The position numbers and the translations under genes are program-made. A DNA stretch of 63,857 nucleotides, the filler included, from Hyphochytrium catenoides (Eukaryota > Protista > Hyphochytriomycota), in assembly GCA_900088475.1 (NCBI GenBank). It is 4 parts of 4 records of this genome, joined end to end, with 100 filler letters (N's around TTAATTAATTAA, not from the genome) between each part and the next. Parts side by side here need not be neighbours in the genome. Positions count along the whole stretch, not along the records: positions 27,033 to 55,548 come from FLMG01004300.1; 3 more parts are not named here. One strand, 5' to 3'. The notes under the pieces are model-generated. The model did not search any database and was not told the origin of the DNA. It saw only the letters and a list, made by a program, of their open reading frames with translations. Shown here one piece after another: positions 1 to 63,857 of the stretch; within the stretch, counting starts at the first letter, position 1, and each line of letters begins with the position of its first letter.

Positions 1-3000
1 ATCTCGTAGAGATAGACCTCTTCAGAAGCATGGTACTTTATTAGGAGGCCTTTTTACTCGGCTTTACCAGGGGAGGCGGAAAGTCGAAGGGTCCTCTCTA
101 TCCGCCCACCCTTGTCATCACGCCGCTGGCCTGCCATGCCTTTGTAAGGAGGCTTTAGTGTACTGAATGTGTGTTTATTTACTCCTACACCGACCCATCC
201 TTTCTATCTCCTCCTTCTTCGTCTTTTAAAGCAGCTCTCGCCGCTGCTACAAAAGGCAGCGTCAAGTCGTCAATGCCAACCAGGGGTTTGCAGTCCAATA
301 CCATCGTAGCAGATAATTATCGTCGACCCCACGAAGAAGAACGGCAGCTAACTAATGAAGAAGAGAAGTGTGAAGCTTCGGATCATGTCGGTGCAGTGGT
401 GATCTTCTCGTAGTGGGTCATTGGCCTGAGGAAGGCATGAACGATACCCTGGCCATAGCATACAGGAGTAGCTTCAAGAGACTTCAGTAAAGGTTATTTT
501 CTTAGATCTAGATCAGGTTAGGGAGGAGACCCCTCATACTCAGGAGGAAGGCACTTCTACGCAGTTGTAGCACCAAACTCAAACTAGTTTTTTAGTTGAA
601 TTAGTCTACGCCGGTCGCTTTACTGATGGAGGCCCCACACGTGTATTACCTCATCTTCCCCGCCGCTGCCTTCTTCAAGTTCGTCAAGGGTATTGATGGC
701 AGCAGCAAAAGTACTGATGAGGAGGAATGCCCAGAAGATAAAGCTGTCACAGTCATTATGCAGCAGCAGAAGACGACATTGTCCTGATGGTGGCAGCTAT
801 AAGCACCACCATGGAGGGTCACCAGTGTCGCCTCACTCATTGGAGTTGACAACCTACTGAAGGACAACGGCAAGCTGCAGCCGATGATGATGTGCAGGAT
901 GATGATGCAGATGCTGATGGATGCTGACCGTCTCCGAGAGAGAAAATTATTATTGAGAAGGACACAGCCACGCTGATGCGCTGGAAGATATCCTAAGAAA
1001 GATACTAACTACCTACCGTTCCTAGTCCGACCACCATCGTGTGCCTCCTCCCCTCCACCCGCGCTGCACCTCGAGAAGGTCCCGTCACTCCCTCTCGGTC
1101 TCTCGTGATTATTTGATGGAGAGAGCCTAGCCATAAAGCATTGCCGGTACTACCTCTGTCTCTTTCGTCCCGCTCTGTCTCTTGCTTGTAACTACTCTGT
1201 CTCATCGACACTGCTCTTCTTTGCTGCTGGCTATGTATGACCTTGCTGTCCCACACCTCGGTACTACTAACAAGTAAATACCTGTAACAGTTAACATTCT
1301 GTCCATACCCCCGTATTATTACTCCGCCTCCTTACGCGTCTGGACAGATGCGAGTACAAATGGCCCAACCCTAGTAATACCAATTTGTGTGTATACTATC
1401 CATGGCTTAAAGTATTATTACTGACACCTTCATGTAAGGGTCGTAGTCTGGACGCAAATGACAGGGAAGAGCGCCATTCGCTCAGCCACCAAGGCGGCGA
1501 AGGATCAGAATCAATGAATTTGGAGAACTGGAATGAACGACTTAGGTGTTACGGATGATTCTCAGGTTGCCTAAGGTCATTATGCTAACCATATTGGCTC
1601 CTAGCGGTATACTTATGGGTAAACTGAGAATTTCCCAATCCTACCGCCATTGATCCAGGCGGACTAACGCCGGGCAAGCTGGCTCTCCCCTTGCTGTCGG
1701 CTCCGCTTGTCAAGATGCTGCTGCTGCTGCTGGGGCCTCCATTGCCGCGCTTCAAGCTTCGCAGAGGATGGACGGACAAAGGAGGGAAAAGAGACAGGAA
1801 GAAAGAGGATGAGGCGCGGCCGGAGAAAGAAGAGGCTGCTGCGTGGTGTGGACTAACAATATTATGTTTCCCACAACTGTAGTAGGAAGTCTAGCAGGTG
1901 GAGGAAAGCAGCCCCCTTTGTGTGCCTTCTTGTCACGTTCTGCTGACTTGCAAAGCTGGGAAAGGAATAATGGGACTCTGTAGCAGGAAGCAGACCGAAG
2001 ACGGTGCCAATGCTGACGAAGAAAGGACAGAGACGACTACGACAAAAGAAGCTCTTGTCTCAAGTAGGGATCGAAGATTGAGACATCCTCTTCCCGAGCA
2101 CCTATTCTTCACGAAGGATGTTTGCCAGCAGATTGCTAATCGATGGTTATAGCAGTTCATCGCTGTTCAACACTCCGGGCATCAACGGCATTGATAGCTT
2201 TTAGACACAGCTAACGAGTCATTCGTTCTCGCAAGTGTGGTGCACCATCTGGACCTCACACACCGTCTCCTATCGGCTGAGGTACTCATGGAAGGACAAC
2301 TATATAAGAGCTGATTGCTCCGTCTGTTTTACGTCGTCACTGAAGTGACCAGGAGAAGTCTTTGCTGCTGCCGTTGGCTGGAGCGGGCTACGAAGGACAG
2401 TAGTCGCGTCAGAATAATAAGTAAGAGCTTTCTCCGGTAGTCCCTACATCTCTGCTACCATGAAGGTTCCATGCGCAGCAAAGCCGCCAGTAATGGAGGA
2501 GATTTCACCTAGGACGCCAAGGAGGTCTAGAGCTGGTCTGTTCTTTCAGGAACTTCTGCACGCTGCGCCAGCATGTGTGAAAGTGTGCAAGAACTCAACC
2601 TTCTATAAGGTTGCCAATTCAGACCCGCCACGTCCCCCAACACCAAGGCCTCTCTCTCGGACCAAGAGTGGTCTTGTCGACGAGAGCACAGACCATTCCT
2701 CGCCGGTAATGGAAGATTGTCATCATTACGAGAGAAGTCCACGACCTCGCTCACGCAGCAGTTCTAGGCGGACCTCTTCATCATCACTTTCGTCTCGAAG
2801 AACTTCCTCATACGAAGGCCGATAACAGCCGGCTCTTAGCGGGTATCTAAGGCCCGCGGTCAATATGTAGGACTTTTGCTAGGACTTTTCAATAAGGCCA
2901 ACCCCAGGCCATGCGGCCATATTCTTTAAACTTCAAGTGTATTTGATGGTAGGTTTTATAAATAAAGTGACAGTGCGATGAGTATATGTTACTGGTGGAT

Positions 3001-4328
3001 ACATGTAGGGTAGCATTGTATGAGCAGGGGCTGAGGTTTGCTGGATCCCGACTAGCCTGCCTTTAGTATCGTTTGGCACCTTGCAGTTGGCCTTGCCCGC
3101 CAGCCATCATAGCGTCAAGCCTGTCACCAATGAGGTAGGGGTCTATTAATTCTATTCGTTACGGGTTCTATGTTAATTCTCAAGGAATGCAGGCTGAACT
3201 GCACCTCACCGGGCCGGGTGTGGCCACGTAGTCCAAACTGGCACTTCTGTTCGTTCTTCCTCTAAGGATGTTCGAATTCACTGCGATGACAATTGGATGT
3301 GGCCAAACTATTGAACAGCACCCATCTTTAAAAAATCTCTCGTGGATGTTATTGGTTGTGGCGCGATGATTCCAGTCGAATCACAAGGAGATTTGAAAGC
3401 TCCTCGGGCTCGTAGGGTCATACCAAGGGTCAAGGAGTGCATTATCTTAAGCCACAGAGCTATGGTGCGCCAAAGGACTTGCGCAGTTGCCTTTATCTTG
3501 CACCAATGCAGCCCTTTGAGGGACTCTGAAGGCTTGGTCGTTAGCGAAGACCCTATATGATGCCCTCAATCATGCCAGAACAATAATTTGCCTCTGTACC
3601 TTGCAGAGATATTAGATAGTGGTGGGAGAGCCGAGTCGCCGCCAGCAGCGGAACAGCCCGTTGCTAGTCTTAAACGCCTCTGCAGCGCATTGCGCCAGGA
3701 CAATATGTTTTGATAATGTGAGAACTCAGCAGCGGGCCCCACATAGATAGGTGAATGGCGACATGAACGAGGGTGGGCTCCGTTAGCGTTCTGCTCTCGC
3801 GCTCAATGTATGGACACTATTTTCACCCCTAGCACTTCTACCAGATACTCTCCTACTTGTGCTAGAGACAATAGACTCCTTCAACCCTTCTCCTCCTGAC
3901 GCTGACAACAGAGTCAAATTGTTCAACAACAAGGTTCAACACCTTCCCCGCTGTCGAACCCACCATAAAACCGCTTGATTATCTTTAGCGCCTTTCCTCC
4001 TACCAATGGTGATCAGGGCTTACATAATAGGGTAGGAAGATAAGGGCCGCTACTGCTGATGATCTCCGCCGAGCTGCATTGAAGCTTCCTTCCTTGGCTA
4101 TACTAATGCATTGTCCAGAGTCGGCTGGCAGCCTCTTCGTCGCCTTCTGCAGCCCACCAGCAAGCAGCAGCCGCCCCACCATCCAGCGGCTCCTGTAATG
4201 ATAAGAAAGGCTGAGATGAGATGAAGGGAAGAGACCAACATCATCCTTTGGTGTTTTTGGCACAACTACAACGCACATGCATGTTTCCTTGGGTGTTCTT
4301 CCTTGTTATTGCTTGTACACAACTATGG

Positions 4329-4395
4329 CCAATGACAGACGCCCTTTCGACTAAAGTTTGATTTCATTGGCTCGCTTTTAGGTAGTTCAGCCAAT
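4329..4395. promoter_or_regulatory. Cluster of three CCAAT boxes (putative NF-Y promoter)
   Basis: GGCCAATG (CCAAT 4329-33), ATTGG 4366-70 and AGCCAATCA (4391-95) within 70 bp. No gene could be confidently assigned to it. Confidence 0.35.
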
Positions 4396-5092
4396 CATAG
4401 ACAAATATAGTTTCAATCAAACCTTGACTGTGCTGAATCATTCGTAACGGACTCAATGCGTTTAGTTTCGGCCGAAAATAAGAAGCTTAAGACACCAAAT
4501 GCGTTTAGCTTTCTTATTCTCGGTGAGGTGACATCGATATCCTTTGATTCACAGATAGAAAGGCGTTTGGGATACAGATCCAGAGACGCCCAAATGACAT
4601 CTGAGAGGCTTCAAGCAGGAAAGATGGCAGATGATGCTATCGCCGTCTTCTTAGGACCCAATGATGAAGATCTGATGAGATGGAGGAGCAGAGAGCTTGG
4701 AATACGTTTGCTGACTAAAAGGTTTGAAAGTGCCCTCCTACAAGCTCCATACGTAGCAACAATGGCGAATGACAGTATGAGCAAGGCTGTTGTGGGCTGG
4801 TGATTGAAAGGCGATTACGATTGACGCAACTATGAGGCACATCTGTTGTTCATAGGTTACCGGAAGGCAGTCATGATTGAGGGACGAGGCAGAGACGTCG
4901 GTGATTGGAAGGAATACTCTTGCCGCTTTCAGTAGAGGTATGTCCAGACAGAGAGGCCCAAAGATAGATAAGGCGCGTGTTGCTAGCAGGAGCTTTACGA
5001 CCGGCATCGCTCGCGCATGGTCATTGAGCGATATCGCTGCTCTGCTCTCTTTTTTTTAGAAGAAAAGAAGGTGGAAGCCTTCTTTCATTCGC

Positions 5093-8000
5093 TTACTCCG
5101 AGTCATCGATCACAAGCATGGCCTCATCACTCCTATCTTTCTGCTGTATGCCAAAGGTCAAAACGAACAACCTCAACGTCAGACGTTGTGAGTATCGGAA
5201 GGGCAGTAATGAGGGCTAGTGATTACCTTCTGGTGCTCCCTTCGAGCCTTCTTCGCGGTTTCCTCGACTGCAAGATGCTCTCTAGCGCGTTTCCTATGAT
5301 GCAGCATACAGTCATTTACTGTTTGCCAACCATTGAACCCTAGTGGATCTGACCTCTTCTCTGCATCGACTATGACAACCAGGTCACTATCCTCTCCTTC
5401 TAACTCTACCTCAGCCTCCTGCTGCGTTGAGGCTGTTCTGCTTAGCGAGCAGGGAACATCGTCAAAGGTCAGAGCGAAATCCACCTAGGGAAGAGTACTG
5501 GCTCCTTACTTTGCAGCTACGGCCTGCGTGCTCGATCTACTAGTTTCAGCCTTGTCTCCTACCATTCGATAGCCCTCGGGGTAGTCGTCCTCATCAAGTG
5601 AATCGCTGAAGACAGCGCACAAGGGAGAGGGTCATGGTCTTTAGACAACACACGTCCGCAGTATCCTGGCAGCCTCATTACCTATGGACAATGAGTAGAC
5701 TTGAGCTAAAGTCCTGCTGAAAGTCCTCTACCGACACTGTGGCTCCATGCTTTATGCCGCCCGCTGGAAGCTCCTGAGTGATAAGAAACGAAGACATCAG
5801 CCAAAGCGACAGAGACAAGTAAGGTGACCGATGGTTACCTTCAATGTCTTCTCAAGGTTGGAACGGAGCATCTCATCCGCATCTTCACCTTCTTCATAGA
5901 CGCAGCTGTCCCCTATCATAACACTGAAATCTCAACTATCAGCACGGCCCGCCCGGACCAACCGCAACCCTAGCATAGAAGGTCTCCACCTGGGCTCATT
6001 CATGCCTAATCTTTTCTTCAGAATGACATCAACAAAGGTCCCAAGGGTCATGGTAGTGGTGTTGAGGTGCAGCTCCAGCTATTACAAAAAGGTATTAGCA
6101 AACAATACAAGCTTCATTCCGACCTTGGAAACGACACTTAAAGGGAGGGATATCCTCCTAGAAGGTGAAGGTACCTGACTAGTAGAGCAGACGTAGCACT
6201 TTGGATTCGGTGGTGACAGCTTCACTGGATTTAAAAGGACCCCCTGGGAGAGAGCAAAAGAACGGACTTCTTAACTTCAGAGCTTCCCTGAGCATAAGGA
6301 AGGTAAGTGTGCCTTACTCTGCCATCCCATACACGTGAAACATAGGTATAGCGACACTTGTCTTTGACTGCATCTGGATTTTTGAGAATCTTGATAGCCT
6401 CGAGTACCTGATGGGCCCGAAAATCAGGCGTATAGGAGGTAAGGAGTTTAGGGTCTTGTTTCATTAGTCAGACAGACCTCAAATCCTGCAGCGATGGCGT
6501 TGGTGGTGGCCAGCGCAGGAATGATGTTGCCTGCAATTCCTTTCGCATCGTAAAGACTCTGCGGGACGACACACAGGTATGAGGATTGTCCTACACCAAA
6601 CATCGCACAAGGGAGCGGTTGTACCTGTAAGGGTATGTGGAAGATATGGGATCTCAGGTTGGACGCCGCAGTGACAAACTCCATGGCCAAGTCATCATCC
6701 TTGTCAAAGGTGTAGTCACCTGCGAGCTTCCTAGAGGAGAAGGTTTAGTACCGGGCAGCTTGCCCGTCAACATGGTAAAAGCCCAACTCGCCTCGTATCC
6801 TCGGACTGCCAGAAGCGAACGATAGTATCCATAAACTTCTCCGCATTCTCTGCTAGACTCCATACCCTCTGCGCAGGCAGCGTGGCCGTGGACTTTGACT
6901 TAGGGCTACTCGGATCGCCCTACGCAATACAGTACCAGATACGGGCGTGAGACGTGTCATCCCCAGCCATGAAGGATAGCTTCAAGAGCCCTTTCTGAGG
7001 TGTTACCTTCTTCTGTGCTCTGATCTGTGCCAGATTAAGCGGGTTCGGCTTCTTAGACGCGGCCTATTATCAGCAAGGAAATGATAGGGTAAATAAACCA
7101 CAGCCAACGTTATGTTGAAACCTCAAAGTTGCCAAAAAAGTGAGCATACAAGCACAGACCTTGTATAAGTTCATTGACAGCTTCTTATTTATTTCAGCCT
7201 CAAAAAGGCCAGTGAATACCCCCTCAGCATACTTTTTCAGCGTCTCTTTGTCATGCTTTTTGGGCCGTTGAACCTAGACATGGAGACACCGCTGCTTAAT
7301 CGACATGTGACATTATTGGCACGACAACTTGACTGTTTTCATCTCACCAAGTGCATAAAGACAGACTTCTCTTCGCTGTTTGGTGCCTCCCAGATCATGC
7401 TGTCTTCCATCTTTCCAAAAAGGAGCTTCAAACACTCTTTGGCCCAAACAATGCAATGAACAGGCTTCTCCGGTGTGCTGGCGATGGCAAAGGAGGATCA
7501 GATCATCTTCTTCCTGTTCAGTGTAGCATTGTGCGGGCCTTCTATAAGCTTATTAGTCTTACCTTCTGATAGTGCAGATGGGAAAGACCTTGGGCCGCAC
7601 TTTCTCGGTACATTCGTAGCACTCTGTTTCCCCTTTCTTGATGACCGTCACCTTATAACGAAGCAGGGAAGCCGCAGTAGTGAATGGCCCATGTAGCGGT
7701 AACAATGGCATTGGCTGTCGTTACCTGGCCCAGATATCCGGTAGTTCCACTTTCAATCAACGGCACACTGGCACTCAGACAAAGACGATTCACATGCCTT
7801 CAGAACAAAAAGCACGCAAACCTTAAATACCACTCGTACACGTCTGTGGCCAGTCTAGCTGAGTGCTCACCTTCGGGCGTCAATGTTGTCCAAGGCGTTC
7901 ATGACGACGTCGAAGCCTCTGAAGTAGTCCACACCGAATTGACTATAAGAGGCAGGCCCAGTTTGGGATGCGAAGCGAGGGTTTAGATGGAAACGACGAA

Positions 8001-8771
8001 GGTAAGGAAAAGGGTCGCAAACTTAGGTAGGCACCTGGACTTAATATTAGCATGGTGAGCCTTGATCAGCACATCTTTATTGAAGGAGAGTACGGCCTCT
8101 CGAGCTACCTGAAGCCAGGATTGAGGTGAGAGCATACATCAGAGCAGACACAAGTCCATAATGACGAGGTGTGGAGACGCAGAAAGCACTGGACCATGGG
8201 CCTAGGCAGAAGGACTTCAAAAGCGTGATGGAGGTCTAACTATACTGACCTGTGCCTTGGACTTGCCCACATGGTGAGGTCGAAACAAGAATTGACGGTT
8301 CAGGTTAGAGACGTCAATGGTGTCAAGATCAATAACCTGTTCCCAGCAGCAAGTGGGAGTTAGGCATGGTAACAGCCAGAAGCAAATTGGCCGACCCTAC
8401 CTCAATGTTTCTAAACCCAGATAGCGCTAGATGTTTCAAAAGCTCGCAGCCTTCGAGGTAGAACAACCACGATAAGAGAAAGGTCAGAACTAAACGAGCG
8501 CTACCGAGATGCATGGCAAATTTACTGGCAGACTTCATGGTACTATTGGCCCAACCTGTCCCTACTTTGGTCGGACCAAGAGGAAGGGCAACCTTTTGAC
8601 ACTTACCGATACCGCCTGCACCCACCACTAAGATTTTAGCTTCCTGTATCTTGCTGAAGAGCTCCTCACCCTGTTGACAGAGACCCCTTAATGTTTAACA
8701 GCTTGGGCGAGCGCTGTCCTCGATACTCTTACATAGGTCTGACGAAGATATAGATTTCTGTCGGCCACCAT
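5093..8771 (-). CDS. UBA2: SUMO-activating enzyme E1 subunit 2 (UBA2/SAE2), many short GT-AG introns; internal exon boundaries approximate
   Basis: Hand-spliced exons read [13 protein letters not shown]|[22 protein letters not shown]|[12 protein letters not shown]..|[24 protein letters not shown], then ALDNIDAR|[33 protein letters not shown] carries the catalytic Cys, followed by [38 protein letters not shown] and [10 protein letters not shown]. The C-terminus has a basic NLS-like KRAR..KKARR and a SIM-like MLVIDDSE, ending at TAA 5095-5093. Confidence 0.95.
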
Positions 8772-11600
8772 TTTTGGTGCCCTGCCCTGTAGGTAACGTG
8801 CGATGGCGCAACCCTGAGCCGTAAGTTCTTCAGCGTTACTCTTCCAATGGTGGCGCTTCGCAAGGACGAATGAGCTGATCAGAGCTCCGTCCAATCTTCC
8901 TGAGAGGCGATGCACCGAAGCTTCAGAAAGCATTACTGTACCGCAGATTTGCCCGCGTAATTTTGGGTTTTGGCGGGTGCACTTTCGAGCGGATGAAGAC
9001 CGCTAACCGACAACAAACATCCCTGTTCTTCGTGGATTAGAGCTATTAGAGCCCACTGCTATAATCCTAACAACGACTACGCACAGGGACAGGCCGTCGA
9101 TATCTTCGGTAATGATGATAGCTTGATGGATGATGATGGATCAGTACTACTACTACTTACAAGCCCATGGCTTGATGACCATGTGAAGAAGCGCTGATGG
9201 CGCGGGGTGGCGCGGGCCTCTGTCTTCTTGGCCGTGATTGTTATGCTGCGCTCGCGTTCTGCCGTTTCTTCTCCGCTATCTTCAGTTGCGGGCTTCTCCC
9301 CCATACTTTTGTCAGGAGGAGGAGCAATAATAATAAATGATGATATCTGTAGAAGTATGGCATCATCTGGCTCTGTCTTGTTAGGGTTTTCTTTATGAGT
9401 ATTCATTATAGCACCAGCCACGTGACAAGAGAGCAATGCCTTGTCATGCTCTTTATCTGCGTGGTATGTGGCCTGTTCTCCGGCAGGTGCAGCGAAATCA
9501 CGCTTTCCTTGTACTATTCCTATTCTTCTTGATGAGGCTGATGTGGGCGGGGTCCATGAGGCTCTAACACTAGAAGTTGGATCGCTTCTGCCGAAGACGA
9601 AGTATGAAGCCCCGTTGGAGCTCCAGCCTTTCCCTCGTAAGAGTCCATTATCGACCATCCTTTTACTCATTCTCAACAAGCTACCATAGTCATTGCTCAT
9701 CCTCCGGCTGACACAATAAACGGGATGTGGCGATATTATCGTCAGTAGTCGTTCCTTTCTCCGACACCAAAACAGCAGGAAAGCTACTATACTTATTGTG
9801 TCTATACGTGGACAGTGCCCGGGCTAGAGGGAATTGTCCGTGCTAACGGGGTATCCGGGAGGCAGCAAAAAAATAGTGGTGATCGATATAATTATAAATA
9901 AAAGAGAAACAAGAAGAAACAACATCTGGAAAGCAGTAGTCAGACGCTTACTGTCTCTCATACAATATCACCGAGTACTGCCGGCGATCGCGCACAGCTT
10001 CACTAGTCCGAAGAAGGCCGCACCCTGCAGATGTCGTGTGTATGAAGAAGGGAGAAGTGGCTTTGACAAATTATTGAGGCTCACCGAAGATGTCAGAAGC
10101 TTGTACAAGATGGTTCAAAAAAGTGATGAAAGACTTCGGGCGAGGTCATGCGAGGCGAGGTCATGCCAAGGTCATCTGCACTGTTATCAACCGCCTCAAT
10201 GGAGCTCTCGCCAGTCATCTTCGTCTCGAACTGTTCGCCTAAAGTTGGTCTTTCCATGTCCTTCTCAGCAACCCTAGATTTTGCTAGGAAGACCTATTTC
10301 ACCCACCTGGCAAAAAGGCTTCCTGCTGGACGATATTGTTGGTGGTGCTGAGCTACCTACTACTGCTCTTTAGGTATATGATGGCAGGCACTGAACTCGT
10401 CAGCTCTTGATTTAAGTTGGGGAAAGACCACGGTGTAGATGGTCTCTCCCTCCAAAAATTGGGAGAGTGAGCTGGGCTTCCATGGTAACAGTTTGTCTTT
10501 GAGACGCCAGCCTTATCAGAGACATCTTTAACGCCGCCTGATGATGACGATGAGAGTGGTGATGAGCCGGCGCAAGTAGCACTATCCTTAACCAAGGGTG
10601 GCAACAATCCGCAGAGGGGTAATGAGAAGAAGATCCTTGCCTGCTCGCTACCGCGCTAGTACGCCAATGATGTGGCACAAAAAGGCGCCATCACCAGCAC
10701 CACTCCTCTCACCGGCCACTAGCAGCAAAACAGGAGGTCGAGCGAGGAGCAGCGGCACGTCTTAGCTACTACTCATGCTTGCAAGCCCAGAAAAAAGATT
10801 ACGTGCTGACCGATGATTTTTTCTGTTAGCTACCACTACTATAACTACGAAGGAGTAAGAAAAGAAGAAGAAGAGGAAGAAGGAGGGGAAGAAGAAGGAG
10901 AAGAAGAAGAGGAAGAGCGGAGGAGAGGAAAAAGAAGAAGAGAGTCGATAAAAACTATAAAGCCTTCTTGGTCTCGTCTCTTTTTCTCTCAAAGCTCAAT
11001 ATCTTGTCGCGTACGACCTAAGCCTTCTGACCAGCAGCAACAAGCACCACTCTGTGACGGTCACTTCATCATCCATTCATCCCCCCCTATATCACGACAC
11101 ATCTATTGCAGAGATATTCAAAGCAGGAGTAAAAAAGTGATAAGGAGAGTCACGACAGGAGGAGTTGTCTGGCCAGGGGAAAGTGCGCTTCATCGATCTT
11201 CACATGGTAACAAGTGTAGGAAGGGTATTGACGCCGCGCTGCAGTCCAAACAAGACTATGAGTAAGGAGGGTCGCTCTGCAAGCAACAGCGACTAACTAG
11301 CGATGCGTGGCAACATACAAGCATGATGGCGAGGAGCAAGGACTGAGGATAGCAGCTGCCGTAGCCGCTGCATGTTCTTATGAAGAGGATGGTGACAATT
11401 ATAAATCAACAATGTGGTGGAAGACGACAGACTAAGGCGCAAGAGGGTGATGGGAAGATAGTCCAAAGCCATCATACATAACACTCTTCTGTCGCTGTTT
11501 CCCCGCTCTTTGTCCGTCCCCTCCTCTCTTTATCAGCGCAGCGAGTGCTACTTGCCGAGATAGACGATGCACCTATGTACCTACAAAGTGGTCCCCTCCT

Positions 11601-12136
11601 TCAACCCCCTCCGTTTACTGCTTCCAGTCCTTCCAGTCCCCTCAATCCTTTAGTCTCGCCCTCCGAGAGGTGATGGTGCCACGGTGGCACATGCTTTACG
11701 GCTTTTACATTTTCATTTTTGGCGCGGTCTCGATCTTTCTCCAAAGGTCTGGGCCCTCCTTTCTTGAGGACTAGAAGCCGACATTCCTCTTCCGTACTGA
11801 ATGACAAGGATTTCCGATCGTTCATTCTATCTCTCGACCCTCCGTCAAGCAACAGTGTGGACCCTGCCAGGCAGGTCGCCATAGATTGTAACTCTCCCAC
11901 GTAAGCGCTTCTTCCTTCTTCTCTGCGCCTCCTATAAAGCTGGATGTCTCCCACCCCATCAGTTCAGTTGTTGACCTGTGACCTGTGACACCATTGATAC
12001 TACGCTCGTTATAAAACGTTGCCACCGATAGGAAGACCTGAGACAGGGTGGTTCTGAAGCTTCCTGCCGCCTTCAAGGTATCAACAATGTACAAAAGATA
12101 TTCTAAGGGTTGCGTCTCATCACCAGTCAGTGCCAT
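11601..12136 (-). pseudogene. Possible frameshifted relic of a DIRS/Ngaro-like tyrosine recombinase (N-terminal part)
   Basis: YLLYIVDTLKAAGSFRTTLSQVFLSVATFYNERSINGVTGHRSTTELMG resembles the helical core-binding segment of YR-retroelement recombinases and continues by frameshift into IQLYRRRREEGRSAYVGELQSMATCL. No catalytic R-H-R-Y tetrad was found. Confidence 0.2.
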
Positions 12137-14537
12137 CTTTACGGTCTGTTGTTAGTATTACGGGGCTCGCCAGCTATAACAAACAGCATGTGGCACTCCT
12201 CCACCATCCCTGACTTTGCTGGTAACTGCAGAGTTCCCTAATAAGCTTGGTGGATGGATGCTCATTGAACTGACATGTCTACTACTATGTCCTAGAGCTA
12301 TTATTATAGAAAGTAAACTGTTGAGATGGCACTGCTGGTCGTTCTTCATAGCAATGGCCTCGAGGCAACAAGTTTTTGTCTTCCTCTTTGACAAAAATAG
12401 TGAAAGCAAGGAAGAATAGTAGTAGGGAGGAGGGGCAGTGGCGACCAAAAGCACAAGAACTCGCTAGGGTCTCCTACTACGAATAGAACGTTGAAGAGGA
12501 AAAGGTAGCATTCTTCTTGTTTGTTGCTTGTAGCTGCTTGTGAACCTTTCTGGGCAACAAAATGAACAAGACCAAAAGGACTGAACAAAGAATAGTTCTA
12601 CTTTATTAGATTAGAAATAGTCCTGGGTAGTCCTCATCATCATGAAGCAGTGTGCGTCAGTGGATCCTACCAGCTGTTCCATCGCTATCATATCGCAAGG
12701 AACAAAGAGCACTAAGGGGAGTGTGGTGGACGATTAGTTCTACCAACGCCATGCAGGTTGTTGGTGGTGGGATGGAAGGAATGAGGTCAGCTGAGTGGCA
12801 GGTAACAGCTAGCAACAGCAGCAGACACCAACATTATCATCCAGGAAGCATCCATCTTATCACCTTTACCTTCCCTTTACCTTCTAGTAGCTACTATCAA
12901 CTATCAGTATTATAAAGCTGGTAAACAACGCTTCTAATAATAGAACTACAGCCCTGCCTGTGCACAGCATCACCTAAGCAATAAACTGTGTAATCGGTCT
13001 GAGTATTGTTGTTTGGACCGAACATGAACCAAGAAACAAGGACAGTCCTTCTGCCGTGTCGGCTCTTGGGCAACACCAATACCAGAGATGTCGACAGCCT
13101 ACATCGTTCGCCCTGTGCCATCACTCACTCCAGCTGAACTTTTAACCTCGCGCCCACCCACCGAGACCATGAAGGTTAACCACAAGACACAACGACAGAT
13201 GTAGCGGTGTGTCAAACCGCCGGTGTTATTCTATAGCTTTATTACACACTTCTTGAGGGTGTCTCTCCATGCATATACACTCTGTTCTGGGGCTTCAGCG
13301 CTTTAGTGACTTTCTCACTCACAACCACATATGCTTTCATCACTAACGCCATCACTTGCCCACCCGTCCTTGGTCACATAGCTGTATAAATATTAGAGGA
13401 GGCGAAGGGGCTACTCTCTCCCACCCACCGCGGCGGAGGTTGCAGCTGGCCAGCATGGAAGAGTGACCCACAGTCGCTGAACACCCTCTCACCCTGCTCC
13501 CACCCACCTACCGATGCCCTTACTGTGCCCCCCACCCTCTTCATGTTCTCTGTCTGTTCCTAGCACGGTGCCCTAGGGAGGCCACATTGTATGGTTCGGC
13601 GTCAGGACGGGTGGGCACGATATTTATTCCTCCTTCTTTCGACTTTCCCTCTTGACGTGAAGAAGGAGCAGGATTCCCTAAGATTTGCCCCAAATTAGGA
13701 TCCCTGACTTCCAACCCATGCCGTCCTGTCTCCTGGTCACCACATAGGGTTCCAATGTCTCTCATCTCTCTTCGACCAGTCTTTTCCTATATGTTTGGGG
13801 CCAGTCTGTCTCTCTCCTGGTCTGTGCTTTTTCCCCGTCTTCTTCACTTATGCGATTGACGGGAACGAAAAAGACAAGACAGAGAAGTCAGCGCCCACCC
13901 ACACCATTTAGTGTTGTATTTTTATTGATTGTGGTTGTGGGACTTCGGGGAGGAAGGTCCTACCACGTCTCTCAAATGTCTAATATAAAGCATGGAGGAA
14001 AGTTCTCGTTCAAAAAACCCTTGTGGACGGGTTCGCTGTGGGGGAGCGAGTCAGCTTCCCTTCCACATCCTCCTTCAGATACCTGGGTCATAATGCTCTA
14101 AAAATCAGCAGAATGGGGGATTGAGTCATTCTACAGGTGTCCGGCTGTTTATTTTTTTTACAGGAAGTGGGGCGTAGAGTAGTGTTAGTGGTACGTTCGA
14201 GGACTCTTATCGGCGAGAAAGTGCCATGTTGACATAGAGGAGTATTCTGTGAGAGATGGTAAATCCGCCCACAAAGCACTAATAGCCAATAAGACAGAGT
14301 GATACAATTGAAAGATAGAGGAGCTCGAGGTAAGGCCTGTTGTTTCTTTAATTGTGAGGGGAGCAGCTCCAAGAACAGAATAGAAAAGGTTGGAAAAGAG
14401 AGTCAGGCAACCACAAGTCAGAGCGACAGTTTGCGAAAGACAGAGCGAGGCCAAAGAGAGAGTATCTCTACTCTATTGGCATGAGGGAACATATTTCGGA
14501 GACCAAGAGATTGACGCGTCCTGGTAGGGAGCAGAGG

Positions 14538-14706
14538 AGACTGATAGTCCAAACTGAAAGAGAGAGANNNNNNNNNNNNNNNNNNNNNNNNNNNNNNNNN
14601 NNNNNNNNNGAGAGAGAGAGAGAGAGGGACAAGAGAGGGACGTGGAGAAAGAGAGAAAGAGAGAACTCGAGAGAAGAGAAAGAACAAATAAACATACAGT
14701 AGAAAA

Positions 14707-14745
<39 letters not shown>

Positions 14746-15285
14746 AACCTCGCTGGCTGTTCCTTAGACTGCCGTGCTGGTTCGTTGGTTGTGATGCAGT
14801 GTTCGGTGATGGGTAGGCCGAGAGCGAGGGGAGAGAGAGGAGCTACAGGTACGAGAATCTTAGGCAGTTCGGGGCTGTCGGCGCTTTTCGTTGCTACGTT
14901 CTCTTTGGAACCTCTCCCTGTCTCTCTCTTGCCCCCCAACCTCGCTCTGTCTCGTGGGCTCGACGTGTCTCGTGGGCGGAGTCTTTCTCCGTTCTCTAGT
15001 CTTTGGCTATGATAATGCCGTGGTTCTATGGGAATCTGTCTCGATCTTTATGTTGTTCTCTCTGCTTACCTTTTCCGCAGTTCTATCTTTCTCTTGTCCC
15101 TGCCCTCTTCTCTCTCTCCCTCTGTCTGTCTCTCTTAGGACTCTTGCCCCAATATCTCTTCCATGGCTATCCCTTTGTCAAGCTTTCTCTTCCCTTGTCT
15201 CTTTCTCTCAGTTTGAAGCACCTGAACCGTTCTCTTTCTTTCTCTCTCTCTCTCTCTCTCCTCTTCCTCGTCTCTTCTCTCTTCT
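14538..15285. repeat. (GA)n block followed by (TC)n block upstream of the SHAQKYF MYB gene; includes an N gap
   Basis: GA runs at 14538-14745 and TC runs at about 15090-15285. Confidence 0.85.
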
Positions 15286-17000
15286 GCGGCCTGCACGGTT
15301 GTGTCATCAGCTCCGGGCGAACGAGCTGGACACTGAAACGCTGTGGATCGTTGGAAAGTGGGAAGGAGCCACTGATTGTTGAGCGGCGGGAAGTCGTCTG
15401 GCAGCTGAAGCAGCAAGCAGGACGACGACGAAAGAACAGTTGGCGTCGAGCAGGAGGAAAGACAGCCAAGAAGAGAAGAAGAGGAGAGAAGGAGAAAGGT
15501 TGACGGGAGAGAGGGGCAAAGAGGCTGAAAAAGAGAAAGAGAAAGGCGATATAAAAACCCCGCAGGCAGGTTCTTCGGAACTCAGGAAGCTGGGATCCTC
15601 TTCTTCTTCTCCATCCTACATCCGTGCTGCTTGGTTGCTTGGACACCGGCCGACCAAAGAGAGAGCTCATTAGCTGTCACAATAGCCTTATCCGATCTTC
15701 CTTCCCCTATTATCCTGGTCTACCTTTTACCGGTCATGACCTAGAAGCCAACGGTCGGCTGTGCTCCTGAAAGAAAGCCTACGTCTATCTTAGCTGCTTT
15801 CCTATCTAGTCCCCAACGATCTATGATGAGACGCTCAACCCAGCCAATAATTGGTCACGATCATCCTAACACTTAGCTAGCCACTAAACCGAACGAGCAG
15901 GTTCAGCAAGCCCTCGTTGTCGTCCGTGCTGCCACTTACTGGCGAGCTGGCGCCGTCCTTCTTACTTGCCGCCACGAGCAGCTGTCTCCTCCTCGTGGCG
16001 CCCAACAACAGAAACCTTTGCTCTCCCTCTCGGTACTCTTCTGTCTCGCGTACTCTCTAACTCTTGCTGCTATCTTCCTGTTCATCCCGTCTAATAAGTT
16101 CTCCACTTACGCTCTCTTTCATCCCTCTCTACTCTTTTCCTTCGCCCCTTTCCCAGCTGCAGCTATTCCATAGCTGTGGGCTATTATCAGCTTCTGAAGC
16201 GGTGGAGAGAGCTTTCCTTGCCTGTCCCTTGACTTCGTATCTCATCTTTCTCTCCACATTCCCTGCCAACATATATCCCCTCGCCCCAAGAGGCTCCTGG
16301 AACGATCAACAAGCTCTAGTTGTCGATTCCTGAGCTCTGAACCGTCGGATGTAAGCAGCCACTCTGAAGCTCGCAATTGAGAAAGAAGAGATCAACACTG
16401 GCTGCAGCCTTCGCCTAAAAATTTCTTCTTCACGATTGTCCAAGAAGTGGCAGGAGAAAGAAAAGATAGACGCCTGAGACTGCTAATGCTCAGATCTGTG
16501 CGGAGAGCCAATATTATTCTGTCGGCACACGAGGAAAGCAGGAATATGACTGGTCTGGGAGCTCAACCACGCCCCTGATTATTGAGGAGGACCATGAGAA
16601 GGTGAGCTAGCCCTTCAATCGTCTTCGTTATCCTAACTTTTTCCTTGGCCGGCGCCGCCTATTTTACTGCTTATCCTTCAAAATTCCTGGCCAGGATATG
16701 CCAGGTCTCTCTACTGCGATTCACCTCATCACAATGCAATGAGTGTCGGGGCAGCCCCTTACGGTCTCCCTCCCGCTTGTCCCTTCATCACCCGATGCCT
16801 CCCGTATTAGCCCTTAGACTTACAAAGTGAAGAAGGGCAAAGGAGGTAACACGAGCAGGAGGGATATGCCCTAGCAGCTAGCGCATTTGCGTGGTCTGCA
16901 TCAGGTCTTGGAAGTCCTTGCAGTTTAAAAGCTCCAGAGGAACTTTCTCCTTTCTGTGTCCTTTGAGTCATAGCCGGACGGCCTTGGCATTGTCAGAGCT

Positions 17001-18403
17001 ATGTCGGCAGAAGATTTGTTTATTTCACATCGCTCCCGAGACAGGCTCGGGAGCTACTCCAGTGGGCGGCCGAGTGCCGAGCTCGACAGCTCGGAGGGAG
17101 AGTACGGCAAGCCGCACCCCATGGAATACTATGAAGACCGGCGGCGATCGCAGAGCTATGCTTATGACAGGAACAGTAACGCTCGCATTGAGCTTCCTGG
17201 TCTACACATTAATAGTTCCAGATCATATGGATCGGGGCCTGGCGCAGACGTCGGTGTTAACCCTAATAGCCTCCGCCCCGCCACTGAGCGCAGTAGAGGC
17301 CCCTCTGCTGCCTTGATAGAGAGAGATCTCGGTCCAGAATTTGACTCTCAGCCGCCGTCTAGCTCGAGCGTCGGAGAGCTGGATATCCAGTCAATCTTAG
17401 AGAGGGTGAAGGAGCCCGTGAACAGGGAGCAGTCAGCCGAGGGCAAGTGGACAGAAGAGGAACATGAAAAGTTTCTACACGGCATGAGGTAGGAACCGAT
17501 GCTTCAAGAACGGGTGGACTTAGTACGCTCCACTCCCGCCCCCATGGCCTCTCTCTCTCGCTCTCTCGCTCTCGTGCGTCACATTAATCCTTATATCGCT
17601 GACTTCCCACTTAACCGCTTGTCTATCTACTGTCCTCATTTCTTTCTCTCTCGCTCTCCCTCTCTAACTACTCAACCCTATCTATCTATCTCTGTGGCCC
17701 TTCTCTGTCTCTCTAGTTGCGTGGTGCTGTCACTCTAGATATGTGTGACCCTCACTTTTGTATCTATCTCTTGGTTCCCTTTGTTCACCTCTTCGTCAAC
17801 TGCCTGTCGCCTCGGGCTGTGCTCCTAGACAAAATCCCAAGCTCTCGTGGAGCCAAATCGCTAGACTTGTGGGGACCAGAACAGTTAAACAGGTTCGTAA
17901 GCTATCAGCTGCGATGGAATATACAGGGATCGGTGACCTTGACAGCTCCCCTTCCATCTTCTTTCTTTGTTTCTCTTTCTGGTCTCGCTTTGCTCTCCTA
18001 TTTCCTTCAACGTCAGGTCCGAACCCACGCGCAGAAGTATTTCCAGAAGCAAGAAAGGAGGAGGCTGCGCATGGAACGGGATCAAGCTTTACTGGCACAA
18101 ATGGAGTTCCGACATGAGCGCTTAGCCTCCTCGTGGCTTGGACCTCAAACTACAGGCTCTGCTTCCCTTCAGACGGTGCCATTTACAAAGCCAGTAAGTA
18201 TATGGTTGCCTCATAAAATATCCCGACGGGTTCCAGATATGCTAAGATTCGTTCTCCCCCGTGTGTAGCAGCAGCAGCAGCCACATATACAGCAGACGGC
18301 GGCCGGGGCTGATGGCTCGCACTTCTTTCAGTGCAGAGTCAAAGGCTGTCGACGGTTTGCCAAGAAGGAAGGGATTTGTCTCAATCACTTCAATCAGAGA
18401 TAG
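17001..18403 (+). CDS. Single-repeat MYB-related (SHAQKYF class) transcription factor with a C-terminal Cx4Cx9Cx2H zinc finger
   Basis: Exons 17001-17488, 17829-17892, 18017-18193 and 18269-18403 give GKWTEEEHEKFLHGMR-QNPKLSWSQIARLVGTRTVKQ-VRTHAQKYFQKQ. The last exon encodes FQCRVKGCRRFAKKEGICLNHF and ends at TAG 18401-3. Confidence 0.92.
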
Positions 18404-19353
18404 AGATAGCCTTCTCCCAGGCGCCGTCCACTCACTCACATCTCTAGGCCAGGGCTAGAGGCCCTTGAAACAGTTATAGAAGCTAGCATCAGTGACAGAC
18501 AACGACCATTTATTTAAACCCGTCAAAGATCTAGAAGCAGGCTCTTCGAGGGTCTGCGTACAAGAGATAACCGCGAAGGACAGAGGCCTTCTGCCAACAC
18601 TGGCTGTGGCCAAACTGCGCCGCGCACCGCCCACCCTCGGCGCAAAAGCGTGACTGCTAGACCAGGCAGTCTTTATGCACAACAGGGCGTATGTTCCTCC
18701 TCCCTTTACCATCAATTTGTAAATGATAGAACCATTGTGATTTCGTTCTTCTCTCCCTCTTTGCCCTAGTGGTGATGACGCACTATGTTCCCATCTCACG
18801 CTGTGGAGGTGGCTATGCAATTAGCAGGATCCTCTCTAGTGCACAGAGACGCCCCAGAGTGTGCCAATCAACGCTGTCACTGTCTTCGTTCCGTAGCTCT
18901 TTAGCTTGCCTTCCTCTCTTACAAGCTCCAGCCTCCTCATTCAACCATCATGATAAAGGAACACCCTGCACTTCTCGCTCTGCTCATGACCCTCCTTGTT
19001 TTCCTCTATTACTGTTCTTTTGGTTCTCTTCCTCGTTTAACTCTCGTTTAGCACAGAGCGGGCTCTATCCTATCCGTTCCTTCAGTATGTACATGGCTCT
19101 TGGATGAGCGAGGATCCGCAGTTGAAGCAGCACAAAGAGCTAGTAGCCCGAATAATATATATGATAGGTATGTATGCTGTCTGCTCCTTAGAGCGATATG
19201 TCGAAAGTTACGCTAGGTAGCTTATAGTACATTGGAGCCTCTCTGGCCTGGATATGCTTGAGAGGACGACCCTCGACGGCGGCAGACAGCTTGGAGCTTA
19301 TAAAATGCTCACCAGCTGCCCTCTCGCAGCCTTTCCCCTTACGCGCTACGCAA

Positions 19354-21175
19354 TCAGACAACACTGACCTGCCCTCTCCCATAAATAGGCCGTGCACGAC
19401 GCGCGAGATGCGCTGATACGCTGTTCTCCAGGTCTGTAGACCCTCGTCGGCCCGCCGGCAGGAGGCTCTCAGTGTGGGAAGCTTGAGCTTGTTCATCATA
19501 TGAACCTATCCTGGCATTCATGGGCTCCCGAGGAGAGATTGTGGAAATGGCCGCCGCTGCCTGGATTTCTCTAGCTGAGAGTTTGCTACCATCAGGCTGA
19601 TGGTGTCGACAAGGCATGTGACTCCTCTTGCCCCTCTTGCAGGACTCATTGGAGCACGAACTGCCACCGACTCCGCCGTGACTGTTGCAGAACCGGCTTC
19701 CACTCGTTGTCTTCTGGCACTTGTCCGCTGCGCAGCGCGTCTCTTTTTCGCGCTCGAGTTCTCCTTCTTCTTCTCGTGCAGCGTGCTGAGGCGCTTTAGG
19801 TGTTTTAGGTTGAGACAGCTGAGCGTGCATCTTACACAGATGACCTTTGCTGCTAGCCATGTTCCTACAGTCTTGGTAGGCGCAGCCTCCGCTACCTCGC
19901 AGGTATGCCGTTAAAGCCGGATAGTGCTGCCCCTGAGGCGTCTCCTGCTCCTTGAATGCACGTTCAGCAGCCTCTGAGAGAAAACCAAGTGGAAGTTGAG
20001 CTTGTGCCTTGTCGGATTGTCCGTCCCCTTGAGCGCCTCTGTACTCTGCAAAGCTCCAGTGTCCGATTTGGGCACCACCTTCATCACTCCAAGCTCTAGG
20101 CGTGAGCCCACTTGCGCTGGTCCAATAGTACTCTGCAGCCTTAGGAGAGGCCATAGAAGACCTTGCCTCATATGGTCCGCGGTAACTTGTGTCCAGCGGA
20201 GCCTGATGCTGCTGTTGTGCACCCTGACGCAACTGGCTTGGATACGCCGCTCCTGTCTGAGCTGTGAGGGCCTGCGGCTGAAATGGAAACTCTTGTTGAG
20301 GAAAGAGGAAGCCTATGGCCAGCGCAGTGTTGGGGTCTGGGGATGTCCGCAGCTTGGACAGCAGTATAGAGTGCACATTGATGGGCGAGAGGTTCTCCAG
20401 AGTGTAGATCAGTCTGTTCCGCTCGTGGTAGAAGTGGTTCACAGTTGCCTCTTGGGGGCTGCTCTCCTTTCCGTATCCTTGACCAGGGTTTACGCGTCTG
20501 CCAGGATCATCCTCTCGTTGTTGGTGAGCCTCTGCAGAGTCCTGCTGACTCTTGCGTCTGCAAGCAGAATGCTGTTAGTGACTAGGCAAGCATGGCAGAT
20601 TTTGAAGGGAAGTTCAAAGACCGGGACGTACTGGGTTGGGTGCTGCTCTTCAGTGGCTTCCTCTTCTTCATAGTCATTGCTCTGTTGATTCTCACTGCCT
20701 CCCTGCCCCGGAGTCATGCCCGCACCCGCGGGTGTCTGACTCTCATTGGGCTGCTTGCTTTTCAGTCTTATGACGCGGCGCATGTTTCTCCTCATAGTAG
20801 AGTACCAATGATTCTTAATGGAGTTGTCGGTTCTGAAGGATGGACAAGGGATAAGCATTAGGCCTTTCTTGGAGCAAGAGCAGCTATCTCCTTGGCTAAG
20901 GAAAGGCCGAGACGACTATTGATTGCTGGCTGCTCATGATGAACAGGGAATGGTTAGGATCAAAGTGCAAGACCTGAAAAGGAGATGGCCAAAAAGATAT
21001 TGAAGATTTGGCCTTACCGTCCGGGCAAGAGTTTGGCTATTTCTGCCCACTTGTTGCCCATCGTCCGCTGGGCCTGATAGATAATCCTCTCCTCCTCTGC
21101 TGACCATGGCTCCTTGTTGATTGATGGGTCCAACTGATTTAGGTATCTGCTCAGCGGCGAANNNNNNNNNNNNNN

Positions 21176-21211
<36 letters not shown>

Positions 21212-21743
21212 AGGAGGGAAAAGAGTTCATGAAGAGGAGAAGCGAGAACATTAAGAGAAGCCACTCGGCAATGGCTGAGGGAAACAAAAGCTACAAGGTT
21301 AGGCCCTGACAAGGCAAGGGAAGTGACCTTCCCTCCATCCAGGGCACGGAAGATGAGAAGAGATAGAACAAAGAGGAATTGAGGGGGTCTTTCGTAGTAG
21401 AAGGGAGAGGCAGCGTGACTTCGTACCTTGCTCTGCACTGTTTGCCTGTTCGCTGTACCCCGATGTTCTCTTTATTGAGCAGCTCAGAGATGACAGACCA
21501 GCGCTTCGTCCCGTACTTCACTACTAGCCGGAGAATCACCTCGTCCTCTTCCTTTGTCCAGCCAATGCGTTCATAGGAGGACATGCTGCGGGACATTGAG
21601 AAGGGCTCTTCCTCGCCTGATTCGCTGCCTATGTCAAAGTTTAGACCATCGTGTTGAAGAGCCAATGACTCTTGCGTGCACGCACCTCCATCATCTCGTT
21701 CTTCCACCTCCTCCTTTGCGTTTGGCTTCTTCGAAACAGGCAT
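19354..21743 (-). CDS. R2R3-type MYB transcription factor with three C-terminal WRKY19-like Cx4Cx9-10Cx2H fingers
   Basis: Exon 21743-21427 has GWTKEEDEVILRLVVKYGTKRWSVIS..RTGKQCRAR; exon 21146-21018 has YLNQLDPSINKEPWSAEEERIIYQAQRTMGNKWAEIAKLLPGR; the exon from 20832 has TDNSIKNHWYSTMRRNMRR. The long last exon contains CAYQDCRNMASSKGHLCKMH, CAADKCQKTTSGSRFCNSHGG and CSNESCKRGKRSHMPCRHH. Start codon and one internal intron are inferred. Confidence 0.92.
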
Positions 21744-22496
21744 CGGAGCGGTCTCTCTAAAGTAGTAGAGCAGCCCTGTCGTGGAAGGAACAAAGATCCC
21801 CTGCCTCTGATTCTCTGAGTATAGCTTAACTCTCCCTTCGTACGACGTAATGTGCAATGTCTTAGAGGCGAGGTAGTCGGGCAGTGCAGGGAAGAGCTTC
21901 AGATAGCATTGAGAGATCTCCGCTTTGAAGCTTTATAAAGATTTAGGAAGGTTGATGGAAGAATCTCAAGATAGATGCGCTATGCTACTCTAAAGTCGGA
22001 AGAGAGACATCATCAGAAAGTTCAAGGGAAGTCAAAGAGAAGGAGGGTGAGGATGCAGGAAGAGAGACAGAGGGCGAGGGAATAGAGAGGGAAAGCCTGG
22101 AGAAAACGAAGTGGAGCCTTCACGAGACAGAGGGCTCGAGAGGACAGAAAGAGTCCAAGAAGCAACGGGTCTTGACAGCTTCCCAAGGCTTCTTGTTGGG
22201 CTCTTCTATGGGGAAGCGAGGAAGAAGCAGGCGGGAAGGAGGAGGAAAGAGAGAGAGGTTGAAGACAAGCAGAGGCAAGAGGCGGAAAGAACCAAAGGAA
22301 CATCAAAAGAAAGAGACGGCCTCGAAGAGAGACAGACAGGAAATAACTTGGTCGATGGCTTTTGAATGCTGGTGAGAGCTGAAGGGGAGCCAAGGAGGAC
22401 GGACCATTCCAATAGGATCATGGTGATGCACGAGACAGAGCGAGGAAGCACGAGACAGAGCGAGAGATCAGAAAGAGAGGGACAGAGCGCTGCCAT

Positions 22497-22573
22497 AAAG
22501 AGAAGAGAGAAAGAGAGAGAGAGAGAAAGAAAGAGAGAGAGAAAGAGAGAGAGAAAGAGAAAAGGCAAGAAAA

Positions 22574-22631
<58 letters not shown>

Positions 22632-22646
22632 GGAGAGAGAGAGAGA
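22497..22646. repeat. (GA)n microsatellite / polypurine tract upstream of the R2R3 MYB
   Basis: Direct reading of GA runs. Confidence 0.9.
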
Positions 22647-25600
22647 CCATAGGTGGTGGGGGTTGTCACTCTCCCAGCACTGCTTCTACTCTTGTCTCTC
22701 CTGTGTCTCTTCGCGGCTTTGCTAGTTCCTAGTTCCTACTCTGCTAACATTTCAAAGCCAACAAAATCAGAGAAAAAGCTGCACAACTACTCCAGAGGAT
22801 GGGTGGGACGGCTGTATATGTTGGAAGGAGGGGCAGTGAACCCACCCACCAAGTACTTCCATGCTGGGGTGAAGTAGTAAGAATCATCTTACATTGGTCT
22901 TGACGGGCATACGTTGTAGTAATAGATAGAGGTCGATTGGTTACTGTGGGGACGCTTCTCCCAACCGACACGATAATAATAGGAAACCGAAAGAAACTGA
23001 CGGCCTTGTCTATCCTGTACTACGGTTAGGAGTAGTAATATCAGTTGTCGAACCGCTAGTCATTCTTTGGTCTGGACGTATAAGGACCTAATCTGAATGT
23101 GACACACCGCGACGGTCGGGACATTAGATACAGCAGTAAATGGCTTCCGCCCGCTGGTGCAACCCTCCAATTGTGTGAGAGTGACTTTTCGATGACAGTT
23201 ACAGAGCTTTTCGAAGCTCCACATTTTGTTGAAAGATTCAAGAGTCGGATCAGGTTTCTTTTGTAACTTTCAACTTCAAAAGGGTACTACTGTACTAGGT
23301 TATGGAGTTGAAGATACTGAATTCTTCCGCGAGGAGAATTGTTTGAAGCTTTCAACTTGACACACTGTCATTCTGAAGTGCATGACGGCCCGTCGATGAT
23401 CGCCTCCAGCGCTGGCGCAAGGAGACAACCACGGGACAAGGAGGATGTCGTGGAGATCATCAGAGTGCGCAGCATCGCAGCATCATCAGGAGTAATAAAC
23501 TGGAGATCGTGAAAGCAGGATAATAATAGAGCGAGGGTGCCGCATTCGAGTTGGTATCTGCTGGTGTGCTGTAAAAAAAGGCTGCAGTGGTAGAAGAAGA
23601 CCGATTCCCTGTTTTGATTCTACCCTAGACCCAAAAAAGCTCAGCAGAACTCTAGCCACGTTTTTGAGGTTGCAGAGATCTCAAAGGTTGGGAGTAGTAG
23701 GTAGGGATGCCATTTCAGGAGCCAGCAGATGATTGATCGATTATCTTCATCACAGGAGCGCGAAGTGCCGTAGTAGTAGCAGCTTATATCTAGACAAGAT
23801 TAAGGAGTACCTTGGTGCCTTGGGCCCTTAGTAGTGTTCATTCCATCAGGAGGAAGGGTTTCTCCACTTACTCTCTCATCATCGTCCGTCTGTGACTCTA
23901 CGCAGTGTGTAATAACATGGCCCTTTCTTGCTTCCGACGGGACATATTTCTGCAGTGACGAGGTTAATGGTAGCCTTTGTCATGCCGTTACGCGCTGTAA
24001 AAGGCTTGATAGCATCGGCTTTATTTACCCTCCTCCGTCCTTCCTCTATACTCAGAATGGTTGGTTGGGTACTAAATAAGTAAGGACTAGAGTGGAGAGG
24101 TGTGAAAACTTGTTGATAGGCAATGGAGAGGAGGAAGCTTGACGGGTTTCGAAACCTGATTGAGTCATCCTTGAGATGCTACGAGCATAGTAAGAACTTA
24201 GATGGCCCATTGTGTACAACAGCAGCGACCTGTTGTAGAAGACGGAAGATGTACATGGATCCTATGTATATATAAGCCAATGGCAACCTGACTCTGTCTG
24301 TCCCATCATCAGGAGCCTCCTCCCAGCCACCCTATTATTGTTGCAAGATCATCACCCCTATAGTCAGTTGCCGCCTGAGCCTGGTGAACTGAAGTGACAT
24401 CAAAATAAGAAGAGAAGAAAAAACCTCATCAATAAGTGTTGATGGTTAAATGGGGAGAAGACGCAGTTGTTGCAAACCCGAGAGTTTGTGTGAAAACTGC
24501 GGTTCGCGGCAGACTGACAGTGACATTCGATCTCGGGAAGACGAGCGTAATTTTCTTACACTAAAATACCTTACTACTTACGATGTTGCGACCGTTGCTG
24601 AAGAGGTTGAAGCTCCCCACTGCTGATCCTCCATCAGAATAATCGGTAGATTGAGCTCGCGCTTCTCCTTCGGCTGAGAAGACCCCTTCTTCTACCCAAC
24701 AACCAGTACTACTCATCAATACCAAGGAGCGAGTGTTAGCTGACAGAAGGATTTAGTATCAGAAGCGAAGAAGGTCAACAAGCTCATAAGAACCAAAAAC
24801 AATTCTCCTGCGTTCCGTTGGTTGTCGCATGCAGAAGAAGAAGAGCTTGAGGTGGGAGCTGAAAAGCCATTTTTTTATATACGGGGTTCACAACAAACAC
24901 ACCGCCATCAGTCTTTTTGCTCGATCACCACTAAGTGCACATAAGGTTCGTTGTTGTTACCACCGACGACGCTATTAGTGGGGAGGATGGTTACAGAAGA
25001 CTAACAGCAACAATGCCAGACAGATCAACAAGGAACAGGTCGATCGGCCAACATCGCTCTCACCACGTCGTGCCAACGCACGCATGCAAATGTCCTACAT
25101 AGCTGTGCTTGAGTTAGTAGTGAAGACTTCAGCCTTTTTTCGGATACTGGATGTAATATGAGAATCTGATGCAGATCTCAAGAGAGAGAGAGAGAGAGAG
25201 AGAAGGTGCTCTCTCTGTACCTTGGCTGGCCAGGCCTCAGACAAGCACCACGCAGAGGAAGACTTCGCGGGACACGCGCAAGTAGCAAAGGGTCTTCTAC
25301 TTCAGAAAGAAGTTTATTAACTGAGATATAGAGGGTAAGAAGAGGGAGCCTCTCTTGCGAGAGAGTCAGTCTACCTGAGAATGCAAAGATAAAGGAGCAA
25401 CATGTTGTAAGAGAGGTAGTGTCAACAGGCTATTCTAATAACATGCGAAGAGAAAGAGAGAAGAAAGGGAAAAGGAAGAGAGCATCCTTCCTCAGAGCCA
25501 TTCGTTGCTGACTCTAGTCGGGACTACCCGTCCTGATAGTGCTCTCAAAGAAAAGTCGGGTCCAGAGCGATAGCAGCCGTCTGAGGAGATATACATATAA

Positions 25601-26932
25601 CACTGGAACTAGGTAGTAGGGCACTTCTTCATATTCACTGCGCTTATACTACCTGTACTGCTTACATGCCAAGCTGCTCAAGACCACGCCATCATCCATC
25701 GAGACCTCCTCTATGAGGAGGTACTAGGTAGGTTTTAGTCTTCATGCTGCAGACACCACCATGGATTTAGAGATACAATCTCACCCGATAGAACAGCTTC
25801 TTCAAGCTCAAGAAGGAACTACTGGCCCAACGATTGCAAGAAGGACATTGCCGACGACGAAGGCAATGTCTAGCTGAGGATTAGTGAAGGCCAAGTCTCT
25901 GTGTAGGATATGATAGTATTGCTCCACCCAATCAAAACTTGGGAATTGCTCATTATTCTGCGCCCGCCGTCGTCCAAGTTTCTGTGTCTCCTCATTGAGT
26001 CGTCCATAAACGTAGCTCTGAACTACTGTTGTACCTTGATCGATCGCAACTGATGTAGTATTGAGAAGGTTCTTACTCTGACCTAAAAATGTGTGAACGA
26101 GGATCAGGCAATGGCAGTTGTAAGAGGCATGAACGGGATCTTCCTTTGCCATTCTCGACGACCTTAGTAGTAACCGCTGCTCCTCTCACCACCCTGCTGA
26201 TGTATTACAGTGATGACTGTTTGTTGTTGATATTCCGTTGAGTGTTTGATTGCTACCTGAGAAGAAGTACCTGTTGTTTGTGATGATGAGAGGTCGGAAG
26301 AATTAAAGCAACCAGCAGCCGGGAACTGCTGCTGGTCTATAAAGATAACTCAACTGATCTCAACTCCCCGCCTCCCAAGCGACGAGGAGGAAATCGTGAA
26401 GAAGATTTCTCGTCTTCTTTACTGATGAAGGCCTTACTCAATCCGTACACCCAACACAACCAACAACCACTTCTCCCACGTCACCCTTGGCACTCAAGCA
26501 TGCTCCCGTACCAGTAGATTGTAGTACTGCAGTTCCTAGGGAGTTCTACTAATACTACTAAGTAAGGCCTTCAAGGAGTGCTCGTTGTCTCTTCTTCTTT
26601 TGATGATCCTTATAACCTAAACTGGAGTGCATTTATTAGTAGTAGTAGCTGATAGATCTGATCAAACTATAGTTGTTCTACAAGTACAGATAGTGCTTCC
26701 TACTTGCCGAAGACGGACTGGTGATGCAAGAAGCAGAGCCAAAGGGTGGTGGCTGGTGGTAGCAGCCACTCTATCTAGGTAAAGTCCAAAGTACAGAAGG
26801 GCTCTTCTTCCAATCGCACCCACATAGAATTCCTAGCAGTATAGGAATGGCCCAAAAGATAAAAGATGTATCTTCTTATTATTAGAGGGAATTCATGACA
26901 GGTCAAACTTTTCACAATTGAGGAATTTGGGT

Positions 26933-27032
26933 NNNNNNNNNNNNNNNNNNNNNNNNNNNNNNNNNNNNNNNNNNNNTTAATTAATTAANNNNNNNNNNNN
27001 NNNNNNNNNNNNNNNNNNNNNNNNNNNNNNNN
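26933..27032. other. Artificial assembly linker N44-TTAATTAATTAA-N44 (100 bp)
   Basis: Exactly 44 N, 12 nt with stops in all six frames, then 44 N. The identical structure recurs at 55549 and 61479. Confidence 0.97.
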
Positions 27033-27961
27033 AGAGAGAAAAGAAAAGGAGAGAGAGAGAAGAGGGGGAGAGAAGAGAGAGAGAGAGAGAAAAGAAAAGG
27101 AGAGAGAGAGGACGAGACAGGGAGGGATACAAGGAAGAAGGATACTAACGGTGACTGCGATGAGGTGCGAAAGAGTTTGAAAAAGGAAAGAAAGAGAGAG
27201 AGAGAAAGGGCGAAGGGGAGACAGTGAGAGAGAGAATTTACGGGGTTGGGTGGAATTGGAGAAGAGGAAGAGGAGAGCCGGCATGGAGGTGGGTCTAACG
27301 AAGCGGGAGGAGGGTAGATAGAGGATGAGCACCTGCATTTGCGGTGTTGATCCTCCGCATGCTCCCTAGATAATGACAATTGAAAGTACTTGACAGAGGG
27401 CAGATGGACGAGAGACGATAAGGAGCTGGGACACTAAAAAGAGGGAGAAGAAAGGGGAGAAGAAGGAAAGAGAGGGAGAGAGAGGAAGAGAAGGCGAGTG
27501 AGGGACAGAAAGGGAGAGAGAGAGAGTCTGTGTGGCTTTCTCGTCTGCAGCGTTCCCCTTTCCTCTCTTGCTTCTTCCTCACTTGGCGGCTTTCCAGTCT
27601 CTCCCATTCCGTCGTCCCTATCTTCATTAGGTGACTTTCTTTCCAAGTCAAGAAGTACATATCTTAGTAGGCTTTCCGTCCCGCTGGGCACTAGCGAATA
27701 GTCTAACTGGAAGAAAGAAGAGACAAACACATTTGACTCTGTCTTTGTATCTCTTTCCTTTCCATCTTTTTTGAAGCGTGAACCTCCATGATAAGCCAAA
27801 AGAAGCGCCATCAAATATAAAGAATAGTCTGCCACGCCTATGATTAGCGATCGTTAGCCTCACAAGGATAGAAGAGAGAGCAGAGAACAAAGTATCAGAG
27901 AGAGAAAAGACAGCGCAGACCATCCATAGAGAGACATTCTAAAGAGCAGTCAGCGACAGCC

Positions 27962-29119
27962 ATGGTTGACGTTCTGCAGACGAGCGACAATGGCGCTGCT
28001 GCTAGACAAACGGCGTCTCGGCCTGCTCTCCCGCTTCTGTGTCTCTCCCTCCAACGACTTCAGAAGGATGAGGCGCTTCCTTACTACGGACTGGCCACAC
28101 CAACAGCAGTGGTCGTGGCGGAAAGAGTATCAGATCATTCTATTGGGGAAGAAGAAGCAGAAGAGACATCGAAGGACAGAGGTGGAGGAGCACCGAGAGA
28201 CAATAGAGAGAATGGACGAACAGAAGAAGAAGAGGACCCGACAAACTATCTGACCATCCCAAGCGGTCTAGCAACCAACGAGCCCTTTAGGAACATCTTC
28301 ACCAGTGGGACTTTTCTGGAGCGTTCTCTCTCTTTGTTTGTCTTCCTCGTTGCAGCGTTTATCATTGTTCTCTCTCTCTCTCACCAGCCAGATGGCTTGA
28401 CGAAGAAGAAGGCCTTTATATCGAATGACATCAAGGCGATGAGTGGGGAACAGTGGCACGTTGTCCTCCTCGTGCACGTTCTCTCCTCCTGCGTGATGCT
28501 TCTCTCTCTTCCAGTGCTGATTATCCCTTACTTCTTGAAGAAGCAGCGCTCGTGGTTTGACTACTGCTTCTGGACCTACGTCATCAGTGCCCTGCCAGGG
28601 ATAATTACCTGTCTTCCTCTCTCTCTCGTGGCTCAACCTCATGACTTTGCCACTATCACTGCGTACTTCATCGGTACTCTTTTCTGGATCGTCCCACTCC
28701 CGTTCATTGTCTGGTACAGAGCCTTCAAGCCCAACCAGCAACAGCTGTACATCTGGCTGCTGCGGCAATTTGTCTTTACCTGGGCCTTCCCGGTGATGAA
28801 GAACTTGCTCATCCATGCAGCTCTGTTCGCTCAAGAGGATGAGGTAGATGGCAGGTTCCGCGGAGTAGAGGAGATGTATGGGACGACGGTCTGGATAACG
28901 AACTTCTTAGTGATTATATTAGGGGAATGGCTGCTGATTCCTCTCTTTGTGTCTCGGTATCTTAACCCTAGAAAGAGGGGAAAGCGGGAAAGCCGGGAAC
29001 AAGCTCTCGACAGCCTTCAGTCGGTGCCGTCCCTGCGTAAACCAGGTTCATCAGAAGACGTATTTACTGCTAAGCAGCGTATGGGCTTTCAAGGTCATAG
29101 GCCCTTTCATAAGCGTTAA
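27962..29119 (+). CDS. Multi-pass membrane protein, divergent DUF2306-like (paralog 1), intronless, 385 aa
   Basis: About 6 hydrophobic segments. The pattern LVHVLSSCVMLL..IPYFLKKQ..FWTYV..FIGTLFW..LYIWLLRQFVFTWAFPVMK..MYGTTVW..ILGEW follows the DUF2306 layout. Clear paralog at 31804. Confidence 0.85.
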   Translation: MVDVLQTSDNGAAARQTASRPALPLLCLSLQRLQKDEALPYYGLATPTAVVVAERVSDHSIGEEEAEETSKDRGGGAPRDNRENGRTEEEEDPTNYLTIPSGLATNEPFRNIFTSGTFLERSLSLFVFLVAAFIIVLSLSHQPDGLTKKKAFISNDIKAMSGEQWHVVLLVHVLSSCVMLLSLPVLIIPYFLKKQRSWFDYCFWTYVISALPGIITCLPLSLVAQPHDFATITAYFIGTLFWIVPLPFIVWYRAFKPNQQQLYIWLLRQFVFTWAFPVMKNLLIHAALFAQEDEVDGRFRGVEEMYGTTVWITNFLVIILGEWLLIPLFVSRYLNPRKRGKRESREQALDSLQSVPSLRKPGSSEDVFTAKQRMGFQGHRPFHKR

Positions 29120-30043
29120 AGAGCATGTCATTAGCACATGCCATAATTTTTCTCTACTCACCTTACATTTTCTCATCGTCAATGTCACTCGCCTCTTAGA
29201 CTGAGTAGGAGAGAAGAGAGAAAGAAGAAGAACGTGAGAGTAGAGTGCCTTTAATCACTACTGGTGGGAAAGGAGGAGAGCGACGATAAATTAAGACACA
29301 GTGACATGATCATTCGCAGATGAGGAGAAGACACCCTTCATATGTTGAGAAGAGCAGATCTCCAGAGTCGACGGAAGAGGGAAAGATTCAAGCTGGATGG
29401 ATGTGTCTCTTGACAATCTTCTCCGTCGTATGCCTTCCCAGGGCCTTTCCCAGGCGCGATACGAGAGCGTCTTCCATTGCAATCCGCGCAGGCCGCACTA
29501 CATGCTTTGACCACTGCCGCCTGTCTGCAATGTCATTACAGCGCCATCAAAGAACGATGAGTCCCTTGGGCAGGCATTTATTTATTTGTGTCTAAGACTT
29601 AAGTCTCGGAACCGCCTTCTTCCCGCAGGCGTCTCGCTCTCTTCTCCAAGCTCATAGCGTCTTTGACTGGTACGTCGCGTCTACTTACGTTTACCTCCTC
29701 CTCTACCTCTTCGGTCGATTGATGGCTTCTCTTCGTCGTCGTCCTTCAACCTATGCGCTTCTCTTCGACTCTCTAGCATATCCTACGCCCGCTCTAGATC
29801 TAGAGCTCTTCTCCACACCGCTCCTTTCCTACTCACTCTTCCTCCCTCCTCTAACCACTTGCACTGTCTTGCACTGCCCTCTCTCTCTCAGACAGAAGAA
29901 GGTCCATCATGTCTTTTGAGGACGAATCTCATCTTAGGGTTAGGACCAGGAAAAGGGAAAGGCGTATCTTTCTCATCTCTATAGAGTAACGGACGGATAT
30001 AACGGCAAGGCTACCGGCTATTTATCAAGGGCAGTTGGATCAG

Positions 30044-30078
30044 CCAATCAAAAATGAGCATTAGACAGACGAACCAAT
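30044..30078 (+). promoter_or_regulatory. Tandem CCAAT boxes 30 bp apart
   Basis: AGCCAATCA (CCAAT 30044-48) and AACCAATCA (30074-78), NF-Y consensus with about three helical turns of spacing, 1.7 kb upstream of the 31804 ATG. Confidence 0.45.
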
Positions 30079-31094
30079 CATAACTCGTTGCTACTGTGGA
30101 CCCCGCAAACCGAAAAAGGAAAAATGCGGAGTTGGGATGTGTTATTCTGTTTGTTTGGTTCTTTCTGATGGCAATATGCAGTATACTTGAGGTTGGCCAA
30201 GAGGTATTACCACTTCACGGGGTCCCGAATTGTGGTCTGCTGGATTTTTGTCTACTCTCCCATTCTGTCTCTATGGAATCGCTGCCTCTCTGGCTCTTTC
30301 TTCTCCTGTCTCTATGCCCGCCCTCTGTCTCCGTGAATAAATATATCTTGAGCCTCTATGCCCCCTCTCTGTCTATGCCCTGACACCATTCGTCTACAGT
30401 ATCTAAGTAATGGTCTTTGTCTCAATAAAGTACGGTGAGGTTAGTCTTTACGCATATCTAACTCTGACTCTGTCTCGGTTGAACTAGCCAGTTTCCGACT
30501 GTCTCTCTCTTGGGTCTCATTTCCCTCTTGCTCTATATTTTCACCTTTCTCCTCTCCTCTCCTCTGCCTTTAGTCGGCAGTCCACTCTGTCTCGTCCTGC
30601 CTTTTAGTGCAGGGTTGCAATACCAAAGAAAGGAAGGAGAAGGTAAGAAGCGCCAGCACTGACATATCTTTCCGCCCCTCTCCCAAGAATTACGCATAGA
30701 ATCAATAAACAGCATTCTTAAGAAGTTATATATAATGGCATTATCAGTATTGGTTTATATAGCCTTTTAATATTAGCCAAGCCAACCGAAGCAGTTCTAC
30801 GCTTGTCGCATTACTGTCGCAAAGGGCATTCTTAGGGCTTTGGAGGTGTTGGATGGACATTCATCTTCTGCAGTTGCTAAACCCCAAGGAAAAGTGATGG
30901 GGAAAGAGCCAAAAGCAGAAAAAGCAGAGCAGAGCAGAGAGGCATGTGAACGAGGAGAAAGAGAAGGAGAGAGATACAGGCATACAGGGGATAGACTATG
31001 GAGACGAGAAAGACAGAGTTAGCGAGACATAGCAAGGGTGAAAGGACAGCAAGGGACACACGAGCAAAAAGGATCTATAGGAAGAGCAGGGACT

Positions 31095-31109
31095 GCAGAG
31101 AGAGAGTGC

Positions 31110-31140
<31 letters not shown>

Positions 31141-31194
31141 TGTGAGAGAGAGAGGAGGAGGGAGAGAGAGAGGGAGAGAGAGAGAGAGGGAAAG

Positions 31195-31225
<31 letters not shown>

Positions 31226-31312
31226 GAGAGAGAGAACTCACGAGAGCGAGAGAACGCGCGCGCGAGAGAGAGAGAGAGAGAAGGAGAGAAAGAGAGAAAG
31301 AGAGAGAAGAGA
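31095..31312. repeat. (GA)n microsatellite / polypurine tract
   Basis: Direct reading of GA runs. Confidence 0.9.
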
Positions 31313-31803
31313 AATCCTTGTGAAGAAAGATGAGAGAGGTAGAGCAGAATAGCAGGCCCTCAAACAGCAGCTGCATCGCACGAATAGAGCCTGACACAAG
31401 GCAATATAGAAGGAGAAGGAAAACCTCGTCTGCGCGGCCAAAAGAGAATTTGGCTCTGCCCACATCGCGCAGTCGCTGACCTCCCAACCACCTACCTCTG
31501 TTTGTCAATAGTAGAGCTATTGCCCGCATCATCGGCAGTTCCGCGAAGGATTAGTTGCTCAACAAACGAAAGTGAGTGCAGTCGACAGTCGAAGACAGGT
31601 CATACCCCCAGGAAGAGAGAATATATCGAACTCTCTCTTTTGTCAGTCAATCTTCGTCGCTCATGTACGACCATTGCCCGAGGGCAAGTGTTGGCATACC
31701 GAGTTACTATCAATTGGTTCCTCAACAACTCCAGTCTGACTGAGATAGTTCAGAAACCACCGAGGAAGGAGAGAAACAACAGCCCAAGCTTCGAGTCTAA
31801 GCA

Positions 31804-32910
31804 ATGGCTACGAGGGTCACAACGAGCATGATCACTAGCGGTGCATTCCCTGGAGTGGCTGCAGCTGACGGTCGAAGACAGGCGAACGAGGATTTAGAAA
31901 TGATTGACTTTGAAGACGATGGAAGAGACCCAACGGGTTACGCAGCTCACAGTGGTGGAGGAGGAGGAGCCTTGGAGCTTGGAAGAGGAGGAAGGACTGG
32001 ACTTGTGCCTGCACCTCCCATACAGCGTGCACAGTCAGAGAGAGAGAGAAGAGAGAAGGTGGATGAGAAATACGTCGACTATCTTCGCATCCCTCGTTCT
32101 CTCGCGACCAACGAGCCCATCACGCACATCTTTAGAGCTGGTTCATGGTGGGAGCAGACGCTTTGTGCCATTGTCTTCCTTGCGGGAGGGCTGTACCTAG
32201 TCATTGCTCTTACAAACCCATTCATTGGCTGGCTGAACACTGGGAAGAAGTTTATCAAAAAAGGGATTGAGGAGGAAGGTGCAGGATGGTATGCACTGCT
32301 CATTATTCATATCGTCTTCTCCTGCCTGATGCTCCTATGCATCCCGGTATTGGTCATCCCTTACTTCTTGAGACGACAACGGTGGTGGTTTGACCTTTGT
32401 TATTGGATCTATGTGGTCACCGCAGTACCGGGCATCGGCGTTTGCATTCCTCTCTCCTTTATCTCAACGCCCAGGGACTTTGCGACCATCACTGCGTATT
32501 TTATCGGCACTCTCTTCTGGTTCGCGTCTCTCCCTTTGGTGGTCTGGTATAGAGTCTTCAGACCCAATCAACGGCAGCTGTACATCTGGCTTCTGAGGCA
32601 GTTTGCTTTCACGTGGAGCTTCCCTGTGTTGAAGAACTTCATTGTACAGGTCATTCTTTTCAAAGGGACGAGCTTGACGAAAGAAGAAATGTATGGTGCT
32701 TCCATCTGGATGGTCAACTTCCTGGTGGTGGTGTTAGGCGAATGGTTACTCATACCTTGGTTTGTCAATAAGTACACGGCGGAGACCTCTGAGGAAGATG
32801 ATCCCCTAGAGGATAGCCGGCCCTTTCGTCAACAGGAGCAGCAGGAGACAGCAGCCAAACAGTGGCCAGCCCAGCAACCAGCCGGTAATTTTCGTGCCGA
32901 ACGCATCTAA
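31804..32910 (+). CDS. Multi-pass membrane protein, divergent DUF2306-like (paralog 2), 368 aa; possible spliced extension to 33238
   Basis: Shares YL.IP..LATNEP, IPYFL, DFATITAYFIGTLFW, PNQ.QLYIWLLRQF.FTW.FPV.KN, EMYG and LGEWLLIP.FV with 27962..29119. Confidence 0.87.
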   Translation: MATRVTTSMITSGAFPGVAAADGRRQANEDLEMIDFEDDGRDPTGYAAHSGGGGGALELGRGGRTGLVPAPPIQRAQSERERREKVDEKYVDYLRIPRSLATNEPITHIFRAGSWWEQTLCAIVFLAGGLYLVIALTNPFIGWLNTGKKFIKKGIEEEGAGWYALLIIHIVFSCLMLLCIPVLVIPYFLRRQRWWFDLCYWIYVVTAVPGIGVCIPLSFISTPRDFATITAYFIGTLFWFASLPLVVWYRVFRPNQRQLYIWLLRQFAFTWSFPVLKNFIVQVILFKGTSLTKEEMYGASIWMVNFLVVVLGEWLLIPWFVNKYTAETSEEDDPLEDSRPFRQQEQQETAAKQWPAQQPAGNFRAERI

Positions 32911-34655
32911 GAGTGATACACAAAGAGATTGGGACGAACGCGGTGGACTAAGAGATGCACGAAGATTGGCAGAGTTGAGTGTGAGAAGTGAGGACAACAG
33001 CCTGCTGGATCGCTGGACAAACCATATGGCCTGGCAAGCTCTGAAGCGGCAATGGACAGCTCGGAGTCCAGGTAGAAGCAGCAGGAGTAGCAGTTCATTC
33101 ATGCGCTCGCCATCTCCTCAGCAGGAGAGAGGAGGAAAGGATGATGATATAACAGACCATCGGCCAAAGTGGTCTGACTCGTCCTCTTCTTCTTACCGTG
33201 GAGCCACCTCATCTGGCCGTTCTGTGTGGAAGATGTAGACCGAAGAAGGGGCAGACTAGTCTGTACTATCAGGCTCAAATTTCTAAAAAAGCAGATAATA
33301 TCAGGGTAGGAAGAAAAGTCCAATCCTTAACACAAGCTCTGTGCTTACATCTAGACAGTTATGTATATGGAGCTAATAGAGAAAGAAACGTCTAATACAA
33401 CCCGTGAGGAGTAAATCTCAAGCTATCCTAGTCCCTTGGCACAGGCCTTCACATCCGTCAAAAACTGCAGTGTAATGTCGGCTTGCCTGCTGTAGAAGAA
33501 AATCTTCCATCTGAGACAACTCAAATCCCTCTGCTCTGAAACTCGTTTTGCAGATTTGATTATGAAGACAGAACGACATCAAATGTCATCTTCCATCATC
33601 ATCACCATCAATCTGTTAAGAACTCTTTGATCTATAATGTATACCTTCTGTTCGGAGGAACAGCTTGTTGGTGATCGGCCAGATGAATGATCATTTGAAC
33701 TTTAGACGTGTTTTGCACGTTTAAGAGTCTCTGTAGATCGGTTCGGGCGTGATGTCTACACGCCATAACACCAGCTTCGTATAAAGGAGACGTGTGTACA
33801 TTGAAAGCTTCGTTATACTAATCTTCATCTTTTCTTATGATAACGTTCTTCGATAAAAATCTGCAAAAAGAATCATAAAGAAAGAGGAGGAGAAGCCCCA
33901 CATTGCCCTGTAGTCGTTGTACACAGCTGTTAGTACCACCGTCGTCCTAGCAAATGTCATTTGTCATTTGCCACCCTACTAGTAATCAGAACGCTTGATT
34001 ACTAGTTTACAGTAGCTGAGATTCTTCCTTAATGATTTGGCGGGCGGGCCGGCGTGATCTGAAGAAGATATTTCTTCATTTCTTGGTCTTGGTGATCCTC
34101 CTTGAGTCTCTTTGACCCTTCTGCTTTCTGCTCCTTTCCCTTCGCGGCCATCATAGAGAGACGGACATGCTGCTGCTGCTGCTGAGATGAGCACAAGAGC
34201 ACATGATGGGTGTAGTTGCTATTGATATAGTACCTTGGACAGAAAAGAGAAAGCTCTCAGTCCCCCCGCTAAGGGTAGGAGGAAAGGATCTGGGCAAAGA
34301 TCTCGGCCACAATAGATTAAGGACAAGCACCTATTCTCACGAAGGGGTGTAAATTGGAAGTCAGGCTGCCAACAGGTGCTCTCAAGCTTGATGAGGTCAG
34401 AGCTGGCAGCGGTCAGAGCTGGCAAAGCGTTGGCGTTATCGGCGGACGGCGGAGGCAGAGCACTCTCCTAGATCTACGTGTAGAGTCAACGCTCTGAGAA
34501 AGGCGAACCTATCTTATTCTACGAATTCTGTGCTTTTGGTTGGCTCATCCTTACCAGCCGTGCCCACGGCCTGGCCTAGGCTCTCGAGCTTCACCGGAAG
34601 CAGTTCGAGGCCCTTATAGAAACGTCCGCACAACCTGTTTAACCTAAAAGGAAGG

Positions 34656-36477
34656 ATGGATGACAAAGCACGGGCCGCTTCTTCTTCCCCTTCCTCACCC
34701 TCGCGGTCCAAGCTGAAGAGACAAGGAGAAGTTGACGGCACTCATTCCCAGCCTTCCACATTACGCGTCAAAGTTTACAAAGTTAGCGAAGGCCAGACAG
34801 ATGGCAAAGCACCTACAGAAGCTTCAAACAGCCAGAACGTAGAGCTCTCGTCAACACCGAGGAGCCCCATTGTGAGTATACCATTGACGCCCACAGCTTC
34901 CGCAGCCACGCCTAGGCAGGTTCGAATGCCTTTTCGCGTGGTGGCTCCAAACTCCTTTGAGCCTGAGAACCACTTCTACCCTCGGACCCTTAACTCCCAG
35001 ATCCATCCCACAGTGAGGTACTTTATGGGCCTGAGCAAAGAGAGGATCGCCAAGAGATTTTGTCACAATCACCCAGAAGTGGACCCAGCGGTGCTTAGTG
35101 AAGCGCTGGCCTACCAGCCCAAGTACATGCTCTGGGCCGGTTGTGACCTTATGCATACCACCAGCGATCTAGGCAGACGTGATATGGTGGTTATAGAGAC
35201 AAACACCTGCGCCTCGGGCCAGAAGAGCATGCCACTCTTTGAAGAAATGGAAGAAGAGGGCGGATATAAGCTCCTCTTAGAGAGGACCTTCCTCCCTATC
35301 CTGCGGAAGAAGGAAGCTGAGGGAGTACTTCCCGATGGCGGGCTCGCAGTTATCTATGATAAAAATCTGATGGAAGCCTCTGGCTACGCTGCGACTCTAG
35401 CGACATTGTCTGAGGAGACTGTTTACCTTGTGCCTCTGCTAGACCATCGGTTCCTGGAAAACCCAGAATCAGAGAAAGGAGGGATGTTCATCAACGGCGT
35501 CTTGCACATTCGGGATCCTTACTCTATTGAGCCAGAGATGAGGGAATGGCGACCCATTAGGGCGGCTTTCCGCTATGTTACACAGCGGCCTTGGTGCCGT
35601 ATCCCTGTCCAGACAAGAACGCTTATAGTTAATCCTTCAATCAGCTGTCTGGCAGGAGGAAGGAACAAGATGGTGGCGGCCAAGGCGTATGATAACTACA
35701 ACGTAGAACTCCAGGCCTCTGGCTTGCGCATTCGGACGCCGCTAACCATCAGGGATGTACGCTTTGAGGCCATTCCTGAGTGGGTTCGAAGACTTGGAGG
35801 GCATGCCGTAGTAAAGGTTCCCTATAGCAATGCCGGACAAGGAGTGTACACCATAACGAACGACAGAGAGCTCAATGACTTCATAGAGAAAGAGAAAGAC
35901 CAACGGTATGCATTGTTCATTGTTCAGTCTCTGATCAGTAACCACCAATGGTCGTCCAAGTCTTTTGATGGGCATGGTACGACGAGGAAGATGTACCACA
36001 CGGGCACTATCCCAGACAAGAAGGGAAACATCTATGTCGCAGANNNNNNNNNNNNNNNNNNNNNNNNNNNNNNNNNNNNNNNNNNNNNNNNNNNNNNNNN
36101 NNNNTGCCCGCAGAGCTCGTTCGCCGCTGGCTGATACCTTAACAGAGGATGGCCCTTCGTCCTGGGACATGCTGGGAACAAACCTAAGTGTGAAGAAGGG
36201 AGGCGGGCTTTTTGACACTGAGAGTGGCCGACTTCTATTGATGGACAACAAGGACTTTAACACGCTTGGCATGGCAGTAGATGATCTGGTGGACGCCTTT
36301 GTCCAGACTGTCCTGGCGGTTATTGCGATAGACAGGATGGCACAGTTTCTAGCTCCAAATGGAATCTTTGACATCTCTATGTTTCGCTCAGTGAACAATG
36401 ATCCGGCGCTGCTCGAAGAGATAAATCTGGACGGAGTTGCGGAGGCAAGAAGGAAGCAGAGCGAAAATCTCTGTTAA
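34656..36477 (+). CDS. Circularly permuted ATP-grasp family amide/peptide ligase (uncharacterised), intronless, interrupted by an N gap at 36044-36104
   Basis: About 600 aa across the gap. AGCDLMH..MVVIETNTCASG (D...ExN metal-binding strands) lies N-terminal to GGRNKMVAAKAY, AVVKVPYSNAGQGV (Lys + Gly loop), FIVQSLI and IYVAD. The C-terminal part, ARRARSPL..SWDMLGTNLS..RLLLMD.KDFN.LG, is in the post-gap frame. Confidence 0.85.
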
Positions 36478-37851
36478 GAGTTTTGGAAGAGAGAGTATCT
36501 CTCTGCCTCTGTGCGCGCCACCTCTTCACCTCGTGCTTCATTGGTTCCTCTTCTTGGTTCCCCCTATCTCTCTTCCTCCTCTTATGACCATTATTCGCTT
36601 GTTATGACGTCTCCTATCTCTGTGTCCTATCCCCTTGGTCTGCGCTGCTCAAGCTCTAACTAGCTATCGGGGTGCGCGTTCATTGAAGCTCGGGTGAGAG
36701 ACTAGAACGATTGTCTGGTCTATTCATTAGCTATTTTTAAATCTGTAGCCCTAGCTCTACCGAGGGGCCAAGTTACTCTAACCCGTAAGACAGACCGTCT
36801 GGTCTATTCCTCCTTTCTTTGCTCGTGTGGCAATGTCAGGATTCCTCTTTTGCTCTGGTTTATCCACCTGTCCATCAAGAGAGGAAGGAGTCTATTCTCT
36901 GTGATAGCAGCTATTTGGTCGCGACAACAACCTCTTGTAAAGCCGCTTGTTCACCCAAAGAAGGAGCAAGGGCTGCCACAACGTAGACCCGACTGGCTCA
37001 CCAAACGCGAGAACGAGATGCCATAACAAAACGTTTGCTCTATCTAGAAGCTTTCTCCGGGGTTAAGACAGCTTGCAGCTCTCTCCCTCTTATTAGCGGG
37101 AAAAAAAAAAGCCTAAGGGTTTCGGGAAGGAAGGCTGTGAAGTGATTGGAGGAGACAGCGTAGCTCTTAGCATTTACCAGATGTAAAGACCAAGCTCTCA
37201 AGACAAATCTTGTCCTAGACATGCCCTGGCCCCACCATCAAATCACTGCGGGACCATCTGTGTCCCACGCCGTTAGCTAGCAGCTCTTCTGGTCATGCCG
37301 TTCAACCGGTCCATACGTCCTGGACGAGAAATTACGTCCCTTTTCGAAGTAACAAGAATAAGTGGGACCGTCAAAAGGGAGCTGTCGTGGCCCAGGGTTA
37401 TGGTAAGCTTACACCAAGCTTCTTCGACTTCAGTGGAGCTGGAGAAAATGCTTCAGAGTTTCGTCTCAAAGCTACTTTCCTTAGACTAAGAAATGACAAG
37501 GTTCAGATGATTGATGAGTCGCCACGCATAACGATCCTTCCTAATCAAAGGTCCGTATGTGCACTGCAGAGATGCAGAGATGGCCTGAGGAGTGGAGGCT
37601 GGAGCTGCTGCTCTACTTTGTTGAATGGTCGTAGAGGGAGGCGAAGAAAGAAGATCTCAAATGAAGATTTTATCGAAGATTCATGAAGATTCTCTGTGGA
37701 TTTTGTTTTCTGTTCTCTGTGCCACTCAGAGCCGCGCCAGCCTTGTAATTCTGTGCAAGTTGCAAGTACAAGTACTGATACTCGTACCGTTATTACAAGT
37801 ATTGCTGGGAATTGGATATAACTCTCTGCAGAGAAAGAAAGAGGAAAAAGA

Positions 37852-37923
37852 AGCAGCCAACCGGATTTGAACCAGTGACCTATTGAGCTGCAATCAATTG
37901 CTCTACCACTGAGCTATGGCTGC
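37852..37923 (-). tRNA. trnC-GCA: tRNA-Cys(GCA)
   Basis: Reverse complement GCAGCCA TA GCTC AGTGGTA GAGC A ATTGA TTGCAGC TCAAT AGGTC ACTGG TTCAAAT CCGGT TGGCTGC T gives a full cloverleaf with U73. A T5 Pol III terminator follows (37849-37845). Confidence 0.95.
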
Positions 37924-38349
37924 TGACATGCTATTTGGACCCGAAAGACTAGTTTATAGACGTTAGATCCTCGTTTTTTGTTCGACAATAGCGCGGAGAA
38001 ATTGCGAACGAAAGGGCATGAGCAGCGAATTTCGGGTTTTGCTGAAATCTCGGACTGCATAATGAAGGCGCAATAAAATTCGAATTTCCTATCAGATCAA
38101 TCTACAGAGCTTTTGTCTTCGTTGGACAGAGTTTTAGAGAGACGTGTCGCGTCTTCATGATAAGCTGATCGATTCTGGTGGAAGAAAGTCGGGCTTCCCA
38201 GAGCCCTACGAGGGGCGATGATGGTACTTTGTCTACGCATTCTTCTTCTGATGCTGTTGCGTCTAAGTTACTAGTGAACTGCGTTTATTCTTGAGCGTCC
38301 AACTATTCGTGAGATCCCAGCTCGTGAACTGCGTCGGAACTGCTTTGTA

Positions 38350-41300
38350 ATGTCAGATCCAACACCAGCGGTACCGGAAGCTCAGCCTGCTGAGGGTGAT
38401 TCTGGAAAGTCTAAGATTGGTGATATAGAGGGAGAGAAAGGACCTGAGGAGGATCAGCTCCAGGTCAAGCCCCGGGACCGGGACTTTTACTCCCTAGTTG
38501 TGACTGTCACAGACATTAGAGAACTGCCTGTTCTCTCAGAGGTCATACAAAAGCAAGGCGATGAGCTGCATGCTGCGCTATGTGATAAGAACTTTGGTGC
38601 ACACCTCAAGGTGCAATGCAGGAGGTGGGCTTGTTTACACTGTCTCTTGTGCTTCCATGCAGCGCTCATCTTATTTACCAAGAGTTGCCCTTAATCACGC
38701 TCCTCGCTCGCACCACAGGCTCTCGAATCCCACCGTCGTGGAGTTCATTACGACTATTGAGGAATTACAGCGAAAAGCGCCACGGGAGAGCGTCTTCTTC
38801 CTCTTTCTAATGGTAAGAAGAGCTTATACTGTGAAGAAGGGGTCATACGTGAAGTGATAGGCAATAGGAGAAGAAGTACTGGATAAGTTGGCACGACCAA
38901 GAGAGTCGAGTGCGTGGTTGAAGACGGAGCGATGTAGCAAAGAATGATGGTGAGTCAGAGAAGAGAGATGTAGGGAGAGAGTGCAAGCCCAAATGAGGGA
39001 GAATATGGTGCATACAACTCACGGCCTTCGTCTTCTTCTCGCTCATTCCAAGACCTTAGGAGTGGAAGTGACGAAAGGTACCACCAGAAGAGAAGCTTTG
39101 TTTCCGTATACCGTCATCGGTTCTGCTTCGACGTGCCTCCTCCCCACTAGAACTTGAACCCTTCCTCCATTTGCTAGCTGTTTCTGAAAAGATTAAACTG
39201 CACCTGCTCATTCCTTGAATGGAGTATTTTTCGAGTTGTTTGAGAGCCTCTCTCGCTCTTCTTGCCTTGAACATGGTTCACCAGGGTCAAACAAGGGTTC
39301 TTATCTTCTGTGCTCCGACTCTTCCCTCGCTACGACGGAGGAGCTCATGGCGAGTGCGATAAAGAAGGATAAGCTCTCCCGGCTTCTACACGGTATGGGG
39401 GAGAGTCTTTAACCTTCTCTTTCTCCCTTATTTCTTGTCATGCCAAGCTTCTGAGCATCGTCCTTAGATACTCGCTCCCAATGTACTTGCTGTCTGTTCG
39501 TTGGTAGCTCTCATGTGCTGCTTGGCAGATCCCTTACGGTACTTTCAGCATTTGGTGGTTGAGGCTACCTCCCGTCTGATTGAGGCTACCTCCCGTCTTA
39601 CACGAGGTTGCTTTACTTTTAGGCATAAGGTCCAAGGATAAGGTATTAGCTCTGGATCTCTGGCCAGATAACAAAATACTTCGAAGTAGTGCTGGACGGA
39701 TCACTCACTTGCGTCCAGCTGTAGAAGCAAACTTTCTTCAATCGCTCTACGAGCAAACGTCTGCCCTTAGAAAGAAGGATATTGAGAGTGCACAATTCCA
39801 AGAGCTTGTTAACCTGGTCGAAGGACCAGCTGGAACAGCAGGACCCAAAGATGTAGAAGGAAAGAGGAGGAGTCCCTCAAAGAAAGGAGGGAAAATGAGC
39901 ATCATGGACCAGGCGATGGTACAAGCGGAAGAGGTCGCTGCAGAAAAGGCTCTGGAGGCTGCTGTCGAAGTGAAGAAGCCCTCGACCCTTCGTGTTCTTT
40001 TCTCTCGGTCAAGGGAACAGGAGCCATCTTATGCGGATCCAGGAGTGAACCATCTTCACATCATTGGCGCCTGCGCTGGGGATCAGGTGGAGGTATGGAC
40101 CCGTACGGGCCCGGTCTCTGCCAAACATTATGATGAGCTCCCCTTAGGATGTTACACTTGTCTCCCCCTTAACTTGGTTACTTCTACTCCGCCCAAGAGA
40201 TTCACTGCTGCCCTTTTATGCTTTCCTACCCTTGGTTCATAGGGACGTGGTTGCTTACTCTGTTCTATGGTCTGTGACATTTCGTCAGGTCTCCCTTACC
40301 ACCGACAAAAAGAACCTCTTCTTAAGTTACTTGATTCATGGAATAAGAGGCCTCGCCAGCTTCGATTGGAGAAAGTTCCATACCAGCTCTCCATCATCTC
40401 TTAAAACGCTTCTAGGAGAAGGACCTCCGCCCTGTCTCCACGAGTTTGTGCGCTCCAAATGGCTGGCTTATTATCTTCAACAAGAAATGCGCCTTGCGGG
40501 CGAGAGAGTAGAGAGAGCGGAGAAGGAAATAAAAGAGAATAGAGAACGAGTTATAAACTCTGTCCCTTTGGTGGGAGAGAAGCCTGTCCACAGCCAGACC
40601 GTCCAGCTAGTGGGTTTCGTACCCGGCTATGACATCGCGGTGTGCAAAACTCCACGTAAGCGGCCGATTATACTCATATACTCATACTTCACTGCGTCTT
40701 TGCTCAGCTCGTCCTAGTCGTCACTTTTCTGAGATAGTTTTGTGCAGTGAACAGTTATTCACGTTCCACATCCATTGGTCTGTTAACCTTTCTTCTCCTC
40801 TTCTTCCTCAACTTCGTTTCGTACTCTCGTCCACTCTATCCCCAACATTTCTCAATAGGAGTGCTCTCTCCGCCTCCAAAGGCCCCAGAAGTGAGAGGAT
40901 TTATCCCACGCGGACTCTCTCTAATCTGGAGAGTGGACACATCGGCCTTCCAACCTCTGGCTCCTGGAATAGTTGCATTTGAGATACAGAGGAAGGTAAA
41001 TTGGCTCTTTCTACGGTTTCTCCTTGCTATGATCTGCCCGAAGCAAAGCTGTCTGTCTATCTTTACGCATTTTTCTGTCTTGTCAGCCCTCGTTCTCAGT
41101 TTTTCTCTAAGGCTTCACTACCCGCATCATCCATTAATGTATCCCAACTCTATTCAGGCTGAGAATAGCAGAATGGGATGGGAGCACGCGGGTCTTGCCC
41201 TTCGACTGAATGAGATGAGCCATCTGATCCCCGAAGCTCCTGACGGAGAGAAGCGTGAAGTAATTCTCACGGACCCATCTCTCTCCGTCTCAATGGGAGC

Positions 41301-42655
41301 ATCCGAAGGAGCACCTACGCTGACTTCTCAACAGATAATGACATTCCGGCACACAATCGCTGGCCTTGTACCCGATGTTCAATACCGGTCTTCTTCTCCT
41401 CTTTCTCAAGTCTCCTAGTCCATGCCACATCACATCACCTGGGAATCCTTCCATCTCTGCTTGCACTATTTGTTCGCTGATGTCTACTGACAGTCTCGCC
41501 TAGGTCCTTCTTTTCTTCCTTGCCCCACTGTTTAATAGAAAATGCCCCTAAATGCCTGGTGTTTGATGTCACTGCCTGACTGTTCTCCTCGTTCAGATAC
41601 CGAGTCCGGGCGCTAAGTGGAGGAGGATGGGGCGATTTGTCCCCTCCCTCAGGACTTGTAAGGACATTACGAGCTGGAGATAAAGAGAAGAAACTCAGCC
41701 ACTTTCCTCCCCAAAAAAGAGAAGCGGATGATAACTTGGGGTCACTAGTGCTGGCCTTATCGAAAAATCACTTTGACAGAGCTGCTCAGCTGAAGCACTT
41801 TGGCCGACTGTCTTGGATTTTGGCGGAAAGCGGAGGTAGGATGGCAGTATAGTTTTTCTTCCTCTTTGCTCTTCTTCCTCAATAGAATATCCGTCCGATC
41901 ACCCTCTTTTGTCTCTCTGGATATTCTTTCCATCAAATCCCATAGGTATCTCTCTTGTTTGGCGCACTTTCTCCTCGTGCCTTGATCTCCCGAAATCTGC
42001 CCGCTAATGCTCGACACATGCTCTCTCTCTCTTTGGATTGTGGATAACATAAGTATGACCTATTTTTTTTTTGCTCCATATGGCGCAGAGGAAGGTTTGC
42101 CGGGATACGGAAATCATGCAATTTTGTCCAGTGAGATGGCTAGCACTCTCCTAGAGAGAGGACACGAGGCAAGGAGACGGTTCTCCTTGGACCCTCTCCT
42201 GGCGGAGAGAGTCAGCGTTGCCCTGGCTCTTTGCGCCCTCAAAGGTTTGAAGCCTCACTCTTCGATTTGTTTGCTTGTGCTCTTGTCGTCTCTTAATCTT
42301 ACTTCTTTGTGTGGGAAGTGCATTTCTGTCTACACCTGGTGTCCTAGCGGATTGGGGCTGCCATACTTGTTCATTCTTTCTCTCTCTTGTCCCTCTCTTT
42401 ATCTGTCTGTGTCTCTCTTTCTCTTCACAAACGGTTCGTCTTCGTCTTCCCTCCGTCACTTCGGAAGGGTATTCTCTTACGATAGACCATCTACGTTCTC
42501 ATCTCACTGCTTTCCTTGTCTCTGCCATAGTCCCAGTGCTGAGAGAGAGAGTTACAAAGCTTATTAAGGAGGCACAAGATGCATTTCCTGCCCAACTCCA
42601 TCCAGAGCTCCACATCGCTACCCAGAGGGCTCTTGACAGATTGTCGCAGCCATAG
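38350..42655 (+). CDS. Caspase/metacaspase-fold (peptidase C14-like, predicted inactive) + fibronectin type III + helical C-terminus; multi-exon
   Basis: Exons 38350-38624, 38719-38812, 39053-39077, 39285-39392 and 39623 onward give YSLVVTV..LHAALCDKNFG..RRLSNPTVVEF..VFFLFLMTLG..GSYLLCSDS..SAI..LSRLLHGIRSKDKVLALDLW..LHIIGACAGDQ..NLFLSYLIHGIRG..LHEFVRS..QTVQL. The FN3 region reads LSPPPKAPEV..LSLIW..FEIQR..HTIAGLVPDVQYR|YRVRALSGGGWGDLSPPS. Stop TAG 42653-5. Confidence 0.8.
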
Positions 42656-43342
42656 AGCTATTGACATACTCCTAGATTAGATAGAGGGCCAGACATCTTG
42701 TCATAGCTATAGAGAGAGACATCACTTAACAAGAGAGAGAGAGAGAATTGTGGAGGGAGGAGGCTACTGGAACACACGGCTATCATAGAAAGGGATTAAT
42801 CCTCTTTATAGGGTTACGTCCCACGTTATAGGGTTATGTACTGTCGTCTAACAAGTGCAGCAGGATACAACGATCTTCTTCTTAGCGAAGCAGCAGAGAA
42901 GAGACAGCAAAGCAGTAAGGTCAACCAACGAAAGGAATGAAGGCGGGAAGGGAAAGACACGAACTCTTTCTCAGGAAGAGAGATTCCCGGATTGGAAATT
43001 GAAATGAGAGTGTGGCATCACACTCTGGTGCTCCTATCAAGGAAACAGGAGAGAGAAGAAAGAGACAGCAGGCGGCGAGAGAGGAAAGGATGCCAGCTCT
43101 TGGCTTTCTTTCCTTCTTCAACGAGTGGGAGATGCCGCCGGTCTCCTCTTCCTATCCTCAACGCAGAAGGAGGTCGTCAAGGATTCTAAGGTATATAATG
43201 AAGGGAACAAGACGCATGTAAAGGATAGGAAGACACTGCCCAGTGGAAGCGAGGCAGCACGCACAGTGACGTAAATATGAAGCAGGAGAATCACACCGAG
43301 AGAAAGGGAAGACAGGAGCGATTAAGGTCTTCTCCCATTCCC

Positions 43343-44260
43343 TTAGCAGATCTTTGCAACCTTCGCAGCTCTAACCACGGGGTTCTGCTCTGCAAGCTTT
43401 CTCTTGTTGCTCAACTTGTAGTCAAACGTGCACTTGTGCGACTCTGCCATTCGGTGCGATGTGCAGAAGGTGTAACCGCACCGGCAGGTGACTGCCGCTA
43501 AGGGGACCTTCTTGCTGCATTCCCAGCATTTTCTTCTGTTCTTCTGGACTGGCTTGGCCTCCTCTACCGGAGCGGGAGCAGGCGAGATAGAGACTGAGGG
43601 AGAGGAGAGAGATACTAGAGGAGAGAGAGGGGCAACAGCTGCCTCTGCAATTCGTCTGTTGAAGACGGCGGCAGACGATGGAGACCGAGAGAGACGAGAA
43701 AAGTCGATGAATCTGCCTGTTCTACCGTCCAGGTTCTCAAAGACATTCATCAGCTGCTTCTCTCTTACGCCAAGCATGTGTGCAAGGGAGCTGAAGACGA
43801 CGGTATCGTCATTGAGCTGCTCATCGTACTCGCCGTCCTCTTCTTCATCATCGTAGTCCGAGAAAGAGTCTTCATCTTCCGAGTCTCCATTTGACATTGC
43901 ACTGTAGGTACTGACAATCTTTGCAATCACAGCAAGCTTGTACCGCTGTTCAGGAGTCAAGGTTATTGTCTGTCGTCTGGAAAGCTCTGGAACTGATGGC
44001 ACGAAGGCCTCTGTCCCTATCGAGCTTGGTAAGCCGCCGTCTGTGCTGCTACTACTATTCCTATTGATCGGGCTATTGCTGCTTCGGCCAGATGGAGACT
44101 CAGCTGAGAGACCCAAAGGTGCTACTGAGGTGTTAATGGCGGGAGGGGCCACGCGGGCGCCATCACACTCGCACTTGCCGCTAGTGGCGCTGCTGGACAC
44201 AGCTTCTGGCTGAGGAACAGAGGCCAGAGGCTCCTTGCCGATGTCGTTGTTATTGTTCAT
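43343..44260 (-). CDS. AN1-type zinc-finger protein (ZFAND5/6 / plant SAP-like C-terminus, no A20 finger)
   Basis: C-terminal CWECSKKVPLAAVTCRCGYTFCTSHRMAESHKCTFDYK..LAEQNPVVRAAKVAKI; uninterrupted 305-aa ORF. Confidence 0.93.
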   Translation of the reverse strand: MNNNNDIGKEPLASVPQPEAVSSSATSGKCECDGARVAPPAINTSVAPLGLSAESPSGRSSNSPINRNSSSSTDGGLPSSIGTEAFVPSVPELSRRQTITLTPEQRYKLAVIAKIVSTYSAMSNGDSEDEDSFSDYDDEEEDGEYDEQLNDDTVVFSSLAHMLGVREKQLMNVFENLDGRTGRFIDFSRLSRSPSSAAVFNRRIAEAAVAPLSPLVSLSSPSVSISPAPAPVEEAKPVQKNRRKCWECSKKVPLAAVTCRCGYTFCTSHRMAESHKCTFDYKLSNKRKLAEQNPVVRAAKVAKIC

Positions 44261-44629
44261 GGCTGTGTGAGAGTCTATGAGGTTTATCCACGCCAGAGGG
44301 AGAGAGATGAGAAGGAAGCAAGCGGAAGAGAAAGGAAGGATCTATACGCTATAGAGGCGTGCTCTAATCCGCGGCTTTGGCGGCACCTGGACGCGGCAGA
44401 GACGGAAGAAAGGAGACTGATGAGCGTCAGGTGAGGGCTCTTAAGACGCGGATGTGCCGGCGAAAGTGCTACTGAGTGTAGAACGTAGCGCGTGACGCTG
44501 GGTAAAAGAACGGAAAGCTTCCACGGAACAAAAGCAATGAGGAAAAAAGAGTGAAGAGAGACCTTGTGTTGCTTGGAGAGCGAGCGGTCGAGTGAGGGTA
44601 AGAGAAGACGACGGAGATGCTCGTTCCGC

Positions 44630-45163
44630 TTGTCTCTCTCTTCGTTCTGCGCTCCCAGGACCCAATCCTCTCTCTTCCTCTCTCCTCTCTCGTGTGCAGT
44701 ACAGGAGGGACGGAAAAGTGGGAAGCGTGCTGACTTCCAAAAGCGGTCTCTCTCAGAGAGAGAGAGAGAGAGAGAGAGAGGAGGTAACTTTGGGGACGTC
44801 ACAGTCTTAGTTGGGTCTCAGTCTGTCTAACGTTGGCACTTGCACGTGGAGAGGAATATTATCCTCTTTCGGAAAGACGAAAAGAAGAGAGATCGAGAGG
44901 ACAGAACGTCGCCGTCGGTTTATTTGGCTCACTTCTTTCTTCGCGCCGTGGCTTCTACAGGCAGAACAGGGCGGAACCTCCAGAGGGAAGACACAGAGAA
45001 GCGAAGAAAGAGTAACAGAAAAGAAGGAAAGACCAGGAAGGCAAAAGGGGAGCAGAGAGAGAGAGAGAGAGAGGACAAGAACGAGAGAGCCTTTTATGGG
45101 CTTGTGTATGGGTGCATCTGTACAGTTCTAAGTGGACGCAAGCTGAAAAAGAAACAGTGGGAG

Positions 45164-45221
<58 letters not shown>

Positions 45222-45964
45222 TCTTGGTCACACCCTGTCTCTCTCTCTCTTCTATTTTCCTGAGATGGAGATGATAACCACCTCCACAATGGGACCAAGC
45301 TCATCCTATACATACGCCTATAACCTCTCTCTTTTACTAGCTAGAGTGTGAAGCCACCTGAACATAGACCGCCTGCAGCTTTTGTCCCTTGAGAAGGGAA
45401 AAGTGGGGCAAAAGTCGACCCTGTAACCCTCATCTTTAGCCTCTCCTCTCCCTTGACTCTGTCTCGCCCATCCTCTACTCTGTCTCTCAAATGCAAGGTA
45501 TTCATTATTGATAACTGGCACCTTGGACAGAGTAAAAGGTATCTAGTGGGCCTCGTACTCTCTCAGCACACCTGCTCACCTTTTTACATTTTTCCTTTCA
45601 TCACATTCTGTCTTTGGCTCTCCCAAACTCTGTCTCTTAGTCTGTCCAATGTAAAAGCCCTATTTCTCATATCTTTTCCCCAAGGTTCTCCATCTCTCCC
45701 TTTTATCGTCCTCTCGCAGAAGTGTCACAACGGTCCAGACAGAGGCTTTGCATGTGATGTCTCCCTCCTATCTCTCTCTCGCTGACCCCTCACGAGTGTG
45801 ACCAACAGGGAGGAAGTCCAAGCGGCATACGTTTGGGTCGCTCCTTCTTTTGGCATCCAGAATAGCTCGGTAGGGTGGTTCTAATTGCGGCTTATTATCA
45901 GGAATGATAGGACGATAGCGGCAAAAGCAAAAGTTTTAGTTGCAGCGGCTCTTTCTCTCTTTCT

Positions 45965-46003
<39 letters not shown>

Positions 46004-47380
46004 ATCTCTCTCTCTCTTTGTCGTCCCCAGCTTTTTGGTCTTTCTTTTGTCTCTCTCTCTCTCTTTCTCTCACATGGTCTCTCCTCTTTCTTCCCGTCCG
46101 CAGGATCGAAGGATCTTAAAGTCGGCCCTTCGATAGATTTCATGGAGAGAGATTCTCTCTCTTCTATGCCTCTCCGGGCCGAGCAGTTCTAGAGAGTGAG
46201 ACAGGCTCGTTCTCTCTCTCTCTCTTCTCTTTCTCTCTCTCTCTTTTGCCACCGTTTATTATCTGATCTTTCTGTCCTTGTGTTTCTTTACACTCTTATT
46301 AGAACTATTCCTTTTGTTCGATGCATGATAAAGTCTGCGGAAGAATGACTGCAAGCCAGAATAAAGAATCAACGAGAGAAAGAAAGAGAGAAAGAGACCT
46401 GACCAGAGCTCTGACATAGCAAGACGACATGGAAAGAGTGAAGAGAGAGAGAGAGACAGAAAGAAAGACAGAAAGAAAAGAAAAGAGAGAGGATGGAACC
46501 TTTTTCCTGCCGTTACATTTCTTGATCCTTGTGATGCTGCCCCAGCGTCTCTCTTGGGCTTTATCCACACAGTTTATCTATCTTTCTATTCTTTCTTCTC
46601 TCTCTCTCTTCCTCTCTTCTCTCTCTCTCTCTCTCTCCCGTTTTGTCTGTCTCAGCTCTCTCATCTTCCTCTGTTTCGTACCGCCCTCTGTCTCTGCTCT
46701 CCCTTCGTAACCTCTTTGGCTCACTTTATCCCCTGTCCATCGGTCTCTGTCTCCTGCTTTTTCTCTCTTCTTTTCTCTCCTGGAAGGCAATAAACAGGGA
46801 GAGTGAACCAAAAACTTTGAGGAGGAAGAGAAAAGACATCACTTTTGGCCTTCAACCTCAACAAAGGACCCTCTACAAAGCGTGTTTTCTAGACGATGAA
46901 CGGGAAGAAAAAACGAGGGAAGAGAGTTCGCTTTCTCTCTCTCTCTCTCTTTCTCTGTCTCTTTCTCTCTATTTTTTCTCCTATCTCTCTCTCTTTCCCC
47001 TCCTGAGCCTTTATATTTTTATAGACCAACGCGACTTCTTGTGCGGCACAGCCCTTGTCTCACTGGCCACTTTCTCCCTTTCGCGGCTGCCTTGAACTCA
47101 GTTCCAGTGCCCATCTCGTTCGCCATCACAAAGGCCAAAGAAGACAGACTGTGACGTGCGAGAGATCAGAAGGGCCAAAGGAAAATGAGAGAGAGAAGGC
47201 TGGAGAAAGAGAGAGAGAGGAATAGCTCTCTCCTTGTTGGGAGCAGCTTGTACTCGTACGAGGAAAAGAAACGTGGGCTGTGAACGAGATGCAGCTTGGC
47301 CTAGGAAAAGAACCAAGTGAAAAGGGAGAAAGAGAGAAAGAGAGAGAGAGAAAGAGAGAGAGATTTCAAGAGAGAGAGTT
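44630..47380. repeat. About 2.7 kb of alternating (GA)n and (TC)n blocks upstream of the AN1 gene
   Basis: GA blocks at 44755-44780, 45160-45221, 46375-46490 and 47320-47378; TC blocks at 45950-46070, 46210-46245, 46580-46640 and 46930-46995. Confidence 0.85.
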
Positions 47381-50072
47381 GTTGGATAACTTTCTCCATC
47401 TATGATATAATCTTTCTCTTCTTTCCACTGTTCTAGTAGCTTAGTTCTTTTATCTCCACGTTACTCTGGCTGTCCAACTGATTGGGGGAGCTCACCATTG
47501 CTGTCCGTTTCTTGTGAAAAAGAGATGTCTTGGTTTTCAGTCAACTTTCTAACAAGTTTCATTCGGTAGACATCTAATTCGGGAATAGCTGTACGAAACA
47601 GCCTTGAAAACTTGCTCTGTTTTGGCTATCGTGTGAAAATACCAGGGCCGGGGGCGTTATTTAACAACCTTGGGTAGATACCAGTGGCAAGGCGTTACAT
47701 TGTGGTCAAGCGTCATCATCAGGTGGAGCCATTTTATTAATTGCCAGTGAGCAAAGAGTTGGAACGAAGTGAGAGGAAGCTGCGTGCAAGGTCCACCCAG
47801 CGACTACCCCTTCTAGTCACAGCTGGTCTCTCCCTCTCCTTCGTCCACATCGGGCTGGACCAGCCGGAGAAAGATCTCTAGAGCTTCTCTTCGCTATAAG
47901 TGCACTGTGGTGGTCAACCTTCTCACCATGACGTGTACAATATTCACTGGAGGAGAGACAAAGGTGTGGTTGCTGGCGGTGGAGAAGCAACAGGAGGAAG
48001 AAGGCTGACTCATTACAAATAGTCCATCTTTCACGTGCTGCTGCTGGGTGAGAGTCTCTCTCGCACCTCGCACCTTGCTTCTCACAGATCCTCTGTCGGC
48101 TTTTGATGACACGACGGAGACTACGCCTGCCACCCATTCCCTGAAGAGGACCTCCCATCGTAATTTCTTCGTATGCAAGGTCTTCCTTCCTTTTTCGTTC
48201 TTTTGCTAGAGTGCCGGTGGTCGTCTCCTTCGCTTTTGACGGCCATGTCACGACAACCTGAGTTTACGCTCAGGTAAAAAAAGACTCTATGATAAACAAA
48301 AGCTAACCTTCCCGAGAGGAATCGAACAACTAGTTGTAAAACGCTTCAAGGATGAGTGTTGCTGGGCAGCATGCGACAGGGATGGTACAAGAAAAGAGAT
48401 TCTTTATTACGTGCTTTGAGAAGTGAGCTCTAAGGTCGAGGTGCTGGACAATGGGCGACTGCGGGCGGAACCTTGAAGGAGTTGGACGGTAGGCAACAGG
48501 TGTTCTTCAAACTGAGGCACCGCGGGGCCCTGGTAGTATTGACGTGTCTTTCTCTTCCTTTCTTGTTTCAGGGTGCCCGAGCAGGCGATGAAGCTCCAAT
48601 GGATTGGAACAATTTTTTGCCGTTGTTCTCTCGTGGTGTCCTCTTCCAAAGTTCCTACTATCTCTATTATTAGTCCACTGACAGTGAACAAGAGAAACAG
48701 CCCTATTTCCAGTTACAATGTCAGAGGTCTTTCCTTGAGCTGAGTTTGAACCGATCACTGGCGTTTTAGGATTATAGTTCTTAATTGATGCTCCTGCTGG
48801 TGCGTGCAGCCAAAGGTAACCCTGTGGTGTTTTGCCCTTCACGCAACGCCACTCATCCTCTTGATTCTTCTTAAGGCTTCACTTTGATCTTAGTAGTAGG
48901 ATCATTCGCTGGTGGAAGATGAACTCGCAGCGGAGTAGGTAGCAAACAGGAGAGAACACCACATATCTTGGCTAGTCTAGATTGTTGGTTGGGCTAGGTC
49001 AGTGATCATGACTTCATCGTTAATCAGTATGGCTTTGAGCAAAGCACTACTTTCATCCTGATGACACTACAAGCGCACCAATGAAACACTAAGACCACTG
49101 CTCGTTCTCGCAGCGGCGGAGCGGCGGCCATACTTATCTCTATCATTGTCTAGTCAAGCACTTATGATCTGGCCTAACAGGAGCAGTCCTGCAGTCCATG
49201 TAAGGAAGAGCAGGAGGCTTCAACCGACGGTGCTTGCCTCTCTCTCTTTCTCTATCATCTTCCCTGCTCACAGGATTCACATCATCATCTCTAGACAACG
49301 ATGATGATGATGATGATCAAATATTATCACTTATAACACCGAAACAAAGAGTTTGCAAAAGAAAATGATCGATGATGACGATTATAAAAATAAGGTTTAC
49401 ACTAAATTATTAGTGTGTGGGAACCGTGATAAGCCTGAAGTACCGACAGATCCAAAGAAACCTAGAACTATATTCTGTACACGTGAATAAGGCTTTATAA
49501 AACTTGTTATTGTACTGTCACGACCCTAGAAGAACCACCTCTTCCGAACTTAAATAGTAAAAGCTTCTTCAATGTGATCGATCTTCTTCTGCTGATAATT
49601 CTCGGCATCACTCGTCACTCGTCTTCTCGACTGTCGATGGCTTTATCTTTTCATCTCAGAGTCTCTTTGCCATCCATAAAGAAGATGCCCTTCAGGTGAT
49701 GCAGCAGTAGTTGCACCTCCTCCTCCTGCTTGCCCTGTCGATTGTGATGAGAAGAGTCTCGTCGAAGCTTCTTCTTCTTCTTCTCTTCTTTCTCCTATCG
49801 TTATAGCTGAGGATCTAATAACTACAATTCTTCCTTCCTCTGATAACGATAGTGAAGAAGAGAGAGTTGATGATCATAAAAAAAAAAGAAAGCCTTTGTA
49901 GCTCTTCTTGCTTGTCCCTTCTTCTTCTCCTTATTTCAAGGTGATCAGCAGCTACTTCATTGCATAACTACTACGACGTAATAAGTGAGAACCACTAGGA
50001 TAATAACTATGGCGTAAAAGGAATATCTGTGAAAAGAATCAGAAAGTATCGGAGGCCAGCAGAAAAAACAAA

Positions 50073-50145
50073 CGCCCACGCGGGGATTTGAACCCCGGAT
50101 CTCCTGCTCCGGAGGCAGACGCCTTATCCACTAGGCCACGCGAGC
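50073..50145 (-). tRNA. trnR-CCG: tRNA-Arg(CCG)
   Basis: Reverse complement GCTCGCG TG GCCT AGTGGATA AGGC G TCTGC CTCCGGA GCAGG AGATC CGGGG TTCAAAT CCCCG CGTGGGC G. A T6 terminator follows at 50068-50063. Confidence 0.95.
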
Positions 50146-50483
50146 ACTTCTGATGGAATAACTACCACCTATCTCTCTAACAATACCATAGTCCATGTAG
50201 TCCATAGTCCATGACACAGATAACCCCACCACAGTTACTGTCCAGATCTACTCTGTGATCTCTGGTACAAGTAACTGATAGAGAACAGGAACAGGCATCA
50301 TCAGAATCCAAGTTCTATTGAGTTCGTGGGATCCTCCTCCGCTTTTGACAATCTTCTTCTTCCGCAGCCACCTGTCCCCGCCACACTGATCAATCTGATC
50401 TTCATCGCACTGATCAAGCAGCAGCACTTGTCCACACATCATCATCATGGGTCGTCTGCTTCGCGCCTGAAGCCTTGTAGACC

Positions 50484-51242
50484 ATGTCCTCCTCTGCGTC
50501 GAAGCTTCAGATTGGCCTCGTTGGCGCCGGTAACATCGGCACCGCCCTAGCGCGTCATTTCCGGCGCATCGGCCACGACGTACTTCTGTCAAACTCACGT
50601 GGTCCGGAGACTCTCGCAGACCTTGCCAAACAACTGAATGTGAAGGCTGTCACGAATGCCGAAGCGGCGAAGGCAAAGGACATCGTCGTCATCTCGATAC
50701 CCATGGTATTCACGCCCAAGCTGAAGCCCCTCTTTGAAGCTGTACCGAGCTCGGTCATCGTCATCGATACCAACAATTACTATCCCGGTTTTCGCGATGA
50801 CATAATCGATGAGATCGAAACCTCGCAGATCGATAGTGCCTGGGTTGCGAAGCAGATTGGTCGTCCCGTCGTGAAGGCATTCAACTCAATCGGCCACCGG
50901 AGTCTAGAGACGTTGGGGAAACCGAAGGGCGCGGCAGGGCGCGTCGCACTCGCAGTTAGCGGCGAGCCAGAGGAGCATCGCAAGCGTGTGATGGATCTAG
51001 TTGATGCCATCGGGTTTGATCCAATTGACAATGGCGATCTTTCCAACTCTTGGCGTCAGCAGCCAGGCACGCCCGGCTATTGCGAGGACCTCAGCGCCGA
51101 GGACTTACGAGAACGTCTCGCCTCGGCTGAGAAGAAGAGACTAGCCGAATACCGGGCTGCGTCAGAGGAGATGGCGCGCAAGTACGCCCCAGAGATGGTC
51201 GAACAGCAGCGGCACGCAGTAAGGAAGCATCAGATAACTTGA
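50484..51242 (+). CDS. NADP(H)-dependent oxidoreductase, F420_oxidored / NADPH:F420 reductase-like family, bacterial type, intronless
   Basis: IGLVGAGNIG (Rossmann), SNSRGPETL, VIDTNNYYPGFRD, VVKAFNSI, RVALAVSG and DAIGFDPIDNGDLSNSWRQQPGTPGYC are typical of this bacterial family. Confidence 0.93.
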   Translation: MSSSASKLQIGLVGAGNIGTALARHFRRIGHDVLLSNSRGPETLADLAKQLNVKAVTNAEAAKAKDIVVISIPMVFTPKLKPLFEAVPSSVIVIDTNNYYPGFRDDIIDEIETSQIDSAWVAKQIGRPVVKAFNSIGHRSLETLGKPKGAAGRVALAVSGEPEEHRKRVMDLVDAIGFDPIDNGDLSNSWRQQPGTPGYCEDLSAEDLRERLASAEKKRLAEYRAASEEMARKYAPEMVEQQRHAVRKHQIT

Positions 51243-53170
51243 GATGCTCTTATGTTACTACTTCTCTTTCTTCCCCGCCATCACATTCTTCTGCCTGAAG
51301 ACCAGACCCCTGTCAAACCAGACGCTAGGTCCAGCTCGCTCTTACTGTCGGAAAGCTCCAGCAATGTCCAAAGATTTTGACTTCAACATATAGCTGCCTC
51401 CTAAAGGTTTTGCTGCCGGCACTATCTGCTCATTATCTGCACCAGAGACTCCGTTTGACTCATCTGGGACTACTACCTTTGAGCTACTGGGAATGTAGGC
51501 GTAATATCAAGTATATAAACCTAAAAAAGCTCAGCAAACGCTCACCATCATCAGTCGACTAACCCTTCAGTGACCGCACCTGGAAGTGGGTCTGCACCAT
51601 GCTTCCACGAGCCCGTCAGAGGACAGGCCCCATCACCCTTCCAGCGTGTGTTGTTAGAGAGCAACGGAGGTGCGCTATAGGCCTATCAGTCAGTCCCGAA
51701 AGTGTCAATCCCATTCCTCCACAATCAATCAGAAGAGATCTTCTCTATCTACGGAGGATGGAGTGCACAATATCTGTTGTTCGCCCGGCGACTCCTATTA
51801 TTATGCCTGGAGTGGTGAAGATCAGAAGAATCTCCCTCTTGTTGATGGAAGGGGGGGCACATTCTCGCCCTTCTTTGACGTCCTACGAGTACTAGCTAGA
51901 GACGACGATACGCCGCACTAATAGTTAGCGTTACATCTCTTCCTTCACTGCGGCATCTGGCGGCACTGCTCGCATACTAACTGGATTAAGAATAATTGTG
52001 AAGCTTGCTGACACTGAATGCTGCTGATGCTGAGGGTGATGCTGCTGGCGATGATGACCGAGTCTTTGATGAGTGATGGTGACTACTACCATAAGCTCTG
52101 TGGTTGATGGGCAGAGTGAGGATTCGCTAGAGCTAAGCTGAGTCTGAGCGCAGGTTGCTACCTACCCTAAGCCTAAATATTCTAACGTGAGCCATCGAGG
52201 TATCTAGGAATGTGAACCGAGTGAACACTTGTACTATTCTGTAAGAGTAGTAGCCCGTCGCTCTCCACAGATGAGGAATAGGAGTGAGAGCTAGATCGTC
52301 AAAGTCTTCATAGCCAAGATGCAGACGTGATGTGCCACATGTCTAGCAGTGAGGATGTGTCTGATGATTGAACTATGAGCACGGCTTGAGCTTGGCTCCA
52401 GAGATTGATGAGAGATGAGAATAAACGCTGCAGTCTGCGGTGCCCAACGTCTAGCCGTTAGCGGCTCCTCTATAGAGTGGAGGATACGTACGTTACCGGT
52501 TATCACTGAGAGCTGTGACGATCAGGAATCGGTAGGCTGAGCGTAACAGTAGTTCCACTGTAGGGAAAGTGGCGATGAAGAAGATTCAGAGAAATCTTAT
52601 AAACTTCATCCAGGTGGTGACAGTGGTGATGGGTGATGGGAGGACAGGCACGACTGTCATTGCCCTTCTTGGACCTCTAGCGAGGGAGTACTAGCTCCTA
52701 GAGAGGGAGATCAGAGACGCTGCACTACTAGTTCCACGGCTCAAGCCTTCTCTTCCTTCACTGGCGGCATCTCCTCTCGTCTCTGGCGGCGGCTTGGGAC
52801 TGGCTGCTGGTGGATGTAACAACAGTGGTAAATAAACAAGGGCGAAAGAAGAAGTGAGGGACGAGGTGAGTGCTGATGGGTAACAGGTGACCTTGTTCAT
52901 TAGTGCGTTGCTCCTTTATTAGGAGAGCTGTTGGGACGACGTAGGCATAGTAACAGAAAGGGCTGCAGTTTCTTTCCGTCATGAGTCTCTCTTTTCTTCT
53001 TACGTGGAGATTATTATTCAAATCTTACATTGCTAGATAATAGAGACCCCGTCTTGGCCCCTTCTCTCTATTTGTTCGCATCCTTCTTGATATATAGAAG
53101 CTCAGATGTTCCCTTCTTCCCCTACCACTTCTTTTATGACATGATGTAGGGTAAAGCTGAATCTGCAATA

Positions 53171-54004
53171 ATGGCTATCAAAGCGTGGTATATGGATGAT
53201 TCCGAAGAGGATCAGCGGCTGCCGCATAAGCAGGAACCCTACAACCCAGTTGATGCCACTGTTTTGGAGCGCCTGGGCGTCCTTTACTGGCAGCTAGACC
53301 CCAACCTTCCAGCTGAAGACCCTGCCTTGGCAAAGATCAAGGAGGAACGGGGCTATAACTACACGTGCGTAGGAGTCCTACTCTAAAGTCCTACGTCGTC
53401 TTCTACTAGAACGTACAATCTTCTTACGGCTGGCGCTGACTACTAGAAGCACCCTTCGTCTCTTAGCTCTTCTGGACTCTACTTGCAGCTCTCACCCTCT
53501 TTGCCATACATTAAGCACCAGTGGAGCGCCCGGAGCACAGATCCATTTGCTCTTACCGCTTCGTTCTTTTTTTTTTCCAAAGCTTTTTGCCTGCAACCCT
53601 CTGGAGCAATGATCTTACAGATGCTAACCTTCGAGGTCCGTCTTCTCAGGGATGTTATCACTATTTCCAAGGATAAACTGCCTAACTATGAAGAGAAGAT
53701 CAAGACGTTCTTTGAGGAGCACATCCACACCGACGAAGAGATCCGCCTCTGTCTGGAAGGGTCAGGATACTTTGACATTCGAGATGCCGAGGATCAATGG
53801 ATTCGCGTGCATTTGAAGGCCGGAGAGATGATTGTTCTTCCAGCGGGCAGCTATCATCGCTTTACCTTGGACTCTGACAACTATATCAAAGCCATGAGGC
53901 TGTTTCAAGGAGACCCCGTCTGGACTCCTCTGAATCGGCCACATGAGTCCGACCATACGAAGGCACGGCTTCACTATGTAGAGCAGTATCTGTCTCGACC
54001 CTAG
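53171..54004 (+). CDS. ADI1: Acireductone dioxygenase (methionine salvage, cupin), copy 1; intron 53365-53649
   Basis: [26 protein letters not shown]|[74 protein letters not shown]. The H-x-H-x3-E...H metal ligands are intact. Confidence 0.97.
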
Positions 54005-54446
54005 AAGAAGGTTGGACGATGACTCACAGCTTTCTGCACAAAGCAAAAAAGAGATCTCAATGCAAAGTTCAGCACATGACTGAGAGGAAGGTACTTTCTA
54101 TCACTATAAAGCCCAATAGCGGGACAATTGGAGAGTTGCTAGGCAGCGGCTGACAAGGAAAGCTACTGAGCCGTGTGGACTCATCTAATAGAGTCCTTCG
54201 CTTCAATGAAAGAGTGCGAGTGGAGACGAAGAAGACAAAGAGTCGAGCAGCATAAGACACCGAAGAGGAATCTAGACATGAACGAGAACGGCGGCGCTCT
54301 AGCAAGTTCCTTTGTTAGCCACAAGCGAGAGGTGATGAAGAAAGACGGCTGTGACGTGGATGACATAGGAGGATATGCCAAAACAGGAGGACAGCAGCCG
54401 GAAGGAGAAAGCAGCAGAGCGAAGCAGGGCGACCAAAAAGGAGAGG

Positions 54447-54478
<32 letters not shown>

Positions 54479-54970
54479 CAACAAGCAGAGGAGACAGGGC
54501 CATCATCATCAGAATGCTTCTGACCTTTCATATCGGACCATTCCCGACTATTCCAAATAACAAAGGTTCAAACTCGTAATATTAAGGATAACGATTTCCG
54601 TTATTCTACACAGTACTGGTCCTAGTGCAGACAATACTGCACATAATTCTTATGGCAGCAGCTGAACCGGAATATCCTCAGGTCTAGCCTTGTGTTAATG
54701 AAAATATTATTGTTGCGTACGGTTTAGGATTGGGTATCAGAAGGCAGAGAAGTGCGTTCTGAGAGCAGTTGGCGTCTCCACCAACAGTTCAAAAGCTTCA
54801 AAAGCTCTTCCTCAGGGATCTGCATATTGAAGATTGGAGATCGGAGAGTCAGAGGTTAGAGCTTGATAACAGACGATCTCTAGCTCATCGAGGGGAGCCT
54901 CCTGAGAAGACGCTGTCATAACTTATTATTCTGGCTCTAAAGAAGCAGCTACCCTTTGAATAGGACCAGA

Positions 54971-55548
54971 ATGGCGATCGAGGCGTGGTACATGGATGAC
55001 TCTTCAGAGGATCAGCGGCTCCCTCATAAGCAGCAGCCCAACAAGCCTGCCAGTGGCCGCGTGCTTGACGATCTTGGAGTTTTCTACTGGAAGTTGGATG
55101 CCACGAATCCTACTGAGGACCCTGAGTTCAAGAAGATTAAGGAGAAGCGCGGATACAACTACACGTGAGCGCACTAACATCTGATTGTCTGCCCCTCTCT
55201 TGATCTCTCTTTGCCGTCGCTTCTCGATGGCTGAAGACTGATAGCTGATAGATTAGCTTCGCTCTCCTTCGTCCTCTATGTCCGTTGCTCACATGCCCTT
55301 GCTCTTGCAGTGATGTCATTACGATTGCCAAAGACAAGCTGCCTAACTATGAAGAGAAGATCAAGACGTTCTTTGAGGAGCACATCCACACCGACGAGGA
55401 GATCCGCCTCTGTCTGGAAGGGTCAGGATACTTTGACATCCGCGACTTCAAGGATCAGTGGATTCGCGTGCATCTTAAGGCCGGAGAGATGATCGTCCTT
55501 CCTGCGGGCAGCTATCATCGCTTTACCTTGGACTCTGACAACTATATC
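54971..55548 (+). CDS. ADI1: Acireductone dioxygenase copy 2 (3' end lost in linker gap); intron 55165-55310
   Basis: [26 protein letters not shown]|[44 protein letters not shown]. Same intron position and phase as copy 1. Confidence 0.95.
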
Positions 55549-55648
55549 NNNNNNNNNNNNNNNNNNNNNNNNNNNNNNNNNNNNNNNNNNNNTTAATTAA
55601 TTAANNNNNNNNNNNNNNNNNNNNNNNNNNNNNNNNNNNNNNNNNNNN
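55549..55648. other. Artificial assembly linker N44-TTAATTAATTAA-N44
   Basis: Identical 100-bp structure. Confidence 0.97.
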
Positions 55649-56339
55649 CTGCAGAAGTAACGTGGACGATGAAGCTTAGGGTTCGGCTACGGTAGAAGTT
55701 GCTGCTATTAACGAGCCAAATGCTTAGCAAGCTCCTGGTGCCGCGGGATTCCACAGGTCATTAGGCGCAGTGAAAGGAGAGACGTTCTCTAGCTGCTCTG
55801 TGCTCTTCATTATTTCATTCTTGATCTCTTTTTGAAAAAGCCTTTATGCCGTCTGATAGTGCGTTCAATTTTTCCCTCTTTGACAGAATTGTTTAGACTC
55901 TAGAACGTGCGCTGGGCCATTGAGGGTATTGTTGTCTATGATGTCCCTGGTAGTGTAAGTAGTACGGCCGTGTCCTCATACTTCTGCGCCTTACCAATAC
56001 GGCTAGTGCTAATCAATCCTTAGTGGATTTCTGAACCTGTCCGTCAGCCGCTCACATTTACTCTTCTTCTTCTAGTGATGGACCTGTTGATTATTATAGT
56101 TCGCGCATCGCCTTCATGGTCCATAGTGCACGACCTTGGAGCCTCTTGAACTCTCTGCTCCTACGTCGAGAATCGGTGATGGGACCTTTAATTCAGACTG
56201 CGACCTCGCCTCCTATGTAACCCTGGTGCTCTACATGATAATATTTCTCTCCTTCCCTCACTCACCACGTTAAGTACCCTTGGGCTGCTCAGATCAAGTC
56301 AACCTGGGCATTGAATATTAGATTCTTTACTCCTGCCTT

Positions 56340-58195
56340 GACCTATGCACCTACAGCGGGTAACCATTTAGACCGGCTCCCCTTCACGTCGTGTAAGGAA
56401 GATTTCCCAATACTTTTGTCCATTATCTGTTCTCTATTCCATGTTGTTTGCCATCCGAATAGGACGATCAAAGCTCTTCGTCGGGACAGCCAACATCTTG
56501 TATAGTAAGGAGGAGACAGAGAGAGAGAGACGATTGATTGCCGAGGAGAAATGGAGAATGTGCAGGTGAAAAGGTTGGCACCAGGAAGGAGACATAATAA
56601 GCGGGACGGTCTTATGGTCCATTAAATAGTTCTTTGTTCCCTAAGCTGCTAGATCCAGTAGAGAGGGGAAGTAACAGGGAAGCTATAACCAACGGACAAG
56701 ATTACAAAGAGAAATATTTGGCGATTGAAAGAGAGAAGAGGAAAGAAGGAATGGGGCAGTAAGAGAATGAGAGCGGCCTGTAAAAGAAGTGTAGGACGAA
56801 CAGAAAAGGTTAGGACTTAGACGAAGAAAGAGCCGCAGAGCATGTAACAGCGACGCGGTGTGATAACAAGAACGCTGAGATAGGAGATGTCCATAGGAAA
56901 GAAGAGGATGATTCTTGAAGAAGTAAAGGCCGAAGGGATAAAAGATAGCATAAGGGAAGAGACCCTTGAACAGAGAGAGAGGGGAGATGATACTAGAGAG
57001 AGAACGAAATGACATTGTGATAGAGCAGAAAAAGACGCAAGCAACGTGACTCTAATCTGTATTAGGGGCTTTAGCTGCGGCAATGCGATGCCAGAGAAGT
57101 CAGACGGGTACTCATGGGCAGAAAGACGAAACTCTAGACAATATAAGAACGAACGAGCATGACCACTGAACGGGAAGTAGGAGAGGGTACGAGGAGGGAT
57201 GTCCCTGAGTCATGGCCGCTTTGTATCCTATACGCCTGCAAGTCAGGTCTGTTGATGTCAAATAGTCAGTGGAAGAGACGGGAAAGTCGGAGAATTTAAA
57301 AAGCACGCGTATGACAGCAAACTACAAGAGGGTGATAGCAGTTAGTTGCCCGCAGCAAGAGAAGGACTGCTAAGGCATGTCTTCACTTCAGAAGTAAAGC
57401 GAAAGGCAATGGAGGTGGAAAGGAAAAGGAACAAGGCAAAGATGATAAACAGAAGGTTATGCCACGACAGAGAAGAAGCAATAAACATAGATCAAGAAAA
57501 TCACTTTATGTGGCCCGCAACTCAAGATCGGGCTGCCCAGGCTGGTACACACAGGATGAGAGACTGAGAGCTTTTTAGGATACCTGAAAGAACCACCAAA
57601 GATTGTGTCTGGAGGCGAGATGATTGTGAACAGTTGGCATCGAGCGAGGGTGCGCTTAGGTAAGACGGAGAGAGAAGGCAAGACAGATATAAGAGTTGAC
57701 TGAATGGATAGAGAGAGAGACAAGGAGACAAAAGAGAGAGCGAGAGCTAGCCTGATAGAATTGAGCCATAACCCTTGATGAAAACAAGAGGAGCTCCCTC
57801 TCGTGATGGAGGAGTTCGACGGGTTTAACATCTGTCATCGTTCTTTCAACATCATCTGTCATCGTTCTTTCAACATCTAACCACGGTCCAGCAGCCGACG
57901 AATGACAAAGTGCTAAGGCTACGCAGGCGTCAGACTTCATAGTGCACGGACTGTAGGGTGACTGTTTCAGTGCGGCAGAGCGCACGGAATGGCAGCTCCA
58001 TTCCGCTCCTACCTTAACGGGAAAGAGAGCGGCGTCTGTGTAAAGACGGTAGGGACAAAGAGCCAACCACCGCCAAGCTGCCATGACTGATTGACGGACA
58101 GTAGAACCAACGGCATTAGGAGGTATCCTTCAAACAGATGCACAGAGTATCGACCGAGTCTGACGAAAAACGAGCGCATCAGCAGGCTCAAACTG
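56340..58195 (-). CDS. Probable multi-exon gene of unknown function (structure unresolved)
   Basis: Long tracts purine-rich on + (pyrimidine-rich on -, like introns of neighbouring genes) separate short open segments with YAG/GT-like ends, such as DAALFPVK, DVKPVELLHHERELLLFSSR and CWLSRRRALIVLFGWQTTWNRE. No recognisable family. Confidence 0.3.
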
Positions 58196-58636
58196 GAAAC
58201 AGGGAAGTGAGCTTAATCTCCTGTTCATCACCCGCTTTGGGGCCTATCATCATCGTCAACTCAGCCGCTGTCGATATTTGAGCTAAAAGAGAGCAGCCGT
58301 CCGGTGGTAGTGTTTATCCCGGCATAGCGAACTCTCTGCTCCCTCTCCTTTAAGAAGAGCCAGCGGATCATCAGCCTGATTCTTCATTGATGCTGGGCAG
58401 CAATACTACTACTAGTTGTTGGGAAAGCCGGGCAGTGGTTTTCTCTCAACGAAAGTAGACGGCGCCTGACCAGCAGACAGCAGAGATATCAGAGCCCCGA
58501 TGATTCCCCTCTTCCAAAAAAGATCCTGGCAGCTTGGTCTTTTCTATGTGTCTGCAAAGCGGGACGGGTAACGGTTGGCTCCTTCCAGGGGGAGCCCTGG
58601 TGTTGTACCTGTGTGTGGTCCTTTTGTCCTTCTGTA

Positions 58637-61029
58637 GTATTGGGGAGGGCATTGCACAGGGACTTCCTCCTCCCAAGGTCGTAGCGGCAGGGCGGCAGCG
58701 GCGATTCAGTCCCGCCGCCCCACGAATTGCTGGCACTACCAAGAAACACTGTATGATGAGTCAGAGTCAGAGTTGCCCCGACGCCGATGGCTGATATACC
58801 CATCTGCTGAGTTAGTTCTTCACCTTAGAGACAGCAACAGCGGCCAGATGTCAGATTGCTGTCGGAGGTAGGGGCAAGTCTTCGAGGACGATTTGTATCA
58901 AAGCGACACGATGAACACTCTCTTGCTGATGATCTACGTCATCTGCATTCGTCTCTCTCTCTTTTATCCCTCTGTGCCCCTTCTTCAGCTGCTCTTCCTA
59001 AGTTCCTCTCTATTGTCTCTTGCTCATCATTCTTCTGAGCCTCAAAAAATCCTCTGTTGTCTTATCTGTTTGTATAACCTAACGTCTCTGTTCTATGATT
59101 TCTCCACCCTCGTAGCTGCTACTCTTCTCTCTTCTCCATCTTGCGCTTCTTGTACCTCTCCCTTCTAAAGCTCTCCTCTCTTCCCTTTCCCTCTTTCCGC
59201 TCCTTTTTCACGGCTTTTCTCCCAGTCTCACTTGCTTTACGCTTTCCAAACTATCCTCAACGAGGTTCTATCTTTGTACAATCGGCAGTGTCGCATCATG
59301 CCTCTAGCAGCTGTTTTCGTACGCCGCCTCCGAGGTGCTGAGGAGAAAGCTGAGTAAGCCTTTTTCCTGCACAAATATTCAGGTCAGGACTACTAGTGGG
59401 AAACAGAAGAGATCACATCAGACCGCGGATACCATTCGAGAGCTAAAGCGAGAGGGATGCAATGTATGTGGCTTAATAGTAGGGAGTGCTGCGTGCCTTN
59501 NNNNNNNNNNNNNNNNNNNNNNNNNNNNNNNNNNNNNNNNNNNNNNNNNNNNNNNNNNNNNNNNNNNNNNNNNNNNNNNNNNNNNNNNNNNNNNNNNNNN
59601 NNNNNNNNNNNNNNNNNNNNNNNNNNNNNNNNNNNNNNNNNNNNNNNNNNNNNNNNNNNNNNNNNNNNNNNNNNNNNNNNNNNNNNNNNNNNNNNNNNNN
59701 NNNNNNNNNNNNNNNNNNNNNNNNNNNNNNNNNNNNNNNNNNNNNNNNNNNNNNNNNNNNNNNNNNNNNNNNNNNNNNNNNNNNCCCCCGCGACCCTTTT
59801 CTTATATGCATCGCAAACTGCTGCAAAGTTGAGTGCCTCCCATTCTGAAATTTCATCATCTTAGGCAGTCACAGCAGGTTCCAGGTGGCCGGCTAGGCTC
59901 GAGCCACCGCCAAGTTTGCTGTTCTCGTTGACAGCGGAAGTGGAGGGCGCAGCAAAGAGGGAATCTAGAGTAAAGTCTGCAACAACTTCTCAAGCCTAAG
60001 CTCCTTTATATGGATCCATCAGTCTGTTTTTCTCCATATTTGCCTCTCTCTTTCTGTTCCGCCTTGCTTTCTTACTTTGACTCTCTTTCTCTTCTCCCTA
60101 TTGTGCTGCTCTATATCTCCCTTTCCTCTTCAAATTGGCCCTCTGTCTTCCCTTTCCAGTCTTACCTGGTCTCTTCTCTATCTAGTGCTGGGTCTTTTCC
60201 TCTTTCTCTCTTCTTATCTCTTCACCATGACTGCCTTTCTTCTTACTCTTCCTCCTGCAGCAGGCCTTCTTCTTGCTTCTCCGTTCCCTTCTCCCTAGTT
60301 ATTTTATGTCGCTGTTCGCAGATTGACAGGCAGAGCACTAAGAGAGACACAGTCATTCAGTCAATTGACACATATTCATCATCAAGCCCCTTTGTTACAT
60401 GTACATCTAGACAGAGCTCCAGACATCATCAATATCTACCTCTGCTAAAGGTCGTCANNNNNNNNNNNNNNNNNNNNNNNNNNNNNNNNNNNNNNCATGC
60501 TCTCTCCCTCCTCGTTCAATGTCTCCGACCTTTTCCCTCCTCAGTCATGAACCTTCCTCCTCTATCCTCTCTCTCTCCCTGCTACTCTCCCAACCACTTT
60601 CAAAATGGCATCGCGCATACTCTTCCTAACTCAGCTCTGTCTTCTTTGTGATAGATTGACATAGAGCCAAGCACGAGATTCATGTCAGAATTGGGTTGCG
60701 CTCCCTGCGAAATTGATCAGGTAGAGTGAAGATGTAGAGAAGAAGGAGAGTAAAGATTTCTCTTCTCAGGTTGACTCGTCTCCCATCGCCTTCACCATGA
60801 CCCTCTCTCTCGTTGTGTCGTCTGTCTGCCTTTCTCTCTTTCTCGCTCTTTCCTTTCTCCTTCCTTGCCTCCCATTTCTTCCCGGACTTTCGTCTTTCCT
60901 CAGTGCCCCCTCCTTTTCGCTTTCTACACTCCTTAACTTTGTCTAGTTATACCCTGTTAATAGGAGCTATATGAACCATCGCTTTCCGCCTCAGCAGGTC
61001 TCACCAGGTGCCTCTTCTTCTTAAGATGC

Positions 61030-61060
<31 letters not shown>

Positions 61061-61478
61061 TATATCTATCTCTCTATATATATATTTGTTTGTCTCCTTC
61101 AGTGCACTCCGCCACTCCTTCTTTCATTTGCTCCCTCTTAATCTTGCACTCCTCCTCCTGGTGATCTCTTCTTGGTGCCTCTAAGTTCAATCTCCCTTGG
61201 TGTCTCTATCGCTTGGGGGGTTGATAGGTAATCTGTATGCTGTTGCATGTTTCAATTGTTCTGGATAGGCCCTCCATGTCCCACTTGCCTACTTCTTAGT
61301 GTTGTAACACTTGCTCTTTTTGTTGTCTTCGTGTCTTCTGCACTCTTTGGGTGGTTCTCTTAGCTTGATCTCCGCCTTGGCTCACTCTTACTCGGCTCTT
61401 CTCCGTATATATTGGTTCATTCAGGCCGGTTCCCATCTCCTTCAATTCGCCCTCTTGGCTACCCTTCCTTGTCCTAGT
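58637..61478 (+). CDS. Probable multi-exon gene of unknown function (gapped, structure unresolved)
   Basis: Pyrimidine-rich intron-like tracts on + flank short AG..GT-bounded segments, e.g. tag|ATTGACATAGAG..GATCAG|gtagag near 60655-60720 (IDIEPSTRFMSELGCAPCEIDQ). Two N gaps lie inside. Confidence 0.3.
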
Positions 61479-61578
61479 NNNNNNNNNNNNNNNNNNNNNN
61501 NNNNNNNNNNNNNNNNNNNNNNTTAATTAATTAANNNNNNNNNNNNNNNNNNNNNNNNNNNNNNNNNNNNNNNNNNNN
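61479..61578. other. Artificial assembly linker N44-TTAATTAATTAA-N44
   Basis: Identical 100-bp structure. Confidence 0.97.
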
Positions 61579-61706
61579 CACCGGCAGCTTCACTTCTCTG
61601 TGCCAGTGCCTGAGCATTGACAGAGAAAGAGTGGTGGATGAATAGAGGAGCTTCAGACGCTTTCATTCTCCCTTATTGGCGCTTTCCTTCCCCTTCCACG
61701 GTTCTT

Positions 61707-63857
61707 CTAGGGTTGAGCCTCTATCTGAAGCTTCTTAAGTTCGCCCGGGGTCACGTCGTAGGTCTCATTGCAGAAGTTGCAGGTCATGGAGGCTCCTCCT
61801 TCCTCGATGAGTGATCCTAGCTCGTCCTTCTCCATCTGAGCCAATTGCCTTACAAAGTTGTCTTTGGAGCAGCGGCAGTGATAGTCAATTGGTCTTGTTC
61901 TTAGAGAGTCCTTGTCCACAGTGAAGGGAGTGAGATCGCGCGTAAGAAAGGTTGGGATACCTTCCTTTGCGAAGGTGATAGAGAGGCTCGGCGCCTGCCA
62001 AGAGAGAGAGAGAGAACTGTAAACAGCAGCAGGGGCAGCTCTACTCCTCTCTCTTTCCTCTCCCTCTTTCTGTCTGTCTGTCTGTCTCTATCTCTCTCTT
62101 TGTCTCTCTCTCTCTCTCTCTGCCATACAGAGACAAAGCCCTTCGCCTATCTAGCGCCTTCACTCTCTGTTCGTGTCCACGAGCTAGGTCTGCAGCCAAA
62201 ACCCAAGGGCAGCGATCGTCTTCTCTCCCATCATATGCTTCACACTATCTTTGGCGCTTCGCTCCTCCCTCCTTGCAAGCAATATGGTCCCCCTGTCCTA
62301 GATCGGTTATCTCACCTCTGGTGATTGAAACAACGTCTTCACAGCCTCCACCTCCTCTCTTCCCCTAGAGGAGCCAGACGAGTCCGCCGCGGGCATCGCC
62401 TGCACCGTCAACCCGCCACAGAAGAGAACTGTACCTGTGGCTGGGTCTACTGCTGCCTCTGTGTGGACGAAAGAAGGAACTTGCTCGCTCTGGTCATAGA
62501 AGCGCTGCCAATCCTCTCGGGCTACGCCACACGCGGGTAGGGACGTTGCGTAGGGCTTGGCCAATCCATACAAGACTTTGGAGACCATCATAACACCTAG
62601 AGGACCGTAGCAGTGAGCGCGGATAACCCTGATTATGCGGCTGTACCGACTGGTCACTTTCTCTCTCTCTCTTTCTCTCCCTCTCTCTTTCTCTCATTCT
62701 CTTTCTCTCTCTCTGTCTCTTCACTGTGTCTTGACTTCTGGTGCTTTTCCTATCCCTTCTCGTCATCACTTATCAGCCTCTTCGATTCTAGCACTAAGCA
62801 TCATAAGACCTGTTCGGCTTACCTGATTGGAAGGCGGCCCGTAACCTCTCTTCATTGAGAACTTCTACGTCTACGTTGGTGGGAGAGACAAACCCTCTCG
62901 CCTAGCATTCAGACGTTGAGGAGGAAATAGCGCCAGGGAAAGGTACCAAAGAGAGTAGAGAGAGCTCCATATAGAGTACAACGTGAACAGAGAAGGAGAG
63001 AAGGAGAGCCTAGACTATAAGAAAGGGAAGGACAGACGAAAGGGAGAGAGAGAGAGAGCTCAAATAGTGCCCAAATAGTGACAAGAACGCTGTCAGAGTA
63101 GGCGAGCTAGGGGCAGCAAGGTAGAGAGACAGAAAGAGAGAGCTCTGCTATTAGGGTTTGAGGTACCTCTCCAACTTGAATTGTCTCTACATAGAGATCT
63201 TGGACGACTCCATCCCCGATGAGTTCACATTTGATCCTTTCCTCTCCTGAAGACATTATCCTTGTTTTAGCGACAGCATGGCGCGAGAGCAGGGTAGCGA
63301 GAGGGGGTGCAGCGAAAAGAAAGATGAAGAGAAAGAAAGAGCAGCAAGAGAAGAAAGAAAGAGGAAGGGACAGCAAGAGACAGCGATGTTCAAGATAGAG
63401 AAAGGGGACCATGGGGATGAGGGCTAACGACACTTAGCCCCAGACAGCTTGAAGAACGCGATGAGGACCAGAGATTGGAAGACGATTTACCTTTGAAAAA
63501 GCTGTTGTACATCACAGTCCCTGCCATATACTCGCCCCACATTTTTGCCGCCATTGGGGAGAGCGACCACCGCCTTTGCGCTTCTCTTGCTGTGTTAGTG
63601 CACCTGTGTCCACATACATGGCACCGCTTTTAGAGAGAGTAGTCGCATGCATTGTCAAGATATAGAGAGCCGCTTTTTGTGAGAGAGGATGCCTCGCAGA
63701 TGACGAGTCGTCTTAGCCATATTTCAAGGTAGTTCGTTACCTGGCGGCTACAATGCGACAATCTCCTGCGTGGGTTGAGACGAGCTGATCGAACTCCAGG
63801 AGCTTCTGCCCTTCTATTCGCTCTAGGAGTCTCTTCTTCCTCTCATCCAGTGATGCG
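61707..63857 (-). CDS. hslO: Hsp33 (HslO) redox-regulated chaperone, multi-exon, 5' end beyond window
   Basis: Exons read DQLVSTHAGDCRIVAAR|CTNTAREAQRRWSLSPMAAKMWGEYMAGTVM..FFK|GEERIKCELIGDGVVQDLYVE..GE|V.G, then FYDQSEQVPS..GGLTVQAMP. The C-terminal Zn switch reads YHCRCSK..MTCNFCNETY (CxC..CxxC). Stop TAG 61709-7. Confidence 0.9.

What the first reader, a model, noticed from the sequence alone, without database searches (positions are those of the whole stretch)
34656..36477. Intronless circularly permuted ATP-grasp ligase: candidate unknown peptide-ligation or tagging enzyme in a eukaryote
Seen: the D...(V)IETN strand pair, which sits at the C-terminus of RimK/GshB-type ATP-grasps, precedes the NK, KVPYSNAGQGV and FIVQ motifs, so the fold is circularly permuted; the gene has no introns while UBA2, the MYBs and Hsp33 nearby are heavily interrupted. 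Known: permuted ATP-grasps include eukaryotic glutathione synthetase, glutathionylspermidine synthetase and bacterial CP-ATPgrasp peptide-tagging ligases. By eye it lacks the motifs of the first two. Inference: an amide-bond ligase of unknown product, possibly acquired from bacteria.
Basis: partly seen in the sequence, partly recalled or inferred. Interest (0 to 1): 0.75.

Follow-up and report, generated by a model that had tools for sequence, protein, structure and literature searches.

The report
Unnamed permuted ATP-grasp ligase gene
This is an intact, intron-free eukaryotic gene for an ATP-using bond-forming enzyme from a large, very conserved family, found from bacteria to ferns, that has no name or known product.

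Summary
One ORF runs from 34656 to 36477 (+), interrupted only by the 61-N gap. Contigs from two other samples of the same organism cross the gap with 63 letters, which puts both pieces in one frame and gives about 607 codons. The window protein keeps 79 of the 83 columns invariant in 55 homologs; the other 4 lie in the gap. All six well-supported strain differences are synonymous.

An AlphaFold model of the 61%-identical Galdieria homolog (pLDDT 90) is an ATP-grasp of the permuted class. Its best match is 3k1t, a putative gamma-glutamylcysteine synthetase (Z 17.7). Next come classical LysX/ArgX over the core only, then CP-ATP-grasp 3n6x, eukaryotic glutathione synthetase and GspS. Classical ATP-grasps align only from model residue about 161 and lose their last ~50 residues.

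No Pfam, NCBIfam or PDB sequence model matches. The family has over 3,000 'hypothetical' members at 55-65% identity in Myxococcota, Saprospiraceae, red algae, non-flowering plants, Mortierellaceae, Naegleria and Reticulomyxa.

In bacteria the gene lies beside an AstE/AspA-type amidohydrolase (48 of 64 loci) and a GshB/RimK-like ligase (35 of 64). In Naegleria it lies beside a true RimK ligase.

Most likely it is a small-molecule amide ligase. The product is unknown, and a bacterial origin is unresolved but not recent.

The parts
34656..36043 (+). CDS piece 1: 462 codons plus 2 bases. Residues 1-~95 are a non-conserved Ser/Pro-rich extension. A second possible start is M92 at 34929. The conserved body starts at about residue 97.
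36044..36104 (.). Assembly gap written as 61 N. It is 63 nt in bridging contigs, so it is in frame. It should encode the DxR strand (family-invariant D, R, G, Y).
36105..36477 (+). CDS piece 2: 1 base plus 123 codons plus the TAA stop at 36475-36477.
35181..35204 (+). DMVVIETN strand. E181 and N183 are invariant and are the inferred Mg2+ ligands (E-x-N), placed before the central domain. This placement is the signature of the permutation.
35655..35693 (+). GGRNKMVAAKAYD. K338 and K343 are invariant. K343 aligns with the conserved Lys of the GshB/RimK motif.
35814..35846 (+). KVPYSNAGQGV: the ATP-binding Lys (K387) and the Gly-rich flexible loop.
35916..35927 (+). FIVQ: the hinge strand with invariant Q424 (adenine side).
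36172..36189 (+). LGTNLS: invariant T-N-L-S, which aligns with the N-x-x-GG motif of the GshB-like partner.
36229..36261 (+). RLLLMDNKDFN: short strand with a nearly invariant Asp, the inferred third metal ligand. In classical enzymes the E-x-N strand would follow here.
   Evidence: inference

Best explanation
The locus is a functional, intron-free nuclear gene of about 607 codons. It encodes an ATP-dependent carboxylate-amine ligase from a large, unnamed family of circularly permuted ATP-grasp enzymes.

Inferred mechanism, from the chemistry of the superfamily:
- ATP is held between the central and C-terminal domains by K387, the Gly-rich loop and Q424.
- Mg2+ is held by E181/N183 from the N-terminal strand pair and by an Asp near the C-terminus.
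- A substrate carboxylate is phosphorylated to an acyl-phosphate, and an amine attacks it to give an amide.

The substrate is most likely a small acidic metabolite, giving a gamma-glutamyl-type or N-acyl-amino-acid-type dipeptide. In bacteria this product would be extended by the neighbouring GshB/RimK-like ligase. The neighbouring AstE/AspA-type zinc amidohydrolase would hydrolyse it. That would be a make-and-break module like glutathione, NAAG or glutathionylspermidine metabolism.

Shown here: the gene is intact, its fold is a permuted ATP-grasp, the family exists and is strongly conserved, and the gene neighbourhoods recur. Inferred: the catalytic roles of the residues, the small-molecule substrate and the pathway logic.

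My confidence that it is a functional permuted ATP-grasp ligase of an unnamed family is about 0.9. The 0.55 below is for the whole statement, including the small-molecule pathway.
For: Integrity:
- The gap is 63 nt in contigs of two samples, so the pieces are in frame.
- 79 of 83 family-invariant columns are kept, 4 lie in the gap and none differ.
- Six of six well-covered strain SNPs are synonymous third-position changes.
- GC3 is 0.55-0.59 against 0.56-0.64 in neighbouring genes.

Fold:
- The model of homolog P0002 has pLDDT 90 and pTM 0.91.
- Foldseek ranks 1-34 are all from entries of the permuted class (3k1t, 3n6x, eukaryotic GS, GspS, YgiC/YjfC, Cp1B, trypanothione synthetase). The first classical chain is at rank 35.
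- In an exhaustive VIA search, 3k1t scores Z 17.7 with 331 residues aligned, about 4 units above everything else.
- Classical LysX, Ddl, RimK and GshB align only to model residues 161-474. Their last ~50 residues, which carry E-x-N, stay unmatched.
- In the Atlas the nearest named clusters are PF08886 GshA (TM 0.57/0.65) and CP_ATPgrasp_1/2.
- There is a weak RimK/GshB HMM signal over the central domain, and the canonical motifs line up in hhalign.

Context:
- Of 64 bacterial loci, an AstE/AspA-like gene lies within 3 kb in 48, a GshB-like ATP-grasp in 35, both in 34 and MscS in 11. Gene order and orientation vary between phyla.
- In Naegleria fowleri the homolog is followed on the same strand by a true RimK-family ligase (222 bits against a cut-off of 143). 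That ligase is only 26% identical to the bacterial partner, so it belongs to a different branch of the RimK/GshB group.

The nearest structural relatives all act on small molecules.
Against: - No substrate or product is known for any member, and nothing here measures activity.
- No coordinates were available, so the placement of E181/N183 at the ATP site is inferred from alignment ranges and invariance. It was not seen directly.
- The model is of a 61%-identical homolog, not of the window protein.
- No partner gene is near the gene in the window, Galdieria, Cyanidiococcus or Podila. The partner's own Atlas cluster is 99% bacterial. The pathway logic may therefore not carry over to this organism.
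- No RNA evidence was found.
- 55-65% identity between bacteria and plants is unusually high for a small-molecule enzyme. It could point to a macromolecular substrate.
- RimK and M14-like hydrolases also act on protein C-termini.
Confidence: 0.55

Rival explanations
1. It is a protein- or peptide-modifying ligase. It would add an amino acid to a side chain or C-terminus of a conserved protein. The RimK/GshB-like neighbour would elongate the tail and the AstE/AspA (M14-like) neighbour would trim it, as TTLL glutamylases and CCP deglutamylases, or RimK on ribosomal protein S6, do.
For: RimK-family neighbours occur in bacteria and in Naegleria. The family is very conserved, at 55-65% identity from Myxococcota to ferns. 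That level of conservation is commoner in enzymes that dock on conserved macromolecules. CP_ATPgrasp relatives (3n6x) have been predicted to be peptide ligases (my own knowledge). TTLL chains appear in the fold list at Z 8.7-11.2.
Against: The closest folds (3k1t at Z 17.7, eukaryotic GS, GspS, YgiC/YjfC, Cp1B) act on small molecules or are titled as such enzymes. No recurrent small ORF or candidate target protein was seen in the 64 neighbourhoods. AstE/AspA/DoeB enzymes are known as N-acyl-amino-acid hydrolases. The TTL Pfam model does not hit.
Confidence: 0.2
2. It is simply a divergent glutamate-cysteine ligase of the PF08886 (Acidithiobacillus ferrooxidans) type. In bacteria it would make glutathione together with the adjacent GshB-like gene.
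For: The best structural match is 3k1t, annotated as a putative gamma-glutamylcysteine synthetase. The nearest named Atlas cluster is PF08886 GshA. The gene order, target then GshB-like, mimics gshA-gshB.
Against: There is no hit to PF08886 or its NCBIfam counterpart at E<=1. The family profile finds no PDB sequence at E<=10. The neighbour scores 122 bits against a cut-off of 272 for glutathione synthase. The most constant partner is an amidohydrolase, not GshB (48 against 35 of 64 loci). From my own knowledge, plants and red algae already have a canonical GCL.
Confidence: 0.1
3. It is not a working gene of this eukaryote. It would be bacterial contamination joined into the scaffold, or a pseudogene broken in the gap.
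For: It has no introns, it is 57% identical to bacterial proteins, there is an N gap inside the ORF, and no RNA evidence was found.
Against: It lies on one 28.5-kb piece with intron-bearing eukaryotic genes (zf-AN1, ARD) and has the same GC and GC3. It branches inside a eukaryote-only clade with SH-aLRT 100. The Galdieria and Cyanidiococcus orthologs are also intron-free between eukaryotic genes. The frame is restored by 63-nt bridging contigs. All invariant residues are kept and the SNPs are synonymous.
Confidence: 0.04

Closest known systems
PF08886 / 3k1t-type 'GshA' (putative gamma-glutamylcysteine synthetase, Methylobacillus flagellatus; Acidithiobacillus ferrooxidans-type GCL)
   Same: It is the best structural match by a clear margin: Z 17.7, 331 of 424 residues, collinear from model residue 69 to 480, with Atlas TM 0.57/0.65. 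It has a similar size, the same order of elements along the chain, and presumably acyl-phosphate chemistry. In bacteria a GshB-like gene follows the target, as gshB follows gshA in a glutathione pathway.
   Different: No sequence-level relation is detectable by Pfam, NCBIfam or a profile against PDB sequences. Identity in the structural alignment is 15%. The new family has an extra helical N-terminal part, a different phyletic range that includes many eukaryotes, and an AstE/AspA partner.
Eukaryotic glutathione synthetase (2hgs, 1m0w, 3kal)
   Same: It is a circularly permuted ATP-grasp. It aligns collinearly from the N-terminus (model 5-455 to chain 10-474, Z 13.0). Its E-x-N metal ligands also come before the central domain (my own knowledge of hGS E144/N146).
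   Different: rmsd is above 5 A and identity is 10-13%. The GSH_synth Pfam models do not hit. It is not an ortholog.
Glutathionylspermidine synthetase family (E. coli GspS, YgiC/YjfC, trypanothione synthetase)
   Same: It is a permuted ATP-grasp amide ligase (Z 12.5-13). GspS pairs its synthetase with an amidase that cleaves the same bond. That pairing resembles the ligase plus AstE/AspA pair seen here.
   Different: The GSP_synth Pfam model does not hit. Here the hydrolase is a separate zinc amidohydrolase, not a fused CHAP amidase.
CP_ATPgrasp_1/2 (PF04174/PF14403; 3n6x)
   Same: It has a permuted ATP-grasp fold (Z 13.0; TM about 0.5).
   Different: There is no HMM hit. The Alpha-E and transglutaminase partners typical of that system are not among the recurrent neighbours.
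RIMKLA/RIMKLB plus aspartoacylase (NAAG / N-acetylaspartate metabolism)
   Same: Two of the three operon families are the ones that make NAAG or beta-citrylglutamate and hydrolyse N-acetylaspartate in mammals (my own knowledge): a RimK-type ligase and an AstE/AspA hydrolase. UniRef names the Naegleria neighbour 'N-acetylaspartylglutamate synthase'.
   Different: This is an analogy only. The first step in mammals is an acetyltransferase, not an ATP-grasp. No product is known here.

Membership tests
ATP-grasp superfamily | Three-domain ATP-grasp fold shared with Ddl, GshB, RimK and LysX | tested here: met
   VIA Z 10.7-13.9 over 206-247 residues with LysX/ArgX, Ddl, RimK and E. coli GshB. The model is of the 61%-identical homolog P0002.
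ATP-grasp superfamily | ATP-binding Lys with a Gly-rich loop, a hinge Q/E, a DxR strand, N-x-x-G, and an acidic/Asn metal triad | tested here: met
   K387 with the loop, Q424, TNLS, E181/N183 and the C-terminal Asp are present and invariant and line up with the GshB-like partner in hhalign. The DxR strand lies in the unread gap.
Circularly permuted ATP-grasp class | The E-x-N strand pair comes before the rest of the fold. The protein is collinear with permuted enzymes but not with classical ones. | tested here: met
   Permuted chains align from model residues 5-69 onward. Every classical chain starts at model residue about 161 and ends 40-50 residues before its own C-terminus. Foldseek ranks 1-34 are all from entries of the permuted class.
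Circularly permuted ATP-grasp class | E-x-N side chains sit at the nucleotide/Mg site in 3D | not testable with these tools
The placement is inferred from invariance and alignment ranges only.
PF08886 GshA (T. ferrooxidans-type Glu-Cys ligase) | Matches the family HMM | tested here: not met
   No Pfam or NCBIfam hit at E<=1 for the window pieces or at E<=0.001 for bacterial P0010. Profile A2 finds no PDB sequence at E<=10.
PF08886 GshA (T. ferrooxidans-type Glu-Cys ligase) | Glutamate-cysteine ligase activity | not testable with these tools
   This needs an enzyme assay or gshA complementation.
Eukaryotic glutathione synthetase | Matches the GSH_synth_ATP / GSH_synthase HMMs | tested here: not met
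   No hit at E<=1. There is fold similarity only (Z 12-13.6, 10-13% identity).
Glutathionylspermidine synthetase (GSP_synth) | Matches the family HMM | tested here: not met
   No hit at E<=1. Z 12.5-13.
CP_ATPgrasp_1/2 peptide-ligase system | Matches the HMMs and occurs with Alpha-E and transglutaminase-like partners | tested here: not met
   No HMM hit. The recurrent neighbours are AstE/AspA, GshB-like and MscS instead. Rare neighbours were not all scanned.
TTL/TTLL | Matches the TTL HMM | tested here: not met
   No hit. TTLL chains reach only Z 8.7-11.2 over the common core.

The most novel reading that the evidence does not exclude
This family is the founding ligase of an undescribed, widely conserved pathway. 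The pathway would consist of a permuted ligase, often a RimK/GshB-type second ligase, and an AstE/AspA-type amidohydrolase. It would make and break a still unknown glutathione-like or NAAG-like acidic peptide metabolite. It would be present in Myxococcota and Saprospiraceae and retained, at least in part, in red algae, ochrophytes, green algae, all land-plant lineages except apparently angiosperms, Mortierellaceae, Naegleria and Foraminifera.
Probability: 0.35. Interest if true: 0.8.

Novelty: new variant of a known kind. Interest (0 to 1): 0.62.

Why it matters
Few enzyme families are this large and this conserved yet still lack a Pfam model, a solved structure, a name and a known product. 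This one has more than 3,000 sequences in the word search and 937 representatives at 50% identity. Ferns and myxobacteria share about 64% identity.

The present analysis gives it:
- a confident fold, the permuted ATP-grasp;
- a nearest relative, the PF08886-type putative gamma-glutamylcysteine ligase;
- a recurrent genomic partnership that suggests how to find the product.

The family occurs in tractable organisms such as Marchantia and Galdieria and in cultured bacteria such as Enhygromyxa salina, so the question can be tested directly. If the product is a new thiol, osmolyte or signalling peptide, that would add a piece of core metabolism shared by bacteria and many eukaryotes, and one apparently lost in flowering plants.

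Tried and rejected
- Sequence routes to a known family failed. Pfam gave 0 hits, NCBIfam gave only sub-threshold RimK/GshB hits, and phmmer and the family profile against PDB sequences found nothing.
- hhalign of the family against the GshB-like partners gave E 0.098 with sensible motif pairing. It gave no separate hit for the N-terminal E-x-N strand, so the permutation could not be shown at sequence level.
- The exhaustive representative search returned only family members and fragments in the 150 rows shown. The long 'fusions' had no informative domains, and one is a probable merged gene model with an RFC1-like AAA.
- Eukaryotic loci other than Naegleria showed no partner genes.
- The N. lovaniensis RimK ortholog lies at a contig end. 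The RimK homologs looked up in Willaertia and Acrasis have no called gene without a Pfam hit and of the target's size beside them.
- The Atlas shows no eukaryotic cluster for the bacterial GshB-like partner.
- The test for independent transfers was not decisive. The tree separates green from red/ochrophyte sequences, but the AU test gives p 0.07, and the group was named after the tree was seen.
- Literature searches by gene identifiers, 3k1t and 'circularly permuted ATP-grasp' gave nothing on this family. The 2009 amidoligase survey is not held.
- No RNA support was found: the one RNA run laid nothing.
- Rejected readings: canonical GS, GspS, TTL, contamination, frameshifted pseudogene.
Full report
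**The sequence**

A single ORF starts at ATG 34656 on the + strand and runs to the N gap at 36044-36104. A second ORF piece, in the +1 frame relative to the first, runs from the gap to TAA at 36475-36477.
- DMVVIETN at residues 176-183;
- GGRNK...AAKAYD at 334-346;
- KVPYSNAGQGV at 387-397;
- FIVQ at 421-424;
- LGTNLS and RLLLMDNKDFN after the gap.

The first ~95 residues are Ser/Pro-rich and not conserved. Conservation with homologs begins at about residue 97, and a second possible start (M92) lies at 34929.

**The gap**

Aligned with full-length homologs, piece 1 ends ...GNIYVA plus 'ga', and piece 2 begins 't' plus ARRARSPL. Homologs have 19-21 residues between these points (D-L-R-M-M-V ... 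G-F ... Y). The partial codons fit that D and that Y.

With 61 N the pieces are one base out of frame. I laid public contigs on 35300-36900. A 2,136-letter contig of run X1 and a 1,235-letter contig of run X2 each cross the gap without a break and carry two more letters than the window. A low-depth X3 contig does so too. The real gap is therefore 63 nt, or 22 codons between the two pieces, and the frame is continuous. That gives 1,824 nt: 607 codons plus the stop.

X1 and X2 come from different samples and differ from the window at different SNPs, but they belong to one study that may be the assembly's source. The tool does not print the letters under the N run, so an internal stop is not formally excluded.

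**Is the gene under selection?**

- Of the 83 columns invariant in a 55-sequence alignment of homologs (A2), the window protein has the same residue at 79. The other 4 (D, R, G, Y of the DxR strand region) fall in the unread gap. None differs.
- The six differences seen in the well-covered contigs of X1 and X2 are all synonymous third-position changes. The only non-synonymous one comes from the 3.8x X3 contig.
- GC (0.52) and GC3 (0.55-0.59) match the neighbouring genes, whose GC3 is 0.56-0.64.
- The same 28.5-kb piece carries a zf-AN1 gene, a P5CR-like ORF and an ARD gene split by an intron of about 290 nt. The setting is eukaryotic and the lack of introns is real: tblastn with a bacterial homolog is collinear from 34935 to 36423.
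- The Galdieria sulphuraria ortholog (Gasu_38420) and the Cyanidiococcus ortholog are also intron-free and sit between ordinary eukaryotic genes. The fern and Podila genes have introns.
- No RNA evidence was obtained.

**The family**

Neither piece hits any Pfam model at E<=1. NCBIfam gives only sub-threshold RimK (E 0.003, residues 325-431) and GshB hits. No PDB sequence is found with the protein or with the family profile at E<=10.

The word search nevertheless finds more than 3,600 proteins of about 480-500 aa at 55-61% identity. All are 'hypothetical' and none has a precomputed Pfam domain. The exhaustive profile search finds 937 representatives at 50% identity, 311 of them at E<=1e-30.

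Named members by group:
- Bacteria: Myxococcota (Enhygromyxa, Kofleriaceae, Polyangia), Saprospiraceae/Lewinellaceae, Planctomycetes, Sulfidibacter and others.
- Red algae and stramenopiles: Galdieria, Cyanidiococcus, Paraphysomonas.
- Green lineage: ferns, lycophytes, Sphagnum, liverworts, Ginkgo, Taxus, Cryptomeria, Closterium, Botryococcus.
- Other eukaryotes: Podila and relatives (Mortierellaceae), Naegleria fowleri, Reticulomyxa.

No angiosperm appears among the 120 best hits of the fern query. The fern protein is about 64% identical to Kofleriaceae proteins.

**The fold**

AlphaFold2 on the Galdieria homolog P0002 (61% identical to the window protein) with alignment A2 gives mean pLDDT 90 and pTM 0.91.

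Foldseek against the PDB puts these entries first: 3k1t (putative gamma-glutamylcysteine synthetase of Methylobacillus flagellatus), 3n6x (CP-ATP-grasp), eukaryotic glutathione and homoglutathione synthetases, E. coli GspS, YgiC/YjfC, the E-64 ligase Cp1B and trypanothione synthetase. All of ranks 1-34 are from entries of the permuted class. The first classical ATP-grasp (synapsin) is at rank 35.

VIA-align gives the same picture both as a second look and as an exhaustive search of 48,161 chains:

| Structure | Z | Aligned ranges |
|---|---|---|
| 3k1t | 17.7 | model 69-480 to chain 15-423 (331 residues, rmsd 4.1) |
| LysX/ArgX (next best) | 13.9 | model 162-473 to chain 1-230 of 281 |
| E. 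coli GshB 1gsa | 10.7 | model 161-477 to chain 1-266 of 314 |
| Human GS 2hgs | 13.0 | model 5-455 to chain 10-474 |
| 3n6x | 13.0 | model 16-444 to chain 51-469 |

Every classical enzyme (LysX, Ddl, RimK, GshB, PurK, CPS) aligns only from model residue about 161. Each stops 40-50 residues before its own C-terminus, the part that carries the E-x-N metal ligands (the location of those ligands is from my own knowledge). The permuted enzymes align from the model's N-terminal part onward.

I could not inspect coordinates, so the position of E/N at the metal site is inferred.

The ESM Atlas agrees. The protein's own clusters are unnamed. The nearest named clusters are PF08886 GshA (TM 0.57/0.65) and CP_ATPgrasp_1/2 (about 0.5).

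From my own knowledge, PF08886 corresponds to the rare Acidithiobacillus ferrooxidans-type glutamate-cysteine ligase. The window protein is not a member by HMM.

**Genomic context**

I fetched 80 bacterial loci, one genome per species. I called ORFs, clustered neighbours and scanned representatives. I then recounted by tblastn. Among 64 loci with at least 2.5 kb downstream:

| Neighbour within 3 kb | Loci (of 64) |
|---|---|
| AstE/AspA-family zinc amidohydrolase (PF24827; best sub-threshold NCBIfam hit DoeB) | 48 |
| GshB/RimK-like classical ATP-grasp (PF02955; 122 bits against a cut-off of 272 for glutathione synthase) | 35 |
| Both of the above | 34 |
| MscS channel | 11 |
| None of the three | 7 |

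The arrangement differs between lineages:
- target, GshB-like, AstE in Saprospiraceae;
- target, AstE, GshB-like in Planctomycetes;
- target, AstE, or divergent or convergent pairs, in Myxococcota.

Changing order with persistent adjacency argues for functional linkage rather than inherited synteny.

In Naegleria fowleri the homolog is followed on the same strand by a bona fide RimK-family alpha-L-glutamate ligase (TIGR00768, 222 bits against a cut-off of 143). That ligase is only 26% identical to the bacterial partner. A second, near-duplicate contig shows the same arrangement. So the family has become linked to ligases from two different branches of the RimK/GshB group.

The window, Galdieria, Cyanidiococcus and Podila loci have no such neighbours. 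Whether those genomes encode the partners elsewhere could not be tested.

**What it most likely does**

The fold, the invariant ATP-grasp residues and the nearest relatives point to an ATP-dependent carboxylate-amine ligase that works through an acyl-phosphate intermediate.

- The relatives with known or annotated function, closest first, are annotated as or known to be gamma-Glu-Cys ligase, glutathione synthetase, GspS and Cp1B. Each joins an acidic small molecule to an amino acid or amine.
- The constant partner is a hydrolase whose characterised relatives cleave N-succinyl-Glu, N-acetyl-Asp or N-acetyl-diaminobutyrate.
- The second partner belongs to the clade that adds Gly or Glu to a terminal carboxylate.

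The simplest reading is a make, extend and break module for a small acidic amide or peptide. It is analogous to gshA/gshB, to NAAG metabolism, or to the synthetase/amidase pairing in GspS. The occasional MscS neighbour hints at a solute role, but weakly.

The main rival is a protein-modifying role: an initiating ligase, a RimK-like elongase and an M14-like trimming enzyme. The unusually high conservation makes this reading more plausible. I put the small-molecule reading at about 0.5-0.55, protein or peptide modification at about 0.2, a plain Glu-Cys ligase at about 0.1, and artefact or pseudogene at under 0.05.

**Origin**

In a quick IQ-TREE (81 rows, LG+C20) the window protein falls in a clade with SH-aLRT 100. 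That clade holds Paraphysomonas, Galdieria, Cyanidiococcus and unnamed sequences. Green algae and plants form a separate clade (SH-aLRT 98) among Myxococcota, Alphaproteobacteria and Sulfidibacter rows. Podila, Naegleria and Reticulomyxa branch more deeply.

An AU test does not reject uniting the red/ochrophyte and green clades (lnL difference 42.7, p 0.07; the group was chosen after the tree was seen). Exchange between bacteria and eukaryotes is plausible, but its number, direction and date are open.

For this genome the gene is old and compositionally at home, not a recent import. Sharing between red algae and an ochrophyte would fit passage through the red-algal plastid ancestor. That is my inference.

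**Verdict**

This is a real, intact member of a large unnamed family of permuted ATP-grasp ligases. It is a new variant of a known kind, with a testable pathway hypothesis and an unknown product.

Noticed in passing
window 53171-54004 (+): An acireductone dioxygenase (ARD) gene in two exons. Exon 1 starts at ATG 53171 and exon 2 carries Pfam ARD positions 56-157. The intron is about 290 nt. This confirms an intron-bearing eukaryotic context.
   Followed up: partly
window 43343-44260 (-) and 50484-51242 (+): A zf-AN1 zinc-finger protein ORF, and a pyrroline-5-carboxylate-reductase-like ORF (F420_oxidored / NAD_binding).
   Followed up: no
window 36655-36770: Downstream of the gene, runs X1 and X2 each hold two alternative contigs. 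One matches the window; the other has 4 substitutions and a 5-nt deletion. This looks like allelic or strain variation in the 3' flank.
   Followed up: no
L084 7440-10586 and L085 7873-11001 (Naegleria fowleri): The family member and a RimK-family ligase are adjacent on the same strand, on two contigs with the same flanking genes (ABC transporters upstream, kinase/guanylate cyclase downstream). These are probably two assemblies or alleles of one locus.
   Followed up: partly
L086 10001-12148 (Cyanidiococcus yangmingshanensis): This homolog is 715 aa. tblastn matches query residues 16-205 and 127-486 in two overlapping blocks, which suggests an internal insertion or partial duplication of about 80 residues plus linker. 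Relatives P0012, P0062 and P0076 are similarly long.
   Followed up: no
P0138 (Marchantia polymorpha): The liverwort copy carries the locus tag Mp_Vg00360. By its name, that places it on the male (V) sex chromosome. The gene was not on record for a context look-up.
   Followed up: no
L009, L015, L022, L035, L066 and other Saprospiraceae loci: SET-domain proteins, DksA/TraR-type zinc-finger proteins and small histidine-kinase fragments recur just upstream of the operon. An arginine-decarboxylase-like PLP enzyme occurs in a few loci. This may be lineage synteny rather than function.
   Followed up: no
L016, L018, L021, L024, L027, L029, L048 (Phaeodactylibacter / Lewinellaceae): In this group the gene is followed by MscS and formate-tetrahydrofolate ligase instead of the GshB-like and AstE-like genes. 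A class IV aminotransferase fragment lies upstream.
   Followed up: no
one search hit list: Streptophyte members span charophyte, bryophytes, lycophytes, ferns and gymnosperms. No angiosperm is among the 120 best hits, which suggests loss in flowering plants.
   Followed up: no
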